Shown here one piece after another: positions 1 through 35,687 of a stretch of 35,687 nt of DNA; within the stretch, counting starts at the first letter, position 1; each line of letters begins with the position of its first letter. Location of the stretch: positions 1 to 35,687 of the forward strand of contig JAUVLY010000001.1 in NCBI GenBank assembly GCA_030600505.1. Reading direction: 5' to 3'. The position numbers and the translations under genes were made by a program. The notes beneath the pieces were generated by a model. The model was given only the letters and a program-made list of their open reading frames with translations, had not been told where the DNA came from and ran no database searches. Source of the DNA: Candidatus Falkowbacteria bacterium (GTDB taxonomy: Bacteria; Patescibacteriota; Patescibacteriia; Patescibacteriales; UBA12075).

Positions 1-72
1 CTTTATTAGAGTAGATAAAACAAGTCATAAAGACTTTTTAATTATATAATCTAATTATAATGACTAGGTTAT

Positions 73-564
73 TTAGACCTCTGTTGCTAAGACAGTTACA
101 ATAGGGCTCTGTGGATCAGTGGCAGTTGTCGAAGAAGGCATTTTTAACCTTAACTTAAAGGGTTGCGTACCACCAGTTGAGACGCTTGCATCTAATGTAT
201 TATATGCCGTGTCGTCCATGGCAGTGTAAGCTGCATAGGTAGGGTCGTCTGTTGCAAACTCATGCATAAATGTTTCTGCACCTACTGCTGAATTAGAAAT
301 AGCCCAATTAGTAGAATTACTACTCATAATTTCAAATTTTTCTGTAACATTGCCGTTATTTGTTGCAGTGATTACTACTGACGGACCACTTGTGTCATTG
401 ATATCTAGTACTCCATAATCCACGCTACCTACGTCAACACTTACTGCGATGGCTTGAGGAGTAACTGTACAACTAACAGTATCTGTTGTGTCTGCCTGCA
501 CGGCCAGACCAATGGCCAGACCAATTACTGCTAAAATCGCGATTGATGTAATTAATGATCTCAT
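73..564 (-). CDS. secreted beta-rich surface protein, function unknown
   Basis: 163-aa ORF. N-terminal hydrophobic signal (SIAILAVIGLAIGLAVQA then DTT). Mature part is Thr/Ser/Asn/Val-rich with no Cys pairs or catalytic motifs. Composition resembles the 17163..18203 product. Confidence 0.6.
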   Translation of the reverse strand: MRSLITSIAILAVIGLAIGLAVQADTTDTVSCTVTPQAIAVSVDVGSVDYGVLDINDTSGPSVVITATNNGNVTEKFEIMSSNSTNWAISNSAVGAETFMHEFATDDPTYAAYTAMDDTAYNTLDASVSTGGTQPFKLRLKMPSSTTATDPQSPIVTVLATEV

Positions 565-773
565 AATTTTTTTTTATTACTTTTTAATTAATATATTTAT
601 TTTACGCCTTAGAGCGACCTTTGTTTTTTTCTAAGACATTATTAATAATTTTTTAACTAGTTTGATTATTTCTTAAAAACAAAAAGCAGAGCCCCTCCAG
701 AACTGTCTATGGTTTTAGGTTCTCTGTTTTTAATTCTAAAAGATATTTATTTAATTATACACTCATAAAAAAT

Positions 774-802
774 ATTTTAACTTATACTTAAGGTTTTGTC
801 AA
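774..802 (-). promoter_or_regulatory. putative sigma70-type promoter for the 73..564 gene
   Basis: Minus strand reads TTGACA (797-802), a 17-nt spacer, then TAAAAT (774-779). This implies a roughly 200-nt leader before the ATG at 564. Confidence 0.4.
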
Positions 803-848
803 AAAAGTTTTGTTTTGGCTCCCGGGGCAGGTTTACAGAATCATGCAC

Positions 849-876
849 CACAAAACGCCCCTGTTGGGGCGTTTGT
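849..876 (-). terminator. hairpin terminator downstream of the methyltransferase gene
   Basis: Stem AAACGCCCC (853-861) pairs with GGGGCGTTT (866-874) around a 4-nt loop. On the minus strand it is followed by UUUUGUGG. It lies about 70 nt after the stop of 945..1673. Confidence 0.5.
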
Positions 877-944
877 GTCGCTTGCTCGCGTACTCGGACA
901 GCTTCCGAACTTTTTTGACTGAAATTAGATAATTTGTTTTTTTC

Positions 945-1673
945 TTAGTCAAGTGAGCAATTAAAGATTAAATATATCGGAAAATTATTGTATCTTTCTA
1001 GAAATTTGTTTGTATTCTCATTTCTGGGCTTAGTAGGTTTGCATTCATCCATATTATCAACCCTGAGGCCTGAACTGACAATTAGATTAAAATAATCGCT
1101 AATTTTTCTATGATAATCTTCAAATAGAAAATTGCTATTATCAAATTTTTGTGAAACCCTGAATTTTACTTCTGATTTAAAATAACCCTGAAAATTTACT
1201 TTTACATCATTTCTTGTAAATAAAAATTTTTGCATATAATGATTAAAGCCTGGGTGTCCAACGCTAATAACAAGACGGCCATCCTTTTTCATTAAGCTCC
1301 TCATTTTCTTTAAAGTTTTTTTTATTTCTGCTTTTTCCCGAATAGCCGGCAAAACCATGCTTAGAATAATGAAATCGAATTTATAGTTGGTTTTGTTTTT
1401 GAAACTAGACGTATTGGCTACGAAAAAATTTGCCTCAGGGTATGTTTCCTTGGCCGAAGTAATCATATCTTCTGATACGTCAAAACCATAATAATTATAG
1501 CCCAGTTTTTTCGCAATTGAAAAAATATCTCCTCGACCACAACCTGCGTCAAGGAGTCTTATTTTGTTACCTTTCTTCTCTTTTATCGCCCTTTTTATTC
1601 CCGGGAACAAAATGTATTGATTTACTTTTCTTGGTTTGTAATTTTTTGCTGATTTGCCGTAGTATTCTTGCAT
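945..1673 (-). CDS. class I SAM-dependent methyltransferase
   Basis: 242-aa ORF with motif I RLLDAGCGRGD and an acidic post-I residue (YYGFDVSEDM). Divergent from the radical-SAM operon. Confidence 0.8.
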   Translation of the reverse strand: MQEYYGKSAKNYKPRKVNQYILFPGIKRAIKEKKGNKIRLLDAGCGRGDIFSIAKKLGYNYYGFDVSEDMITSAKETYPEANFFVANTSSFKNKTNYKFDFIILSMVLPAIREKAEIKKTLKKMRSLMKKDGRLVISVGHPGFNHYMQKFLFTRNDVKVNFQGYFKSEVKFRVSQKFDNSNFLFEDYHRKISDYFNLIVSSGLRVDNMDECKPTKPRNENTNKFLERYNNFPIYLIFNCSLD

Positions 1674-1751
1674 TTGTGGCTAGTTAACATATATGCTTAT
1701 TATATGTAATAATTTAAAAAACATCAATTTTTTTACACAATTTTTTTACGC

Positions 1752-1780
1752 TTGCTATTTTAATTATTTTGTGTTATAGT
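1752..1780 (+). promoter_or_regulatory. putative promoter of the radical-SAM/WD40/glutaredoxin operon
   Basis: TTGCTA (1752-1757), 17-nt spacer, TATAGT (1775-1780) preceded by TGT (extended -10). The RBS-like AGAGAGGA lies just before the ATG at 1825. Confidence 0.45.
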
Positions 1781-1824
1781 ATTTTATTGCACATTAACAT
1801 TTTAAACATAAAGAGAGGATAATC

Positions 1825-2823
1825 ATGAAATATATTGATTCTGATAAACTGGCAAAGGGATTAAGAAAAAGGCTTGTTAATTTAAACGATAAAAAAGTTT
1901 TAATTGCACAACTTCTGGAAACAGAAGAAGAAAAAGATAGTTATACAAAAGTAAATTGCCATGGCTTCGGACGCATAAGAAGTTTTTCTAATTATTCCTT
2001 ACACCTTAGAAATTCGCAAAAGAATAAAAACGAACAAATTAAACCATTGTTAAGAGGGTGCGACAATAGCAAGGTATTGCTCGCGCAGGCTTTTCAGATC
2101 GCAGGTTGTAATTGGAATTGTTGGTATTGTTTTGTTGATATGTCTCGGAGAATAGCTCAAATTAAAAATGGGGAGTATTTTTCCGCGAGTGAGCTCGTTG
2201 GCATGTTTTTGGCTGTAGAAGACATTAATATTCTTGATTTAACCGGTGGACAACCAGACCTTGTTCCTGAATGGATTCTTTGGGTTATGGAAGAGCTTGA
2301 TAAGAGAAATTTAAGGAATAAAATATTTCTCTGGGTCGATGACAACTTAAGTACTGATTATTTTTGGAAATACTTAAATGACGGACAGATAGAATATATA
2401 ACAAAATTTCCAAAGCATTCAAGGGCTGGTTGTTTTAAGGGTTATGACGAAAGCTCCTTCTCCTTTAATACCGGAGTAAGTTCAAGATTGTTTCAAAGAC
2501 AATTTGATTTATTCAAGCGTTTTATTAAAGAAGGCATGGACATGTACGCGTATGTCACGTTCACAAACAAAGAAGATATCCATCTGGATAGGAATATAAA
2601 ACTTTTTATGGACAGACTACAACGCCTACACCATAACCTTCCCCTAAGGACAATCCCTTTAAAAATCGTTTCTTTCTCGGCAGTTCGTTCATCAAATCAA
2701 GAAAATTTTAGCCATGCTTTAACTTTTCAATTTGAAGTTTACAGCGCTTGGCAAAATGAGCTGTACAATAGGTTTGACTCAAGAGAAATAGACCTGCCAT
2801 ACGAAAAAATATCATTAGCTTAA
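1825..2823 (+). CDS. radical SAM enzyme (activase/QueE-like core, unassigned subfamily)
   Basis: 332-aa ORF. CX3CX2C cluster motif AGCNWNCWYCF. GGE-like SAM motif LTGGQPDL. About 95-aa N-terminal extension. No C-terminal Cys cluster, so no SPASM/twitch domain. Confidence 0.8.
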   Translation: MKYIDSDKLAKGLRKRLVNLNDKKVLIAQLLETEEEKDSYTKVNCHGFGRIRSFSNYSLHLRNSQKNKNEQIKPLLRGCDNSKVLLAQAFQIAGCNWNCWYCFVDMSRRIAQIKNGEYFSASELVGMFLAVEDINILDLTGGQPDLVPEWILWVMEELDKRNLRNKIFLWVDDNLSTDYFWKYLNDGQIEYITKFPKHSRAGCFKGYDESSFSFNTGVSSRLFQRQFDLFKRFIKEGMDMYAYVTFTNKEDIHLDRNIKLFMDRLQRLHHNLPLRTIPLKIVSFSAVRSSNQENFSHALTFQFEVYSAWQNELYNRFDSREIDLPYEKISLA

Positions 2824-2832
2824 TAGGAGGTC

Positions 2833-4617
2833 ATGATGAATAAATATTATTCCCTCACACAGACATTGCAATGCGGCCATGCTTCATCTCAAAAAATTGC
2901 TATTTCAAGTGATGGTGTCTTTCTTGTTTCGGGACTATGGAGCGGCATAATTGACATTTGGCAATTATCTTCAAATGCAATACTTTACCGATATAACGAA
3001 CATTCCGAAGCAATTACTGATTTAGCAGTAACGCATGATAAAAAGGTAATTTCAGCTTCTTACGATGGTGATATTTGTATCTGGGATATAGACATGGGAG
3101 AAAGGATTTATAAAACCAAAAAATTCGGAGTAATCAAAAAAATAATTATATCCGATGACGGCGAATATGTCGGCCTTGTTAACTCAAGTAACAGGATAAG
3201 GTTTTTAAACCTTAATGATTTTAGAGATGATTTTTCAATATCAACCAAGACAAGAGAGATTACAAGTATAATTTCTCACAAAAATGGAAAATACTATATC
3301 ATTGGTTCGTTTACGGGCGAAATAGAGATTTGGGATAATCAAAATTTCAGAAGTATTTGTATGTTTAGGGCTCATAATGAACCGATTACAGGTTTAACAA
3401 CAGACATACAAGGTACAATATACTCAGCATTTTGGGACTGTACGGTAAAAGCATGGGATATTAATTGGCTTCAAAAAGTCAAGCAGAAAGGTGTTTTTAA
3501 AGGACACTCAAGTTGGATTTTAGACATTGACGTTGCAGCTGACAACACGCTGATTACATGCTCAACAGATAGGACGATCAGAACATGGGACATTGCGAAA
3601 TATTCGGAAAAAGAAGTGCTATTCGGCCATGCCGCCCCCGTTATATCCATATCCATATTTTTACCAGAACAAACTATCATATCAAGTTCAGCTGACCATA
3701 CCATAAAAATCTGGGAGAGAGAAAGAAATTGCAAGGAAGATCAATTCCACAAAAATTCAGTCTGGGGAGTAAAATTCGATTCAAAAAGCAAAACGGTTAT
3801 TTCTTCATCGGCAGACAGATCTATTGGTCTTTATTGGCTAGACAGCAAAAAATGCAAACAACTAAACGGTCATCGAAGTTGGGTAAATAATTCTTCTATT
3901 TCCCATAAAGGAGATTTTGCGATATCAGCCTCGGCTGATAATCAGCTAATGATTTGGGATATCGAATCAGGATGCCGCACGAATACCCTGCTGGGACATT
4001 CAAGGTGGGTAAACGATGTTGTGATTTCCCAAAATGATATGATCGCAATTTCTGGATCGGCTGACAGGACTGTACGAGGATGGGATTTGAAAAGTAAGGT
4101 CGAAAAATTTTTATTAATTGGACACAAATGTCAAGTAACTTCAGTTGACTTAACGAGTGATAATTCTCTGGCTATTTCTGCTTCCGCTGACCATACCATA
4201 AAAATTTGGAGACTTTCTGATCAGAAAAATATCAAAACTTTAACTGGCCACAATGGGGCCGTAACTTCAATTTCTCTGGCGCATGAGAGTAATATTATTA
4301 TCTCCGGCTCCTTGGACGGATCACTTAGATTATGGGATTTTAAAAACCATAATGAATCCGAAATTCTTCAAAACGACGTTCAGAGAATTTGGTATGTTTC
4401 AATAACACCAAATGCCGAAAGGGCTGTATCTATTTCCGGAATGTTTATATATTTATGGGATGTCAAAAATAAAACCTTAATATACAAACATGCCAACAAG
4501 TGCATTTTTACAGCCTGCGCCATTTCGCCCGACGGGAGACTGTTTATCGGCGCCGATTTATTTGGCAAACTTCACTTATTTGGTGTTAAAAAGGAGAAAA
4601 AAATTGGCACAATATGA
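2833..4617 (+). CDS. WD40-repeat protein, about 14 repeats (two 7-bladed propellers predicted)
   Basis: 594-aa ORF. I count 14 repeat ends of type IxIW[DEQR] (IWQL, IWDI, IWDN, AWDI, TWDI, IWER, IWDI, GWDL, IWRL, LWDF, LWDV and others), several preceded by GH. AGGAGG lies at 2825-2830, so the second ATG at 2836 may be the real start. Confidence 0.85.
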   Translation: MMNKYYSLTQTLQCGHASSQKIAISSDGVFLVSGLWSGIIDIWQLSSNAILYRYNEHSEAITDLAVTHDKKVISASYDGDICIWDIDMGERIYKTKKFGVIKKIIISDDGEYVGLVNSSNRIRFLNLNDFRDDFSISTKTREITSIISHKNGKYYIIGSFTGEIEIWDNQNFRSICMFRAHNEPITGLTTDIQGTIYSAFWDCTVKAWDINWLQKVKQKGVFKGHSSWILDIDVAADNTLITCSTDRTIRTWDIAKYSEKEVLFGHAAPVISISIFLPEQTIISSSADHTIKIWERERNCKEDQFHKNSVWGVKFDSKSKTVISSSADRSIGLYWLDSKKCKQLNGHRSWVNNSSISHKGDFAISASADNQLMIWDIESGCRTNTLLGHSRWVNDVVISQNDMIAISGSADRTVRGWDLKSKVEKFLLIGHKCQVTSVDLTSDNSLAISASADHTIKIWRLSDQKNIKTLTGHNGAVTSISLAHESNIIISGSLDGSLRLWDFKNHNESEILQNDVQRIWYVSITPNAERAVSISGMFIYLWDVKNKTLIYKHANKCIFTACAISPDGRLFIGADLFGKLHLFGVKKEKKIGTI

Positions 4618-4915
4618 TGAAAAAAAAATTAAACAATATATTCAAAAAAGAAGAGTCACTCTCTTTATGAACGGCGAGGAAACAAGCCCAAAATGCTGGT
4701 TTTCGCTTTGCGCAATTGAGATATTAAAAATGTGCAATACTGAATTCCACGCAATTAATATTTTAGAAAGACCTGCGATGTGCGACTTCGTAAAAAAATA
4801 TTCAAGCTGGCCGATGTTTCCTCAACTATTCATTGACGGTGAATTTATTGGAGGAAGCCACATAATGATTGAAATGTATCAATCTGGCAATCTGCAAAAA
4901 ATAATCCACAATTAA
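4604..4915 (+). CDS. monothiol glutaredoxin (Grx4/GrxD-like) with CWFS active site
   Basis: VTLFMNGEETSPKCWFS...WPMFPQLFIDGEFIGGSHI matches the monothiol Grx pattern (canonical CGFS). TTG start at 4604 is preceded by AAGGAG (4591-4596). It overlaps the WD40 stop by 14 nt. The first in-frame ATG (4667) would delete the conserved beta-1 strand. Confidence 0.75.
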   Translation: MAQYDEKKIKQYIQKRRVTLFMNGEETSPKCWFSLCAIEILKMCNTEFHAINILERPAMCDFVKKYSSWPMFPQLFIDGEFIGGSHIMIEMYQSGNLQKIIHN

Positions 4916-4940
4916 AACCTCTTGCAAATTAGAGGTCAAA

Positions 4941-4974
4941 AAGGCATTCGAGTAATACTACGAATGCCTTTTAA
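4941..4974 (+). terminator. operon-end hairpin
   Basis: AAGGCATTCG (4941-4950) pairs with CGAATGCCTT (4961-4970), then TTTT. A smaller hairpin ACCTCT/AGAGGT (4916-4938) precedes it. Confidence 0.55.
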
Positions 4975-5091
4975 AATAAATAAAACTTTATTCAAATCAC
5001 ATGCCAAGAAAAATTGACAAGAGAAAAAATAATGGTGGAGCTAGGTGGGGTGTCGGAAGGCCTTTCGGCCCAAATCTACAACCCGCAGAAA

Positions 5092-5126
5092 CAAATAAAA
5101 AACACTGGCAAAAGCCAGTATTTTTT
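5092..5126. terminator. bidirectional hairpin terminator (ends the minus-strand tRNA transcript)
   Basis: ACTGGC (5104-5109) pairs with GCCAGT (5114-5119). T-run 5121-5126 on the + strand. On the minus strand it is followed by GUUUUUUAUUU. Confidence 0.6.
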
Positions 5127-5253
5127 ATTTGCTCCCGGGGTCGGATTCGAACCGACGACCAATTGGTTACACTTTACCCCCTGGTTTCCCAGAGGAGTGG
5201 ACTATATCATCATCCTTTGATTAAAATAAGGATGCGAGGCGCTTCCCCCTACC

Positions 5254-5290
5254 TCACCCCAGCCCTCTCCTTCTAAAGGAGAGGGGGTGA
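5254..5290. repeat. GC-rich nested palindrome (REP-like) inside the intron periphery
   Basis: CCCTCTCCTT (5263-5272) pairs with AAGGAGAGGG (5276-5285). Outer pair TCACC (5254-5258) with GGTGA (5286-5290). Same word family as 18211-18280. Confidence 0.6.
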
Positions 5291-5429
5291 AATAAGAGTA
5301 CTCTCTTTCGAGATAGTCTCTGAACCTGCCCCGATTGCTCGGGGATTGGCTGCTGATTACCTTGTCCATTAAAGACGATAAGAGATTTAGGCTTCCAGAC
5401 AGTTCACCTCGTTATTCGACCATGATTGC

Positions 5430-5738
5430 TCATGGAAGCTGCGTTAACCGTTCGTGCACTTCTCGATGGCAATTGGCGCATAATAATTCACATTTATCTA
5501 ACTCTTTTTTAACTTCTTTCCAGCTTCTGGTATATCCTTTAGCTGATATTCCGAAGTCTTTATTATTTTCATCAGTATGATGAAAATCAAGAGCTTGGAT
5601 GCATTTATTATACCCACAAATTGTACATTGAGCGCCTTTGTATTCAATTGCCATTCGGCGGATTTTTTTCCGCCGTTTTGTAACAGCCATTTTTAAATAC
5701 TCAGCACGATCGGCATAAGTACGATTATCCTTTGCCAT
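5430..5738 (-). CDS. HNH homing endonuclease (intron-encoded)
   Basis: 102-aa ORF with a Cys-pair zinc knuckle and HNH core: CTICGY...LDFHHTDENNKDFGIS...LLCANCHREVH. Lies entirely inside the intron. Confidence 0.85.
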   Translation of the reverse strand: MAKDNRTYADRAEYLKMAVTKRRKKIRRMAIEYKGAQCTICGYNKCIQALDFHHTDENNKDFGISAKGYTRSWKEVKKELDKCELLCANCHREVHERLTQLP

Positions 5739-5863
5739 ATTTTTTATAAGGAAAGGCGATTAGTGTACACAGCCAACTGCGCTACCGCTGCGCTACCCGG
5801 GAATAATTGATTGTTAATTTATGTTTATTTTAAACATAAAACCTGCCCTTTGGCAGCGCTTAT

Positions 5864-5892
5864 ATAATACATAATTATTTTAAAATAGTCAA
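5864..5892 (-). promoter_or_regulatory. putative promoter of the tRNA-Asn gene
   Basis: Minus strand reads TTGACT (5887-5892), 17-nt spacer, TATTAT (5864-5869), about 60 nt upstream of tRNA position 1. Confidence 0.4.
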
Positions 5893-5992
5893 CAATTTAA
5901 TTCAAAATTTTTTATACATTTTATTAATATAGTGATATAATATAAATTATTAAATTTATAATTACAAAAATTAAGATAATAAAAAATTCTTT

Positions 5993-8512
5993 ATGAATAT
6001 GTCTTATCTAGCATATTTATTTTTTTTGGTGTTAATTGCCAGCGTATATTTATTTATTAAAGCCAGTGCTTCCAAATTAAATAAGCTTGTTTTTAGCATA
6101 TTAATATTTGTTTTGTATATTTATATTTTATTATACTTAATCGCGGATTATTTTACTGACAATGGTTTTGATAGCGCCGTCATATATCATCTTAAATATG
6201 GCTTAAGCGGAGCCGGCTTTGGTGAATACTGGAAGCTAATTTTGGCTTCTATTTTTTATATTTTATTTGGCCTGGCAGCAGCGTATTGGATATATTCAAA
6301 AAAAATTAAAACTAGATCTAAGGGGATTATTTTTGTTTACGCCGCGTATCTACTGATAATAATGGCTTTTTTATCTAACCCCCTGACAATTGATTTATAT
6401 AATTATTACCAGACCCTGCATCCGCCAGACAACATGGCTGATTTTAATGAATTTTATAAGCAGCCAAAATTGCAGCATATTGCCGATAGTAAAAATTTAG
6501 TGCTTATCTATGCCGAGGGTTTGGAGCGGACGTACTTTGACGAGGCAATTTTCCCCGGCTTAATAAAGGAGTTACGGGAACTAGAGGGCAAAAGTACATA
6601 TTTTACCAACATCAAAACTTTGGAGGGTTTTAAATCAACCATGGGCGGGGTGGTAGCCAGCCATTGTGGTATTTCCTTGTCTAGCCCGGGTGGTTTCAAT
6701 AATGTAACAGGCATGAAAGAATTTCTTCCCTCAGCCACTTGCCTGGGTGATTTACTCAAACAAGAAGATTATTATTTAACTTATTTTGGCGGCGCGGATT
6801 TAACTTTCGCCGGAAAAGGAAAATTTTACTCAACTCATAAATTCGACGAGATCTATGGTTCAAACGAACTAATGCCCAGGCTGGAAAATAGCCGTTATCA
6901 TAATCCTTGGGGGCTATATGACGATTCATTATTTGAAATTGCATATCAACGCTTTATTGAATTGTCAGCCACCGAAGAAAAGCATGCCCTTTTTCTGTTA
7001 ACCTTTGATACTCACCATCCGACCGGACACCCCTCCGGAAGCTGCCGGCAAATTAAATATAATGATGGCTCTAATCCAATTCTAAACGCGGTCGCCTGTT
7101 CAGATTATTTAATTTCCAAATTCGTTAACCAAATTTTAGCCTCTCCCTACGGCTCCGAAACTGTAGTAGTCGTAGTATCGGATCATTTAGCGATGAGAAA
7201 TACGGCCACCGAGCTTCTGCACCAAGGGGACAGAAAGAATCTTTTTATGATCATTTCACCCGGCGCAAGCGATGCCATGAAAATAGAAAACTTAGGTTCA
7301 GCCCTTGATATAGGAGCTACTATACTGCCTTTTATGGGTTATAGATCTTCTATTGGCCTGGGCCGGGATTTAATGGATGCTGGCCAAACAACATCAGAGG
7401 TTAATCTGATACATGTTAACCTGCCCTATTGGAATCAGCCAATATCCCAGTTTTGGGATTTTCCGATTATTCAGCAATCTGTAGAAATAGATATTATAAA
7501 TAACGCAATGAGCATTGACGGTAGGCCATTTCCCATTCCGGCTTTGGTACAGTTTGATGATGAGCTTCAAACATCTATAAAGTTTGGCAGTAGTGAGGAT
7601 TTATTTGACAACGCTTTATCAATAGATAAAAATACTTTTTTTCTTTTAATCGATAAATTTAAAGGCTCTGATTATTATCTAATAATTGGTAAAGGGGATA
7701 GGCAGCTCAAAAAAGATAAAATTGAAAGCAATATAAAACTGACGGTTGATGATATTATAAATATTATCGGAATTGCGCAGGGAGCGCCTCTTCCGGCAAC
7801 TAAATCAACATTTCAAGTCCATCGGGTCGCCCATGCCGGCGGAGGAATTGATGGCCGGACTTATACCAACAGTATTGACGCGCTGGATTATAATTTAAAA
7901 AATGGCTTTTCGTATTTTGAGATAGATTTTTCTTTTACTAGCGACGGACATTTAGCGTGTCTTCATGATTGGCAAGAAAACTTTGAAAAAATATTTGGAT
8001 TTGAAACAAAAAATAGCTTATCATTAGAATCGTTTAAATCCCTTGTCAATAATTCCGGGCTAAAAAACTGTACCCTTGATAGTTTGGTAGACTGGATGCA
8101 GAAGAATCCATCTTCATTCATAGTTACAGACGTTAAGGATGACAATATAAGGGCTTTGCAAATTATGGCTGAAATTGTGCCTGATTACGCTAGTAGAATA
8201 ATTCCTCAAATATATTATCCTCAAAATTATGACAAGGTTAGGGGCATGGGTTACGAGCAAATTATTTGGACTCTTTATCGTTATAATGCGACCAATAGCC
8301 ACGTCTTGTGGTGGGCTGATACTTTTAGCGGTCCATTTGCCATTACTATGCCCAGAGAACGGCTTGAAAAATTTTTAGTAAATAGCCTTAGAAAGAAACA
8401 AATACCGTTTTATGTGCATACGGTAAATACGGTTGAGGAAGAGCATGATATTATAGATGTTTACGGAGCATCAGAGATCTATACAGACTATTTACATCCC
8501 AAGTCCTATTGA
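5993..8512 (+). CDS. membrane phosphoglycerol-transferase (OpgB/LtaS-type sulfatase fold) fused to a glycerophosphodiester phosphodiesterase-like domain
   Basis: 839-aa ORF. About 5 N-terminal TM helices. LIYAEGLERTYFDE...GGVVASHCG...FDTHHPTGH resembles OpgB/MdoB. The C-terminal roughly 230 aa has HRVAHAGGG...YFEIDFSFTSDGHLACLHDW (GDPD/PLC-like TIM barrel). Confidence 0.65.
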   Translation: MNMSYLAYLFFLVLIASVYLFIKASASKLNKLVFSILIFVLYIYILLYLIADYFTDNGFDSAVIYHLKYGLSGAGFGEYWKLILASIFYILFGLAAAYWIYSKKIKTRSKGIIFVYAAYLLIIMAFLSNPLTIDLYNYYQTLHPPDNMADFNEFYKQPKLQHIADSKNLVLIYAEGLERTYFDEAIFPGLIKELRELEGKSTYFTNIKTLEGFKSTMGGVVASHCGISLSSPGGFNNVTGMKEFLPSATCLGDLLKQEDYYLTYFGGADLTFAGKGKFYSTHKFDEIYGSNELMPRLENSRYHNPWGLYDDSLFEIAYQRFIELSATEEKHALFLLTFDTHHPTGHPSGSCRQIKYNDGSNPILNAVACSDYLISKFVNQILASPYGSETVVVVVSDHLAMRNTATELLHQGDRKNLFMIISPGASDAMKIENLGSALDIGATILPFMGYRSSIGLGRDLMDAGQTTSEVNLIHVNLPYWNQPISQFWDFPIIQQSVEIDIINNAMSIDGRPFPIPALVQFDDELQTSIKFGSSEDLFDNALSIDKNTFFLLIDKFKGSDYYLIIGKGDRQLKKDKIESNIKLTVDDIINIIGIAQGAPLPATKSTFQVHRVAHAGGGIDGRTYTNSIDALDYNLKNGFSYFEIDFSFTSDGHLACLHDWQENFEKIFGFETKNSLSLESFKSLVNNSGLKNCTLDSLVDWMQKNPSSFIVTDVKDDNIRALQIMAEIVPDYASRIIPQIYYPQNYDKVRGMGYEQIIWTLYRYNATNSHVLWWADTFSGPFAITMPRERLEKFLVNSLRKKQIPFYVHTVNTVEEEHDIIDVYGASEIYTDYLHPKSY

Positions 8513-8700
8513 GGCGGATAGACAAGTTTTTTATATAGTCCCGGGCACTCGGGATTTTTTTATTTATTTGTTAATGGTTTTTTATATATGTCTGTGGTTT
8601 ATTGGCATTTTATTGATAATTTTTGACTTGACAGAAAAGGGCAAAAATGCTATTTTATTTACTTGTTCATATTAAAAAATCAAAAAAAAGGAGAGGAAAA

Positions 8701-9006
8701 ATGATTAGTCCGAAAAACTTTCGTATTAAGATGGAAGTAAAAAAATTTTCCATACCGGTACCAAAAAATGCAAAGGCAGCGGGTTATATTCACATTAGCC
8801 ATTATCACCCGTTTTTACAGGTCCTAGCTGATTTTGACCAACCAGCAACCGAGACAATAGACCTTCTTCTGCTTACTGAAGAAGAACCGGCCATTAAAGC
8901 CGAGTTAGTTATCGAAGGAAAAAATGAGTTAATTGGCTATGGAAGTGATGATCTAAAATTCATAGGTTATCATAATGGATATCATATCCTGAAAATACTA
9001 AAGTAG
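8701..9006 (+). CDS. hypothetical protein
   Basis: ATG at 8701 is preceded by AAAGGAGAGGAAAA. 101 aa. Strong terminator follows. The 8647 start offered by the ORF track lacks an RBS. Confidence 0.6.
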   Translation: MISPKNFRIKMEVKKFSIPVPKNAKAAGYIHISHYHPFLQVLADFDQPATETIDLLLLTEEEPAIKAELVIEGKNELIGYGSDDLKFIGYHNGYHILKILK

Positions 9007-9021
9007 CTTTTTTCGATTTAG

Positions 9022-9058
9022 CCGCATGTTTCTATCATAGATCATGCGGTTTTTTTTA
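9022..9058 (+). terminator. rho-independent terminator
   Basis: CCGCATG (9022-9028) pairs with CATGCGG (9043-9049), followed by a 9-T run. Confidence 0.7.
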
Positions 9059-9214
9059 TTTTTTTCAGACATAATTATTTGCCGCTACTTTGGTATTTAA
9101 GCTTTTATTTTTTGCTAATAATCAATAAGAAGGCTTGACTAAAGTTAATAAATAATATATTTTTATATTATATTTTGATCTTAAACAATATAAAGAAAAT
9201 GAAGGGAGGGAAAT

Positions 9215-10180
9215 ATGAAGAAACAACAATTAGCCGTGCCACCAGTTGCTCTCAGGCACGAAAAAGCGGTTAGAGAGATGTATAATATTTTAAGCTCGGT
9301 GCTTAAAGAGTGTGGCATAAACGAGTTAACCGAGGGCCGTTACCAGGGAAATCCGGCGCGAAGCTATGCTGTGGCCCAAGAACTGCAACAAGAATATTTA
9401 CTTAGGCTGGCCAGGCTTAAAACCGGGGACGAAATGCTTGACATCGGTTGCGGACATGGCCTTCTCTTGCAAGAGGCGAAAAGACAAGGCATTAGTGGCA
9501 AAGGAATTACTCTTTCGCAAAAGCAACTGGAAGATCATCAAGATCTTGATACCTGTCTGCTTAACTGGCGGAAAATTCCGGAAAAAATGCCTGGCTGGAA
9601 AAACCAGTTTGATGGAGTGTGTGCGATTGGTTCTTTGGAGCATTTTGTTTCTCCCCAGGAAGCGGCCGGGGGTATTAAAAACGATGTATATCTTGCCTTC
9701 TTTGAAGTTTGCCGCTGGCTACTTAAACCGGGCGGAAGATTAGTGGTTACCGCAATCCATTATTTGCCCAACATGATCCTTCGGCCAAAAATGGCGCGTA
9801 ACCAGTTCTTTGAACCTTGGCGGTGGTGTACTCCAGATTTTCATCTTGGTTCTGTGGCTTGGTTAGGAGGCGCTTATTACCCGACAGTGGGAGAGCTTGT
9901 TTCTATAGCCAAGCGGTGTGGTTTTCTACTTAACCGTGAAGAAGACGGAACTAAAGATTATTATCTGACCAGCGAAGTGTGGATAAAAAAAATAAGAAGC
10001 GCTTTGCTAAGATTGAAATTTTCAAAGGAAATTTTTAGTGGGTTTAAAAGTTACCCGCTTCATACAATTTATGGGTTTTTATGCATCGTTTTGTTCCAGT
10101 CCTGGAACTGGCAATTTCGTGATCAAAAAGGTCAGGGTCCGCCAACCCAGCTTATGCGCTACGTTTGGGAGCGTAAGTAA
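9215..10180 (+). CDS. cyclopropane-fatty-acyl-phospholipid synthase family SAM methyltransferase
   Basis: 321-aa ORF. AQELQQEYLLRLARLKTGDEMLDIGCGHGLLL...GKGITLSQKQ matches the CMAS/Cfa family layout. RBS GGGAGGG before the ATG. Confidence 0.7.
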   Translation: MKKQQLAVPPVALRHEKAVREMYNILSSVLKECGINELTEGRYQGNPARSYAVAQELQQEYLLRLARLKTGDEMLDIGCGHGLLLQEAKRQGISGKGITLSQKQLEDHQDLDTCLLNWRKIPEKMPGWKNQFDGVCAIGSLEHFVSPQEAAGGIKNDVYLAFFEVCRWLLKPGGRLVVTAIHYLPNMILRPKMARNQFFEPWRWCTPDFHLGSVAWLGGAYYPTVGELVSIAKRCGFLLNREEDGTKDYYLTSEVWIKKIRSALLRLKFSKEIFSGFKSYPLHTIYGFLCIVLFQSWNWQFRDQKGQGPPTQLMRYVWERK

Positions 10181-10210
10181 ATTTTTTAGAGACATGTTAT
10201 TATGTCTCAT

Positions 10211-10248
10211 CCTCACCCTAGCTAAGGCAAGCGGGTGGGGATTTTTTT
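10211..10248 (+). terminator. rho-independent terminator
   Basis: CCTCACCC (10211-10218) pairs with GGGTGGGG (10233-10240), then ATTTTTTT. Confidence 0.6.
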
Positions 10249-10304
10249 ATACCTTTTTTTAGTATAATTCTTGTAGTATAATGAGACTGTAGAATAATAT
10301 AGGT

Positions 10305-10961
10305 ATGAAAAACATTAAAGACAATGAGCCTTTGAGCAGCTTGACTCATTTATTTGGATTTATGCTCTCTATTGCCGGTCTGGTGCTAATGATAGTTATG
10401 GCCGTTAAATACAGTACTGCCTGGCATATAGTTTCGTTTTCTATTTTTGGAGCGAGCTTAATTTTGCTTTATTTGGCCAGCACGGTTTATCACTTTGTGC
10501 CCAAGTCCAATAAACATAAAAATACATTCCGAAGAATAGATTTGTCTTTCATATTTGTTCTGATTGCCGGCACCTATACTCCAATTGTCCTGGTCCCCTT
10601 AAGAGGAGCCTGGGGCTGGACAATTTTTGGGATTGTCTGGGGAATAGCCCTTGTTGGAGTAATTACCCAAATTTTCAAAATTAAGCTTAAGGCTTGGTCA
10701 ATGATCATCCTCTATATTTCTATGGGTTGGATTGTAATAATCGCTTTGCCGGCATTACTCGATTCATTATCTAGGGCAAGCTTTGCCTGGTTGCTCTCTG
10801 GCGGTATATTATATACGCTTGGGGTTATATTTTTGGTTTTAGACAAGGTACTGCCTCGTCATCGCTGGTTTGGTATGCACGAGATTTTCCATGTTTTCGT
10901 TTTAGCCGGAAGCTTTAGTCATTTTTGGTTAATGTATAAATATATCGTATATATCAACTAG
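10305..10961 (+). CDS. hemolysin III / PAQR family membrane protein
   Basis: 218 aa with seven predicted TM helices. SSLTHLFG near the N-terminus, STVYHF, and a C-terminal HEIFHVFVLAGSFSHF motif typical of the YqfA/HlyIII family. Confidence 0.8.
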   Translation: MKNIKDNEPLSSLTHLFGFMLSIAGLVLMIVMAVKYSTAWHIVSFSIFGASLILLYLASTVYHFVPKSNKHKNTFRRIDLSFIFVLIAGTYTPIVLVPLRGAWGWTIFGIVWGIALVGVITQIFKIKLKAWSMIILYISMGWIVIIALPALLDSLSRASFAWLLSGGILYTLGVIFLVLDKVLPRHRWFGMHEIFHVFVLAGSFSHFWLMYKYIVYIN

Positions 10962-11108
10962 AGAAGAAAAATACTTGATTTTATGTTGGGGTTTTTGTTT
11001 TAATTTATTCTGGTCTTAGTTTACGAAATAGACAAGTTAATTATTATATGCTATAAAATAATTATAATAAAAATAGATAGCCCATTCTAAAATTAAAGGA
11101 GGTTTGAT

Positions 11109-11408
11109 ATGGCCGCATTGATAATATCATTTGTTATTGGGGTTATTGGAGTTTTTCTTATCATCTATGCCTTTAGGCAGCTAGCCAAAATAAAAGTTTT
11201 CTATAAAGAAAGAAATTGGCGTTGGAGATTAATTCGTGTGATCCGTTTTGTTGTCAGTTTGGCAGTAGGTAGTATTTTTGTATTATTCTATATATTTATT
11301 CATACTGTCAAAGGAATTGACATGGAAATGATGTTGTTCTTATTTATTACGTCATTTCCGCTTGGCTTTTGTTGGGTAGCCATAGCTAACAAGGATGATT
11401 ATTGTTGA
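11109..11408 (+). CDS. small membrane protein, unknown function
   Basis: 99 aa with three hydrophobic segments. RBS AAAGGAGG before the ATG. Strong terminator follows. Confidence 0.6.
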   Translation: MAALIISFVIGVIGVFLIIYAFRQLAKIKVFYKERNWRWRLIRVIRFVVSLAVGSIFVLFYIFIHTVKGIDMEMMLFLFITSFPLGFCWVAIANKDDYC

Positions 11409-11431
11409 ATTAATAAGGTATATGCATTTGC

Positions 11432-11466
11432 AAGCCCTTCAGGGAACTGAGGGGCTTATTTTTTTT
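11432..11466 (+). terminator. rho-independent terminator
   Basis: AAGCCCTTCAG (11432-11442) pairs with CTGAGGGGCTT (11447-11457) around a GGAA loop, then a T-run (11459-11466). Confidence 0.8.
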
Positions 11467-11530
11467 ATTTATAAAATAAAACAGGCCAGTAGTGGTCTGT
11501 TTTTGGGAGAGCGAGCGTTTTTGTCCGGTC

Positions 11531-11576
11531 AAACACAAAAAAAATGCGTTGGGGTGATGTCCACCTCAACGCATTT
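11531..11576 (-). terminator. terminator of the 11599..11883 gene
   Basis: AAATGCGTTG (11542-11551) pairs with CAACGCATTT (11567-11576). On the minus strand it is followed by UUUUUUGUGU. Confidence 0.6.
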
Positions 11577-11598
11577 GTGTCCTTAATGCAGGATGTGC

Positions 11599-11883
11599 TT
11601 ATGAAATAAGTCTCTTTAAATGTTGCCCCATACCTTGGCCCAAACCGGCGCATGTATTAATTCCGCAATCAACCACGATCTGAAAGATGATTTTGTCTTC
11701 AGCCGGATCGGGGTTGTGCTCTTCGTCTGAGTAAGACACATGCATATGATCCATCCCTAATTCAACGATATTGTCGGGTTTATCAATATCGCTATTTCCC
11801 GGCTGATAAATATAAGCCCGGGTGCCGAAAAATAAAATTTTACTCTTCTCAATTAGACGCTGAAATTCAAGGTCTTCTGCCAT
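11599..11883 (-). CDS. hypothetical protein
   Basis: 94-aa ORF. AAGGAAGG lies upstream on the minus strand. Terminator downstream. No recognisable motif. Confidence 0.5.
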   Translation of the reverse strand: MAEDLEFQRLIEKSKILFFGTRAYIYQPGNSDIDKPDNIVELGMDHMHVSYSDEEHNPDPAEDKIIFQIVVDCGINTCAGLGQGMGQHLKRLIS

Positions 11884-12138
11884 GGCAATACCTTCCTTTG
11901 TTTAATGGTTAAAAGAACAAATTCCTTGCCAATACTAAGATATTATAATTCTCAATACTTTAAACTATTTTAAGATGTAAGTCAATGAATATTAGCTGAT
12001 AAAAACAATAAAACAGCCTTGAGTTCAGTTCTTGGGGCTGTTTTTTTGTATTTAAACAATCGGGTCATTTGCAGCAAATGGACCGATTATTTTATGATTG
12101 GCTTATAACCAGTCAAGAGTTATAAATATTGTGGGTGC

Positions 12139-12167
12139 TTGACAAATTTGCCAAAATGTGATATTTA
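12139..12167 (+). promoter_or_regulatory. putative promoter of 12229..12501
   Basis: TTGACA (12139-12144), 17 nt, TG-extended TATTTA (12162-12167). Confidence 0.45.
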
Positions 12168-12228
12168 TAAGATAGATTTAAAATAATAATAACAGAAAAA
12201 TAAAACTGAAAAAATAGTGGAGGGCAAA

Positions 12229-12501
12229 ATGTCAAAAAAAATTAAAAAGATAAAGAAGCAAAAAGCACAGCAGGCAAGGCTATTAAAAATTAAGAAAGAT
12301 CCTCAGGAAGAGAAGATAATAAAAATTAAGGAAACACAGGAATTGGGCAGTTGTATAGACCCGGAAATTGACAAAGCGGCTACCGCTATAGCGAATAAAG
12401 CTGTAGCGGGAGAGGGTATAGGAATTGACCACGCGGATTATCATAAAATTCATTTTAAGGCTTACGCCGATTACGTGTGTAGCTTACCACCAGCCCCTTA
12501 A
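12229..12501 (+). CDS. hypothetical Lys-rich protein
   Basis: ATG at 12229 is preceded by GGAGGG. 90 aa with a highly basic N-terminus (KKIKKIKKQK). Followed by three successive hairpins. Confidence 0.55.
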   Translation: MSKKIKKIKKQKAQQARLLKIKKDPQEEKIIKIKETQELGSCIDPEIDKAATAIANKAVAGEGIGIDHADYHKIHFKAYADYVCSLPPAP

Positions 12502-12521
12502 AAAAAATCAATTTATAACTC

Positions 12522-12558
12522 TCGTCCTGGATAAAGAGAATCCAGGACGATTTTTTTT
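12522..12558 (+). terminator. rho-independent terminator (first of three hairpins)
   Basis: TCGTCCTGGAT (12522-12532) pairs with ATCCAGGACGA (12540-12550), then an 8-T run. Further hairpins with T-runs lie at 12563-12599 and 12632-12658. Confidence 0.85.
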
Positions 12559-12669
12559 GAAAAAAGACAGCTAAGGGATTTAATCCGAAGCTGTCTTTTA
12601 AATTAAATATAAAATAAGCTAATATTTATAAAAAACTGCTAGTTTAAGCAGTTTTTTTGTTTTGTGCCA

Positions 12670-12698
12670 TTGACAAAATATTGATAATATGTTATTAT
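12670..12698 (+). promoter_or_regulatory. putative promoter of the LysM-RlpA gene
   Basis: TTGACA (12670-12675), 17 nt, TG-extended TATTAT (12693-12698). Confidence 0.45.
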
Positions 12699-12734
12699 GT
12701 TCAATTATTATAAAAAGTAAATATAATAAATATT

Positions 12735-13376
12735 ATGCTAAAAATAAATAAAAGATTGATTCAAGTCAGCCTTGTTACAGTATTTGGCGTAAGCTTAGTA
12801 TTGTTACTTGGCCAATTGGCTGCAATTAAAGTAATTGAATCTAAAAACAAGCAAAATCTTGTAGCTTCTGTTGCAACAGACGAGATTATGCCCAGAGAGA
12901 TTATTTACACAGTCCAGAAAGGTGATTCAGTTTTTCGAATCGCGCAAAAATATAAGGTTCATCGCTACCAGCTTAGAGCGTGGAATAATATAGATATTAG
13001 TAACTATATTTATCCCGGCCAGCATTTAATAATCAAGCAAGTTGATTATGAGCCAATGGAAGGCCTGGCCAGTTGGTATGGCCCGAATTTTCATGGACGA
13101 AATATGGCCAATGGGGAAGTATATGATATGCACGCTATTGTCGTGGCTCATCGTACTCTGCCTTTGGGACAGAAAGTTTTAATTACAAACCTGGAAAACG
13201 GACGCTCAATCGTCGCTCCGGTATTGGACCGCGGCCCTTATGTTAAGGATAGTCAGGGTAATTATACCCGCGAGATTGACCTTTCTTACGCGGTAGCGCA
13301 AAAGTTAGGGACAATTAAAAAAGGCGTGGTTTCCGCTCGGATTGAGCCGATAAATGAGCCTTTACCGCAGGATTAA
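12735..13376 (+). CDS. rlpA: LysM domain + RlpA-like double-psi beta-barrel (septal ring lytic transglycosylase family)
   Basis: 213 aa. N-terminal TM anchor. LysM (YTVQKGDSVFRIAQKY...YPGQHLII). DPBB core ASWYGPNFHGRNMANGEVYDMHAIVVAHRTLPLG...LDRGPY. Confidence 0.8.
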   Translation: MLKINKRLIQVSLVTVFGVSLVLLLGQLAAIKVIESKNKQNLVASVATDEIMPREIIYTVQKGDSVFRIAQKYKVHRYQLRAWNNIDISNYIYPGQHLIIKQVDYEPMEGLASWYGPNFHGRNMANGEVYDMHAIVVAHRTLPLGQKVLITNLENGRSIVAPVLDRGPYVKDSQGNYTREIDLSYAVAQKLGTIKKGVVSARIEPINEPLPQD

Positions 13377-13381
13377 TGTTG

Positions 13382-13437
13382 TTTTTGCTAGCGCAAAAAG
13401 CCGCAACCGCGAATGCGGCACATGCGAATTTAAAATT
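13382..13437 (+). repeat. two-hairpin + RCGAAT repeat, copy A
   Basis: Hairpin 1 is TTTTTGC-TAGC-GCAAAAA (13382-13399). Hairpin 2 is GCCGCA...TGCGGC (13400-13419). Then ACATGCGAAT (13420-13429) and TTAAAATT. Confidence 0.7.
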
Positions 13438-13473
13438 ATATTTTACTAAAATTATTGATTATATATATAAAAA

Positions 13474-13500
13474 ATTGCAGATTTAATCTGCAATTTTTTT
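13474..13500 (+). terminator. rho-independent terminator
   Basis: ATTGCAGAT (13474-13482) pairs with ATCTGCAAT (13486-13494), then a T-run. Confidence 0.8.
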
Positions 13501-13501
13501 A

Positions 13502-13530
13502 TTGACTTGTGTCAGCTATTTTGCTAGGAT
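13502..13530 (+). promoter_or_regulatory. promoter of 13572..13835 (paralogous to 13922-13950)
   Basis: TTGACT (13502-13507), 17 nt, TAGGAT (13525-13530). Similarity to the second copy extends about 25 nt further downstream. Confidence 0.55.
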
Positions 13531-13571
13531 GGGGGAATTAATGTAAACACAAATAATTGGGGAGGAAAATA

Positions 13572-13835
13572 ATGAAAATAGAAACTCAGATGGCGACCAT
13601 GGAAGGAAAACCGGGTGAACAAGAGGAAGCGCTATTGGCAAAATGGGACATAAAAAATGAACCAAGAAAAAGAATTGCTTGGAAAGCTAAAGTGATAGAG
13701 AGTATAGTCCATTTGCTGATTGAGCACGCTAGCCCAAAAGACTATATAAAAATAAACAAGGCAAAAGATAAAAAAAATAGGGGGGAAGCGAGCCGCAATA
13801 TAATTGCGAGAATCAGGGAGAGAGTCCAAAAATAA
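13572..13835 (+). CDS. hypothetical protein
   Basis: ATG at 13572 is preceded by GGGGAGGAAAA. 87 aa, charged, no motif recognised. Confidence 0.55.
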   Translation: MKIETQMATMEGKPGEQEEALLAKWDIKNEPRKRIAWKAKVIESIVHLLIEHASPKDYIKINKAKDKKNRGEASRNIIARIRERVQK

Positions 13836-13872
13836 AAGCGGTCTTTTAAAAAAATTGTTTATCATTTTAGAG

Positions 13873-13908
13873 CATCGTAGAGCTAAGCACTTTACGATGT
13901 TTTTGTTT
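13873..13908 (+). terminator. hairpin terminator
   Basis: CATCGTA (13873-13879) pairs with TACGATG (13893-13899), then TTTTTGTTT. Confidence 0.55.
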
Positions 13909-13921
13909 ACTTTTTTAATAT

Positions 13922-13950
13922 TTGACTTGTCTTAGTTATTTAGATAGGAT
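13922..13950 (+). promoter_or_regulatory. promoter of 14040..14561 (paralogous to 13502-13530)
   Basis: TTGACT (13922-13927), 17 nt, TAGGAT (13945-13950). Confidence 0.55.
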
Positions 13951-13979
13951 AAGATAATTAATATAAAAATAAATTTAAA

Positions 13980-14012
13980 CCCGCCTACGCATAAAGCTAC
14001 GGCGAGGCAAGC
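13980..14012 (+). repeat. short repeat also found in frame inside tatD (31770-31800)
   Basis: CCCGCCTACGCATAAAGCTACGGCGAGGCAAGC versus CCCTCCTACGC-TAAAGCTACGAAGGACAAGC. About 26 of 32 positions match by eye. Confidence 0.5.
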
Positions 14013-14039
14013 AAAAATAAAACAAAAAGGAGGCAGAGT

Positions 14040-14561
14040 ATGCCGCAATATGCACTGAAATTACAAGGAAGTAATTGGGAAGAACTTGAAAAAAAATTGT
14101 CATTCAAGGGGTCAATAAAAAAGCTCTTTGAGAAAGCTAAAGTCAAATTTACCAAATGGGAGGCTGAAAAAATCTTTTTCACTGATCCGGGAAATAAAGT
14201 TGGTAAAACAATAACTATGACAGGTTTTGTTTTCATGGACCCGGAAAAAGTTGGCAACTGGCAACCCATATGTTATGTTCATTTAAAAAATATGCGACCA
14301 AAGACAACAGAAAAGATAACCATCATGCCGTGTGGTAAAGTAATGAATTCGACTGATTTACCTGGGGGCAGGAAAATTAAAGCCGGGGAAAAATTTGATA
14401 TTATTGAGGCAATAAGAATTAAAAACGATTATGGTTCTGGTCCTTTTCTTTTGCTGGGGATTGAATATAAAAAAAAGCGATATAGACAAAATTTTAAATT
14501 TTTTCGTTTTGTAGATTATAACGGAAAAGAAAAGTATATTAACAAAGAGTATTGTTTTTAA
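14040..14561 (+). CDS. hypothetical protein
   Basis: 173 aa. RBS AAGGAGG 6 nt before the ATG. Strong terminator follows. No motif recognised. Confidence 0.6.
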   Translation: MPQYALKLQGSNWEELEKKLSFKGSIKKLFEKAKVKFTKWEAEKIFFTDPGNKVGKTITMTGFVFMDPEKVGNWQPICYVHLKNMRPKTTEKITIMPCGKVMNSTDLPGGRKIKAGEKFDIIEAIRIKNDYGSGPFLLLGIEYKKKRYRQNFKFFRFVDYNGKEKYINKEYCF

Positions 14562-14599
14562 TTGAGTTGATAAATATTGAAAAGTTATAAATAGTACAT

Positions 14600-14629
14600 G
14601 GCCTTCTGAGTAAAGAAGGCCGTTTTTTT
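14600..14629 (+). terminator. rho-independent terminator
   Basis: GGCCTTCT (14600-14607) pairs with AGAAGGCC (14614-14621), then GTTTTTTT. Confidence 0.85.
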
Positions 14630-14645
14630 ATTTGCTTTTTTTAAT

Positions 14646-14674
14646 TTGACTATTTAGCTAATTTTAAGTAAAAT
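14646..14674 (+). promoter_or_regulatory. putative promoter of the ZIP transporter gene
   Basis: TTGACT (14646-14651), 17 nt, TAAAAT (14669-14674). Confidence 0.5.
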
Positions 14675-14704
14675 TTAAATATTAGTCATAAATTTTAAAT
14701 TTAT

Positions 14705-15445
14705 ATGTCAATTTTACTTTGGATAATATTGGCGACTGTAGCCATGAGCGCGGTTTCTTTGGTCGGGGCGCTGGCCCTGGTATTAAAGGAGAATATCTTA
14801 AAAAGAATAATTAAGCCTTTGGTGGCTTTTTCTGCCGGTTCGCTACTCGGTGGCGCCTTCCTCCACCTCTTACCCGAAGCGCTGGAAGAATCCGGTGAGA
14901 TTAACAAGATATTTATAATTTTGCTTACCGGCTTTGCCGTCTTTTTCCTGCTTGAGCAATTTATCCATTGGCATCACTGCCATCGCATGCCCTCGGAGCA
15001 TAAGCATCCGGTAACATATTTAATATTAATTTCCGATGGGGTGCATAATTTTCTTGACGGGCTGGCCATCGGCGCCGCTTTTGTTATTGATGTTCGCTTG
15101 GGTATGGCCACGACTCTGGCCATTGCCATGCACGAGATCCCACAGGAGTTGGGGGATTTTGGCATTTTGATCCACGGCGGTTGGAAAAAAGCCAAAGCGC
15201 TTTTGTTTAATTTTTTCTCCGGTTTGACCGCGGTCGCGGGCGGAATTATTGCTTGGCTATTGGCCGGAAACATTGAAATTGTGTATTTACTGCCGTTTGC
15301 GGCCGGTAATTTTATCTATATTGCCGCCTCAGACCTGATCCCGGAAATTAAACACCACGACTTTGCCAGCCGCAACGTTTTACATTTCCTGGCTTTTGTT
15401 CTTGGAATTGGGTTTATGTATTTGATTTTGTTTATTGAAATCTAA
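14705..15445 (+). CDS. zupT: ZIP family divalent-metal transporter (ZupT-like)
   Basis: 246 aa, multi-TM. His-rich loop HWHHCHRMPSEHKH. ZIP signature HEIPQELGDFGILIHGG. Confidence 0.85.
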   Translation: MSILLWIILATVAMSAVSLVGALALVLKENILKRIIKPLVAFSAGSLLGGAFLHLLPEALEESGEINKIFIILLTGFAVFFLLEQFIHWHHCHRMPSEHKHPVTYLILISDGVHNFLDGLAIGAAFVIDVRLGMATTLAIAMHEIPQELGDFGILIHGGWKKAKALLFNFFSGLTAVAGGIIAWLLAGNIEIVYLLPFAAGNFIYIAASDLIPEIKHHDFASRNVLHFLAFVLGIGFMYLILFIEI

Positions 15446-15449
15446 AATT

Positions 15450-16415
15450 ATGATTATTCGTTTGCTTGTCGGATTATTAATTGAAGCTGTTTTATTATGG
15501 CTTTTTTTTGGTTTTGAATATGTACGAATGTCTTTAGTGGCCTCTTTTGGCGTTTTAACAGTTGTTTATATCGCCATTGCCTATGCCCTGGGCTGGATAG
15601 TAGTTCGCGCTTTGGAAAAAGTAATGGTTAAAACCTGGGGAGTAGGTAAAATCGAGCGCAGCCTTAATTTTTTGATTGTTTTAGCTGTCCTGGTTTGGCT
15701 CATTTCCTGGTACGCGTTGCGTGGATTGCCCGATTCCAATACGATTCAGCCGGTAATAAATACCGCGCCAATACAGACCAAGACCGAGCGCGCGCCTTTT
15801 ACTTTTAATTATCGCGATACTGATTACCGGGTAGTACCCTTGGCCGATTATCAGTTGCCAGGCCTGATTGTCACACATAATAATATTAATGCCTGGTATA
15901 ATTATTATCATGATAAGGATTCGGTTAATTTAAAAGATATTTGTGTAATTTGGGGAGACAACACCGCGGATAATGTTTATCAGCAGATGAAATTCAAAAG
16001 CGGGGAGTGGACTTGCTATTTTGAATCTTGGGACTCTGATACCTGGCGTGTTTTTGATCCAAACAAGCTTTCCAACAATCATCTTTTAGCTAAAGATTTA
16101 AGCCTGCAAAAAAAGATTAGGAATTTGAATATTGGCGATCAGGTTTATCTGGAGGGGATGTTGGTTAGCTATGGCAAAACCGGTTTAGAAGAAAAGTATT
16201 ATCGTGCCAGCTCCATGTCTAGGACAGACAAGGGTAATCATTCCTGTGAAACTTTTTTTGTGGAAAAGTTAGAGATTATTAAGGCTGGCAAACCGAATTG
16301 GCACATAGCTAAAGAAATGAGCAAATATTTATTTTTATTTATAATTATATTAAAGATATTACTGTTTTTTATAAGCCATCGTAAGGTATTGTTTTCTAGA
16401 AAAACCAATTATTAA
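15450..16415 (+). CDS. membrane-anchored protein, unknown function
   Basis: ATG at 15450 lies 5 nt after the ZIP stop (the ORF track starts at a TTG at 15435). About 4 N-terminal TM helices, a roughly 190-aa soluble domain and a C-terminal TM helix. Confidence 0.6.
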   Translation: MIIRLLVGLLIEAVLLWLFFGFEYVRMSLVASFGVLTVVYIAIAYALGWIVVRALEKVMVKTWGVGKIERSLNFLIVLAVLVWLISWYALRGLPDSNTIQPVINTAPIQTKTERAPFTFNYRDTDYRVVPLADYQLPGLIVTHNNINAWYNYYHDKDSVNLKDICVIWGDNTADNVYQQMKFKSGEWTCYFESWDSDTWRVFDPNKLSNNHLLAKDLSLQKKIRNLNIGDQVYLEGMLVSYGKTGLEEKYYRASSMSRTDKGNHSCETFFVEKLEIIKAGKPNWHIAKEMSKYLFLFIIILKILLFFISHRKVLFSRKTNY

Positions 16416-16427
16416 ATAAATAATAAT

Positions 16428-16469
16428 AAAAAAACTAGCCTATGGGTGTGGATTTACCCATAGGCTTTT
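16428..16469. terminator. bidirectional terminator between convergent genes
   Basis: AGCCTATGGGT (16437-16447) pairs with ACCCATAGGCT (16456-16466), flanked by an A-run on the left and a T-run on the right. Confidence 0.75.
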
Positions 16470-16490
16470 CTATTTGGCCAATTTATTTTT

Positions 16491-16694
16491 TTATATCTGG
16501 GCCGGTTCGTATTTTTCCCAAAAATCAGACCAGGAAAGCGTTATTTCTTCAGCATCTTCAATTAGTTCCTCTATTATATTGCAGGGTTTTAAAAAGACGA
16601 CCTTGCCGCCATTACTTGGGTGCATAAGCAGCAAAACATAGAGCGGCCAATCTTTTACCTTTAGCCTTCTAGAAAAAAGAACATGTTTACCCAT
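16491..16694 (-). CDS. hypothetical small protein
   Basis: 67 aa. Strong RBS (AAGGAGG on the minus strand, 16698-16704). Terminator downstream. Confidence 0.55.
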   Translation of the reverse strand: MGKHVLFSRRLKVKDWPLYVLLLMHPSNGGKVVFLKPCNIIEELIEDAEEITLSWSDFWEKYEPAQI

Positions 16695-17049
16695 TAGAAC
16701 CTCCTTATTGTTTGATAATTAATGTTTGTTTTAATAATAGTTAATTTAAGCACAATTTTTTGGTTTTAGCAAGCCTTATCTTTCCCGGGCAGGGGAGATA
16801 GGGTATAATAGGAATTACAACTGAATATAGGGGCCTACGCTTGTGGATAAGTGCTAGGTAAGTTTGTTGTTGGCTAAAAATTGTAATAATTAACAAAAAT
16901 ATCACTTAATAATTGGTTAGAAATTAGCCAATTTTTTTTATTTTTTAAATATAATTATAATAATTTGAAAAAATAGGCTGTTTATACTATAATAATAGTA
17001 ATACTATAGCACTATAGCATTATGGTGTTATGGGGGCGAAGAAACGTGG

Positions 17050-17100
17050 TTTGACCTATCGGTCAAAGCGGCACTACGAATGCCGCACATGCGAATAAAT
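17050..17100 (+). repeat. two-hairpin + RCGAAT repeat, copy B
   Basis: Hairpin 1 is TTTGACC-TATC-GGTCAAA (17050-17067). Hairpin 2 is GCGGCA-CTACGAA-TGCCGC (17068-17086). Then ACATGCGAAT (17087-17096). Both stems differ from copy A by compensatory changes. Confidence 0.7.
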
Positions 17101-17162
17101 AATAAAAAACAAAAAGAACATAAAAACCAAAAAAACTTAATTAAATAATTCGCCAGCTCCCC

Positions 17163-18203
17163 ATGCTAGGATCAGCAAAATTAAGGAATTTTGGTGTTGG
17201 TTTTTTAATAGTCGTTTTACTATTAACGTTTTTTAATATTCCAACAAGTATCGCGGCTTATTCCAATGTATCTGATACGATCTCTGATTCCCGGGTTTCT
17301 GTTTCTGCCAGCCATGTTATAACTTTTACTACGGCCAGTGATATTGGCGCTAATGGTTATTATGAAATTACCATGGCCCCGGAATACGGCGATATTAAAG
17401 AGGCCTCGTGTTCCGGGCCAAACGTTACCGTCTCTACCACTACCGAAACCGTGCGCTGTACTTATAGTATTTCACCCGGTGCCGCCACTACCACCACGAT
17501 TTATGTTGATAATGTTAGCAATCCTTCCGCAACTGGCCGCTACAATGTTTTAATTGGCTCATATGACTCTGGTGATACCGATCTGGAGCACGGCGACGCG
17601 GCGGTTTATATAACAGACGCGCTTGAAGTCTCAGCCTGGATCGGCAGCATTTTGAATTTTGAAATGACAAACGAGAATGTGAGCGAGGTTAATGGCGTAA
17701 CCATTACCGGCTCATCAACGCTTGATACCCTGCCTTTTAACGAATTAAATATCAGTGCATCTTCTACTTTGGCTCAGACTTTAACTATGCAGACCAATGC
17801 CAAGAACGGTTTTTCCTGTACCGTGCAGCAGGATCAGGAATTAACCAACCAATCAAATCATACGATTAACAGCTTTGATAATTCGCCGGATGGGACCGGC
17901 TCTTCCACGTCTCCGCATACTTGGAATGCACCAACAGGAGAATTAAACGCCTATCATACCTATGGCCACCTGGGTTTAACGACCGATGATTCCAGTCTAA
18001 GTTCTTTGGATTTTAGCGGTTCAAAATATGCCGGCTTAAACGGCACAGAGCCTTTAGAGGTTTTTTATAATAATGGGCCGGTAATTCATCCGGTCATTGG
18101 CTCGGGCAAAGCCCATATTGCCTATACAATTGAGATTTCCGCCCTGCAGGAGGAAGGCGTATATAATTCAAATTTAACTTATGTTTGTACCGGGAATTAT
18201 TAA
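17163..18203 (+). CDS. secreted Thr/Ser/Asn-rich surface protein, unknown function
   Basis: 346 aa. N-terminal signal/anchor (FGVGFLIVVLLLTFFNIPTSIAA). Composition suggests all-beta. No catalytic motif. No SD sequence. Confidence 0.6.
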   Translation: MLGSAKLRNFGVGFLIVVLLLTFFNIPTSIAAYSNVSDTISDSRVSVSASHVITFTTASDIGANGYYEITMAPEYGDIKEASCSGPNVTVSTTTETVRCTYSISPGAATTTTIYVDNVSNPSATGRYNVLIGSYDSGDTDLEHGDAAVYITDALEVSAWIGSILNFEMTNENVSEVNGVTITGSSTLDTLPFNELNISASSTLAQTLTMQTNAKNGFSCTVQQDQELTNQSNHTINSFDNSPDGTGSSTSPHTWNAPTGELNAYHTYGHLGLTTDDSSLSSLDFSGSKYAGLNGTEPLEVFYNNGPVIHPVIGSGKAHIAYTIEISALQEEGVYNSNLTYVCTGNY

Positions 18204-18210
18204 CATAAAT

Positions 18211-18280
18211 ACCCTCACCCCCCGGCCCCCTCTCCTAATTAGGAGAGGGGGAGGCGAGCGTAGCGAGCGGGGGAGAGGGT
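18211..18280. repeat. GC-rich nested palindrome (REP-like)
   Basis: Perfect 26-nt palindrome CCCCCTCTCCTAATTAGGAGAGGGGG (18226-18251) nested inside ACCCTCACCCCCC (18211-18223) and GGGGGAGAGGGT (18269-18280). Confidence 0.7.
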
Positions 18281-18298
18281 AAAATAATAAAAATAAAT

Positions 18299-18442
18299 AT
18301 GAAAAAAACACTAAATTTTAGAAAATTATTTAAGCGTCGTCGGCGGCTTAACCCCCGTGTCCATGCTGGTCATTTGTTTACGGATGTAGGCAAATATAGC
18401 TCAAGTGTTAAGTCGAATAAAAAAGTCTTCATTCGAATTTAA
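18299..18442 (+). CDS. possible 47-aa basic peptide (weak)
   Basis: ATG..TAA ORF MKKTLNFRKLFKRRRRLNPRVHAGH... No RBS. Below the ORF-track cutoff. Hairpin at 18613-18648 downstream. Confidence 0.2.
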   Translation: MKKTLNFRKLFKRRRRLNPRVHAGHLFTDVGKYSSSVKSNKKVFIRI

Positions 18443-18612
18443 ATATTAATAATAAAATTCGCATCCTGTTTTCTATTTTCTATTTTCTGCTTTCTTTAAT
18501 GTTGATATAAAAATAAATTTATATAAAGCCCGAGATAAGAAGCTCAGACAAATGATTTATTTTAGAATAAAATATTAAAACAAAAATAAAGACCTAAATA
18601 AAAATAAATATT

Positions 18613-18648
18613 AAAGGCCTGGTTTTTTGTCATTTAAACCAGGCCTTT
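18613..18648 (+). terminator. hairpin terminator-like element
   Basis: AAAGGCCTGGTTT (18613-18625) pairs with AAACCAGGCCTTT (18636-18648). Confidence 0.5.
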
Positions 18649-18654
18649 ATGTTA

Positions 18655-18705
18655 TTTTTGCTAGCGCAAAAAGCCGCACTACAAATGCGGCACATACGAA
18701 TTTAG
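18655..18705 (+). repeat. two-hairpin + RCGAAT repeat, copy C
   Basis: TTTTTGC-TAGC-GCAAAAA (18655-18672). GCCGCA-CTACAAA-TGCGGC (18673-18691). ACATACGAAT (18692-18701). Confidence 0.7.
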
Positions 18706-18784
18706 ACTTTAAACACCCTAAGCTCTTTGGCACGGGAGACGGTAATAACTACTTGTAGTGCAGTGTAGTAAATTATATTTATTT

Positions 18785-18830
18785 ATTCGCATGACCCGCA
18801 TTTGTAGTTGCGGGATGTGCGAAGCACGAT
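18785..18830 (-). repeat. two-hairpin + RCGAAT repeat, inverted copy C'
   Basis: The reverse complement reads GTGC-TTC-GCAC, CCCGCA-ACTACAAA-TGCGGG, TCATGCGAAT. It faces copy C across about 80 bp. Confidence 0.6.
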
Positions 18831-18880
18831 GACATAAAGTTGGCTGAAATGGCGGTTTTAGGTTATAATATATTATAGTT

Positions 18881-20863
18881 ATGGATAGTGGATTAAAAGA
18901 AACAAATAATCGGTTTAAACACATCCCGGCTATGGATTCAGGGGAATTTCAGGCATTTTTAAATAATAGTGATGATATTATTATTGCCACTGACCCGGAC
19001 GGGACGATCAAGTTTGCCAATTTAAAGGCTAGGCGGATGCTTGGGTATTTGGCCTATGAGCTGGAAGATAAAAAAATAATAAATATTGTTAAGGATGATC
19101 ATGGGTCATACGCCGAGGAGGTAGTGGCCAAGGCGCGGCGCGGCCAAATAGTAAAGGATATTAAGCTGATATTGGTTGGCAAGCAGGGTCAGAAGATCAT
19201 GGTCGAAGGATCGCTTACTCCCTTATTTGAACACCGGGAATGTACTTCTCTTTGGGCCAAGTTCACGACTGTTACGCCGGACGCTAGTACGGACAAGGAG
19301 ATAAAGAAGCTGCGGCAGAAGCGTTTTGAATTAGAGGCATTAAAGTCATTATCTGACCGTTTAACCAATATTTTTGACTTAAGGGAAGCGATCAAAACCA
19401 TTAATAATTATTTGTCCGAAGTGCTTGAATATAGTTCAGCAGCGTATTTAATATTCAGCCCCGAGCATGATGATGGTTATGTGTTTATAAATTATCTTAA
19501 AGATAAGGTGGGCAAGAAGTACATTGAGGCAGTTAAAAAAGACATCAGCAGTCATTTGACAAATGAGAGGCACAAGGAAATCAAACAGATAATGGACAAG
19601 TTTACGGATATTAAGCCCGAGATACACGGGTCCAGGCTGGATTCCGGGAGCAGAAGCGTTCCCCGCTCGCAAGTAATTTTTCCCCTTAAGCTGGGGGCTG
19701 CTACCTTGGGTTTAATCCACATTTCTTCGAGTAAGCCAAATCGCTATTTGGGCGGCACCAATTGGCTGACCGATGCGATGGTCGTTACCTTTGTTCTTTT
19801 TGTGGTTCGTTTACAGATGGTGCTTCGGGCCCAGCGCAGCCGGACCGAGACCCTGGTGCGTAGTTTGTCGGACGGTATTATTATGTTTAATGACCAGCTA
19901 AATATAACTTTAATGAACGAACAGGGCCAGGAGTTTACCGGTCTGGATCCGAATCTGGCTTCGCTTAGGGATTTTTTTGCCTTATTCCCAAAAGCGAACC
20001 TGGAGTCTAAGACCACTAAGATGCTGGTGAGCGGCAAGACCGTACATGTTGATAATGTTCATTTAAGAAGTAGGCATTATGAGATTTTTTTTACTCCGGT
20101 TAAAGATAACCAGGGCAAAGTAGTTAATGGCGCTATTGTTCTTCACGATATCACCCGCCTAAAAGAGATTGACCAGATGAAGACCGATTTTGTTTATATT
20201 GCTTCGCACCAGCTCCGTACCCCGCTTACCGGAATAAAGTGGTTTATTAAATTGCTTGAAAAGGAGATCATTAAGAACGGCCAAGTTACTACCAGAGAAA
20301 AAGAATGCCTGGAACAGATTACCTTATCCAATAACATTGTTATTAAGCTGGTTAATGACCTTCTTAATGTCAGCCGGATAGAGACCGGTCATAAGTTTAA
20401 GATCGAGAAAACAAGTTTTGACTTTTCCGTGCTAATGAAAGAGATATTAAAAGACAATGTTGTTGGTATGGAAGAAAATAATATTACTGTTAAAGTTAAG
20501 TGCCAGCCAGCTAAGCTTAGACTCAGGGCCGACCGAACCAAGGTTAGGCAAGTAATTCATAATTTAATTACCAATGGGGTAAAATATTCTCTGTCCGGCG
20601 GCACAGTATTGGTTAATGCTAAAGCAGATAAAAAGCAAGTTATAATTAGCGTGAAAGATTCAGGCATTGGCATCCCCAAAAATCAGCAGCAGGATATTTT
20701 TTCTAAATTTTTTCGGGCCGACAACGCCAGTGCCAAGGGCTTGCCGGGCAGCGGCCTAGGGCTCTATATGGCCAAAGCGGTTGTAGAGGCCCATGGCGGT
20801 AAAATGAGCTTTAAATCCATTCTCAATAAGGGCACTATTTTTACCTTTACCTTACCAAGATAA
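18881..20863 (+). CDS. PAS-domain sensor histidine kinase
   Basis: 660 aa. PAS-like N-terminus (DIIIATDPDGTIKFANLKARRMLGY). A second PAS (SLSDGIIMFNDQL...). H-box ASHQLRTPLT. N box NLITNGVKYS. G boxes DSGIGIP and GSGLGLYMAK. No clear TM segments. Confidence 0.85.
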   Translation: MDSGLKETNNRFKHIPAMDSGEFQAFLNNSDDIIIATDPDGTIKFANLKARRMLGYLAYELEDKKIINIVKDDHGSYAEEVVAKARRGQIVKDIKLILVGKQGQKIMVEGSLTPLFEHRECTSLWAKFTTVTPDASTDKEIKKLRQKRFELEALKSLSDRLTNIFDLREAIKTINNYLSEVLEYSSAAYLIFSPEHDDGYVFINYLKDKVGKKYIEAVKKDISSHLTNERHKEIKQIMDKFTDIKPEIHGSRLDSGSRSVPRSQVIFPLKLGAATLGLIHISSSKPNRYLGGTNWLTDAMVVTFVLFVVRLQMVLRAQRSRTETLVRSLSDGIIMFNDQLNITLMNEQGQEFTGLDPNLASLRDFFALFPKANLESKTTKMLVSGKTVHVDNVHLRSRHYEIFFTPVKDNQGKVVNGAIVLHDITRLKEIDQMKTDFVYIASHQLRTPLTGIKWFIKLLEKEIIKNGQVTTREKECLEQITLSNNIVIKLVNDLLNVSRIETGHKFKIEKTSFDFSVLMKEILKDNVVGMEENNITVKVKCQPAKLRLRADRTKVRQVIHNLITNGVKYSLSGGTVLVNAKADKKQVIISVKDSGIGIPKNQQQDIFSKFFRADNASAKGLPGSGLGLYMAKAVVEAHGGKMSFKSILNKGTIFTFTLPR

Positions 20864-20998
20864 ATAACTATTTTATTGTTGTTCATTTTTTGATATAATA
20901 AATTAAGAATAACCTTATAAAGGCGTGTAGGGCAATATTTAAGGTTAAATTTTCATAAATTGGTAATAAATCAATATTGAATAATTATAAAGATATAT

Positions 20999-21367
20999 AT
21001 GGCTAAAAAAATACTTGTTGTGGAAGACGTTAGTTTTCTACAAAACGCGATAAAAATGGTTTTGGAAGATGCCGGCTATGAGGTTTTGACCGCTTCGGAC
21101 GGATTGAAGGGGCTTAACGCCGCGACTACCAAAAAGCCGGATTTAATTCTCCTCGATATTATGATGCCCAAAATGGACGGTATGACCATGCTTAAAAAAT
21201 TGCGCCAGCATCCGAACGGCAAAAGAGTGCCGGTAATTATTCTTACCAATTTAAGCAGTGAGGAAAAGCTGATAGAAGCTAACAAAGAAGGTGTAACCGA
21301 TTATTTTATTAAGAGTGACTGGGAAATTGAGGAGTTGCCGGAATTGGTAGAGAATAAATTAGGATAA
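20999..21367 (+). CDS. single-domain response regulator (CheY-like receiver)
   Basis: 122 aa. ILVVEDV... and DLILLDIMMPKMDG (phospho-acceptor Asp), then PVIILTN and K near the end. No output domain. Confidence 0.85.
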   Translation: MAKKILVVEDVSFLQNAIKMVLEDAGYEVLTASDGLKGLNAATTKKPDLILLDIMMPKMDGMTMLKKLRQHPNGKRVPVIILTNLSSEEKLIEANKEGVTDYFIKSDWEIEELPELVENKLG

Positions 21368-21400
21368 TTAAATATAACCCGAACAAAAAAGGAGGATAGA

Positions 21401-21574
21401 ATGTCGAAAACACCATTTAATTATTTACGTGATTGTGCTACTGGTGAAGATGAGGTAAAAATAATATATAATGGATCAGGGAAGGATAATCAAGACAAGC
21501 AACTAAAACCATTCATGCCTGGGCCGGACGGTAAACATCCAATTACGGCAAAACCGAACGATGAACCTTCTTAA
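21401..21574 (+). CDS. small hypothetical protein (57 aa), missing from the ORF track
   Basis: ATG at 21401 is preceded by AAAAGGAGGATAGA. MSKTPFNYLRDCATGEDEVKIIYNGSGKDNQDKQLKPFMPGPDGKHPITAKPNDEPS. A strong terminator follows immediately. Confidence 0.55.
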   Translation: MSKTPFNYLRDCATGEDEVKIIYNGSGKDNQDKQLKPFMPGPDGKHPITAKPNDEPS

Positions 21575-21594
21575 AGGGAGTGATTTTTTTCTCG

Positions 21595-21636
21595 AAAGAT
21601 ATAAGCTTAAGAAAAGCGAGCTTATATCTTTTTTTA
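21595..21636 (+). terminator. rho-independent terminator
   Basis: AAAGATATAAGCT (21595-21607) pairs with AGCTTATATCTTT (21619-21631), then a T-run. Confidence 0.85.
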
Positions 21637-21707
21637 TGTTATTTTTTCTAATTTAAAGGAGTTATTGAACATTAAGCTTATTTAAGCTACAATGTAAATA
21701 TAATAAT

Positions 21708-22436
21708 ATGGTTGACAAACAGGGGTTAAAAATTGTATGGCTGTTAATTTTTTGCTTTAGCCTGGCTGGACTCAGTTCAGGGTGTATTCAACGAAAAACA
21801 ACTACCATTGCGCAGGAAGATGAATGGGAAAAAGAGGTTCTTTATGCCCGGGAATGCGGTATGGACGGCCTGCCCTGCTGCCAGAATAAAGACCAGCCAT
21901 GTTTATACGCCCAGCTATGTTGCACGGATCCAAACAATCCGGATCGAAATCATTGCAGGGATGAGTGCGAGTGTGGAGTTAAAGGCGCTTTTTGTTGCGC
22001 TAGCGATCCAGAGTGCGGTGATGGCTTAGCTTGTTTTGCCGGCTATTGCGTAGAGTGTGGGGGGATCAGCGACCCTTGTTGCGACACGGGCCTGGCCTGC
22101 GGCGGGGATTTGGTTTGTAATAAAGAGATTTGTACGGTTTGCGGCAACCCAGGCAACCCTTGCTGTACTAGCGGTATTGCTTGCAATAATCAGGAAAAAC
22201 GTGACTCTAGCCGCACCGAATGCCGCAGTGGGGCATGTATTTATTGCGGCGCTAACTCCAAGATAGCCTGTCAATTTGAGCCGGTTTGCGCGCCGGCGCA
22301 TTTACTTAATAATAATTTTTGTTACCCTTGCGGCGGGCCGAATCAGCCCTGTTGTAATGAATCGTCTGGAGTTGACTATGATTGCAATAAGGTCTTAGAG
22401 TTAGTTTGTGAATTGGGGTTCTGCACCAAGAAATAA
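21708..22436 (+). CDS. secreted or lipid-anchored cysteine-rich repeat protein
   Basis: 242 aa. Signal ending LAGLSSGC (lipobox-like). I count about 38 Cys. Five or six modules of the form PCC-x(3-6)-[AL]C-x(4-9)-C-x(2-5)-C-x(1-2)-CG. Confidence 0.7.
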   Translation: MVDKQGLKIVWLLIFCFSLAGLSSGCIQRKTTTIAQEDEWEKEVLYARECGMDGLPCCQNKDQPCLYAQLCCTDPNNPDRNHCRDECECGVKGAFCCASDPECGDGLACFAGYCVECGGISDPCCDTGLACGGDLVCNKEICTVCGNPGNPCCTSGIACNNQEKRDSSRTECRSGACIYCGANSKIACQFEPVCAPAHLLNNNFCYPCGGPNQPCCNESSGVDYDCNKVLELVCELGFCTKK

Positions 22437-22543
22437 GAAAAATAAGATAAATAATAAAAAATAAGATAAATAAGAAAAATAAGATATAATTTTGCTTATA
22501 AATCATATTTTTCTTTTTATACTTATTTATCTTTTTATAAATT
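22437..22543. repeat. AT-rich imperfect hairpin element, family copy 1
   Basis: Fills the gap between the stop at 22436 and the ATG at 22544 exactly. Shares the 19-nt word AATAAGATAAATAATAAAA (22441-22459) and the 17-nt word TCATATTTTTCTTTTTA (22503-22519) with 33700-33796. Confidence 0.7.
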
Positions 22544-22771
22544 ATGATTTCATTATTCAAGGAGATTAATAAAAAGTTCAATGGCTTAATTTGGTCACTT
22601 ATTTCTACCGGCGTGATTTTACTTTTACTGTCGGTTTTGATAGTTTGGACCGATTTTATGCTTAGATTGGTGTTTGGCTTGATTGTGTTGGTAATCGCCT
22701 ATGTCTTTCTTTACGGCGCTTACAAAATTCACGCGTTTAAAAAAGACATTGAGAGACATTTTAAATTATAA
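22544..22771 (+). CDS. small two-TM membrane protein
   Basis: 75 aa with two hydrophobic helices (LIWSLISTGVILLLLSVLIVW and LVFGLIVLVIAYVFLYGAY). Confidence 0.5.
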   Translation: MISLFKEINKKFNGLIWSLISTGVILLLLSVLIVWTDFMLRLVFGLIVLVIAYVFLYGAYKIHAFKKDIERHFKL

Positions 22772-22856
22772 TAGACAACAGAAAACAGACAACAGAAAAC
22801 AGACCCAAAATTTTATTTATGTTGTCACATTTTTGACTTCTATTTATTAGATTATT

Positions 22857-23318
22857 ATGAAAAAAATATTAATTGTATCTTTTTTTGCGATTATACTATT
22901 TTCAGCTTGTAGCAAACAGCCCAACATGGACGAGCAAGCGGATGATGGGAAATATCATTATCGCAATAATGAACTTGGTTTTAGTATTGATTTTCCCGAG
23001 GAATTTGTTTATTACCAAACCCAACGAAAAAATTATCAAGAATATGTTGTTATGGAATATTTTGTGCCGACTAATGATGTCGATTATCCTATGGATGTGC
23101 CCAGTTATGCCAAGCCGGTTGAAGTGCGGATATTTTTGAGTGAAAATTGGGAGGAGATATTGGAGGGGGAGATAAGCGGTGCAGAATATATTAAGCTGGG
23201 CGAGAAAGACGGGCAAATTTATACTATTAAATTCTGGGAGCGTATTCCCAGTGATTGGACCCAGCGCTGGAATGATGAGCTTAAACAAGAGATAATTGAT
23301 TCATTCGAAATAAAATAA
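22857..23318 (+). CDS. putative lipoprotein
   Basis: 153 aa. Signal MKKILIVSFFAIILFSAC with a lipobox-like FSAC. Acidic mature domain. Confidence 0.6.
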   Translation: MKKILIVSFFAIILFSACSKQPNMDEQADDGKYHYRNNELGFSIDFPEEFVYYQTQRKNYQEYVVMEYFVPTNDVDYPMDVPSYAKPVEVRIFLSENWEEILEGEISGAEYIKLGEKDGQIYTIKFWERIPSDWTQRWNDELKQEIIDSFEIK

Positions 23319-23319
23319 T

Positions 23320-24984
23320 ATGGTTAATCCAATTCTTACAAAAAAAGAAGACAATCCGGTTTCTACACCCAGCAAAAACGCCAAGCGGCTTTTTCAGGCG
23401 GTTTATTACGCGCAAAATCCACCGGCTAAAGAGCAAAAAGATATTCCGCGGCTTTCGGTTTCCTCCGTGGTTTCAAAAATGGCGTTTTATTACGAGAAGA
23501 TCCGTAATACGGTTGAGTATAAAGAAGAGCATTTACTTAGAAAAAACGCGATTGAACGCATTTTGAAAAGGCAAATTGTAATTGAAGGCGCCATTAGCCC
23601 GGGGGCAAAGGGCGCGGAAATTGCCGAGCATTTACTGACCGAGCTGATTCGGGCGGGGTATTTACCGAATAATACTATTCCGGAAACAAAGATCAGTGAA
23701 TTCGGCCAGGTGATTGATAAGTATATATCGCTCAGGCGCTACGCGGTCGAAGACTATAAGTCATTGCAAATTAAAGAGCGTAACGCGCTAACCAATTGGA
23801 TCATGGCTTTGGCGGCCAGCGATATGGAGGAGCGCTTGGGGCGCAGCCAGGTTGATTTAGTAGTTATTGACTATATGTACCAGACCCTGCTTGACGATAT
23901 CAGCCTGGAGGATGCCCTTGAGTACGAGATTGACCGGGAGATTCAGATATTTGTCGCCATTCATCGCTCATACCTTAAATTTGACAGGGAGATGCTAAGT
24001 TTTATTTTGTTAAAATATTTTCATCCCAATTGGCTTAAAGCCAATGAAGAAGAAATCGCTGATGTCGGGAAAAACATTCTGGCTATTAAAAAATCAATTG
24101 AAGGTCAAATTGACCACCCTTTGACGCCTCAGCTTAATCGGATTGTCAGCCGCTATACCGTATTTTTTCAAATTTTAAATGACGTAATCGCGAATAATCC
24201 GGTTAAGGTTTATGAAGGTTTTTTTAAAGATCCGGTGGCCTTCTCTCGCATGATCAAGCAGGCGGCCGGTAAAAAGTACCACGATGCCAAGTCCAAGCTG
24301 TGGCGGGCGGCTGTCAGAAGTATCCTTTATATTTTTATTACTAAATCATTTTTTGCTTTTATTTTGGAGATTCCGGCTACCCGTTGGTTTGGTGAAGAGA
24401 TCAATCCAATATCTTTGTTTATTAATGTAACCTTTCCGGCGGTTTTACTTTTCTTAATTGTATTATTCTCCCGTATGCCGAGTGAAGATAATTCACTAAA
24501 GATCATTGAAGGGATTAAGGAAATAGTGTTTGAAGAAAACCAAAGAAAAGAGCCCCACCGCTTGCGCCAGCCGGCTAAGCGCAGTGCGTTTTCCAATTCA
24601 ATGTTTGGGATAATTTACGCGATTACTTTTTTCCTGTCTTTTGGCGCGGTTGTCTGGGTCTTAAACGCGATTCATTTTAGCGTTGTTTCAATAATAATTT
24701 TCCTTTTCTTCCTGGCCTTGGTCAGTTTCTTTTCCATCCGTATCCACAAGAACGCCAAAGAGCTCTTAATATTACCACCCAAGGAAAATGTATTTAGTTT
24801 TATCGCGGATTTTTTCTACGTCCCGATTGTTAGCGCCGGTAAATGGTTAAGCGAGAATTTCTCTAAGGTTAATGTCTTTGTTTTTGTCCTTGATTTTATT
24901 ATTGAAGCGCCATTCAAGGTGTTTGTTGCCATTACCGAAGAATGGACCAGGTATGTTAAGGAAAGGAAAGATGAGATAGTTTAA
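23320..24984 (+). CDS. large membrane protein, unknown function
   Basis: 554 aa. Soluble helical N-terminal roughly 330 aa followed by about 5 TM helices. The start is 1 nt after the preceding stop. Confidence 0.6.
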   Translation: MVNPILTKKEDNPVSTPSKNAKRLFQAVYYAQNPPAKEQKDIPRLSVSSVVSKMAFYYEKIRNTVEYKEEHLLRKNAIERILKRQIVIEGAISPGAKGAEIAEHLLTELIRAGYLPNNTIPETKISEFGQVIDKYISLRRYAVEDYKSLQIKERNALTNWIMALAASDMEERLGRSQVDLVVIDYMYQTLLDDISLEDALEYEIDREIQIFVAIHRSYLKFDREMLSFILLKYFHPNWLKANEEEIADVGKNILAIKKSIEGQIDHPLTPQLNRIVSRYTVFFQILNDVIANNPVKVYEGFFKDPVAFSRMIKQAAGKKYHDAKSKLWRAAVRSILYIFITKSFFAFILEIPATRWFGEEINPISLFINVTFPAVLLFLIVLFSRMPSEDNSLKIIEGIKEIVFEENQRKEPHRLRQPAKRSAFSNSMFGIIYAITFFLSFGAVVWVLNAIHFSVVSIIIFLFFLALVSFFSIRIHKNAKELLILPPKENVFSFIADFFYVPIVSAGKWLSENFSKVNVFVFVLDFIIEAPFKVFVAITEEWTRYVKERKDEIV

Positions 24985-25213
24985 TTAGGTTTTAGCTTTT
25001 AGGTTTTAGCTTTTAGGTTTTAGCTTTTAGGTTTTAGCTTTTAGCTTTTAGGTTTTAGGTTTTAGCTTTTAGGTTTTAGCTTTTAGGTTTTAGCTTTTAG
25101 GTTTTAGCTTTTAGGTTTTAGGTTTTAGAGTTGACCTATAACCTACAACCTATAACCTATAACCTACAACCTATAACCTACAACCTATAACCTAAAACCT
25201 AACACCTAACAGT
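24985..25213. repeat. roughly 230-bp palindrome built from tandem 14-16-nt units
   Basis: The left arm is about 9 units of TTAGGTTTTAGCTTT (24985 to about 25130). The centre is AGAGTTGACC. The right arm is units of CTATAACCTACAAC (25137-25213). Arms are about 80% complementary by eye (13 of 16 in the aligned unit). Confidence 0.8.
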
Positions 25214-25219
25214 TTAAGG

Positions 25220-25996
25220 ATGCCCACACTTTACATTGTTGCCACGCCAATTGGTAACTTAGAAGATATTAGTATGAGAGCGCTTCGCATTTTGGGCGAA
25301 GTTGATTTTATATTATGCGAAGATACGCGGGTGACCGCTAAGCTGCTTTCGCATTACAGTGTTAAAACCCCGACCATTTCTTATCACCAGCATTCCAGTG
25401 AAAAAAAACAAGCGCGTATTTTAAATTTACTTAAAGACGGCAATAGCTTGGCTCTGGTAAGTGACGCCGGTACACCCGGGATATCCGACCCGGGCGGCAA
25501 GCTGGTGCAAGCGGTGATTGAAAAATTTAATGCGTCTGTACGGGTTGAATCAGTGCCTGGGCCATCTGCCGTAACCGCCGCTTTGTCCATTTCCGGTATC
25601 CCGACCGACAAATATGTGTTTATGGGTTTTCCGCCCCACAAAAAGGGCCGCCAAACTTTTATTGAACGGATTACTGATTCAATTTACCCGGTAGTGGTCT
25701 ATGAATCCAAACACCGGATTATTAAATTTTTAGAAGAATTAAAAGATTTAAATAAAAAAATCATTAAAAAAAATCAGGCAATCGACGATTCTGTAGAGGT
25801 GCGCCATGGCGCGTCTAAAAAGAAAAAAGAATTAAAATTGCAAAAGCGCACTCCGGTTACATCAGTCGTGGTTTGCCGCGAGCTTAGTAAAATGCACGAA
25901 ACCGTTTATCGCGGCGGCCTGGATCATATTACCGAGCAGATAAAAAATAATCAAGACGACCAAAAAGGGGAGTTTGTCGTGATAGTTGGGAAATAA
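25220..25996 (+). CDS. rsmI: 16S rRNA (cytidine1402-2'-O)-methyltransferase RsmI
   Basis: LYIVATPIGNLEDISMRALRILGEVDFILCEDTRVTAKLL, SDAGTPGISDPG and VPGPSAVTAAL. 258 aa with a Lys-rich insertion near residues 185-215. Confidence 0.9.
   Translation: MPTLYIVATPIGNLEDISMRALRILGEVDFILCEDTRVTAKLLSHYSVKTPTISYHQHSSEKKQARILNLLKDGNSLALVSDAGTPGISDPGGKLVQAVIEKFNASVRVESVPGPSAVTAALSISGIPTDKYVFMGFPPHKKGRQTFIERITDSIYPVVVYESKHRIIKFLEELKDLNKKIIKKNQAIDDSVEVRHGASKKKKELKLQKRTPVTSVVVCRELSKMHETVYRGGLDHITEQIKNNQDDQKGEFVVIVGK
25793..25819 (+). repeat. GTAGAG-headed palindromic (REP-like) element, in frame within rsmI
   Basis: GTAGAGGT-GCGCCATGGCGC-GTCTAAA encodes VEVRHGASK. It has the same GTAGAG...GTCTA frame as 34006-34032 and 34806-34833. 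Confidence 0.6.
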
Positions 25997-26041
25997 TTTC
26001 TCGTAACGTGGAACTCATAACTCATAACTCAAATAGATTAA

Positions 26042-26482
26042 ATGAAAAATATTGAGAGATTTGAAAAATATATTGTTAGCCAAAAAGCGGTTTTAATAAG
26101 AGATAGTAAGGTTTTGATTGTGGAGTTTACCAATAAAAAAATGGGCTGGGATATTCCGGGCGGAAGATTAGACAAAGGTGAGACCGGAGAGTTAGCTTTT
26201 AGGCGCGAAATAGAGGAGGAATTAGGTTTTAGAGAATTTGAAAATTTAGGGGTGGTTGATTATGATATTTGGTTTACTTCGGATAATATTCCTATTTGCG
26301 GAATTGCTAATTTAATAAGAAACGACAACGATGATATTCAATTAAGCCTTGAACATGGAGATATGCGCTGGATAGACGAAGAAGATATTGATAAATATAA
26401 ATATCTTTGGCCAGAGTTAAGAAGAATGATAAAAAAAGGGTTTGAAAAATATAAAATGTTAAAAGAATTAAATCAAATATAA
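26042..26482 (+). CDS. NUDIX hydrolase
   Basis: 146 aa with Nudix box GGRLDKGETGELAFRREIEEELG. Confidence 0.85.
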   Translation: MKNIERFEKYIVSQKAVLIRDSKVLIVEFTNKKMGWDIPGGRLDKGETGELAFRREIEEELGFREFENLGVVDYDIWFTSDNIPICGIANLIRNDNDDIQLSLEHGDMRWIDEEDIDKYKYLWPELRRMIKKGFEKYKMLKELNQI

Positions 26483-26483
26483 G

Positions 26484-27917
26484 ATGGATAAAAATAAATT
26501 TTATATAACTACAACCCTGCCGTATGTGAATGCCAATCCGCATATTGGTTTTGCGGCTGAGATTATTCGGGCCGATGTGCTGGCCAGATTTGCCCGCATG
26601 CAGAGCAAGGATGTATTTTTTAATACCGGTACGGATGAACATGGATTAAAACTATTCACCAAAGCCAAAAAGCAGGGAATTGAAGTAAAAAAATATTGTG
26701 ATAAATACGCGGCTAAATTTGATAATCTTAAAAAAGCGCTTAATTTGAGTTATGATAATTTTATCCGTACCACTGACGAGCATCACATAAAAGCGGCGCA
26801 GGAATTTTGGAAACGATGCGATGTCAACGGCGATATCTATAAAAAAAATTATAAGATGAAATATTGTATTGGCTGTGAATCAGTTAAGACCGATTCTGAG
26901 CTTGATAAAGGTGAATGTCCTGATCACCCGGGTAAAAAGATAGAGATCATTGAAGAAGAAAATTATTTTTTCAAATGGTCAAATTATCAGGAAAAGCTAT
27001 TAAAATTTTATAAAAAAAATTCTGATTTTGTTGTTCCAGGCCATAGATTAAATGAAATAAGAAAATTTGTAGAACGAGGGTTGGAGGATTTTAGTATTTC
27101 AAGATTAAAAAGCAAGATGCCATGGGGGGTGCCGGTTCCCGGGGACGATGAACATGTTATGTATGTCTGGTTTGACGCTTTGGTTAATTATGTATCCGCT
27201 TTGGGCTGGCCCAATGAAGACGGTAAATATAAAGAATTTTGGCCAGGCATGCAAGTGGCGGGTAAGGATAATCTAAGGTTCCAAACAGCCATGTGGCAAG
27301 CCATGCTCATGTCTGCCGGCCTGCCTAATTCTACGCAAGTGCTTATTTTTGGTTTTATAACTTCAGGCGGACAAAAAATGAGCAAATCAATCGGCAATGT
27401 TGTTAACCCGCTTGATCTGGTTGAGCGGTATGGTACAGATGCAACGCGTTATTATCTACTGGCTGAGCTTAAGCCTTTTGAAGACTCAGATTATACAAAA
27501 GAAAAATTTGAAACAAGGTATATGGCCGATCTGGCAAATGGCATTGGTAATTTAGTTGCCCGTACTTCAAATTTGCTTGAAAAGAATGAGATTGAGCTGG
27601 ATATAAAACCAGGAAGCGACAAGGAATTGTTAGGAGCAATAAATTTACAAATGCAAAAATATTGCTTTGATGAAGCTTTAAAAGTACTTTGGGCAAAGTT
27701 AAGGGAAATGGATGAGTTTATTACAGCCAAAGCGCCCTGGAAAATAAAAGATAAAAATGAAATAAAAAAAGTATTAGAAGTAGTTGCTCAGAATATTTTA
27801 AATGTGTCTGTGTTATTACAGCCTTTTATGCCAGCCACTGCCGATAAGATAATGAAGCAATTTAGTGAGCAGCAAATCAAAAAAGGCGAGTCGTTATTTC
27901 CGCGATTAGAAAATTAA
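26484..27917 (+). CDS. metG: methionine--tRNA ligase (short form, no C-terminal tRNA-binding appendix)
   Basis: 477 aa. HIGH-type motif NPHIGF. Zinc knuckle CIGCESV...CPDHPG. KMSKS motif present. The start is 1 nt after the NUDIX stop. Confidence 0.9.
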   Translation: MDKNKFYITTTLPYVNANPHIGFAAEIIRADVLARFARMQSKDVFFNTGTDEHGLKLFTKAKKQGIEVKKYCDKYAAKFDNLKKALNLSYDNFIRTTDEHHIKAAQEFWKRCDVNGDIYKKNYKMKYCIGCESVKTDSELDKGECPDHPGKKIEIIEEENYFFKWSNYQEKLLKFYKKNSDFVVPGHRLNEIRKFVERGLEDFSISRLKSKMPWGVPVPGDDEHVMYVWFDALVNYVSALGWPNEDGKYKEFWPGMQVAGKDNLRFQTAMWQAMLMSAGLPNSTQVLIFGFITSGGQKMSKSIGNVVNPLDLVERYGTDATRYYLLAELKPFEDSDYTKEKFETRYMADLANGIGNLVARTSNLLEKNEIELDIKPGSDKELLGAINLQMQKYCFDEALKVLWAKLREMDEFITAKAPWKIKDKNEIKKVLEVVAQNILNVSVLLQPFMPATADKIMKQFSEQQIKKGESLFPRLEN

Positions 27918-27922
27918 CGTTA

Positions 27923-27977
27923 TTTTCCCTGGCGGGAAAAGCCGCGCTACAAATGCGGCACATACGAATTTAAAATT
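27923..27977 (+). repeat. two-hairpin + RCGAAT repeat, copy D
   Basis: TTTTCCC-TGGC-GGGAAAA (27923-27940). GCCGCG-CTACAAA-TGCGGC (27941-27959). ACATACGAAT (27960-27969) then TTAAAATT. It sits between the metG stop (27917) and the next ATG (27994). Confidence 0.7.
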
Positions 27978-27993
27978 AATTATTTAAAAAATT

Positions 27994-29412
27994 ATGAACA
28001 AAACAAAGATCATTTCATTTATTCTTGTTTCCAGCTTTGTTATGGCTGGTTTTGCCGGAGCCACCTGCACTACTTGCGGAACTGAGGAAACCCCCGTCAG
28101 TAGCGTTAACTCTATTACCCTTACAGGAGAGGGTGCGAATATTAGCTGGAGTGTGGATGGTTATTCAAGCAAGGGTTTTAAAGTGTCCTGGTCAAAGAAT
28201 TCCGGGCCGACTTATCCGACCAGGAGTGGGGACAAATATCATTATTATTCCAGTCCCAGCCAAACTTCAGACACTCTAACGGCTTTTTCCGGTGACGGCA
28301 CATATTACGTGCGGGTTTGCGAATATTTAAGTGGAAAGTGTGGCGTTTATTCTAATGAGATCAGCGTAGTATTAGGTGATGGCACAAGCGATGAGCCAGT
28401 CGCCTGCACTATGGAATATGATCCGGTTTGCGGCAAAGACGGCAAGACTTATTCAAATAAGTGCATGGCCGAGGCCGCCGGGACATATAAAGCTTATTAC
28501 GGCGAATGTACAAATACCTCCGGTGGAGTTGAGTCAATTACTTTAATAAGCAAAGGAGAGTCAGCAATAAAATGGAGCGTAGACGGATACAGTACTAAAG
28601 GCTTTAAAGTCGTTTGGTCTAAGAACGAGCATCCGACATATCCGACCAGAGAGGGCGACAAATACAAATATTTTTCTGACCCAAATTATTATTACACAGT
28701 TTTGTCTGCTTTTTCCGGTGATGGTACATACTATGTCCGCGTCTGTGAATATCTGGGCGGTGCGTGCGGCGTGTATTCAAATGAAATAGCAATTACACTG
28801 GAAAGCGACGCACAGATAAAAGACATAGAGGAAAATGCAAAAACATTAGTTAATAATGATTTGGAGAAAATTTTGGCTGAGCTCCAGGAGCTAAGAAATT
28901 TGGTTAGGGAACAACAGACGCAAATACTTCACTTGCAAAAGCTGCTTATTGGCGTTGCGGCCGTAACCGACGCCATGCAGAATTCAATTAACAGTTTTAT
29001 CACCTATGGCGTGGATGACAATACTAAAAGATTGGGCGAAGGGGAGCGGGCCGCAGTAATGTATTCTTTTAAATCTGCTTTTGGCAAATTGCCGGAAGAT
29101 GAGACGGAAATGGCGGACGCGATCAAAATCGCCAATGGCCGCTGGCCAATTAAAATCAGTGAGGCCGCGGAAAACAAGGCTAAGGAAAAATTTGAGTTTA
29201 TTTACAAACGCGCGGCCAGCGCGGGCCAGGTAAACGATGACGCGGCCGTGGTAGTCATGGCCTATGGCCTGCGGCAAAAAGCCGAGAACCGGAATCTTAA
29301 TTCAGAAAAAAACGGCCTAAAGATTTTTAAAGATATTTATGGTTATCTACCGGAATCAACCGAAGATTGGAATATCTTGCAAGCCATAACTTATAGTGGC
29401 GCTACAAGATAA
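27994..29412 (+). CDS. secreted protein: two paralogous beta-domains flanking a Kazal-like domain, plus a helical C-terminal region
   Basis: 472 aa with a signal peptide. Repeat 1 at 28105-28377 and repeat 2 at 28528-28803 share ...WSVDGYS.KGFKV.WSKN..PTYPTR.GDKY.Y...FSGDGTYYVRVCEYL.G.CGVYSNEI. Kazal-like CTMEYDPVCGKDGKTYSNKCMAEAAGTYKAYYGEC lies at 28405-28509. Confidence 0.75.
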   Translation: MNKTKIISFILVSSFVMAGFAGATCTTCGTEETPVSSVNSITLTGEGANISWSVDGYSSKGFKVSWSKNSGPTYPTRSGDKYHYYSSPSQTSDTLTAFSGDGTYYVRVCEYLSGKCGVYSNEISVVLGDGTSDEPVACTMEYDPVCGKDGKTYSNKCMAEAAGTYKAYYGECTNTSGGVESITLISKGESAIKWSVDGYSTKGFKVVWSKNEHPTYPTREGDKYKYFSDPNYYYTVLSAFSGDGTYYVRVCEYLGGACGVYSNEIAITLESDAQIKDIEENAKTLVNNDLEKILAELQELRNLVREQQTQILHLQKLLIGVAAVTDAMQNSINSFITYGVDDNTKRLGEGERAAVMYSFKSAFGKLPEDETEMADAIKIANGRWPIKISEAAENKAKEKFEFIYKRAASAGQVNDDAAVVVMAYGLRQKAENRNLNSEKNGLKIFKDIYGYLPESTEDWNILQAITYSGATR

Positions 29413-29501
29413 TTTTAATTTGAAATAATTAATTAGAAATTGAAAAATTAGATATTGAAAATTGTTTAGAAATTAAAAATTAAAAATTAAAAATTCTAAA
29501 C

Positions 29502-30020
29502 ATGCTACCTATTATTGATGTCATTTTAGTGGTTTTATTATCCGGCTTTATTTTTTATGGCCTGTTTTTCGGCTTGATCCGTACTTTTGGCGCTTTTATG
29601 GGCGTGATTGTCGGGGCAATCCTGGCTAGCCGGCTTTATCTTTTTATAGCTGATTTTATTGAGCCGCTTTTTTTTGGTTATAATAATCTTGGCAAAGTCC
29701 TTACTTTTATGGTCCTTTTTTCCATCATTAATCGCCTAGTCGGCCTTGGCTTTTATTTACTTGAGAAGATATTCAATGTTATTTCCATTATTCCTTTTCT
29801 TAAGACCATTAATCGTTTGGGCGGTGCTATTCTCGGCTTCCTGACCGGCGCCTTAACTATCGGCTTACTTCTCTTTGTGATTTCGCGCTACACTTTACTT
29901 GACACTTTCTTAGGCATTTGGCTCAAGGATTCACTCCTGGCCCCGATGTTCCTTAAATTCAACGATTTGCTTTTACCCTTACTCCCTGAGGTACTAAAGA
30001 AATTACAAAGTTTGTTATAA
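29502..30020 (+). CDS. cvpA: CvpA family membrane protein
   Basis: 172 aa, 4 TM helices. N-terminus IIDVILVVLLSGFIFYGLFFGLIRTFGAFMG is typical of the colicin V production protein family. Confidence 0.7.
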   Translation: MLPIIDVILVVLLSGFIFYGLFFGLIRTFGAFMGVIVGAILASRLYLFIADFIEPLFFGYNNLGKVLTFMVLFSIINRLVGLGFYLLEKIFNVISIIPFLKTINRLGGAILGFLTGALTIGLLLFVISRYTLLDTFLGIWLKDSLLAPMFLKFNDLLLPLLPEVLKKLQSLL

Positions 30021-30031
30021 ATAATTTTAAA

Positions 30032-30055
30032 ATTAATCGCACGATTAATCGCACG
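30032..30055 (+). promoter_or_regulatory. tandem 12-nt direct repeat upstream of the AbrB-like ORF
   Basis: ATTAATCGCACG occurs twice (30032-30043 and 30044-30055). The second copy runs into ACGAAT (30053-30058). It ends 6 nt before the ATG at 30062. Confidence 0.4.
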
Positions 30056-30061
30056 AATTAT

Positions 30062-30235
30062 ATGGGAAGAAGAACAAAGGAAAATATTCGTAAAATTCAA
30101 AGATCAAGCAGTATGTATTACGTCAGCATTCCGATAGCAATTGCCCGGGAGATGAAATTGCGTGAGCGGCAAAAGGTAGTAGTGGATTATGACAAGCGCC
30201 GTAAGCGGATAATAATAAAAGATTGGCAGAAGTAA
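30062..30235 (+). CDS. small SpoVT/AbrB-like DNA-binding protein (57 aa), missing from the ORF track
   Basis: MGRRTKENIRKIQRSSSMYYVSIPIAIAREMKLRERQKVVVDYDKRRKRIIIKDWQK. The YYVSIPIAIAREMKL..RQKV.V pattern resembles the swapped-hairpin AbrB/MazE fold. The stop is 2 nt before the tsaC ATG. Confidence 0.5.
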   Translation: MGRRTKENIRKIQRSSSMYYVSIPIAIAREMKLRERQKVVVDYDKRRKRIIIKDWQK

Positions 30236-30237
30236 GC

Positions 30238-30903
30238 ATGGAAATAATTAAGATAGATCTTAAAAAAGAAAAGACTTGGGAGATTGAGTTGATCCGTGAT
30301 TATTTGCAGCGTGGAAAAACCATTGCCTATCCCACGGAAACGGTTTATGGCCTGGGTTGCGCCGCCACTAAGGCAAGCGCGGTAAAAAGGGTGCATAAGA
30401 TCAAGCGCAGTCCGATTACTAAACCTTTAATTATTCTTATCAAAAGCTATTGCCAGCTGCATGATATTTGCTATGTAAGCGCTAAGCAAGATAAATATAT
30501 TCGCTCTGTTTGGCCGCGTACCACTAGAGAAGCCCAAAGTTCGGAATATGTACATAATCAACGGCCGACTACCTTTATTTTGCGCAGTCGAGGAGTATTG
30601 CCCGGCATTGTCAGTGGCAATGGAGATTCTTTAGCGGTTCGAATACCTACGGCTAATATTAGCCAGGACTTGCCAAAAAAGCAATTTCTTATTAAAATAT
30701 TAAAGAAGCTTAATGCCCCTTTGATCTCAACAAGCTTAAACAAGCATTGCCAGAAGCCTCCGGCTAGGCTTAGTCAGACAGAGAAATACTTTGTTCCGTT
30801 TACTCCGGATTTATTGATTGACGCCGGACCGTTGACAAAAAAGGCTACATCACGGATAATAGATATAAGAGATATTAATAATATAAATATTTTAAGAAAG
30901 TAG
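30238..30903 (+). CDS. tsaC: L-threonylcarbamoyladenylate synthase (TsaC/YrdC family)
   Basis: GKTIAYPTETVYGLGCAATKASAVKRVHKIKRSPITKPLIILI is the YrdC signature. ATG at 30238 is preferred over the track start at 30223. Confidence 0.8.
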   Translation: MEIIKIDLKKEKTWEIELIRDYLQRGKTIAYPTETVYGLGCAATKASAVKRVHKIKRSPITKPLIILIKSYCQLHDICYVSAKQDKYIRSVWPRTTREAQSSEYVHNQRPTTFILRSRGVLPGIVSGNGDSLAVRIPTANISQDLPKKQFLIKILKKLNAPLISTSLNKHCQKPPARLSQTEKYFVPFTPDLLIDAGPLTKKATSRIIDIRDINNINILRK

Positions 30904-30935
30904 TAAAGTAATTAATTATTTCATTTCAAAAAACT

Positions 30936-31076
30936 ATGGGATTAATGGACACACTCAAAAAAATGTTTGGTGGTGGAGGTGATTCCCCAGCTGAAGCACC
31001 ACAAGAAGAAAGCATGGAAGCTCCAAAAGAAGAAAGCACTGAAGCTTCTAGCGAAGAAGAAAATACTCAAATGTAG
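30936..31076 (+). CDS. possible 46-aa acidic peptide (weak)
   Basis: MGLMDTLKKMFGGGGDSPAEAPQEESMEAPKEESTEASSEEENTQM. No RBS. The hairpin terminator at 31097-31154 follows it. It competes with the overlapping basic ORF 30967..31170. Confidence 0.3.
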   Translation: MGLMDTLKKMFGGGGDSPAEAPQEESMEAPKEESTEASSEEENTQM

Positions 31077-31096
31077 TTTTCTTTTGAAAATACTTT

Positions 31097-31154
31097 CCCC
31101 GTTAAGGACGCTGGGTGTTAAGTTTCTACTATCCAGCCTCTTTAACGGGGTTTT
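31097..31154 (+). terminator. hairpin terminator
   Basis: CCCCGTTAA (31097-31105) pairs with TTAACGGGG (31142-31150), then TTTT. Confidence 0.55.
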
Positions 31155-31245
31155 AGTTGCACGCGAATAGCGCAAACGCGAATGCGCCCACACGAATACA
31201 CATAAAATTATATTCGCGGCATTCGTGTACATTCGCGTATTAGTG
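31155..31245. repeat. RCGAAT/ATTCGY palindromic cluster (copy E of the family plus an inverted partner)
   Basis: GCGCA...TGCGC hairpin (31170-31187) and CCACACGAAT (31188-31197), followed by the inverted TATTCGCGGCATTCGTGTACATTCGCG (31210-31237). It ends 3 nt before the tatD ATG. Confidence 0.6.
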
Positions 31246-31247
31246 TT

Positions 31248-32117
31248 ATGTTTGTAGACACTCACGCCCACTTAAATTTGAATTCCTTTAAAGATGACGC
31301 GGACGAAGTAATTCAACGGGCCTTGCAAAAGGATACTTGGATGATTAACGTCGGTGCGGATTTTAAGTCCAGCCGGCGGGCTTTGGATTACGCCAATAAG
31401 TATGAACGCGGGGTATTTGCCGCTGTCGGTTTGCATCCAATGCATTTATTTAAGTTTAATGCCAAAACAGATGAATATGATTTTAGCACCCGGGGCGAAG
31501 AGTTTAATTATGACGCTTATGAGCAATTAGCCAAATTCCCTAAGGTCGTAGCGGTCGGGGAGGTGGGATTGGATTTCTACCATATGGACATTGGAGTGGC
31601 TAAGGACAAGATTATAAAATTGCAAAAAGAAGTTTTGTGGCAACAGCTGCTTTTGGCCCGTCGTTTGGATTTGCCAATCATATTCCACAGTCGTAAGTCA
31701 TATGACGAGTTGGTTGAATTAATAAAAAGATTTAAAAAAGAACATCGCGATTTAATGCCAAAAGATAAGCCCTCCTACGCTAAAGCTACGAAGGACAAGC
31801 CCTGGGGAGTAGTGCATTGCTTTGAAGGGAGCGAAGATGAAGCTTGGCGTTTTTTAAATTTGGGTTTAATGGTGTCATTTACCGGTTTGATTACTTTTAG
31901 CAAGCGTTTTGACGATTTAATTAGGCGCTTGCCTAATGATAAGTTCATGGTCGAGACTGACTGCCCTTTCTTAGCGCCCGAGCCGCATCGCGGTCAGCGC
32001 AATGAACCATTATTTGTTAAGCATATTGCCGAGCGTATTGCCCAGATCAAAAATTTAAGCCTAGAACAAATCGCGGAAATAACCACTACAAATGCCAGAA
32101 AGTTTTTTAATATATAG
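31248..32117 (+). CDS. tatD: TatD family metal-dependent hydrolase/DNase
   Basis: FVDTHAHLN, VGEVGLDF, IFHSR, VHCFEGS and ETDCPFLAP. 289 aa with an insertion of about 20 aa (KDKPSYAKATKDKP) before the HCF motif. Confidence 0.9.
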   Translation: MFVDTHAHLNLNSFKDDADEVIQRALQKDTWMINVGADFKSSRRALDYANKYERGVFAAVGLHPMHLFKFNAKTDEYDFSTRGEEFNYDAYEQLAKFPKVVAVGEVGLDFYHMDIGVAKDKIIKLQKEVLWQQLLLARRLDLPIIFHSRKSYDELVELIKRFKKEHRDLMPKDKPSYAKATKDKPWGVVHCFEGSEDEAWRFLNLGLMVSFTGLITFSKRFDDLIRRLPNDKFMVETDCPFLAPEPHRGQRNEPLFVKHIAERIAQIKNLSLEQIAEITTTNARKFFNI

Positions 32118-32238
32118 AGCACACTCAAATCTACGAATTCATTTCAAATCTACAAATAAATTAATTAAGTTGATTTTCCTATATTTGTAGATTTGTAGCT
32201 ACATTTGCAGATTTGAGTGCTTGCAGATTTGAGTGCTC
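32118..32238. repeat. long imperfect hairpin immediately after tatD
   Basis: The left arm AGCACACTCAAATCTACGAATTCATTTCAAATCTACAAATA is approximately complementary to TATTTGTAGATTTGTAGCTACATTTGCAGATTTGAGTGCTTGCAGATTTGAGTGCT. Confidence 0.65.
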
Positions 32239-32297
32239 AAAACCAAAAATATTTTTACCCCTTGACTTTTAGGGGTTTTTGACTACAATATAACTAG

Positions 32298-32326
32298 GCG
32301 AATATTTAGGTTTTATTCGCTATAAT
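32298..32326 (+). promoter_or_regulatory. putative atp operon promoter with an overlapping GCGAATA/TATTCGC palindrome
   Basis: GCGAATA (32298-32304), 9 nt, TATTCGC (32314-32320), directly abutting TATAAT (32321-32326). An alternative upstream promoter is TTGACT (32262-32267), 16 nt, TACAAT (32284-32289). Confidence 0.45.
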
Positions 32327-32378
32327 ATATGTGAATTGCCAAGGGCGTATATGCCCTTGCTGTTTGTTTTTTGCGCGT

Positions 32379-32663
32379 ATGGGAGAAATAAAGCAAGATC
32401 CCCGTGTATCAGCTTGGTGGCAGCCGGCAATTATGGTTTTTTTTCGGCTTTCCGTTTGGATTGTGGTACCGGTATTATTAGGGACATTAATTGGCAAATG
32501 GCTGGATAATAAGCTTGATAGCGCCCCCTGGGGATTGATGGGAATAGTCGGCATTGCCTTTGTGATATCAATGGTGGGGTTGGTGATTGAGACGACGAAA
32601 GAGTATAAAAAGATCGTGGGAGACGAAAAAAATTCTAAATCCCAAATTATAAATAACAAATAA
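32379..32663 (+). CDS. atpI: AtpZ/AtpI-like small membrane protein of the ATP synthase operon
   Basis: 94 aa from the ATG at 32379. Two TM helices (RLSVWIVVPVLLGTLIGKWLD and GLMGIVGIAFVISMVGLVI). First gene of the atp cluster. Confidence 0.6.
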   Translation: MGEIKQDPRVSAWWQPAIMVFFRLSVWIVVPVLLGTLIGKWLDNKLDSAPWGLMGIVGIAFVISMVGLVIETTKEYKKIVGDEKNSKSQIINNK

Positions 32664-32760
32664 ATTCCAAGCACTAAATCCTAAATTCAAAACAGTTTGA
32701 ATATTTGGTTATTGGAATTTGATATTTATTTGTTATTTGGTGCTTGTAATTTATAATTTA
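32664..32760. repeat. intercistronic imperfect hairpin (atpI-atpB)
   Basis: The apex is ATTCAAA-ACAG-TTTGAAT (about 32683-32703). The arms extend into AAATTATAAATAACAAATAAATTCCAA and TTGGAATTTGATATTTATTTGTTATTT...TTATAATTT. Confidence 0.6.
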
Positions 32761-33699
32761 ATGGATAATATAGAGCCTACAATTGAACATTTTAGCGCAG
32801 AGGAAGATGTCTCTACCGAACATGTGACTGCCAATGAGCATGCCGAAATTGAAGAGCATGTCAGCGACGAACACGTTGTGGCTGATATTCACGAAGAGGT
32901 ATCCCATGACCACACCCTTTTTGCTGAACCAATATTTAACATTGGCAACTTTACCGTGACCAATTCGCTGCTCAATTCCTGGATTGTGGTTATTTTAGTG
33001 GTAATTATAGCTATCTTGGTCAAAAGAAATGTTAAGACAATACCCGGTAAAATCCAGAATATAATGGAAATGGTTGTGGATGGTTTTTTGGATATATTTG
33101 ATTCGGTTACCGGTTCGCGGGATAAGAGCCTTAAATTTTTCCCGCTGGTGTTTGCTTTTTTTGTTTTTATATTAATAAACAATTGGCTTGGCCTGCTTCC
33201 CGGCATTGGCTCTATCGGAAAAATTGCCGTGCACGACGGCCACGCTGCTTTTATCCCTTATTTCCGGGGCGGCACCGCGGATTTAAATACTACATTGGCC
33301 CTGGCCATAATTGGGGTCGTGTTTTCACATATATTCGGGGTAATGGCGCTGGGCGCGTGGAAGTATTTTAATAAGTTTATTAATATCAAGGCGCTTTTGG
33401 AAATTCCCAAGAAATTCAAGAAAGACCCAAGCGTTATAATTGTAAACCCGATCAAAGCTTTTGTCGGACTGATTGAAATAATCGGCGAGGCCGCCAAGGT
33501 GGCCAGCCTTTCTTTCCGGCTCTTTGGCAATATTTTTGCCGGCGAGGTTTTGCTTGCTTCAATGGCCGCGATTCTGGCTTTTGGCCTGCCCATCCCTTTC
33601 ATGTTTTTGGAAGTGATAGTCGGTCTAATTCAGGCTTTAATATTTGCCATGCTTATCCTGGCCTATCTCACCATGGCCACAAGCGCGGAAGAACATTAA
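32761..33699 (+). CDS. atpB: F0F1 ATP synthase subunit a
   Basis: 312 aa from the ATG at 32761. Conserved LSFRLFGNIFAGE (essential Arg). Five or six TM helices. Unusual acidic and His-rich N-terminal extension of about 55 aa. Confidence 0.9.
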   Translation: MDNIEPTIEHFSAEEDVSTEHVTANEHAEIEEHVSDEHVVADIHEEVSHDHTLFAEPIFNIGNFTVTNSLLNSWIVVILVVIIAILVKRNVKTIPGKIQNIMEMVVDGFLDIFDSVTGSRDKSLKFFPLVFAFFVFILINNWLGLLPGIGSIGKIAVHDGHAAFIPYFRGGTADLNTTLALAIIGVVFSHIFGVMALGAWKYFNKFINIKALLEIPKKFKKDPSVIIVNPIKAFVGLIEIIGEAAKVASLSFRLFGNIFAGEVLLASMAAILAFGLPIPFMFLEVIVGLIQALIFAMLILAYLTMATSAEEH

Positions 33700-34032
<333 letters not shown>

Positions 34033-34101
34033 GTGATTATTTAGTATTTTTACGGATGGGAGGTGAATTTCGCCTCTCAGTGTTAGAATATTAATAACCC
34101 C

Positions 34102-34195
34102 GTCATTCTGAACCCACGAAGTGGGTGAAGAATCCCGTCGAAAACATATTAACGTTATCATCGAGATCCTTCGTCGCTTTGCTCCTCAGGATGAC
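34102..34195. repeat. inverted pair of GTCATYCTGA...GAAGRATC elements between atpE and atpF
   Basis: 34102-34134 reads GTCATTCTGAACCCACGAAGTGGGTGAAGAATC and is itself a hairpin. The reverse complement of 34165-34195 reads GTCATCCTGAGGAGCAAAGCGACGAAGGATC. Confidence 0.6.
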
Positions 34196-34206
34196 ATTAC
34201 AAATAC

Positions 34207-34695
34207 ATGGACAGTCTAATCGACACATTTCATATCGACATTAAACTTTTAATTGCCCAAACAATTAATTTCGCTATCGTGATCTCGGTTTTGTATTTTT
34301 TCGCCCTTAAGCCTTTAATTAAAGTAATGAAAGACCGGACCGCGAAGATCGAGAAAAGCCTGGAAGACGCCAAAAAGATCGACGAGAAGCTGGATAAAAC
34401 TAACCGGGAGTATAAAAAGGTTTTGGCGGATGCCAAAAAGGAGGCTAATGCCATTTTGGAAAAAACACAGGAAGAATCAGAGGCTAAGCGCGTAGTTATG
34501 TTAAACCGGGCCAAAGAAGAGATCGGCGCGGTAATCAGTGAAGAAAAAGTTAAAATTCAACAGGAAAAAGCTAAGATGCTCAAAGAGGTCAAAACCGAAT
34601 TAGCCGACCTGGTAATTGCAAGCACCGAAAAAGTTTTAGAGAAAAAAATTGATTCTAAGCAGGATAGAGAAATGATTAAAAAGACAGTAAGATAA
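34207..34695 (+). CDS. atpF: F0F1 ATP synthase subunit b
   Basis: 162 aa. One N-terminal TM helix (LIAQTINFAIVISVLYFFALKPLI) followed by a long charged coiled-coil. Confidence 0.9.
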   Translation: MDSLIDTFHIDIKLLIAQTINFAIVISVLYFFALKPLIKVMKDRTAKIEKSLEDAKKIDEKLDKTNREYKKVLADAKKEANAILEKTQEESEAKRVVMLNRAKEEIGAVISEEKVKIQQEKAKMLKEVKTELADLVIASTEKVLEKKIDSKQDREMIKKTVR

Positions 34696-34756
34696 TCATA
34701 TTAATCTTATAAATCTTTGCAAAAAAATTAGCAGGGATTTATATGATTTATAAGAT

Positions 34757-35161
34757 ATGAGAAAAACAAGCAAACAATACGCCAACGCGTTATATAACAG
34801 CGTCTGTAGAGACGAGGCACTGCCTCGTCTAAGTATCGTTATCCAGGCCTTTGTTGAGATTTTGATTGCTGACAATATGATTAACCAGGCAGATAAAATA
34901 ATTAAAGAATTCATTAAAATTTGGAACAAGGAGAAGGGGATAGTGGAGGCAAATATTAAATCAACCAGAGAGCTGGATGAAGCGCAAATAAAATCTTTGA
35001 ATATATATATAAAGAAATTAGCCAAAGCCAGAATAGTAGAAATAAAAACCGCCGAGGACAAGAGTTTGCTCGGCGGGATTGTGATTCGTTATGGCGACAA
35101 GGTTCTGGACGCTAGCTTAAAGAACAGGCTAATAAATCTAAGACAAGAAATAAAGAAATAA
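34757..35161 (+). CDS. atpH: F0F1 ATP synthase subunit delta (short OSCP-like)
   Basis: 134 aa. N-terminus KQYANALYN. C-terminus GGIVIRYGDKVLDASLKNRLINL is typical of delta. Operon position between b and alpha. Confidence 0.8.
   Translation: MRKTSKQYANALYNSVCRDEALPRLSIVIQAFVEILIADNMINQADKIIKEFIKIWNKEKGIVEANIKSTRELDEAQIKSLNIYIKKLAKARIVEIKTAEDKSLLGGIVIRYGDKVLDASLKNRLINLRQEIKK
34806..34833 (+). repeat. GTAGAG-headed palindromic (REP-like) element, in frame within atpH
   Basis: GTAG-AGACGAGGCA-C-TGCCTCGTCT-AAG is a perfect 10-bp stem and encodes part of SVCRDEALPRLS. Confidence 0.65.
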
Positions 35162-35250
35162 ATTTATAAGTTGTAATTTGCAAACAATTTTGTTTATACC
35201 CGCAGGGTACTTTGTAAATTATAAATTATAAATTATAAATTTAAACACAT
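35162..35250. repeat. intercistronic imperfect hairpin (atpH-atpA)
   Basis: AATTTATAAGTTGTAATTTGCAAAC is approximately complementary to TACTTTGTAAATTATAAATTATAAATTATAAATT, with a GC-containing apex CCCGCAGGG. Confidence 0.5.
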
Positions 35251-35687
35251 ATGAGTAATACCAAAGAATTTATAGTAGAAGAATTAAAAAATCAAATCGC
35301 CGGTTTTAAGGCGGATGTTAAGGAAGAGACTGTGGGCACAGTAACCGAGGTCGGGGACGGCATTGCCCGTATTTCCGGTTTGTCGGACTGTATGATGAAT
35401 GAGATGCTTGAGTTTAGCTCCGCTAAACACACGGATGGACACGGATCAGAGACGAATAAACACGGATTAGAGAAAGTGTATGGGGTGGCACTTAATCTGG
35501 AAGAAGATATGGTGGGGGCGGTAATTTTGGGTGAGTTTGAGGGCGTAAAGGAAGGCGATCAGGTAAAGAGCACTAAGCGTATTTTGGAAGTACCGGTTGG
35601 CCAGCAAATGGTTGGCCGTGTAGTTAACGCGCTGGGTGAGCCGATTGACGGCCAGGGCGAAATTAATACGGATACTCATTATCCGAT
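35251..35687 (+). CDS. atpA: F0F1 ATP synthase subunit alpha (5' part, runs off the window)
   Basis: An open frame from the ATG at 35251 to the window end, absent from the ORF track because it has no stop. [32 protein letters not shown] and [21 protein letters not shown]. Contains an insertion of about 17 aa. Confidence 0.9.

Follow-up and report, generated by a model that had tools for sequence, protein, structure and literature searches.

Organization of the operon

The analysed DNA, referred to here as the window, is a stretch of 35,687 nucleotides from a Candidatus Falkowbacteria bacterium (contig JAUVLY010000001.1, positions 1 to 35,687). It contains a radical-SAM (rSAM) gene, a WD40 gene and a glutaredoxin (Grx)-fold gene on the plus strand, and a divergent methyltransferase gene. 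The four reading frames were found at the coordinates given earlier by the initial annotation. The features are as follows:

945-1673, minus strand: class-I SAM methyltransferase gene (242 aa), divergent; in this lineage it is probably the module's fourth component
1752-1780, plus strand: promoter-like site TTGCTA-17-TATAGT with an upstream TG, 9/12 consensus match
1789-1802, plus strand: conserved block GCACATTAACATTT, downstream of the -10 hexamer and ahead of the ribosome-binding site
1825-2823, plus strand: rSAM gene (332 aa), radical-SAM enzyme of clade B
2825-2830, plus strand: Shine-Dalgarno sequence AGGAGG of the WD40 gene, read directly from the sequence
2833-4617, plus strand: WD40 gene (594 aa), 14 repeats and no other domains
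4591-4596, plus strand: Shine-Dalgarno sequence AAGGAG of the Grx gene, read directly from the sequence
4604-4915, plus strand: Grx-fold gene (103 aa), TTG start, CGFS-family derivative carrying CWFS
4917-4936 and 4939-4972, plus strand: two terminal hairpins, probably a terminator according to the fold energy

The rSAM stop codon (TAA, 2821-2823) is separated from the WD40 ATG (2833) by a 9-nt gap, which holds the AGGAGG. The WD40 stop codon (TGA, 4615-4617) lies downstream of the Grx TTG (4604), resulting in a 14-nt overlap. Direct reading confirmed both junctions and both Shine-Dalgarno sites, and the 14-nt overlap was also present in the called genes of the orthologous locus L001. The initial annotation placed the unit's own promoter at 1752-1780. 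This site matches the consensus at only 9 of 12 positions and lies in an AT-rich region, where 26 promoter-type sites were found versus 15.5 expected, but L001 shares its two hexamers and L171 retains them in part. GCACATTAACATTT, a possible operator or 5'-UTR element, was the best-conserved stretch in the upstream alignment of four loci. The hairpins annotated after the Grx gene are present, and folding yielded -25.6 kcal/mol with z = -7.5; on the plus strand they went uncalled in a simple scan for terminators.

The radical-SAM enzyme

The segment CNWNCWYC corresponds to the CX3CX2C 4Fe-4S motif, and its residues C95, C99 and C102 were invariant in alignments of 65 and 163 homologues. The GGQP SAM motif (G141-G142-Q-P, 141-144) was invariant in the 65 homologues. 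The N-terminal extension of approximately 90 residues carries an invariant NCxGxGR motif, and a second invariant motif is GCFKG. Cysteines occur at positions 45, 79, 95, 99, 102 and 203, and outside the cluster motif C45 and C203 are conserved. Since C45, C79 and C203 are the only cysteines outside that motif, the enzyme has no SPASM/twitch cluster. The alignments and the cysteine inventory thus agree with the motif assignments of the initial annotation, including the missing SPASM/twitch cysteines.

The AF2 model (pLDDT 93) returned only rSAM enzymes as top PDB matches. The best Foldseek matches were generic (PFL-AE, MqnE, anSME and QueE), reflecting the shared rSAM core. The 4Fe-4S/SAM site of the protein is canonical, and its rSAM core is normal. 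The score of the protein against Pfam PF04055 (26.3 bits) was below the gathering cut-off (29.5 bits). The family has diverged too far for this generic model, but the motif and the fold of the superfamily are both present. Searches of Pfam, NCBIfam and PDB gave no match specific to the family. It has more than 2000 homologues, none with a functional name. A family profile search against 1.84 billion representatives gave only 563 matches, so there is a clear gap between this family and the other rSAM enzymes.

Ordinary identities were also considered, some of which the initial annotation had named as grounds for revising its view. The enzyme is no ordinary QueE, NrdG, PflA or viperin: the family cut-offs were missed by a wide margin, and the Foldseek similarity is limited to the core. 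The score was 20.8 bits for QueE (TIGR03963, cut-off 260.1), 22.3 bits for the NrdG/PflA activases (cut-off 126), and 17.5 bits for viperin/pVip (NF038283, cut-off 180), the last match being confined to residues 93-160. No glycyl-radical enzyme was found in the approximately 165 surveyed loci.

Two gene contexts of the rSAM family

The neighbourhood survey covered these roughly 165 loci of the rSAM family and revealed two mutually exclusive architectures, type A and clade B. Type A (approximately 150 loci) combines DUF6932, an XRE regulator of the XRE-HExxH type, DUF4186, the rSAM enzyme, a DPPW methylase-like protein, ASCH and a P-loop kinase, which is of the nucleotide-kinase type in 113 loci. 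Clade B comprises 18 loci from at least four phyla, the window included, and combines the rSAM enzyme with a WD40 protein and a Grx-fold protein. A locus was assigned to clade B when its rSAM fell in the B clade, a Grx-fold and/or WD40 gene was adjacent, and DUF4186, ASCH and p433 were lacking. With 18 loci, clade B is a small sample. In a simple neighbour-joining tree, every WD40- or Grx-linked rSAM was in a single clade. The window rSAM (P0001) grouped with those of L001, L171 and L172 within the 13-tip B clade, and its HMM score for B exceeded that for A by 134 bits. The A and B enzymes have approximately 60 invariant residues in common and differ in just two clade-specific columns; therefore, their chemistry is probably the same.

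The gene order in clade B is variable (rSAM-WD40-Grx, WD40-rSAM-Grx, rSAM-Grx-WD40 and GrxWD40-rSAM). WD40 orthologues adjoin the rSAM gene in 16 of the 18 loci, and Grx and WD40 share one reading frame in seven (L089, L169, L175, L176, L184, L185 and L186). The clade-B rSAM is accompanied by a Grx-fold domain and, nearly always, by a WD40 propeller. Chance adjacency is excluded, because the gene set recurs in unrelated genomes. This recurrence in CPR and other genomes, which the initial annotation had suggested checking, makes the three genes one functional unit, with synteny over at least four phyla despite shuffling and with Grx-WD40 fusions. The literature searched contained no description of the triad, which the first reading had likewise not recognised from described systems. 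As a module, the three genes are real and conserved, and apparently undescribed. The modules lie among genes for integrases, relaxases, transposases and defence, and type A cassettes are located on conjugative plasmids.

The two contexts also differ in their metabolic neighbours. ThyX was found in 7 of the 16 clade-B loci in the formal count and in none of the 150 type A loci (Fisher p = 2e-8), and any folate or thymidylate gene in 9/16 versus 0/150; L186, which lies beyond the formal count, also bears ThyX. In four loci (L013, L091, L175 and L176) ThyX immediately adjoins the rSAM gene. The ThyX of these loci scores 255 bits to PDB 6j61 and is of the canonical kind. In Actinoplanes (L016), a packed operon encodes rSAM, Grx, WD40, PabAB, gamma-PGA hydrolase, FolC, FolE, a 397-aa protein and ThyX. 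Other clade-B neighbours include FolE, FolB, FolP, FolC, PabB, gamma-glutamyl hydrolases and nucleotidases. Clade B is thus specifically tied to ThyX, de novo folate and gamma-glutamyl genes, and nucleotidases. The module stands bare in several clade-B loci (L184, L169 and L089), and within the 35 kb of the window ThyX and folate genes are absent. As type A has the same active site and no folate genes, folate may be no more than a supply line in some clade-B loci.

The partner proteins

The initial annotation had counted 14 WD40 repeats and no other domain in the second gene. Pfam matched WD40 with 221 bits over 9 stretches, and a purpose-built repeat HMM detected 13 units, to which the C-terminal segment 546-590 adds the fourteenth. 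The arrangement is consistent with two seven-bladed propellers. WD40 propellers bind proteins or nucleic acids more commonly than small molecules.

The window Grx aligned over its whole length with GrxS14, Grx4 and Grx5, at E values down to 1e-25, and it scored 114.8 bits for the Grx4 family (TIGR00365), a near miss of the 117.1-bit cut-off. The alignment corroborated the Grx4/GrxD type and the earlier observation of CWFS in place of CGFS: the cysteine is kept and the glycine is replaced by tryptophan, so the CGFS signature itself is lost. Furthermore, MKG is changed to MNG and GGCD to GGSH, residues that we take to be glutathione contacts from the Grx4/Grx5 structures. Among the 14 Grx-fold partners, 11 lack the active-site cysteine yet retain FPQLFVDGEFIGG; the GEFIGG motif is strongly conserved. 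Since most partners lack the cysteine, cluster servicing is not the conserved role of the Grx-fold protein. This part is probably not an iron-sulfur cluster servicer, and the suggestion that it services the rSAM cluster was not upheld. In the CPR lineage a redox or cluster role may persist, because the CPR Grx keeps its cysteine.

The divergent methyltransferase matched Pfam Methyltransf_23/31/11/25. Its family is small, with 9 homologues in 5.8 billion proteins. The CPR relatives L171 and L172 have orthologues (60% and 52% identity) at the same place, likewise divergent, and L176 holds a distant full-length homologue. Its suspected membership in the unit is thus borne out for this lineage. 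The nearest structures to the AF2 model (pLDDT 82) were N-methyltransferases of small molecules, for example ToxA and GNMT. Together with the nucleotide-type kinase of type A, this fold hints at a small-molecule substrate. The idea that the propellers present a macromolecular substrate found no support; the ThyX, folate and nucleotidase context and the methyltransferase fold favour a small molecule.

Function of the module

With the above results in hand, our preferred explanation, held tentatively and at somewhat less than an even chance, is a mobile rSAM module whose substrate is a small molecule of the nucleotide or folate type and in which Grx-WD40 serves as an adaptor without a redox role. 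The functional steps rest on guilt by association. The window would carry a four-gene mobile module of methyltransferase, rSAM enzyme, WD40 protein and Grx-fold protein. The rSAM enzyme would generate a 5'-deoxyadenosyl radical and catalyse a single conserved radical reaction. Its substrate would be a universal metabolite that is small and anionic, most likely either a pyrimidine nucleotide or a one-carbon compound of the pterin/folate type. Two invariant cysteines, C45 and C203, could be hydrogen-atom or methylene relay residues. The Grx-fold/WD40 part would dock on the rSAM enzyme as a non-redox adaptor or regulatory subunit, possibly one that recognises either another protein or a ligand of the gamma-glutamyl type. 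The substrate or product of the rSAM enzyme would be methylated, in the CPR lineage, by the ToxA/GNMT-like methyltransferase. The end use might be metabolic, as thymidylate/folate supply or bypass on mobile elements, or defensive, as a nucleotide-analogue effector.

An anti-phage or conflict system is a rather unlikely alternative, in which the WD40 protein senses an invader and activates the rSAM enzyme to form a toxic or chain-terminating nucleotide, as viperin does, with ThyX, nucleotidases and kinases supplying or processing the nucleotide. The patchy distribution and the horizontal transfer across phyla speak for it. So do the neighbours, which include AbiJ, TIR, SNF2/N6-methylase/ResIII, Dcm/HD-CE/ATPase, PRTase-CE/ORC-CDC6-like genes, integrases and relaxases. 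The type A XRE-HExxH regulator and kinase recall the kinase-associated pVips, and pVip was matched weakly in PADLOC and NCBIfam. However, these pVip matches (about 17-25 bits) are limited to the cluster motif. PADLOC-DB v2 returned no system match, only weak generic ones (pVip at 19 bits, WD40 in a HEAT-ARM model, and mad2 through the methyltransferase core). A sensor would be hypervariable, yet among close relatives the identity was 75% for WD40 and 77% for rSAM; at such nearly equal evolutionary rates, WD40 does not resemble one. The embedding in a PabAB-FolC-FolE-ThyX operon looks metabolic, and the window module is flanked by envelope housekeeping genes.

We regard as improbable the model of the initial annotation, in which the propeller presents a protein or RNA and the monothiol Grx loads or repairs the 4Fe-4S cluster. 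The operon is indeed tight and translationally coupled, the window Grx lies near the Grx4-family threshold with its cysteine in place, and the type A ASCH and DPPW methylase-like proteins are usually linked to nucleic acids. By analogy, the eukaryotic Elp2/Elp3, Cia1 and Dph1-2/Dph3/Dph7 assemblies may also point this way. Against it stand the frequent cysteine loss, the altered CGFS, MKG and GGCD residues of the window Grx, the lack of a conserved candidate gene for a macromolecular substrate, and the small-molecule type of the methyltransferase fold. Still more doubtful is that the partner itself is the substrate, with the rSAM enzyme placing a radical or modification on Grx-fold/WD40 (clade B) or on DUF4186 (type A). 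PFL-AE is the top structural match and NrdG was matched weakly, the small partner always adjoins the rSAM gene or is fused in frame with the neighbouring WD40, some type A loci may contain joint DUF4186-rSAM reading frames, and the strong conservation of GEFIGG would fit. Nevertheless, DUF4186 and the Grx fold have no detectable similarity, although A and B enzymes do not differ in their active site. The glycyl-radical signature is absent, and the link to ThyX and folate would be left unexplained.

A bolder reading seems possible, if on balance unlikely. It describes a new rSAM family with two architectures, seen here for the first time, in which clade B would use a cysteine-less Grx-fold/WD40 subunit for a novel thymidylate/folate-linked radical step in one-carbon or pyrimidine-nucleotide metabolism and would have been spread by mobile elements from CPR to actinomycetes. 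Its possibilities include a mobile folate/dTMP bypass or remodelling, or a nucleotide or pterin analogue for conflicts.

If true, the preferred explanation would place an extra radical reaction in nucleotide/folate metabolism, a major antibiotic target area, on mobile DNA. It would also provide a bacterial rSAM enzyme with an obligate beta-propeller partner, and a monothiol-glutaredoxin fold repurposed as a non-redox adaptor. For the more than 2000 rSAM proteins that lack a name, and for the type A cassette with its approximately 150 loci, it would be a first clue to function. The module is directly testable, because its hosts include the cultivable Nocardia asiatica, Solirubrobacter phytolaccae and Paenibacillus aceti.

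Comparison with known systems

The window rSAM resembles the PFL-AE/NrdG activases in its compact core, which has no auxiliary-cluster domain, and PFL-AE was its best Foldseek match (3c8f, E = 5e-6, TM 0.65 on target). It differs from them in the NCxGxGR extension and GCFKG, and in scoring 22 versus 126 bits. QueE, too, is an rSAM enzyme; its substrate is a pterin derived from GTP, and it is encoded in clusters with FolE and T-fold enzymes. The structural match 5th5 and the clade-B loci with FolE, FolB and FolP are reminiscent of it. However, clade-B loci carry ThyX, FolC and gamma-glutamyl enzymes rather than QueC/QueD, and their annotated neighbourhoods list no QueC/QueD-family gene. Viperin and the pVips are rSAM enzymes that act on nucleotides and have a mobile or defence-island context and accessory nucleotide kinases, but the partner set is different and the match covers the cluster-binding segment alone.

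In Elp3/Elp2, the CIA targeting complex with Cia1, and Dph1-2/Dph3/Dph7, the partners of an rSAM-type enzyme include a WD40 scaffold, a methyltransferase and a small protein that is redox-active or binds metal. The parallel would be one of analogy; detectable homology ends with the generic WD40 and rSAM folds. The window Grx resembles Grx4/GrxD/Grx5 over its full length and in its TIGR00365 score, but carries CWFS, MNG and GGSH, and seven of the orthologous partners are in frame with WD40. A related system is the type A cassette, which is likewise mobile and contains the same rSAM family, but with wholly different partners in place of WD40, Grx, ThyX and the folate genes.

Gene arrangement and signals of the module

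ORF calling placed the three same-strand genes and the divergent methyltransferase exactly where the initial annotation had put them. The module and its surroundings in the window comprise the following features.

945–1673 (−): divergent methyltransferase, 242 aa
1752–1780: promoter-like site
1789–1802: conserved block GCACATTAACATTT, downstream of the promoter-like −10 hexamer and ahead of the ribosome-binding site (upstream alignment)
1825–2823 (+): radical-SAM protein, 332 aa
2833–4617 (+): WD40 protein, 594 aa
4604–4915 (+): glutaredoxin-fold (Grx-fold) protein, 103 aa
4917–4936 and 4939–4972: two terminal hairpins
5130–5803 (−): tRNA gene split by a group I intron (Rfam RF00028, 79 bits, 5178–5509), convergent with the module's terminator
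5430–5738: HNH-like ORF of the intron region, with a CANCHREVH motif
5993–8512: 839-aa membrane protein with a sulfatase/LTA-synthase-like domain and a C-terminal glycerophosphodiester phosphodiesterase domain

The gene junctions read as described. The radical-SAM gene ends with TAA (2821–2823), followed by AGGAGG (2825–2830) and the WD40 ATG at 2833, which leaves a 9-nt gap. The Grx-fold gene starts from a TTG at 4604 behind AAGGAG (4591–4596) and overlaps the WD40 gene (TGA, 4615–4617) by 14 nt; gene calls for the orthologous locus L001 show the same 14-nt overlap. The proposed promoter is plausible, yet it matches just 9 of 12 consensus positions in AT-rich DNA. Its hexamers are kept in L001 and partly in L171 (upstream alignment). 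The hairpins gave a fold energy of −25.6 kcal/mol (z = −7.5), in line with the claimed terminal structures. The block GCACATTAACATTT was the best-conserved upstream stretch across the window and its Patescibacteria-type relatives L001, L171, and L172; it could be an operator or leader element. Base composition gave no sign of recent acquisition, the GC content of the module being the same as that of the window (0.36). For the interrupted tRNA gene, ARAGORN found a tRNA in 433 of 500 in-silico spliced candidates, the anticodon varying with the exact splice junction.

The CNWNCWYC (C95, C99, C102) and GGQP motifs reported for the radical-SAM protein were invariant among 65 homologues. Its remaining cysteines are just C45, C79, and C203; a SPASM/twitch cluster is therefore absent, as had been stated. 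A domain search confirmed that the WD40 protein carries no further domain, and the proposed 14 repeats were recovered as 13 by a custom repeat HMM plus a C-terminal unit (546–590). The third protein, described as a CGFS-family glutaredoxin homologue with CWFS, aligned over its full length with GrxS14, Grx4, and Grx5. It narrowly missed the TIGR00365 cut-off (114.8 vs. 117.1 bits) and thus fell outside the Grx4 family as defined by this model. The first protein certainly belongs to the radical-SAM superfamily and the second to the WD40 class; the third clearly has a Grx fold.

A compact radical-SAM family

The window radical-SAM protein scored 26 bits with Pfam Radical_SAM, under Pfam's own cut-off. 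An ordinary QueE, NrdG, or PflA identity, against which the initial annotation had advised an HMM check, was not borne out: every NCBIfam cut-off was missed. QueE, NrdG, PflA, MoaA, ArsS, and viperin models scored 25 bits or less vs. cut-offs of 126–300, and the top matches (ArsS, NrdG, QueE, viperin, and MoaA; 14–25 bits) were confined to the cluster-binding segment. The protein lies outside every specific subfamily tested. A PDB sequence search returned no match. The AlphaFold model, built on the 65 homologues (pLDDT 93), was closest to generic radical-SAM cores in the PDB (PFL-AE, MqnE, anSME, QueE, and LipA), and the matching viral structures (BFVD) were likewise only generic.

Sequence searches yielded more than 2000 full-length homologues (~330 aa), named only 'hypothetical', 'radical SAM protein', or similarly generically. 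The family profile retrieved just 563 matches from 1.84 billion representative proteins, indicating a compact family that is well separated from other radical-SAM enzymes. Around 60 residues are invariant family-wide, including the N-terminal NCxGxGR, DDNLS, GCFKG, and LPLRTxPL, with many Arg and Lys among them. A phage-encoded thymidine-hypermodification enzyme was also considered and rejected: none of 50,697 phage genomes contained a match, and in IMG/VR the search yielded one close match and three distant ones.

Two gene contexts

We surveyed 80 loci from species-representative genomes, 80 from metagenomes, and contigs obtained by exact protein look-up, tagging their ORFs by iterated profile searches. 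The family occurred in two mutually exclusive contexts. Around 150 loci (type A) share one cassette: DUF6932, an XRE regulator (~490 aa, HExxH), DUF4186, the radical-SAM protein, a 433-aa methylase-like protein (p433), ASCH, and a P-loop kinase (~185 aa). The invariant DPPWY motif of p433 was the site of its only PDB sequence match, a weak RsmD-like one; DUF4186 had no match there, and as a disguised Grx-fold analogue it was rejected (hhalign probability 0.1%). Type A is widely distributed among bacteria, extends to some archaeal MAGs, and is carried by conjugative plasmids (examples are L052 7427–13374, L182, and L183). In L052, a 752-aa Piwi-domain protein (prokaryotic Argonaute-like) and a PD-(D/E)XK nuclease (4222–7313, −) directly adjoin the cassette.

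In a minority of the surveyed loci (clade B), WD40 and Grx-fold genes adjoin the radical-SAM gene. The window belongs here; none of the type A partners is present beside its radical-SAM gene. In a neighbour-joining tree of 163 radical-SAM sequences, all WD40- or Grx-linked ones formed a single 13-tip clade, and by HMM score clade B made up 44 of the best 120 database matches.

Clade B as a conserved module

We examined 18 clade-B loci. They include the CPR-type set (window, L001, L171, and L172), named hosts (Solirubrobacter, Nocardia asiatica, Actinoplanes, Paenibacillus aceti, and a Piscirickettsiaceae MAG), and metagenome contigs (L089, L091, L169, L174–L177, and L184–L186). Seventeen of the 18 have a Grx-fold and/or WD40 gene adjoining the radical-SAM gene; L091 alone does not, being a contig that begins at the radical-SAM gene, its upstream side missing. 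The neighbourhood survey proposed by the initial annotation thus found the synteny again in at least four phyla, in shuffled order: rSAM–WD40–Grx, TIR–WD40–rSAM–Grx, rSAM–Grx–WD40, and GrxWD40–rSAM. A single reading frame joins the Grx-fold domain to the N-terminal end of WD40 in seven loci (L089, L169, L175, L176, L184, L185, and L186). Such shuffling and fusion across at least four phyla constitute strong evidence that the genes form a functional, and probably also a physical, unit.

In Paenibacillus aceti (L005) and the similar L174, the WD40 proteins (711–718 aa) received a jackhmmer tag for Grx that the alignment did not bear out. WD40 hypervariability was looked for and not seen. A small protein of 115–166 aa recurs beside the Grx–WD40/radical-SAM genes (L184 10140–10568; L175 7130–7636, −; L176 8459–8845, −), with conserved GNCRRAVQ, SLHTAIYTG, and EIWHA motifs. 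The NlpC/P60-like impression given by these motifs found no support in Pfam or PDB profile searches.

The suggestion that the divergent methyltransferase belongs to the unit gained support. The gene keeps its position in L171 (60% identity) and L172 (52%), L176 encodes a distant full-length homologue, and the family has just 9 members in 5.8 billion proteins; it appears to be module-specific. Its model (pLDDT 82) most resembled N-methyltransferases that act on small molecules (ToxA, glycine N-methyltransferase, XrdM, and CcbJ).

The Grx-fold partner

The active-site cysteine was found in only 3 of 14 aligned Grx-fold partners, namely the CPR-type copies (PKCWFS). The other 11 have PRSPAS, PRTAHS, PRGPRS, PKDKFS, PIDRFS, SITNAS, or similar cysteine-free segments, while (W/F)PQLFVDGEFIGG...E...SGEL is retained in all. 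In the window protein, MKG and GGCD of Grx4/Grx5, which we take to be glutathione contacts, are replaced by MNG and GGSH. This comparison does not support the proposed cluster servicing as a conserved role: judged from the aligned sequences, that role is probably structural or ligand-binding, not thiol/Fe–S chemistry. A residual redox role could persist in the CPR lineage.

Link to thymidylate and folate genes

Thymidylate and folate genes recurred near the module in the 16 clade-B loci counted.

Neighbouring genes in clade B (loci out of 16)
ThyX: 7/16
FolP: 4/16
FolC-like: 4/16
PabB or PabAB: 3/16
gamma-PGA hydrolase: 3/16
5'-nucleotidases: 3/16
FolE: 2/16
FolB: 2/16
GGT: 2/16
circularly permuted ATP-grasp: 2/16
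NUDIX: 1/16

ThyX was found in 0 of 150 type A loci (Fisher p = 2e-8), and also in L186, one of two clade-B loci added after the count. The module-linked ThyX is canonical, and its gene directly adjoins the radical-SAM gene in L013, L091, L175, and L176. Actinoplanes has a tight operon of rSAM, Grx, WD40, PabAB, gamma-PGA hydrolase, FolC, FolE, a 397-aa protein, and ThyX. The order in Paenibacillus is FolB, FolP, NUDIX, rSAM, FolC, GGT, ATP-grasp, an unnamed protein, FolC, FolC, and WD40. FolK and FolA were absent from the annotated genes of these clusters. The window has no ThyX or folate-type genes within 35 kb, its neighbours being envelope-type genes, so in this CPR genome the methyltransferase is the module's only companion.

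Mobile or defence-rich DNA surrounds many of the clade-B loci, with AbiJ, TIR, SNF2/methylase, Dcm/HD-CE, PRTase-CE/ORC-like, integrase, relaxase, and transposase neighbours. In L176 (12025–18619), genes for a TIR protein, UCP014422, and an M78 peptidase lie beside the module, along with three annotated as nucleotide or DNA-base-modification associated (Nmad2, MazG_C, and HMUDK_hel). Conflict-system genes follow ThyX downstream of the modules in L186 (13489–17945; N6/N4 methylase, PRTase-CE, and ORC-CDC6-like) and L091 (2110–6862; HD-CE, ATPase, and Dcm).

Possible functions and comparison with known systems

The invariant radical-SAM residues are essentially identical in clades A and B, which are set apart by just two clade-specific columns. 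The radical step is therefore probably common to both, and its target is probably a universal molecule, not the clade-specific partner proteins. We tentatively favor as the substrate a nucleotide-, pterin-, or folate-type metabolite that is small and anionic; Grx–WD40 would then be an adaptor or regulator with no redox function. Three observations suggest this type of substrate: clade B has nucleotide and folate genes nearby, type A has a nucleotide-kinase-like gene, and the methyltransferase fold is of the small-molecule kind. That the module performs a new reaction in thymidylate/folate-linked metabolism is a more speculative proposition. A putative gamma-glutamyl-type ligand of the Grx fold is an attractive guess, since gamma-glutamyl enzymes recur in the loci.

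A defence effector of the viperin kind, sensing through WD40, would suit the defence-rich surroundings; with the viperin model far below its cut-off, we consider it rather unlikely. The macromolecule-modifying machine of the initial annotation, with Grx as cluster donor, matches the CWFS cysteine of the CPR-type copies and is improbable given the cysteine-free majority. Least probable is a maturase acting on a partner protein: the shared invariant residues speak for a universal substrate. Compared with these, the small-metabolite reading remains our preference.

The triad had not been recognised from any described pathway, and full-text literature searches likewise gave no description of it, of the radical-SAM family, of DUF4186/DUF6932 in such a role, or of the type A cassette. 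Searches for ASCH with radical-SAM, radical-SAM with WD40 in an anti-phage context, and thyX with radical-SAM and folC/folP returned nothing relevant. The seven-gene cassette around the sister clade appears to be undescribed; one genome paper merely lists its genes, within an 18-kb plasmid insertion.

Follow-up and report, generated by a model that had tools for sequence, protein, structure and literature searches.

A tRNA-Asn gene interrupted in its anticodon

The window, that is, the whole stretch of DNA that was analysed (35,687 nucleotides), carries on its minus strand a tRNA-Asn(GUU) gene split by a 599-nt intron, and a short HNH reading frame lies within the intron. The gene and its surroundings comprise:

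5864-5892, minus strand: promoter-like site upstream of the tRNA, TTGACT-17-TATTAT, 10/12 consensus positions (a consensus match only)
5802-5769, minus strand: tRNA-Asn 5' exon, 34 nt, positions 1-35, ending C32 U33 G34 U35
5768-5170, minus strand: group I intron, 599 nt, from G1 (5768) to omega-G (5170)
5738-5430, minus strand: HNH endonuclease ORF, 102 aa, filling the P1 loop, last codons L-T-Q-L-P-stop
5169-5132, minus strand: tRNA-Asn 3' exon, 38 nt, from U36 to the discriminator G73
5092-5119, minus strand: terminator-like hairpin and U-run just past the tRNA 3' end (from the sequence and a hairpin listing)

When the two exons are joined they form a 73-nt cloverleaf that ARAGORN names tRNA-Asn(gtt), in agreement with the preliminary description, which had assembled the gene from two half-tRNAs (5769-5802 and 5132-5169); the U1-A72 pair, the discriminator G73 and the spliced loop CUGUUAA that it listed are all present. 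CCA is not encoded at the 3' end of the gene. The asparagine identity elements are G34, U35, U36 and G73, each of which can be read in the tRNA sequence, and the combination of U1-A72 with G73 is one that we take, from E. coli tRNA-Asn, to be the bacterial tRNA-Asn signature. ARAGORN at default settings reports no tRNA in the 35.7-kb contig, and no tRNA besides the split tRNA-Asn was found on it.

The 5' exon is identical or nearly so in 25+ other loci. A scan of a genome collection for genes with this tRNA body shows that the product of the GUU junction is exactly the intron-less allele; among the matches listed, this body is uninterrupted in 94 genes, all of which read GGCU-GUU-AACC and none UGU. 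The split gene is confirmed as tRNA-Asn(GUU), interrupted between U35 and U36.

Group I structure of the intron

A 599-nt group I intron had first been called from several hallmarks, among them a 5' exon whose last nucleotide is U and an intron whose last nucleotide is G, both of which are confirmed. The Infernal search proposed at that stage gave a significant match to Rfam RF00028 over the full length of the model (79 bits, E=1.2e-18; cut-off 50 bits), and relatives of the intron score 67-101 bits. The family alignment has 24 distinct members and 343 columns; 95.2% of its cells are paired, compared with 33-45% in slid registers, and compensatory changes occur in 34 of its 68 pairs, which 0 of 500 shuffles equal. 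The alignment supports P1-P9 plus P7.1/P7.2, and the window has every invariant column and every helix. The elements of the ribozyme, in 5' to 3' order except that the two strands of P1 and of P3 are kept together, are:

5774-5768, minus strand: P1 5' strand, exon G30-U35 plus intron G1 (GGCUGU/G), 7 pairs
5443-5437, minus strand: internal guide sequence (IGS), the P1 3' strand, CGCAGCU
5449-5445, minus strand: candidate P10 guide, GGUUA, complement of the 3'-exon UAACC; window-specific
5435-5420, minus strand: P2 hairpin with GCAA loop, all 6 pairs compensatory
5411-5405, minus strand: P3 5' strand CGAGGUG, 3/7 pairs compensatory, 99% paired
5241-5235, minus strand: P3 3' strand CGCCUCG (from the alignment)
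5401-5325, minus strand: P4-P5-P6/P6a domain, including the Q element (5358-5348), P6a loop GCAA; compensatory changes in P4 and P6a
5320-5314, minus strand: P7 5' strand G-A-GACUA with bulged A, where the R element ends; invariant and paired 100% with 5199-5204
5313-5302, minus strand: P7.1 hairpin UCUC-GAAA-GAGA, 2/4 pairs compensatory; position and sequence signature as in T4 td P7.1
5298-5246, minus strand: P7.2 with a long GC-rich extension hairpin; base pairs covary
5234-5211, minus strand: P8 hairpin, 5/7 pairs compensatory
5210-5199, minus strand: J8/7 and P7 3' strand AUGAUA-UAGUCC, the S element (from RF00028 and the alignment)
5198-5170, minus strand: P9.0, P9 and omega-G; AC 5198-5197 with GU 5172-5171; P9 5196-5177 with GAAA loop, 5/8 pairs compensatory

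In all 24 members P1, P7 and P9.0 are paired and show no variation. In P1 the pairing of GCAGCU (5442-5437) with exon GGCUGU, reported earlier with a wobble at the splice site, is borne out by 100% pairing and by a U.G at the 5' splice site in 24/24 sequences; the helix is one pair longer than had been noted, intron G1 pairing with C5443. The same holds for GACUA/UAGUC as P7, which is fully paired and invariant, and for the Q, R and S elements, which lie at 5358-5348, 5326-5314 and 5210-5199. omega-G5170 is preceded by GU, paired with the AC that follows P7 to form P9.0. The GNRA loops had been listed as P2 GCAA, P6 GCAA (this is P6a) and P9 GAAA, all of which are found, and a fourth, P7.1 GAAA, completes the list. 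The long P7.2 extension is unique to the window within the family and folds as a long hairpin. The P10 pairing of GGUUA with UAACC was recognized correctly as a complementarity in the window but is not conserved: the position reads GGAUA in L055, the closest relative, and GCAUA, GUAUU or similar in others. Since relatives do not keep this pairing, the 3' exon is presumably aligned through the anticodon stem.

Thermodynamic folding of the window core recovers P2, P3, P6a, P7.1, P7.2, P8 and P9 (z = -3.8 versus shuffles), and the same architecture recurs in >25 independent assemblies. With the RF00028 score, the fold z-score and this recurrence, the group I assignment is far beyond chance.

A 70-nt insertion at RF00028 model position 148/149 consists in 24/24 members of two covarying hairpins, P7.1 and P7.2. 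Extra P7.1/P7.2 hairpins are the defining feature of subgroup IA in the Michel-Westhof classification, and classical bacterial tRNA introns belong to subgroup IC3, whose compact core is not known to include them. Positioned as in T4 td, the hairpins point to an IA2-like ribozyme and not to one of the classical tRNA-intron type. Set against the general features of IC3, the intron shares the insertion into the anticodon loop of a bacterial tRNA (U35/U36) and departs from the IC3 core in its covarying P7.1/P7.2.

The td intron (IA2, I-TevI) likewise has P7.1-GUA-P7.2 between P7 and P3', at the same RF00028 model position; its sequence there is near-identical (GACUA-UCCC..GGGA-GUA-GG..), J8/7-P7 is similar (GAUAUAGUC), and, as is presumed for the window intron, it is mobile and carries the ORF of a homing endonuclease in one of its peripheral loops. 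Unlike the window intron, td interrupts a phage protein-coding gene, its ORF is of the GIY-YIG type and lies outside the P1 loop, and it scores 40 bits with RF00028 versus 79. The classical bacterial tRNA group I introns are those of cyanobacterial/plastid tRNA-Leu(UAA), cyanobacterial tRNA-fMet (I-Ssp6803I in Synechocystis), Azoarcus tRNA-Ile(CAU) and Agrobacterium tRNA-Arg(CCU); most of these introns are ORF-less, and the tRNA-fMet intron encodes a different nuclease family. The window intron resembles them in forming P1 from anticodon-loop and anticodon-stem nucleotides and in its sporadic distribution, as expected of lateral spread. It differs in its tRNA-Asn host, its 35/36 insertion, its P7.1/P7.2 and its ORF, which encodes an HNH protein, sits in the P1 loop and overlaps the guide sequence. 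The 22-49-nt inserts in cyanobacterial tRNAs termed 'group I introns' (PMC5733544) were excluded from this comparison.

The HNH frame, its relatives and the distribution of the intron

The HNH ORF matches PHROG HNH families (E = 4e-30 and 6e-25) and reaches 18.3 bits with Pfam HNH PF01844, below the 21.4 cut-off; Pfam at its default threshold reports no domain in it. A PDB sequence search with the protein returned noise only and matched no solved structure; homologues number >2,300, though an exact copy of the protein is absent from the assembly index. The motif CxxC...FHH...N...CxxCH (CANCH) is kept in all intact copies, and the ORF is under purifying selection (dN/dS 0.05-0.23, with dS ~1 or saturated). 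Its location in the P1 loop was correctly given in the preliminary description, but the ORF is not confined to the loop: its end (the last four codons and the stop) runs on through, and encodes, the IGS and the P2 5' strand.

Proteins with a homologous HNH core (44-63% aa identity) are encoded by free-standing genes in phage tRNA clusters, in Lak megaphages, T5-like phages and IMG/VR contigs, and Lak phage DNA is 72-74% identical to the window HNH gene over 190 nt. These phage genes lie in physical linkage with tRNA genes, in many cases tRNA-Asn; a functional analogue is T4 SegB in the T4 tRNA region (PMC2330249). The idea that the Lak copies lie inside group I introns was rejected, since RF00028 finds no match in 17 phage HNH loci; the phage genes are not intron-borne. 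Two Lak HNH proteins that were translated have ~215 aa with additional N- and C-terminal regions, unlike the 102-aa window protein, which is without a recognisable DNA-binding extension. In the Lak-B1 megaphage, tRNA-Asn itself has a ~143-nt insert at the same 35/36 site; this insert has no group I match and adjoins a homologous HNH gene.

In the genome-collection scan 120 genes with this tRNA body were sampled; among the matches listed, 26/120 are interrupted and 94/120 are not. All 26 interruptions fall between positions 35 and 36, the insertion point originally proposed. A tRNA-Asn host, this site and an HNH ORF in the P1 loop had been thought an uncommon combination, a view that does not survive the scan: it is common in Patescibacteria. 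The ORF is intact in the window and in L055, L001/L014, L003, L005, L009, L064 and L070, and has decayed in L066 and L092. Short forms that have no intact HNH ORF number 18, among them L069 and L117, which still carry remnants of the ORF ends. All states of a homing cycle are seen (empty site, intron with intact ORF, decayed ORF, ORF-less intron), and presence and absence of the intron, together with decay and loss of its ORF, are apparently as expected of a homing element.

The window is an entire 35,687-bp NCBI contig from a MAG, and one of its genes is shared with SRR18936874 and SRR18936875. The MetRS encoded on it has its nearest named relatives, all CPR, at ~73% identity, which places the host in Patescibacteria. 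An origin from a cyanobacterium or an amoeba symbiont, suggested by the WD40, PAS-kinase and Kazal genes of the contig, was rejected on the MetRS evidence. Many host MAGs of the intron are labelled 'uncultured Gammaproteobacteria', but its presence across several phyla was rejected, as the RpoD of these MAGs is 68-87% identical to Parcubacteria RpoD, with the same gene order. Group I introns are also found in rRNA and tRNA genes of Patescibacteria/CPR; the window intron has its host phylum in common with them and fits the general abundance of introns in structural RNA genes there. Some CPR tRNAs carry group I introns (PMC8172020). A literature search found no tRNA-Asn group I intron, its matches being unrelated organelle and cyanobacterial papers; a 2025 preprint on such introns (Nakagawa et al.) fell outside that search. 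With the same intron at the same spot in many related genomes, the locus is a real but fairly ordinary case.

Decay of the ORF in some relatives (clear in L066 and L092), and the visibility of only 35.7 kb of the genome, would suit an intron that is a dead, non-splicing relic in a tRNA pseudogene, with asparagine decoded by another tRNA-Asn gene elsewhere. We consider this very unlikely: the window retains every invariant core position, every helix and an intact, selected ORF; no assembly holding both an interrupted and an uninterrupted copy occurs among the matches listed; and complete CPR genomes were found by their authors to contain tRNAs for all amino acids only when group I introns are allowed for in some of them (PMC8172020).

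Alternatively the intron could splice while its HNH protein does not serve as a homing endonuclease at the 35/36 site: the protein might help in splicing, cut a different target or be an inactive passenger. Spread would then be mainly vertical or through recombination that moves the entire tRNA locus, for which exon conservation is high enough. At only 102 aa the protein lacks the DNA-binding region that its phage relatives have at the C-terminus, so that site-specific cleavage is not assured, and its Pfam match is sub-threshold. Purifying selection and the retention of the motif in all intact copies nevertheless argue against such a role, the empty, ORF-containing, ORF-decayed and ORF-less states across lineages are the classical signature of homing-endonuclease cycling, and the position of the free-standing phage relatives beside tRNA genes fits a tRNA-gene target. 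We regard the alternative as highly improbable and the HNH protein as most likely a homing endonuclease for intron-less tRNA-Asn genes.

A tRNA-Thr(UGU) with an intron of the same length placed 2 nt upstream (GGCU/GUGUACAC...AAAG/UGUAACC) is what ARAGORN reports in the intron-tolerant mode that had been suggested, with the output Thr(tgt) i(33,599) in the window and i(33,N) in each of seven relatives, and at this junction too the last nucleotide of the exon is U and that of the intron is G, the G at -3 being invariant in the family; but UGU is read by 0 of the 120 genes with this tRNA body and GUU by 94 (among the matches listed), the exon U would there pair with A and not G whereas the invariant U.G wobble marks the GUU junction, P9.0 (AC/GU) abuts G5170 and not G5172, and the acceptor end has the presumed tRNA-Asn signature. 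A UGU junction, which would have changed the identity call, is thereby excluded, and the Thr reading is to be seen as a 2-nt junction artefact of ARAGORN, effectively refuted.

Proposed splicing and homing, and implications

Taken as a whole, the locus is very probably a well-preserved, apparently mobile group I intron with an HNH gene, inserted between U35 and U36 of a Patescibacteria (CPR) tRNA-Asn(GUU). Splicing and homing are both inferred from sequence, and would proceed as follows. A single transcript, begun at the promoter-like site of the gene and ended at its terminator, would contain the whole pre-tRNA. CGCAGCU, ~325 nt into the intron, would pair with GGCUGU of the anticodon arm and with intron G1 to form P1, in which the U35.G wobble would mark the 5' splice site for attack by an external guanosine. 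omega-G5170, placed by P9.0 and P7, would then be exchanged in, and the 3'-OH of U35 would attack the 3' splice site, giving the loop CUGUUAA and a normal tRNA-Asn. Several points count against this reading: P1 must form across a ~310-nt loop that holds the ORF, the P10 pairing is not kept in relatives, and the HNH protein has a sub-threshold Pfam match and is short. The HNH protein would cut or nick intron-less tRNA-Asn genes, whose site sequence is GGCTGTTAACC (given also as GCAGTTGGCTGTTAACCAATTGG), and repair would copy the intron in.

Since the end of the ORF is also the guide sequence and half of P2, completion of the ORF by a ribosome and formation of P1/P2 should be mutually exclusive on any one RNA. 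The HNH protein is for this reason probably translated either from the intron RNA after excision or from an unspliced fraction of the precursor.

More tentatively, and with less than even confidence, these elements may be read together as a distinct, phylum-wide IA2-like lineage that colonised the tRNA-Asn anticodon of Patescibacteria and captured a small HNH gene from the free-standing endonucleases of phage tRNA clusters. With the guide placed in the last codons of the nuclease, translation and splicing would exclude one another on each RNA; all asparagine decoding would be ribozyme-dependent in a considerable share of these bacteria with minimal genomes; and the ~143-nt insert of Lak-B1 tRNA-Asn would represent another, unexplained result of this relationship between nuclease and target.

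For annotation the consequence is direct: standard tRNA finders miss or mis-name the gene, and Patescibacteria genomes with the intron will seem to be without tRNA-Asn, as classical tRNA introns have led to 'missing tRNA' calls by such programs (PMC8450103; PMC3984707). Within the family, dozens of naturally occurring variants span the whole life cycle of a homing endonuclease at a single 11-nt target. The family would also tie a bacterial tRNA gene to a ribozyme of phage type and to a nuclease lineage from phage tRNA clusters. Where guide and ORF end overlap, translation and RNA folding compete in a compact and testable setting. Should the organism have no other tRNA-Asn gene, the reading of every asparagine codon would depend on a ribozyme.

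The split gene and its anticodon

The tRNA gene that the preliminary description had found to be split is real, and its interpretation was essentially right. The two minus-strand half-tRNAs proposed to form a tRNA-Asn cloverleaf with the loop CUGUUAA are read by ARAGORN, once joined, as a canonical 73-nt tRNA-Asn(gtt) with U1-A72 and discriminator G73. The intervening sequence gives a full-length match to the Rfam group I intron model RF00028, the scan suggested for it (79 bits, E = 1.2e-18; gathering score 50); no other Rfam family was found in the 35.7-kb window.

Features of the split gene
5892-5864, minus strand: promoter-like site of the tRNA gene (from sequence)
5802-5769, minus strand: 5' half of tRNA-Asn, 34 nt (from sequence)
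5768-5170, minus strand: group I intron, 599 nt (RF00028)
5738-5430, minus strand: HNH ORF, 102 aa, motif CxxC...FHH...N...CANCH
5169-5132, minus strand: 3' half of tRNA-Asn, 38 nt (from sequence)

A terminator hairpin with a U-run directly follows the tRNA 3' end. A second terminator-like hairpin (5843-5856, minus strand; CUGCC-AAAG-GGCAG-GUUUUAUGUU) sits between the promoter-like site and the tRNA start; it could attenuate transcription, or the true promoter could lie nearer the gene.

In default mode ARAGORN detects no tRNA in the window. The intron-tolerant run suggested as a check does find one, but names it tRNA-Thr(tgt), with the same intron length placed 2 nt further upstream, and does the same in seven related loci (L001, L003 and L005-L009). 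The sequence itself allows either junction, since at both the exon ends in U and the intron in G. The comparative data give GUU. One genome per species (GTDB representatives) was scanned with a pattern made up of the D arm, the anticodon stem and then one of the two possible loops or the intron start, giving at least 119 loci and 120 matches. Among the matches listed, 94 of 120 genes are uninterrupted, and all 94 read GGCU-GUU-AACC, none having a UGU anticodon; the other 26 are all interrupted directly after GGCUGU. Only the GUU junction therefore recreates the empty allele, as the preliminary reading of the anticodon had it. This junction places the U.G wobble typical of a group I 5' splice site at the splice point in 24 of 24 distinct family members, whereas at the alternative junction U would oppose an A. 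The GU preceding G5170 pairs with AC after P7, forming a canonical P9.0 that presents the terminal G (omega-G). On these three grounds (empty alleles, wobble position and P9.0 abutting G5170) the tRNA-Thr(UGU) reading is rejected; ARAGORN's Thr call is an artefact that arises from where it places the intron. Gene structure and tRNA-Asn identity are established for the window intron.

Covariation and an IA2-like ribozyme

Over 2,300 relatives of the HNH ORF were found at E <= 0.001; in the best 120, identity is 68-95%. The DNA around four of the closest yielded nine loci, of which L002 and L004 stop short of the element's 3' end. All seven complete loci share the order 34-nt tRNA half, ORF, RF00028 core, tRNA half, and six pass the Rfam gathering score (67-101 bits); the seventh, L007, has no row in the RF00028 score table, although its intron has the same sequence as that of L005. 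Relatives and genome scan together give 28 distinct introns, which fall into a short class (~230-320 nt) without an intact HNH ORF and a long one (~485-610 nt) with the ORF or a decayed remnant.

Twenty-four of the 28 were aligned, with the P1-loop insert excised from the long introns and the structure written on the window row. Standard pairs occupy 95.2% of alignment cells, compared with 33-45% after the partners are shifted by 1-3 columns. Both sides have changed in 34 of 68 pairs, and none of 500 column shuffles matches any observed measure. Compensatory changes occur in each of P2, P3, P4, P6a, P7.1, P7.2, P8 and P9, while P1, the base of P6, P7 and P9.0 are invariant and always paired in the 24 members. 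Every invariant column is present in the window intron, whose core alone folds into P2, P3, P6a, P7.1, P7.2, P8 and P9 (z = -3.8). Covariation thus establishes the ribozyme fold, and the window intron would be expected to splice itself.

The elements first picked out by eye are in place: the guide sequence GCAGCU at 5442-5437, the Q, R and S elements at 5358-5348, 5326-5314 and 5210-5199, and GNRA loops in P2, P6a and P9, to which P7.1 adds a fourth. The proposed P10 stands in part. GGUUA (5449-5445) is fully complementary to the first five nucleotides of the 3' exon, but is not conserved in the family: GGAUA takes its place in the closest relative (L055, protein 94% identical), and GCAUA, GUAUU, similar strings or nothing comparable in other members. 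P10 is therefore a feature of the window and not of the intron family. In tRNA introns, exon-exon pairing of the anticodon stem reportedly aligns the 3' exon (Zaug et al., 1993, in the reference list of PMC3984707).

Between the P7 5' strand and the P3 3' strand, the window intron carries a 70-nt insertion relative to the Rfam consensus, common to all family members as two covarying hairpins around an invariant GUA. The td intron of phage T4, which its record classes as group IA, was aligned to RF00028 for comparison. It has P7.1-GUA-P7.2 at the same model position, and its sequence GACUA-UCCC..GGGA-GUA-GG.. is nearly that of the window family. The ribozyme is therefore called IA2-like, of phage type, by the likeness of these hairpins to those of T4 td. 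The classical introns of bacterial tRNAs (Leu, fMet, Ile, Arg) belong to subgroup IC3 and are not known to carry the P7.1/P7.2 hairpins. The window P7.2 bears an extra long GC-rich hairpin (5246-5298, minus strand; CACCCC-CUCUCC-UUUAGAA-GGAGAG-GGCU-GGGGUG), absent from all 23 aligned relatives and occurring once in the window.

The HNH reading frame and a probable homing cycle

The ORF matches PHROG HNH-endonuclease families (E = 4e-30) and falls just under the threshold of the Pfam HNH model (18.3 against 21.4 bits). Its family and the selection on it are established: eight intact copies compared in pairs give dN/dS values of 0.05-0.23 (dS ~1 or saturated), so selection maintains the protein. 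The ORF fills the P1 loop, so that 325 nt separate the guide sequence from the 5' splice site in the window, compared with 9-33 nt in ORF-less relatives. Its last codons, L-T-Q-L-P-stop (UUA ACG CAG CUU CCA UGA), are also the guide sequence and the P2 5' strand, which accounts for the conservation of the TQLP tail. A ribosome finishing the ORF therefore excludes P1/P2 on the same RNA, and translation and splicing would compete in the window intron.

Fragments of the ORF ends persist in ORF-less introns: L069 keeps CGTCGTGAAGTGCACGAAGG, coding for part of the conserved HREVHEG tail, and L117 has ATGGCAAAAGAT joined to the guide sequence. Decayed ORFs are found in L066 and L092. Taken together, the empty sites (94 among the matches listed), decayed ORFs and remnants make up the whole course of invasion, decay and loss that a homing element should show, in which the HNH protein would act as the homing enzyme.

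The HNH lineage is also free-standing in phage tRNA clusters (IMG/VR loci L139-L160, 44-63% amino acid identity). tRNAs lie within 1.5 kb of the HNH gene in 17 of 22 of these loci; L139-141, L147 and L156-158 have a tRNA-Asn right beside it, with one on each side in L139-141. No group I match was found in the 15 IMG/VR HNH loci scanned. Lak megaphages encode a ~215-aa HNH homologue immediately 3' of tRNA-Asn. In Lak-A2 (L131) the tRNA is intact (1276-1350) and the HNH gene starts at 1354; in Prevotella phage Lak-B1 (L132, MK250020.1) the tRNA-Asn at ~1136-1351 is split at 35/36 (..GACTGT, a ~143-nt insert, TAATCAGA..) and the HNH ORF starts at 1356. The Lak-B1 insert contains a T-arm-like GGTTCGAATCC and does not match group I introns, whether at the gathering threshold or at relaxed ones. 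Three IMG/VR contigs (L135, L136, L138) carry a tRNA with the D-arm and anticodon-stem sequence of CPR tRNA-Asn, a different acceptor stem and the loop CUUUUAA (anticodon UUU, Lys-like).

Host range and significance

The window is one complete NCBI contig of 35,687 bp. Its MetRS (26484-27917) is closest (~73% identity) to proteins of Candidatus Parcubacteria, Falkowbacteria and 'Patescibacteria group', which places the host phylum. Two proteins of domain types more typical of eukaryotes are also encoded on this Patescibacteria contig: a multi-WD40 beta-propeller protein of 594 aa (2833-4617, plus strand) and one of 472 aa that has a Kazal-type protease-inhibitor domain (27994-29412, plus strand). 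The combination of Asn host, 35/36 insertion and HNH ORF, thought uncommon in the preliminary description, is common in Patescibacteria, with 26 of the 120 matches listed interrupted at the same site. These 26 are in MAGs labelled as Patescibacteria lineages (18), 'bacterium' (1) and 'uncultured Gammaproteobacteria' (7). The last label is probably wrong and the genomes Patescibacteria, because RpoD and gene order resemble Parcubacteria: in many such loci (L013, L016, L023, L033, L052, L056, L092, L123, L128 and others), including five of the seven interrupted, RpoD is 68-87% identical to Parcubacteria RpoD, and rpoD is followed by tRNA-Asn as in a Parcubacteria MAG. Verrucomicrobia, Kiritimatiellia and Lentisphaerae genomes with the same anticodon arm show no interrupted copy among the matches listed. 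In the 16-kb IMG/VR contig L137 (IMGVR_UViG_3300025600_000123; match 1233-1255) an ORF-less member of this intron family interrupts a tRNA-Asn; the contig is either CPR DNA misfiled as viral or a phage that carries the split gene.

That group I introns can sit in the anticodon loop of bacterial tRNA genes has been known since 1990. No mention of tRNA-Asn as a host was found in the accessible literature; the tRNAscan-SE authors attribute 'missing' fMet and Ile2 genes to such introns (PMC8450103), and a 2021 CPR genome-finishing paper reports group I introns in some tRNAs (PMC8172020). The tRNA-Asn 35/36 intron has possibly been catalogued already, as it is so common in the phylum that any systematic survey would meet it. 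What marks this intron is its site at tRNA-Asn 35/36, together with an IA2-like core and a small P1-loop HNH ORF overlapping the guide sequence.

ARAGORN finds no further tRNA in the 35.7-kb window, and no assembly among the matches listed has both an interrupted and an intact tRNA-Asn. If the split gene is the only one for tRNA-Asn, the organism would depend on splicing. The split gene is also a systematic annotation pitfall: because ARAGORN is silent by default and says Thr in intron mode, genomes that carry it would seem to be without a tRNA-Asn.

Follow-up and report, generated by a model that had tools for sequence, protein, structure and literature searches.

REP sequences are defined by an unpaired GTAG/CGTC tag at one end of a palindrome (Di Nocera et al. 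2013, PMC3733652). They are imperfect palindromes of 20–40 bp and mainly extragenic, and REP/BIME repeats in general have short G+C hairpins beside which lies a conserved unpaired motif, occur in many dispersed copies that are mostly intergenic, lie in both orientations and form clusters, with some copies inside genes, and keep their structure while the stem sequence drifts. A REP-bearing genome has a RAYT gene, which encodes a Y1 HUH transposase and is usually flanked by REPs. Rickettsia palindromic elements (RPEs), which are reportedly about 100–150 bp long, are mobile repeats of reduced genomes that lie in frame within essential genes and are translated there. The ends of IS200/IS605 elements and PATEs carry strand-specific subterminal hairpins and no terminal inverted repeats; insertion occurs beside a short A/T-rich word, which is TTAC for IS608, and leaves no obvious target duplication. 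In PATEs the hairpins at the two ends are similar and are recognized by TnpA, and insertion is 3' of a fixed tetra- or pentanucleotide. MITEs, in turn, have terminal inverted repeats and a target-site duplication around each copy, are small, non-autonomous, multicopy and mobile, and can be common to hosts and viruses.

The element analyzed here is a previously undescribed family among these small palindromic mobile repeats. Its consensus runs from (A)GTTAT through a first hairpin into a second one, whose variable 5-bp G+C stem is closed by an R-U pair around the loop CUACRAA, and ends in the tail ACATRCGAAT; the whole measures about 45–55 nt, and some copies carry an AT-rich 3' extension. Hairpin 2, its invariant 7-nt loop CUACRAA and the single-stranded tail ACATRCGAAT are the conserved core. 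A search of the literature on CPR together with REP, MITE, palindromic or structured-RNA elements found no description of this element. TIGR-Tas arrays, the only CPR repeat-hairpin literature found, were set aside, as copies of the element are dispersed singletons or tandem arrays without spacers.

The structural and distributional REP/BIME traits listed above recur in the element, as does the tetranucleotide CTAC/GTAG, and hairpin 2 with its flanks, at about 30 nt, has the size and dispersal of a REP. The tag, however, is placed differently: CTAC/GTAG lies inside the loop of hairpin 2, and the end is marked by the 10-mer ACATRCGAAT. The element further differs from REP/BIME repeats in its second, variable hairpin before the core, in its CPR and phage hosts and in that no RAYT match was found in the sampled fragments. 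Its likeness to RPEs is one of behavior; in sequence the two are apparently unrelated. Like them, it is a palindromic mobile repeat of reduced genomes that is retained in frame and translated in essential genes (here GluRS, ABC ATPase, uL3, CCA-adding enzyme and LysRS), and a mobilizing enzyme is not known for either; unlike the longer Rickettsia repeats, it has an invariant loop and tail and also occurs in phages. Strand-specific hairpins, missing terminal inverted repeats and the lack of an obvious target duplication are shared with IS200/IS605 ends and PATEs, as is insertion beside a short A/T-rich word, and nested copies of the element sit 3' of CTAC, which may be compared with the TTAC of IS608. 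Yet its two hairpins are dissimilar, whereas the LE and RE of IS608 are similar, its target word is inconsistent, and the sampled DNA yielded neither TnpA nor TnpB. MITEs resemble it in being small, non-autonomous, multicopy and mobile, and in the sharing between hosts and viruses, but the element has no general terminal inverted repeats and only one of its sites shows a possible, imperfect duplication.

Copies in the window

The window, that is, the whole 35,687-nt stretch of Candidatus Falkowbacteria DNA that was analyzed, is A+T-rich (32–42% G+C) and carries nearly all of its genes on the + strand. These include metG, rsmI, tatD, genes for ATP synthase subunits a and b, a PAS histidine kinase gene and one for a LysM/DPBB protein; the closest relatives of the encoded MetRS are found on metagenomic contigs, with at most 71% identity. 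When the window was scanned with filters off using R1, a covariance model built from 22 copies of other genomes, exactly five matches were returned, A, B, C and D on the + strand and C' on the − strand, at 34.9–57.6 bits (E 4e-9 to 7e-17), the next-best match having an E value of 0.8. A broader model, R2, recovered the same five copies at 47.7–60.4 bits. Complementarily, minimum free energy (MFE) folding of A, B, C and D gave exactly two adjacent hairpins followed by an unpaired tail. This tail reads ACATGCGAAT or ACATACGAAT in the window copies, and TCATGCGAAT in C'; the word CACATRCGAAT was observed 4 times in the window versus 1.08 expected, a count that none of 100 shuffles reached.

An earlier note on this DNA had counted at least six copies. 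Five of them stood, and the sixth, termed E (31148–31236, no strand assigned), fell away: it scored 11 bits with R2 (E 0.76), had no match to R1 and folded with a z score of +0.44 against shuffles. This stretch contains six RCGAAT/ATTCGY words in a mirror arrangement and one hairpin-2-like stem, GCGCA/TGCGC. By R1 and R2 it is no member of the family and at best may be a decayed remnant, perhaps a decayed pair of copies. The further RCGAAT words noted at 4941–4970, 18452–18463, 30053–30058 and 32298–32320 are at chance level, the bare word occurring 39 times against 43.3 expected. The stem readings, in turn, were confirmed. Hairpin 1 has the arms TTTTTGC/GCAAAAA in A and C, TTTGACC/GGTCAAA in B and TTTTCCC/GGGAAAA in D, and hairpin 2 has GCCGCA/TGCGGC in A and C, GCGGCA/TGCCGC in B and CCCGCA(A)/TGCGGG in C'; in copy D, hairpin 2 is GCCGCG/TGCGGC, with a G·U closing pair. 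The loop CTAC[AG]AA had been ascribed to every copy, and was found as CTACGAA in B and as CTACAAA in C and D, but not in A, where the loop has 8 nt (ACCGCGAA).

Copy A (13376–13431, +; R1 34.9 bits, R2 47.7 bits, MFE fold) begins 1 nt past the TAA stop of the LysM/DPBB (RlpA-like) gene at 12735–13376 (Pfam). Following a GTTGT lead, its hairpin 1 pairs 13382–13388 with 13393–13399 around the loop TAGC, its hairpin 2 pairs 13400–13405 with 13414–13419, and its tail, ACATGCGAAT, occupies 13420–13429. An AT-rich 3' extension on the same strand (13432–13455; TTTAAAATTA...AAAATTAT) is common to A and D and was picked up as direct-repeat family D6, in which 13412–13455 and 27952–27995 share 84% identity. 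Copy D (27917–27971, +; R1 57.6 bits, R2 60.4 bits, supported by its fold and the flanking ORFs) begins at the TAA stop of metG (26484–27917) and, together with the 3' extension, fills the entire spacer up to the ATG at 27994. Its hairpin 1 lies at 27923–27929/27934–27940, its hairpin 2 at 27941–27946/27954–27959 and its tail at 27960–27969.

Copy B (17044–17098, +; R1 44.9 bits, R2 51.6 bits, fold z −2.7) is located about 50 nt downstream of a promoter-like site (16965–16993, promoter scan) and 64 nt upstream of the gene starting at 17163; it comprises hairpin 1 at 17050–17056/17061–17067, hairpin 2 at 17068–17073/17081–17086 and the tail at 17087–17096. Copy C (18649–18703, +; R1 55.4 bits, R2 59.5 bits, fold z −2.6) is directly preceded by a terminator-like hairpin at 18615–18650 and has its hairpin 1 at 18655–18661/18666–18672, its hairpin 2 at 18673–18678/18686–18691 and its tail at 18692–18701. 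Copy C' (18783–18835, −; R1 41.0 bits, R2 53.9 bits, inverted repeat I16) stands inverted to C, tail to tail at a distance of 79 nt, and upstream of a promoter-like site (18840–18869) and the histidine kinase gene at 18881; its hairpin 1 is short (GTGC TTC GCAC). The five settings are accordingly a 3' UTR (A), the positions after a promoter-like site (B), after a terminator-like hairpin (C) and before a promoter-like site (C'), and an intercistronic spacer (D). That all + copies directly follow a stop codon, as had been stated, applies to A and D only, B and C lying 628 and 445 nt past the previous long ORF, respectively.

Fold, covariation and genomic context

The family was collected with the pattern CTACRAATGNNNNNCATRCGAAT, in which loop and tail are fixed and both stems are free, using one genome per species. 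At least 95 stretches were obtained, 89 of them in MAGs recorded as Falkowbacteria, Moranbacteria/Moraniibacteriota, Parcubacteria or Patescibacteria, or in TPA bins recorded under other names, and six isolated, hairpin-less ones in unrelated bacteria. Building a covariance model from the copies and searching the DNA of other genomes, as the earlier note had proposed, yielded 113 model matches in 643 kb and placed the family in at least about 39 Patescibacteria MAGs; CAWFCE01, JBAZPX01 and JAPLXG01 are examples of assemblies that bear it.

Across the 113 matches, 97.4% of cells were paired, versus 73.0% in column shuffles (0 of 500 reached 97.4%), and 237 cells were changed on both sides, versus 67.7 in shuffles, with compensatory changes in 9 of the 11 pairs; sliding the partner by 1–3 columns lowered pairing to 27–55%. 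Since this alignment was fitted to the model, checks that do not depend on it carry weight. With registers set by the pattern alone, 90% of the hairpin 2 stem positions pair, versus 44% when shifted by one, and the arms come in at least ten kinds, such as CCCGC/GCGGG, GCCGC/GCGGC, GCCCC/GGGGC, CCGGC/GCCGG, GCGAC/GTCGC and GCCAC/GTGGC. A MAFFT alignment analyzed with RNAalifold returned the same hairpin 2 stem, with 15–37 double changes per pair. Hairpin 1 was found in 81 of 95 copies that had been chosen without regard to it; it varies from 4 to 16 bp and is replaced by unstructured sequence in a few lineages. The claim that covariation points to a fold selected as RNA or single-stranded DNA was thus strongly borne out once about 110 copies from about 40 genomes were aligned.

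Hairpin 2 is closed by A-U in 53 copies and by G-U in 52. Overall, G·U outnumbers A·C by 30:1 in gene-sense copies and by 17:7 in antisense copies, with most of this signal at the single position of the closing pair, where a base-specific contact could stand in for a pair. This excess in both orientations indicates that the strand carrying the fold is fixed within the element and independent of how the neighboring genes are transcribed. The loop never varies in size, in the U at position 2 or in having purines at positions 5–7, it and the tail are conserved even between distant CPR classes, and the word UACGAAU occurs again in the unpaired tail. A long-range helix between the 5' arm of hairpin 1 and the tail (ATTCGC/GCGAAT), as seen in the MFE structure of C', was rejected: the complementarity is confined to the subfamily with the hairpin 1 arm TTCGC and shows no covariation, the tail staying constant while hairpin 1 changes. 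Terminal inverted repeats are absent in general, as the ends GTTAT... and ...CGAAT are not complementary.

Database comparisons placed the element in no described RNA class. At gathering thresholds, the whole window matched only a group I intron in Rfam, located elsewhere in the window, an E-value scan of 18600–18860 gave only chance matches far below threshold, and the Rfam comparison suggested in the earlier note ended without a family for the element (Rfam 15). ARAGORN called no tRNA, and no cloverleaf with acceptor and T arms was present.

The 115 flanking proteins fall into 91 clusters, a diversity of neighbors that led us to reject a gene-specific leader or riboswitch. About 88% of copies are intergenic. 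Their GTTAT end usually lies 0–3 nt from a gene border, namely the stop of the upstream gene for sense copies (for example, A and D) or the start of the downstream gene for antisense copies, and on the tail side follows an A+T-rich spacer of 13–60 nt that is partly conserved within subfamilies. Relative to the coding strand, 50 of 113 copies are sense, 47 antisense and 16 mixed. A lack of strand bias relative to transcription had been named beforehand as speaking against the original reading, and such a bias is indeed absent; this tells against a host signal acting on transcripts and leaves the case for the structure untouched. Any bias with respect to replication is inseparable from that of the genes, as GC skew follows the coding strand in 87 of 98 cases. 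Clusters of the element in other genomes adjoin dnaK, rpoB, rpoC, rpoD, alaS and infA-rpsM, and no transposase was found beside them, the neighbors being core genes only. An intrinsic terminator on the sense strand was rejected, hairpin 2 being followed by ACAURCGAAU and neither hairpin by a U-tract. The antisense strand of the T-run variant (A and C) does score as terminator-like, with hairpin 2' followed by TTTTT.

Mobility and insertions in coding sequences

The distribution of the element is patchy. In 994 kb of CPR contigs, taken from around MetRS homologs with 54–71% identity, R1 had no match and R2 a single weak one, as compared with five copies in the 36 kb of the window. A universal CPR signal was rejected on account of this near-absence from related DNA. 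Orientation also changes at a given place: one orthologous spacer holds the element in sense in locus L033 and in antisense in locus L006. Nested copies, found in L029, L069, L039 and L094 (two genomes), lie inside the hairpin 2 loop of another copy and always exactly after CTAC, and several other genomes contain tandem arrays without spacers.

The element is also present in phage contigs carrying terminase, portal and capsid genes, and at three sites it is found in some of these contigs but not in others, although their flanks are 93–99% identical. The site upstream of terS is occupied in three contigs and vacant in four. When empty it reads AAATTAAT-GGC-AAAACAAGTATG, and when filled it contains a 47-nt unit, AGTTATTCGC...ACATGCGAAT, with no target duplication. 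At the site upstream of a gene for a 178-aa head protein, the empty form is TTTTATAA-ATTATG, and one contig has an exact 51-nt insert. The third site, located between the capsid gene and an 81-aa gene, is filled in one contig, in antisense. At two of the three polymorphic sites the insertion is not clean, a few bases having been replaced; one site shows a possible, imperfect duplication, TTATAA/TTATAG, and taken together the three give no consistent ends or duplication. In the same line, the 5' flank of copies is a loose T-A-H only, with no consistent target word.

No candidate for the mobilizing enzyme emerged from the DNA at hand. A phmmer search with PDB-verified IS608 TnpA and E. coli TnpA_REP for a Y1 transposase or RAYT found no match among 7,848 ORFs of the sampled genome fragments (about 8 kb each), and no transposase was recognized among the element-flanking proteins of the window (Pfam) or its other ORFs (read by eye).

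In five conserved proteins, GluRS, ABC ATPase, uL3, CCA-adding enzyme and LysRS, element DNA encodes 15–19 extra amino acids that appear as gaps against PDB homologs; further in-gene candidates exist besides these. The insertions in GluRS (EGPD[LKRAATNGAHANEIR]MGGEYGPY), in the ABC ATPase and in the CCA-adding enzyme, where it falls within the GGxVRDLLL...DxD region, each comprise 15 aa. All in-gene copies are in sense and share one frame, ..R-A-T-N-A/G-A/G-H-A-N.., which speaks for translation of these copies and for tolerance of this peptide alone. Between the orthologous uL3 copies of loci L040 and L063, hairpin 1 changes from U-A to C-G and from U·G to C-G, so that pairing is kept while the peptide is altered. 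Compensatory changes within genes and a conserved loop and tail are no obvious prediction of purely selfish DNA; they may stem from a host function or from gene conversion among copies.

Nature of the element and its significance

The element is probably a non-autonomous selfish mobile DNA repeat, REP/RPE-like in its behavior, in a patchy subset of CPR/Patescibacteria and in phages, and the phages that bear it presumably infect CPR hosts. Of the three candidates put forward in the earlier note, namely a REP/BIME-like element, a transcript-stabilizing or processing signal and a recognition site for a protein, the first fits best, copies being dispersed, mostly intergenic, in both orientations, clustered, nested and mobile. 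The protein-site candidate would be compatible with the invariant loop and tail. Its mobility, its spread over CPR lineages and phages and the in-frame insertions had not been foreseen.

A strand-fixed fold, no terminal inverted repeats and no consistent target duplication together point to recognition of single-stranded DNA, as with HUH/Y1 enzymes. We suppose that a trans-acting enzyme would read hairpin 2, its loop and the tail on the folded strand, single-stranded DNA being the most plausible substrate. An HUH/Y1 enzyme of the IS200/IS605-RAYT type, for which neither terminal inverted repeats nor target duplications are needed, would come closest as a model; with no HUH/Y1 gene found in the sampled DNA, the mobilizing enzyme may also be of a different kind. 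Inserted copies would then be co-transcribed with their neighbors and tolerated, and effects on mRNA, such as 3'-end protection, processing or the blocking of antisense transcription by the T-run variant, would be secondary at most. More tentatively, and with rather more doubt than confidence, one may think of a new, hairpin-guided class of mobile elements, recognized by the tRNA-Arg-like loop CUACRAA and the repeated UACGAAU through a non-Y1 enzyme (perhaps a co-opted tRNA- or single-stranded DNA-binding protein), shuttling between CPR and phages and keeping its foldability even when translated in uL3, aminoacyl-tRNA synthetases and the CCA-adding enzyme.

A host function at the RNA level would read the same copies as cis-acting punctuation: a conserved protein would bind the hairpins and stabilize, cleave or insulate transcripts, and copy number would reflect usefulness. 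Such a signal could explain why the GTTAT end hugs gene borders, 0–3 nt from a stop or, on the other strand, a start, and why operons of core genes with high expression (dnaK, rpoB/C, rpoD, infA-rpsM) contain copies; conservation of loop and tail across CPR classes, compensatory changes that preserve pairing and the terminator-like antisense strand of the T-run variant would suit it as well. We nevertheless regard it as unlikely. Half of the copies are antisense and yet keep the same-strand G·U pattern, the five window copies stand in differing contexts (3' UTR, 5' UTR, intercistronic and before a promoter), and on the sense strand neither hairpin runs into a U-tract. Near-absence from 1 Mb of related CPR DNA, filled and empty sites in 99%-identical phages and copies inside ORFs that are translated in one frame weigh against it, too; a host RNA function fails to explain polymorphism, balanced orientation and intragenic copies. 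The transcript-stabilizing or processing signal of the earlier note is demoted by the same observations to a secondary role at most, copies being equally often antisense, located inside ORFs and polymorphic among near-identical phages.

Two further readings were considered. CUACGAA is the anticodon loop of tRNA-Arg(ACG), a TadA substrate, and the high-efficiency motif of TadA-containing editors (bioRxiv 10.1101/631721). Hairpin 2, with this identical 7-nt loop on a stem of 5–6 bp, could thus mimic the anticodon arm and be read by TadA, ArgRS or an anticodon nuclease, acting as a decoy, as an editing site (Thr ACG to Ala-like ICG in translated copies) or by use of a host factor. The invariant loop size, U2 and purines 5–7 agree with this, as does the candidate adenine being the first base of the conserved Thr codon in translated copies. 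But the element has no acceptor, D or T arms, about half of its copies carry CUACAAA and hence no G of the UACG core, and UACGAAU recurs in the unpaired tail, which would fit a reader of specific sequence better than a tRNA enzyme; the sampled element loci contained no tRNA-Arg(ACG) gene for comparison. Mimicry therefore seems to us quite improbable. We give still less credence to a DNA-level site acting as an extruded or single-stranded hairpin, whether for priming or single-strand initiation, for site-specific recombination or as a phage N4-type hairpin promoter. A strand-specific fold that is independent of transcription direction, the invariant loop and flank and the occurrence in phages just upstream of terS would be expected of it. 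A housekeeping site, however, should not be missing from related genomes, be polymorphic among near-identical phages or occur within coding regions in one reading frame, and the orientation of copies has no consistent link to GC skew once that of the genes is taken into account.

Three things lend the element more interest than a genome-specific repeat would have: it has spread among phages and CPR lineages, it has invaded essential genes, and its recognition features are sharply defined. With the loop and tail invariant and the stem free, the mobilizing enzyme, an open question also for RPEs and many REP families, becomes a tractable target. The loop matches a TadA substrate exactly, which would offer a simple way to test for RNA editing in CPR. 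The element also explains odd inserts of 15–19 aa in conserved CPR proteins, which would otherwise be misread by annotation or structure prediction, and, being shared, serves as a sequence marker for tying uncultured phages to CPR hosts. The tiny, streamlined genomes of CPR/Patescibacteria are usually thought to be repeat-poor, and this element shows otherwise: with about one copy per 7 kb in the window, essential genes invaded in frame and phages sharing it, it reveals active genome dynamics in these bacteria.

In-frame copies in essential genes and a variant lacking hairpin 1

Inspection of other CPR genomes revealed the two-hairpin element in-frame within essential genes, namely gltX, an ABC ATPase, rplC (uL3), the CCA-adding enzyme, lysS and a folC-like gene (DNA loci L027 3047-4570, L014 4105-5091, L055, L040 1809-2747, L063, L042/L088, L068 and L064). 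These in-gene copies were read in one frame throughout and were always in sense orientation, contributing 15-19 extra residues that include RATN(A/G)(A/G)HAN. The 45-nt in-frame insert in gltX (L027) represents a variant without hairpin 1, and the same variant makes up a tandem array in another genome (L022 2036-2199), in which 3.6 copies of a 46-nt unit follow one another without spacers, beginning at the stop codon that closes an ORF with the C-terminal residues ...GFRCVK.

Antisense hairpins in copies A and C

On the minus strand of copies A (13376-13431) and C (18649-18703), hairpin 2 (13400-13419 and 18673-18691, respectively) is immediately followed by TTTTTGC, the complement of the hairpin-1 A-run. 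In both copies, hairpin and T-run together scored like an intrinsic terminator that would act on antisense transcripts. Element copies with such a T-run were mostly oriented sense to their own genes (16 sense versus 5 antisense).

Other repeats and a split tRNA gene in the window

The stretch 24985-25217, between an ORF (23320-24984) and rsmI (25220), consists of a long microsatellite of about 20 7-nt units (TTAGGTT/TTAGCTT) and, directly after it, its inverted complement (AACCTAT/AACCTAC); the two make up an imperfect palindrome whose arms measure about 84 nt. A 53-nt block that includes a promoter-like TTGACT-17-TAGGAT is present twice (13502-13554 and 13922-13974, 77% identical). The first copy precedes a small ORF (13557-13835) and the second an ORF at 14040-14561, neither of which matched Pfam. 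Directly downstream of element copy D (27917-27971), the gene at 27994-29412 encodes a secreted Kazal-domain protein and carries an internal duplication with a period of 426 nt (28207-28361 and 28633-28787).

Separately, a group I intron (5178-5509, minus strand; Rfam RF00028, 79 bits) interrupts a tRNA gene at 5130-5800 on the minus strand and carries an HNH-like ORF (5430-5738, motif LCANCHREVH). The 5' exon lies near 5760-5800 and the 3' exon ends in ...GGTTCGAATCCGACCCCGGGAGCA near 5131, both on the minus strand. ARAGORN found no tRNA in the raw window; with the exons joined, some joins yielded a putative tRNA-Thr(TGT).

Filled and empty sites in phage contigs

The element was also found at three sites in a group of closely related IMG/VR phage contigs carrying terminase, portal, capsid and ParB-methyltransferase genes (L176/L186, L180/L188/L199, L181/L189/L200, L184/L190, L196 and L197). 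At every one of these sites some contigs carry the element and others lack it, so that the element, being common to phages and CPR bacteria, could serve for assigning these phages to CPR hosts.

Follow-up and report, generated by a model that had tools for sequence, protein, structure and literature searches.

The repeat element between the gene for a 554-aa protein and rsmI (24985–25210, + strand) appears to be a gene-less, hyper-expanded copy of a hairpin built from a dispersed seven-nucleotide word with the core TAGS (S being G or C). It would represent the non-coding form of a cassette in which two inverted arrays of one 7-nt word are placed around a PF05635 (S23p) gene. We give this reading a probability of about 0.6. 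The window analysed is a stretch of 35,687 nt, which is one entire contig of an incomplete short-read metagenome bin of 0.89 Mb (153 contigs, 40% GC). Genes were called with our own longest-ORF heuristic, and the copy numbers of the arrays are as assembled from this short-read bin.

Architecture of the repeat array

The element fills the spacer between two genes on the + strand. The upstream gene (23320–24984, an ORF) codes for a conserved protein of 554 aa, and its TAA stop (24982–24984) touches the array. A Pfam search of this protein, which the initial annotation had called a membrane protein, gave no domain. The downstream gene (25220–25996) is an rsmI-type methyltransferase gene (PF00590, E = 2.8e-30). 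As had been noted earlier, a tandem array follows straight after the stop at 24984, the array found by TRF starting at 24985. The left arm consists of block A (24985–25054, + strand; TRF and block comparison), ten heptads in which TTAGGTT and TTAGCTT units alternate almost perfectly, and block B (25055–25124, +), ten further heptads identical to block A at 69 of 70 positions (99% by block comparison). Block B is the part of the left arm which pairs best with the right arm. The centre and loop (25125–25133, +) are made up of a degenerate 21st unit followed by TG; the short centre described earlier is present at 25129–25133, and neither an ORF nor an ORF remnant was found in this segment. The right arm (25134–25210, +; TRF and sequence) holds 11 heptads with an ACCTA core, the complement of TAGGT. 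It begins with an eight-unit block of ACCTATA and ACCTACA, followed by ACCTAAA, ACCTAAC and ACCTAAC, which are of the family-consensus type. The mirror array of the initial annotation is thus real as a complementary array, but it spans 25134–25210 and ends 9 nt before the rsmI ATG.

This 9-nt linker (25211–25219, +) completes the spacer, the sequence 3' of the right arm being AGTTTAAGG and then ATG. The A+C-rich right arm reaches almost to the rsmI ATG. Since the AAGG of the linker immediately abuts the ATG, a working Shine-Dalgarno is doubtful. It was observed that a correctly spaced Shine-Dalgarno is absent 5' of rsmI (at 25215–25219 of the window) and of many other genes downstream of hairpins, including those at relatives' spacers.

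The unit is 7 nt long with a 14-nt super-period, and not 14–16 nt as first read. TRF describes the left array (24985–25128) as period 7 with 20.6 copies or period 14 with 10.3 copies (96% matches), and the right array as period 7 with 9.7 copies. Nor does the description of a 230-bp palindrome hold, because the arms are unequal, with 144 nt (20.6 heptads) on the left and about 78 nt (11 heptads) on the right, and because pairing in any single register is limited to about 84 nt of each arm. The arms are 79–81% complementary, that is 11 of 14 positions and not 13 of 16. The mismatches are fixed at three per 14 nt (U.U, U.C and C.C), and their periodic nature was confirmed. The left arm had been described as G+T only apart from one C per unit; its composition is 57% T, 22% G, 15% A and 6% C.

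Folding of the RNA gave -82.4 kcal/mol for the + strand (z = -5.6) and -76.5 kcal/mol for the - strand (z = -5.8), and none of 200 shuffles equalled the fold energy. On the basis of this predicted fold, a long structured RNA hairpin, as proposed in the initial annotation, is possible. A search of Rfam for a known structured RNA returned only sub-threshold matches to eukaryotic microRNA precursors, which are generic hairpins (best 44.6 bits against a gathering threshold of 119). No terminator-like site was found within 24985–25219. A promoter in the centre was also considered and rejected: TTGACC is present, but there is no -10 box at 16–18 nt from it and the promoter scan was empty.

The two arms carry a record of their growth. 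The identity of blocks A and B at 69 of 70 positions points to one recent 70-bp tandem duplication, or to an assembly effect, on a once-symmetric hairpin, which judging from the present units would have had 10–11 heptads on the left and 11 on the right. As each arm has its own 14-nt unit and the mismatches have been copied along with it, the arms must have grown separately by slippage and are not copies of one another. Each arm has expanded by its own 14-nt unit, and the left arm was later doubled via the 70-nt block. For a correlation of arm lengths, five strictly periodic array pairs qualified.

The TAGS word family in the genome

The TAGS word family is dispersed over about 15 loci of the genome. 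At least three phased TAG[G/C]T cores (or their complement) were found in 23 arrays, while ten Markov-2 shuffles gave none. Seven of these loci are full hairpins in stop-to-start spacers; the remaining ones are single arms, usually the A+C-rich arm just 5' of a start codon. The arms typically have 3–6 heptads, and the copy at 24985–25210 is the largest by far. At one further place, C72:5647–5665 of the genome under study (G000), three TAGS-complement heptads (21 nt) lie within an apparently open coding region; here the repeat may have entered a gene in frame.

Heptamer hairpins as a genome-wide class

Heptamer periodicity is not restricted to the TAGS word. Periods of 7, 14 and 21 account for 150, 100 and 25 of the 745 arrays reported by TRF, far exceeding the adjacent periods. 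Hairpins with at least 20 paired positions were found in 164 of the 575 spacers of at least 25 nt, as defined by our own ORF-based gene calls, compared to 24 in dinucleotide shuffles. They occupy 31% of co-directional, 23% of divergent and 17% of convergent spacers, and 7 is the best-fitting lag for 72 of the 164. The suggestion made earlier that the element is an expanded version of hairpin cassettes was therefore borne out, as it is a member of both this genome-wide class and the TAGS word family.

Several repeat words are present within the 35,687-nt window alone. A stop-to-start hairpin of the same class with a distinct 9-nt word (AAATAAGA type) lies at 22437–22543 (+), and a second copy of this type at 33700–33796 (+). 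The spacer at 35162–35250 (+) holds a heptamer array (TAAATTA, 4.6 copies) together with its inverted partner, and a single-arm array (AACTCAT, 2.9 copies; 26012–26031, +) is found in the spacer of 45 nt that follows rsmI. At 34090–34200 of the window there is also a GC-rich palindromic element whose ends are GTCATYCTGA and TCAGRATGAC. Elsewhere in G000, composite palindromic elements of about 160–180 nt occur on contigs C152 (three copies), C48, C46, C61, C79, C62, C50 and C55. They amount to at least 10 copies, fill co-directional spacers and have heptamer-like outer arms (ATTACGA/ATTTACGA type) with two conserved GC-rich inner modules. They may well form a mobile family of their own, built on heptamer arms.

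The same gene junctions in related genomes

The gene of the 554-aa protein is present in 39 of 41 relatives, and rsmI lies downstream of it at 18 of the 19 relatives' loci examined. It was found that a heptamer-type hairpin fills the orthologous spacer in about 13 of these 19, and that the words differ. Even within the genus, where the flanking DNA is 87–89% (G002) and 74–82% (G001) identical, each genome has its own word. A genome of the same family without an S23p match (G006) also has a heptamer hairpin at this spacer, which speaks against the cassette reading. The exceptions are one relative with a 12-nt spacer, one with a single arm and two with a two-gene insert. In the latter (G024 and G023; loci L007 and L008), about 650 nt with two ORFs, the first one short and the second of about 110 aa, stand in place of the hairpin; the insert looks like a toxin-antitoxin pair.

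The hairpins of G000 and G002 at the rsmI spacer have centres which are alike by eye, and both words retain TAG. The CACRTAR word of G002 is itself a dispersed family with 37 matches, so the likeness fits replacement as well as descent in place. In G021 (L017) the only CACRTAR double heptad found sits at the rsmI spacer, and G002 and G003 (L002 and L004) share the word there. This is a hint that a word may persist for long at one site in several genera, the G000 word being different. At L004 (G003:C1, about 383,300–384,300), 3' of the orthologue of the membrane-protein gene, there are about four tandem copies of the 5' end of rsmI, with units of about 115 nt, and the same GC-rich palindromic module (CTTCGCCCCGTCATCCGACAGGGCTTCG-like) comes after each copy. 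The arrangement suggests that an element mediated the duplication of a gene start.

Among the 41 relatives, the TAGST word has a patchy occurrence and was found in 15. Four other TAGS loci were compared with the same-genus genomes, which have other words, an unrelated GC-rich palindrome, three right-type heptads or an empty 11-nt spacer at these positions. The C72 locus forms a graded series in the genus, from an empty spacer of 11 nt through three right-type heptads to a full hairpin, and this series fits growth in place as well as insertion. The GTCATYCTGA/TCAGRATGAC element fills those G002 spacers whose G000 orthologues (C94 and C126) have TAGS hairpins, which indicates that repeat classes swap at the same gene junctions.

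An S23p cassette with TAGS arms

A profile search of the genome with PF05635 gave a single match, at C101:1279–1647 (E = 1.7e-36). This S23p gene has a TAGS-type array upstream and a complementary array of five to six heptads downstream, and the cassette sits between protein genes. At the same junction in G002 the flanking housekeeping genes are 4 nt apart, and in G001 a different gene is found there. The insert in G000 is about 475 nt long and consists of the left arm, the S23p gene and the right arm. The C101 cassette is thus present or absent as a unit, being absent from both same-genus genomes searched. Its left arm (C101:1207–1228, L021) provides the upstream gene with its six final codons and its stop; the C-terminal codons of this gene are identical between G002 and G001, unlike those of G000. 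As the left arm supplies the gene end in G000 and this end differs in the other two genomes, the insertion has rewritten the C-terminus of a housekeeping protein. The empty site of G002 already contains one ACCTAAA unit, and no target-site duplication was seen at the C101 insertion.

S23p is multi-copy in the relatives, where a genome of about 1 Mb can have as many as 15 of these genes. A set of 86 intact ORFs from 30 genomes, which is a part of each relative's S23p complement, was used to compare the genes with their flanks. Complementary flanks beyond those of shuffles were found at 70 of the 86 ORFs, nearly all of them made of 7-nt words. The maximum-likelihood tree has well-supported clades, each with its own word. 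One of these (support 100/99) unites the G000 protein with proteins from six other genomes belonging to three taxonomic families, and the arms of its genes have TAGG or TAGC cores. Phased TAGS cores were found in 6 of the 8 members of this clade and in none of the 78 others. In 30 of 59 cases a phased 5-mer is common to an S23p gene's flanks and those of its nearest counterpart in another genome (mean 4.5 and maximum 13 in 2000 permutations); with the counterpart taken from another taxonomic family, the figure is 24 of 59. At the level of genomes, TAGS-clade S23p (at least 50% identity) and TAGST arrays (at least seven triple cores) co-occur with counts of 6/3/2/30 and p = 4.5e-4, although association p-values of this kind overstate the case since the relatives are non-independent and the clade was recognised post hoc from the tree.

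Two other measures gave less contrast. The rank correlation between S23p identity and shared flank 6-mers had a rho of about 0; this global measure is uninformative because unrelated pairs share AT-rich words, and the nearest-neighbour phased 5-mer test was used instead. Labelling by the top phased 4-mer left 54 of 86 elements unlabelled and required 21 changes on the tree against 24–27 in ten shuffles, a weak contrast. Taken together, S23p clade and arm word co-vary across genomes, and the direction of the effect is clear. The C101 protein is basic (pI 9.2), and its closest solved structures are 2GSC (XCC0516 of Xanthomonas campestris) and 2RLD, with five chains deposited for each. No link between PF05635 and heptamer repeats was found in the publications retrieved.

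Origin of the element

We propose that the S23p cassettes and their gene-less copies are selfish or near-neutral insertions in stop-to-start spacers, which may be the only permissive sites in so compact a genome. Once in place, the arrays would expand and contract via replication slippage. The element is probably co-transcribed with its neighbours and could fold into a long imperfect RNA hairpin, and by analogy with the intervening sequences of rRNA this predicted hairpin would be a plausible substrate of RNase III. The copy at 24985–25210 is probably a non-autonomous or relic form of the cassette, located where insertions are tolerated, and its effects on the mRNA would be incidental at most. 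No trace of S23p was found in its loop. The loops of the gene-less family members have no common sequence, which argues that they are not simple deletion derivatives, and a model of this kind was rejected also because these loops bear no resemblance to either end of the S23p gene.

S23p may recognise the word of its own arms. It is tentatively proposed that S23p proteins are clade-specific readers of a core of 4–5 nt in every 7 nt, and that they could be promoting the spread or upkeep of cognate hairpins in the manner of RAYTs for REPINs; we regard this as a possibility with the odds somewhat against it. Perhaps one heptad would be contacted by each subunit of an S23p ring. PF05635 is not known to have a transposase-like activity.

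Alternative explanations

The most serious alternative, although an unlikely one, is that the host selects for an intercistronic RNA hairpin, which would serve in RNase III cutting, in protection of the upstream message or in bringing stop and start close enough for coupled translation. The repeat make-up would then be merely the route by which hairpins arise. The hairpin indeed fills the gap from stop to start exactly and folds strongly, the genome has an RNase III gene, the presence of which would make cleavage of the stem possible, and many of the downstream starts are without a Shine-Dalgarno. The recurrence of a hairpin at this spacer in about 13 of 19 relatives, with words changed and pairing kept, and the somewhat higher share of long hairpins in co-directional spacers could be read in the same way. 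However, divergent spacers also contain hairpins, a terminator-like tail is absent, and the relatives with a 12-nt spacer, a single arm or a two-gene insert have no such hairpin at the junction. The three uncompensated mismatches per 14 nt have been amplified and not repaired. On the sense strand of co-directional spacers, genome-wide, G.U and A.C mismatches numbered 219 and 225 (hairpins, 47 and 49), and this equality gives no sign of selection keeping the pairing of a sense-strand RNA.

A mutational by-product appears less probable again. In this case a heptanucleotide microsatellite would have arisen in place, grown by slippage and been mirrored by template switching, with no mobility and no role of S23p. 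Tandem duplications of 14 and 70 nt, the gradation seen at the C72 locus and the existence of single-arm arrays would all fit such a process, and an excess of heptameric repeats in bacteria together with the idea of polymerase slippage has been published (cited in PMC4692102). On the other hand, it does not account for the same degenerate word at about 15 unlinked loci and its patchy occurrence in 15 of 41 relatives, for the presence or absence of a whole cassette at one junction, or for the tracking of the word by S23p clade. Moreover, template switching predicts perfect complements, whereas periodic mismatches are seen.

It is very improbable that the array, or its length and the 70-nt duplication, was made by short-read assembly. 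The genome is a bin of 153 contigs, the 70-nt blocks are identical at 69 of 70 positions and the 144-nt array is close to the length of a short read, but conserved genes flank the array, which is internal to the longest contig, irregularities within the arrays anchor them, and this family and architecture are seen again at many other loci and in numerous independent assemblies. Finally, a replication origin or terminus, a segregation site or an iteron array acting as a DNA cruciform, which the initial annotation had listed among the possibilities, can practically be dismissed: long inverted repeats with phased short words are typical of origins and iteron sites, but cumulative GC skew climbs steadily through 25 kb with no switch, all neighbouring genes are on one strand with no replication or partition genes nearby, about 164 such hairpins occur in 0.89 Mb, and the orthologous spacer is unconserved, with unrelated words or nothing in the relatives.

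Significance

Heptanucleotide repeats are over-represented in bacteria, and their origin and function are not established (PMC4692102, PMC4679880). PF05635 is likewise widespread and functionally uncharacterised (PMC11270868, PMC4990558), with at least two solved structures (2GSC and 2RLD). The match of the TAGS word ties this unexplained class of repeats to the uncharacterised protein family. In one small genome and its relatives, these two orphans go hand in hand, and the clade of S23p predicts the repeat word. Whole cassettes inserted at gene junctions can even rewrite the C-terminus of a housekeeping protein. Thus, an old descriptive puzzle about repeats becomes a direct question of binding and mobility. 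If S23p proteins do read their words, a single undescribed class of mobile elements would have left most of the heptamer repeats that bacteria have in excess, and the 230-bp element would be a run-away non-autonomous copy. Heptamer hairpins make up a sizeable part of what little non-coding DNA ultra-small CPR genomes have, and they will confuse assembly, the calling of gene ends and the prediction of terminators and small RNAs.

Comparison with known systems

The intervening sequence (IVS) of the Coxiella burnetii 23S rRNA has an inverted-repeat stem with S23p in the loop, and RNase III cleaves it in vitro (Warrier et al. 2016, PMC4990558), and rRNA insertions of CPR bacteria contain S23p ORFs (Tsurumaki et al. 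2024, PMC11270868). The C101 copy resembles an IVS in its terminal inverted repeats, long stem and PF05635 gene in the loop, and the element at 24985–25210 has the stable stem (84-nt arms, 81%, -82.4 kcal/mol). IVSs are regarded as selfish elements, as is proposed here for the heptamer cassettes. In contrast to an IVS, both the element and the C101 copy lie between protein-coding genes and not in an rRNA helix, and the arms here are tandem heptamer arrays instead of a unique 28-bp stem. The present copy also differs in having no ORF and a loop of about 9 nt.

Like the heptanucleotide repeats described so far (STRR, GGGAATC and TAACTGA), the element consists of 7-nt units arranged head to tail in an intergenic region. 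The described words are GGGAATC, GGGGA(C/T)T and TAACTGA, and the word here, TTAGGTT/TTAGCTT, matches none of them. The GGGAATC repeats of Xanthomonas occur as 70–75 convergent (inverted) pairs per genome (Rehm et al. 2015, PMC4692102). They too are intergenic tandem heptamers, mostly between genes of the same direction and near the upstream ORF, often in inverted pairs, and their length and sequence vary among close relatives. However, they are G-rich and quadruplex-forming, whereas the TAGS word is without G-runs, and PMC4692102 connects them with no protein. The TAACTGA direct repeats of Beggiatoaceae, Cyanobacteria and Bacteroidetes lie a few nucleotides upstream of start codons (MacGregor 2015, PMC4679880). 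Cyanobacterial STRR and TAACTGA repeats share with our element the intergenic tandem 7-nt units and a patchy distribution over lineages, and the TAACTGA arrays also a location near the start like that of the right arms here. They differ in being mostly direct arrays without a mirror arm, in their words and lineages, and in having no associated gene reported.

A direct link to RAYTs was considered and rejected, as the sole match to Y1_Tnp in the genome is weak (C110:411–596, 29 bits) and no TAGST array was found on C110. Compared to the REP/REPIN-RAYT system, the gene here codes for a four-helix-bundle protein of about 120 aa and not for a Y1 transposase, and the arms are tandem arrays of variable number instead of a fixed palindrome of 20–40 nt. 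There are also parallels. In both systems palindromes are dispersed over intergenic regions, a single-copy gene is flanked by its own repeat in inverted orientation, and the clade of the gene matches the type of repeat, S23p taking here, by analogy, the place of RAYT.

Follow-up and report, generated by a model that had tools for sequence, protein, structure and literature searches.

Palindromes in rsmI, in atpH and at the atpE stop of a Candidatus Falkowbacteria genome are worn copies of a GTAG-footed REP family

Three palindromes and their host genes

The window, that is, the whole 35,687-nucleotide stretch of contig JAUVLY010000001.1 analysed here, carries three short palindromes on the + strand, associated with rsmI (25220..25996, +; 16S rRNA 2'-O-methyltransferase of the TP_methylase fold, Pfam PF00590, E = 2.8e-30), atpE (33797..34009, +; ATP synthase c subunit, PF00137, E = 2e-16) and atpH (34757..35161, +; ATP synthase delta/OSCP subunit in a short 134-aa form, PF00213, E = 1.6e-24). 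A preliminary description of this DNA had listed all three, and their positions, sequences and reading frames agree with those found here. Folding of the sites as single-stranded DNA gave -5.1, -6.2 and -9.9 kcal/mol (z = -2.1, -4.1 and -4.6). The frame then proposed, GTAGAG-RY...GTCTA-R, matches the window three times as compared with 0.00 matches in 100 shuffles, and in the entire genome (887,681 bp, 153 contigs) it has these three matches only, with none in the 852 kb outside. A common frame does exist; the RY positions and the trailing A(A/G), however, are not features of the family and were over-fitted post hoc, the actual frame being GTAG-AGAC-N12(palindromic)-GTCT, optionally closed by CTAC. 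In the atpE and atpH copies AGAC/GTCT forms the outer part of the stem. A GT[AG]G tetranucleotide stands directly 5' of the stem-loop in all three copies, as in all other members of the family, and the 3' flanks read AAAA, AGGG and AAGT; since the second foot, C[TC]AC, is thus absent from each of them, they were classed as single-foot derivatives of a double-foot family.

The worn, single-foot copy in rsmI (25793..25816, +; GTAGAGGT-GCGCCATGGCGC-GTCT) supplies eight codons, VEVRHGAS, of RsmI. Together with the adjoining AAA (25793-25819) it lies in phase 0 of the 258-aa ORF and reads V192-EVRHGAS-K200, the peptide VEVRHGASK already recognized. Alignment with E. coli RsmI (PDB 5HW4, E = 1.5e-43) leaves a gap between query residues 174 and 216, and the linker around the element comprises 41 residues versus nine in the E. 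coli protein. Four of 30 orthologues carry the element, namely the source genome (G000), G001 and G002 of the same genus, and G008 of another genus, at an identical codon position in every case. The cores are GCGCCATGGCGC, GCGCCGCGGCGT, GCGATTTATCGC and GTGCCACGGCGC, and core pairing across the orthologous copies amounts to 6/6, 5/6, 5/6 and 4/6. The element is absent from the 26 other RsmI orthologues among the relatives. It is likewise missing from every one of the 26 metagenomic RsmI loci that showed both flanking motifs, which lie 31 to 78 residues apart there. The rsmI copy is the only one of the three that behaves as an insertion, of eight codons in a lineage-specific linker. RsmI is not known to be essential in E. 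coli, and for rsmI the earlier placing of the elements inside essential genes was not upheld. In G002 the contig ends at the element, and rsmI is split there.

The single-foot copy at atpE (34006..34029, +; GTAG-AGAC-TTGATTTATCAA-GTCT) forms a hairpin in the 3' UTR. The stretch 34006-34032 reads GTAGAGAC TTGATTTATCAA GTCT AGG, and the TAG of its head, at 34007-34009, is indeed the atpE stop codon. The further claim that the element defines the end of the gene did not survive comparison: in all 27 relatives with a matched atpE the protein has this same last residue, followed by TAA or TAG, so the stop is ancestral, and on this comparison of sequences the element adjoins or re-uses an existing stop, with no new gene end made. 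In G001 a degenerate orthologous copy, GTAGAAAC-GTGATTTATCAC-GCTT, is found at atpE. A role of the hairpin as an intrinsic terminator was not supported, as there is no + strand call at 34006-34032 and no T run, the tail being AGGGTGATTA.

The single-foot copy in atpH (34806..34830, +; GTAGAGAC-GAGGCACTGCCTC-GTCT) has a 13-nt core with one extra base and is read as CRDEALPRL; extended to 34806-34833, GTAGAGAC GAGGCA-C-TGCCTC GTCT AAG, it encodes CRDEALPRLS within the 134-aa AtpH ORF. Its perfect 10-bp stem and its in-frame position are as first described. Unlike the rsmI copy it uses the second open phase, of the R-D type. AtpH orthologues measure 133-136 aa; of the 30 compared, only those of G000 and G002 contain the element, with a single mismatch in the stem of the G002 copy, and the remaining 28 have a charged loop of nearly equal length in its place. 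The element therefore occupies a pre-existing variable loop, with a net gain of one codon. The proposal that the rsmI and atpH segments are lineage-specific insertions of 9-10 codons accordingly holds for rsmI, with eight codons and 26 of 30 orthologues lacking them, but not for atpH; in both proteins the peptide segment is not conserved where the palindrome is missing, as that proposal had anticipated.

The window copies show defects, two head mismatches in rsmI and one extra base in atpH. Because they are common to sister species, lack the second foot and are defective, they are read as relics whose peptides are tolerated. They are older than the split of the source species from its nearest relatives and are probably immobile.

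The family in the source genome and beyond

With the frame relaxed to GTAGAGAC-N12-GTCT and a palindromic core, 14 strand-matches, corresponding to 11 distinct elements, were obtained in the source genome, compared with 0, 0, 1, 0 and 0 in five shuffled genomes, an excess of about 50 times over the shuffled expectation. Three worn copies, the one in atpH with its 13-nt core, one at C129:8898 with a decayed core and the third uvrC unit, bring the total to about 14, spread over 8 contigs. The copies at C28:1992, C29:5875 and C129:11110 are double-footed, being perfect 28-bp palindromes that end in CTAC. A survey independent of the frame led to the same tetranucleotide: among the 318 flanks of 159 near-perfect 20-nt palindromes genome-wide, GTAG is the commonest 4-nt 5' flank (19 cases), about 0.65 being expected because GTAG makes up 0.2% of the tetramers of the genome. 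The suggestion of a GTAG-headed, REP-like family above chance is borne out by these counts; the exact GTAGAG...GTCTA form, with no more than its three sites, would by itself have looked like a refutation. The three sites are worn copies of a GTAG-footed REP family of the RAYT-associated kind.

Beyond the source genome, 25 of the 41 related genomes contain GTAGAGAC-N12-GTCT, at up to 68 strand-matches per genome, the reversed-pattern control yielding 0-2 matches in the same set. Most copies in the relatives are double-footed and close with C[TC]AC. The cores had been called internally complementary and unrelated; palindromic they are, but not entirely unrelated, for the subfamilies GAGGCATGCCTC, GCGCC(A/G)(T/C)GGCGC and xxGATTTATCxx recur across many genomes. 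In G023 one double-foot core, GCGCCGCGGCGC, accounts for more than half of the 68 strand-matches, and A-run/T-run inverted repeats enclose many of the copies there. In a collection of species-representative genomes, at least 118 stretches contain the exact 28-mer that has GAGGCATGCCTC as its core, the hosts among the matches listed being Ignavibacteriota, Bacteroidota, Gammaproteobacteria, several CPR groups, Omnitrophota, Planctomycetota and Acidobacteriota; at least seven phyla are represented, and the genes that hold it are unrelated. Palindromy often continues into the unique flanks of a copy.

As the preliminary description had surmised, the family has colonised coding sequence in frame: 9 of the about 14 copies in the source genome lie in long ORFs, in variable linkers. 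The genic copies are found in RsmI, AtpH, UvrC, an N-terminal extension of S11, the C-terminal tail of RpoA, the tail of an S1-like protein, and proteins of 683 and 2432 aa. UvrC has four units, one full 28-mer and, arranged in tandem, three 33-nt units whose cores differ; in-frame arrays of this kind, of 30-33-nt units with differing cores, are present not only in UvrC of G000 but also in L297 and in L306. Two copies are clearly intergenic (C29:5875 and C129:11110), each situated exactly within the loop of a hairpin that resembles a terminator and has a T run behind it; at the corresponding positions the relatives have a plain terminator hairpin. Empty orthologous sites exist in G001 for UvrC and S11, the alignments running through low-complexity linkers and being ambiguous as to the exact inserted unit and target; the C117 site gave no alignment. 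At one UvrC site a REP in G000 is matched by a palindrome of a different family in G002 and by nothing in G001. Some copies have a partial duplicate of their 3' half next to them (site 1 of UvrC in G000, S11 in G002).

The genic copies have a strand and a phase. Single-foot genic copies carry GTAG 5' on the sense strand in 8/8 cases in the source genome, 3/3 in G023 and 14/15 in other relatives, a total bias of 25 to 1 in which some sites are orthologous. Genic copies are translated as V-E-T-x4-S or R-D-x4-V-S-T, most of them as V-E-T...S. When 85 copies of one exact 28-mer were sampled from many phyla, 42 lay in ORFs of at least 150 aa, 35 in the V-E-T and 7 in the R-D phase. Cores, moreover, are exchanged at fixed positions: at the RpoA-tail site G000 and G002 have GAAGCATGCTTC and GCGCCGCGGCGT, which differ at 9 of 12 positions, within flanks that the two genomes share (46 nt upstream, 5 of them mismatched). 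The length of the genic 24-nt form is divisible by three, that of the 28-nt unit is not, and simple cut-and-paste alone therefore fails to explain the many in-frame copies; selection for a hairpin likewise fails to explain full palindromy, since the four central bases, which would form the loop, are palindromic as well. Strand, phase, core turnover, length and symmetry are compatible both with a RAYT acting repeatedly at an anchored GTAG site and with insertion in tandem and subsequent deletion between the conserved frames.

RAYT-like genes and known REP systems

No RAYT gene lies within the window, in agreement with the preliminary description; a profile search with PF01797 and NCBIfam REP_Tyr_transpos identified three Y1/RAYT-like loci elsewhere in the genome, on C104, C6 and C110. 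The C104 gene is a 260-aa ORF with NHIHG, WQPRF and RDYIIKNP motifs; it scores 46 bits against REP_Tyr_transpos, below the cut-off of 80, and its match to E. coli TnpA_REP (PDB 4ER8) is not significant (E = 0.88). Between HuH and Tyr it contains four to five in-frame REPs, of the forms GT[AG]G-GAAT-TTGATTTATCAA-ATTC-AC and GTAG-GCATTTGATAAATCAAATGC-CTAC. Their inner foot is GAAT/ATTC, not the AGAC/GTCT of the window copies, and their core TTGATTTATCAA is that of the atpE copy. C6 begins with a C-terminal fragment 95% identical to the C104 protein. The C110 gene reaches 78 bits against the same cut-off of 80 and aligns to 4ER8 with E = 0.002, including a WQPRFW-type segment; as a cognate it was rejected on its flanks, being bounded by an unrelated repeat, CGGGCGGGACGCCCGGCTCAAAC, of 22-28 copies. 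No GTAGAGAC copy occurs in or beside the RAYT genes of the source genome.

Homologues of the C104 protein are encoded in G003, G015 and G018 (33-36% identity along the whole protein, E = 1e-40 to 1e-48). In the corresponding position each of these RAYTs has one double-foot GTAGAGAC REP in frame, read as RRD/GRD/CRD....VST, and in each the core inside the RAYT gene is the commonest or the only core of that genome; the RAYT of G023 holds decayed copies of the dominant core of G023. Over the 41 genomes, elements and C104-type RAYTs are both present in 19 and both absent in 14, with 6 and 2 discordant (Fisher p = 9e-5, an overstated value because the relatives are not independent). The six relatives with elements in which no C104-type RAYT was detected are all draft MAGs. 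Eight strong PF01797 (IS200-type) transposase loci of the relatives are bordered by IS-end hairpins of their own, no GTAGAGAC element being present at either end, and most of the weakly matching RAYT-like genes of the relatives are associated with another type of palindrome, GGARCTWAGYTCC. These data favour a RAYT for this family that would reside outside the window.

Double-foot REPs, with 5' GT[AG]G and 3' C[TC]AC, were described by Quentin, Siguier, Chandler and Fichant in 2018 (PMC6006769), who singled out TnpA_REP subclass 2.4 for REPs placed in frame between the HuH and Tyr motifs of the transposase itself. The present family resembles those of subclass 2.4 in its GT[AG]G foot with the complementary C[TC]AC, in its long hairpin, in its scatter over many phyla and in the in-frame REPs of the HuH-Tyr interval (C104, G003, G015, G018 and G023), its RAYT being a candidate member of that subclass. 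It differs in that the window copies retain the 5' foot only and in that the RAYT of the source genome holds a sister subtype, with GAAT in place of AGAC as inner foot. Di Nocera, De Gregorio and Rocco (2013, PMC3733652) reported GTAG REPs whose termini often supply a TAG stop and which in several species occur within ORFs, in particular of excision-repair (uvr) genes. Stop-supplying termini, copies wholly inside ORFs (uvrC here) and dimers or clusters encoding 20-30 residues are shared with those elements, which are, however, mostly extragenic, whereas about half of the 85 sampled 28-mers lie in ORFs of at least 150 aa; that paper was found to contain no statement on phase or strand preference. 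Translated palindromic repeats have their classic example in the Rickettsia palindromic elements (RPE) of Ogata, Claverie and colleagues, as cited in PMC3733652. Those elements too are selfish palindromes that have entered the housekeeping genes of a reduced genome in frame and are translated and tolerated in surface loops, but they measure about 100-150 bp (RPE-1) or are tagged by CGTC (RPE-4, RPE-6) and are without a RAYT; the 24-28-bp, GTAG-footed elements described here are not members. With the REP/BIME elements of E. coli and their TnpA_REP (RayT; 4ER8), a monomeric HuH/Tyr enzyme in E. coli, they share GTAG at the foot of the hairpin. The E. coli REPs are imperfect, bulged, single-footed, GC-rich and extragenic, as opposed to the perfect, often genic palindromes with a fixed 12-nt core found here.

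Intragenic GTAG REPs, TAG stops supplied by REPs and double-foot REPs are thus already published, and in view of PMC6006769, PMC3733652 and the Rickettsia RPEs every part of the interpretation first offered for the three sites corresponds to documented REP behaviour. A full-text literature search for GTAGAGAC returned primer-type matches only, and a search for REPs and Patescibacteria found no paper linking them in the collection searched. As far as we could find, the sense and V-E-T bias of single-foot genic copies and the swapping of cores at orthologous sites are apparently unreported.

Origin of the window copies

We consider it likely that the three sites are ancient and partly degraded members of a dispersed 28-bp double-foot REP family spread by a RAYT. 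The unit would run from a GTAG foot through a 20-nt palindrome (AGAC, 12-nt palindromic core, GTCT) to a CTAC foot. If E. coli TnpA_REP and IS200/IS605 are taken as models, it may fold as a single-stranded hairpin on the lagging-strand template, where a RAYT (HuH/Tyr, Y1) would recognise the GTAG foot and the stem, cut and rejoin, such that copies spread or replace each other; catalysis by the RAYT and the single-stranded intermediate are suggested by this analogy. As the genomes of the lineage are compact, many copies land in genes. Those that survive would be in either stop-free phase and in tolerant surface linkers or tails, translated as one of the two peptides given above, and the inserts are presumably neutral. 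Rather unlikely, in our judgement, is an extension according to which the genic copies are anchored hairpin cassettes that a RAYT re-uses on the lagging-strand template, the sense GTAG foot and the stem remaining its substrate. Cores would then be exchanged, or tandem units added, at a fixed codon position, and the foot on the opposite strand would be free to decay. If true, this would explain the 25:1 sense bias, the 5:1 preference for V-E-T, the unrelated cores at orthologous positions (RpoA tail, rsmI) and the UvrC arrays, and it would mean that a transposase supplies the housekeeping proteins of reduced genomes with short, variable peptide loops.

It is quite improbable that the hairpins were kept, or arose in place, for a local role in RNA or DNA, their spread being secondary. 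Under such a scheme the atpE hairpin might stabilise the 3' end of the mRNA or modulate translation termination, the rsmI and atpH hairpins might be translational pause sites, and copies elsewhere parts of terminators. The two intergenic copies in terminator-like loops with a T run, where relatives have an ordinary terminator, and the A-run/T-run inverted repeats around many G023 copies would suit a role of this kind, and at atpE the orthologous pair exhibits a compensated change, TTGAT..ATCAA versus GTGAT..ATCAC. The single-foot genic copies are nearly all on the sense strand and would therefore place the hairpin in the mRNA, and for REPs near stop codons an effect on translation has been reported (reference 30, as cited in PMC6006769). 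No single local function suffices, however, for an identical 28-mer that spans at least seven phyla in unrelated genes. Furthermore, orthologous copies decay, as seen in the rsmI pairing that falls from 6/6 to 4/6 and in the stem mismatch of G002 atpH, the atpE copy lacks both a T run and a + strand terminator call, and 26 of 30 RsmI and 28 of 30 AtpH orthologues do without the hairpin.

Spread without a dedicated transposase, in which template switching perfects quasi-palindromes while gene conversion or unequal recombination between the 8-nt frames distributes them, with RAYT genes as frequent victims of insertion, appears very improbable. It would account for palindromy that includes the central bases and often reaches into unique flanks, for the partial 3'-half duplicates in UvrC and S11, for the tandem in-frame arrays in UvrC of G000 and in L297 and L306, for an RpoA-tail core that differs at 9 of 12 positions next to 46 upstream nt with 5 differences, and for the six genomes with elements and no RAYT found. 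Template switching, on the other hand, is unable to reach new loci or to place one and the same 28-mer in distant phyla; recognition by a protein is suggested by the strictness of the GTAG foot and by the constant core length of 12 nt; and the agreement in relatives between the RAYT-internal core and the commonest core of the genome is a published sign of cognate REP-RAYT pairs (PMC6006769). That three unrelated hairpins resemble each other by chance, or that selection acted at the protein level on a VETxxxxS motif, can hardly be credited, even though the exact pattern was defined after the sites had been seen and has no match in the 852 kb outside the window, and most genic copies read V-E-T...S. 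This explanation is refuted by the roughly 50-fold excess of the relaxed frame, by its recurrence in related genomes and by the unbiased flank count that picks out GTAG; the residues between VET and S, besides, vary freely while palindromy of the DNA is kept, and the same DNA occurs in intergenic positions and in the second reading phase.

With RAYT-driven spread as the preferred reading, REP/RAYT systems, which are best known from proteobacteria, cyanobacteria and Bacteroidota, colonise the tiny, gene-dense genomes of CPR/Patescibacteria, where the REPs end up translated in core genes (rsmI, atpH, uvrC, rpsK and rpoA). Their strand and phase asymmetry and the turnover of cores could inform the still unsettled question of how RAYTs act in vivo. 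For annotation, V-E-T-x4-S or R-D-x4-V-S-T peptides are expected REP footprints, and the linker segments that contain them should be masked in alignments and phylogenies. Assemblies also break at these elements, as in the rsmI gene of G002.

RAYT-like genes and their repeats

Two of the RAYT-like genes in the genome that holds the window (G000) carry or adjoin repeats of different kinds. The gene at C104:16-795, on the minus strand, contains over its middle third 4-5 REP units arrayed in frame, which are translated as peptide repeats of the sequence PVNLINQIPTD. Contig C6 starts with a near-identical C-terminal fragment of the same gene, and the array is therefore probably the point at which the assembly broke. 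The top-scoring RAYT-like gene of the genome, which encodes 184 aa on C110, is bounded by the repeat GCGAC..TTCGCGGGCGGGACGCCCGGCTCAAAC in the same (direct) orientation on both sides (C110:1-143 and 696-815). This flanking repeat, present in 22-28 copies across the genome, lacks a GTAG foot; it probably belongs, as cognate repeat, to a second subclass of RAYT.

Palindromes in related genomes and in longer hairpins

Palindromes of a second family, GGARCTWAGYTCC-(4-8 nt)-GGARCTWAGYTCC, whose arms are each palindromic on their own, are found within or adjoining RAYT-like genes of relatives (loci L041, L042, L047, L048, L053). A comparison of uvrC across G000, G001 and G002 revealed one exact position that is occupied by a palindrome of the GGARCTWAGYTCC type in G002 (L085) and by a GTAGAGAC REP in G000, and that is empty in G001.

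Many double-foot copies are nested in longer perfect palindromes, built as A-run stem ... stem T-run, the flanks of which are unique and different at each copy (examples in the related genome G023 are L123, L128, L130, L133, L135, L141 and L143, and in G000, C29:5875). These copies look as if a bidirectional terminator hairpin had received each of them at its exact centre, or as if mirroring had extended them.

Tandem 7-8-nt repeats, CAGACAG / AGAAAACAGAAAGCAGA, were noted in G000 on C140 (rpsK 5' extension and rpoA 3' tail), on C117 and at C110:1900-1930. Ribosomal protein S11, RpoA and an S1-like protein contain them in translated form within low-complexity tails, the same tails that also carry REPs; intergenic copies occur as well.

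The atpE-atpF spacer and the atp operon of G001

In G000 the 197-nt spacer, mostly taken up by REP and MITE-like element, is arranged in the order REP, conserved hairpin TTTTACGGACTGCCCC...GGGGCAGAGGTAAGATTATTAAA (window ~34046-34095), MITE-like element, atpF. The hairpin recurs 3' of atpE in the orthologous spacers of L057, L059, L061, L063, L064, L068, L076 and L082, and in many relatives it reaches into the atpF ribosome-binding region. The composite MITE-like element (window 34102-34195) belongs to a set of at least 61 copies genome-wide in G000, 72-130 bp long, of the form GTCATYCTGA...TCAGRATGAC and with modular hairpins as building blocks; many copies share the centre CCCGTGGATGTAGAGACGAGATC, which includes GTGG and GTAGAGAC.

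In the atp operon of G001 (L072), a genome assigned to the same genus as G000, AtpE is 90% identical to its G000 counterpart, whereas AtpH is just 43% identical and groups with sequences of genus g15. Either AtpH has evolved very fast, or the operon is recombinant or mis-binned.
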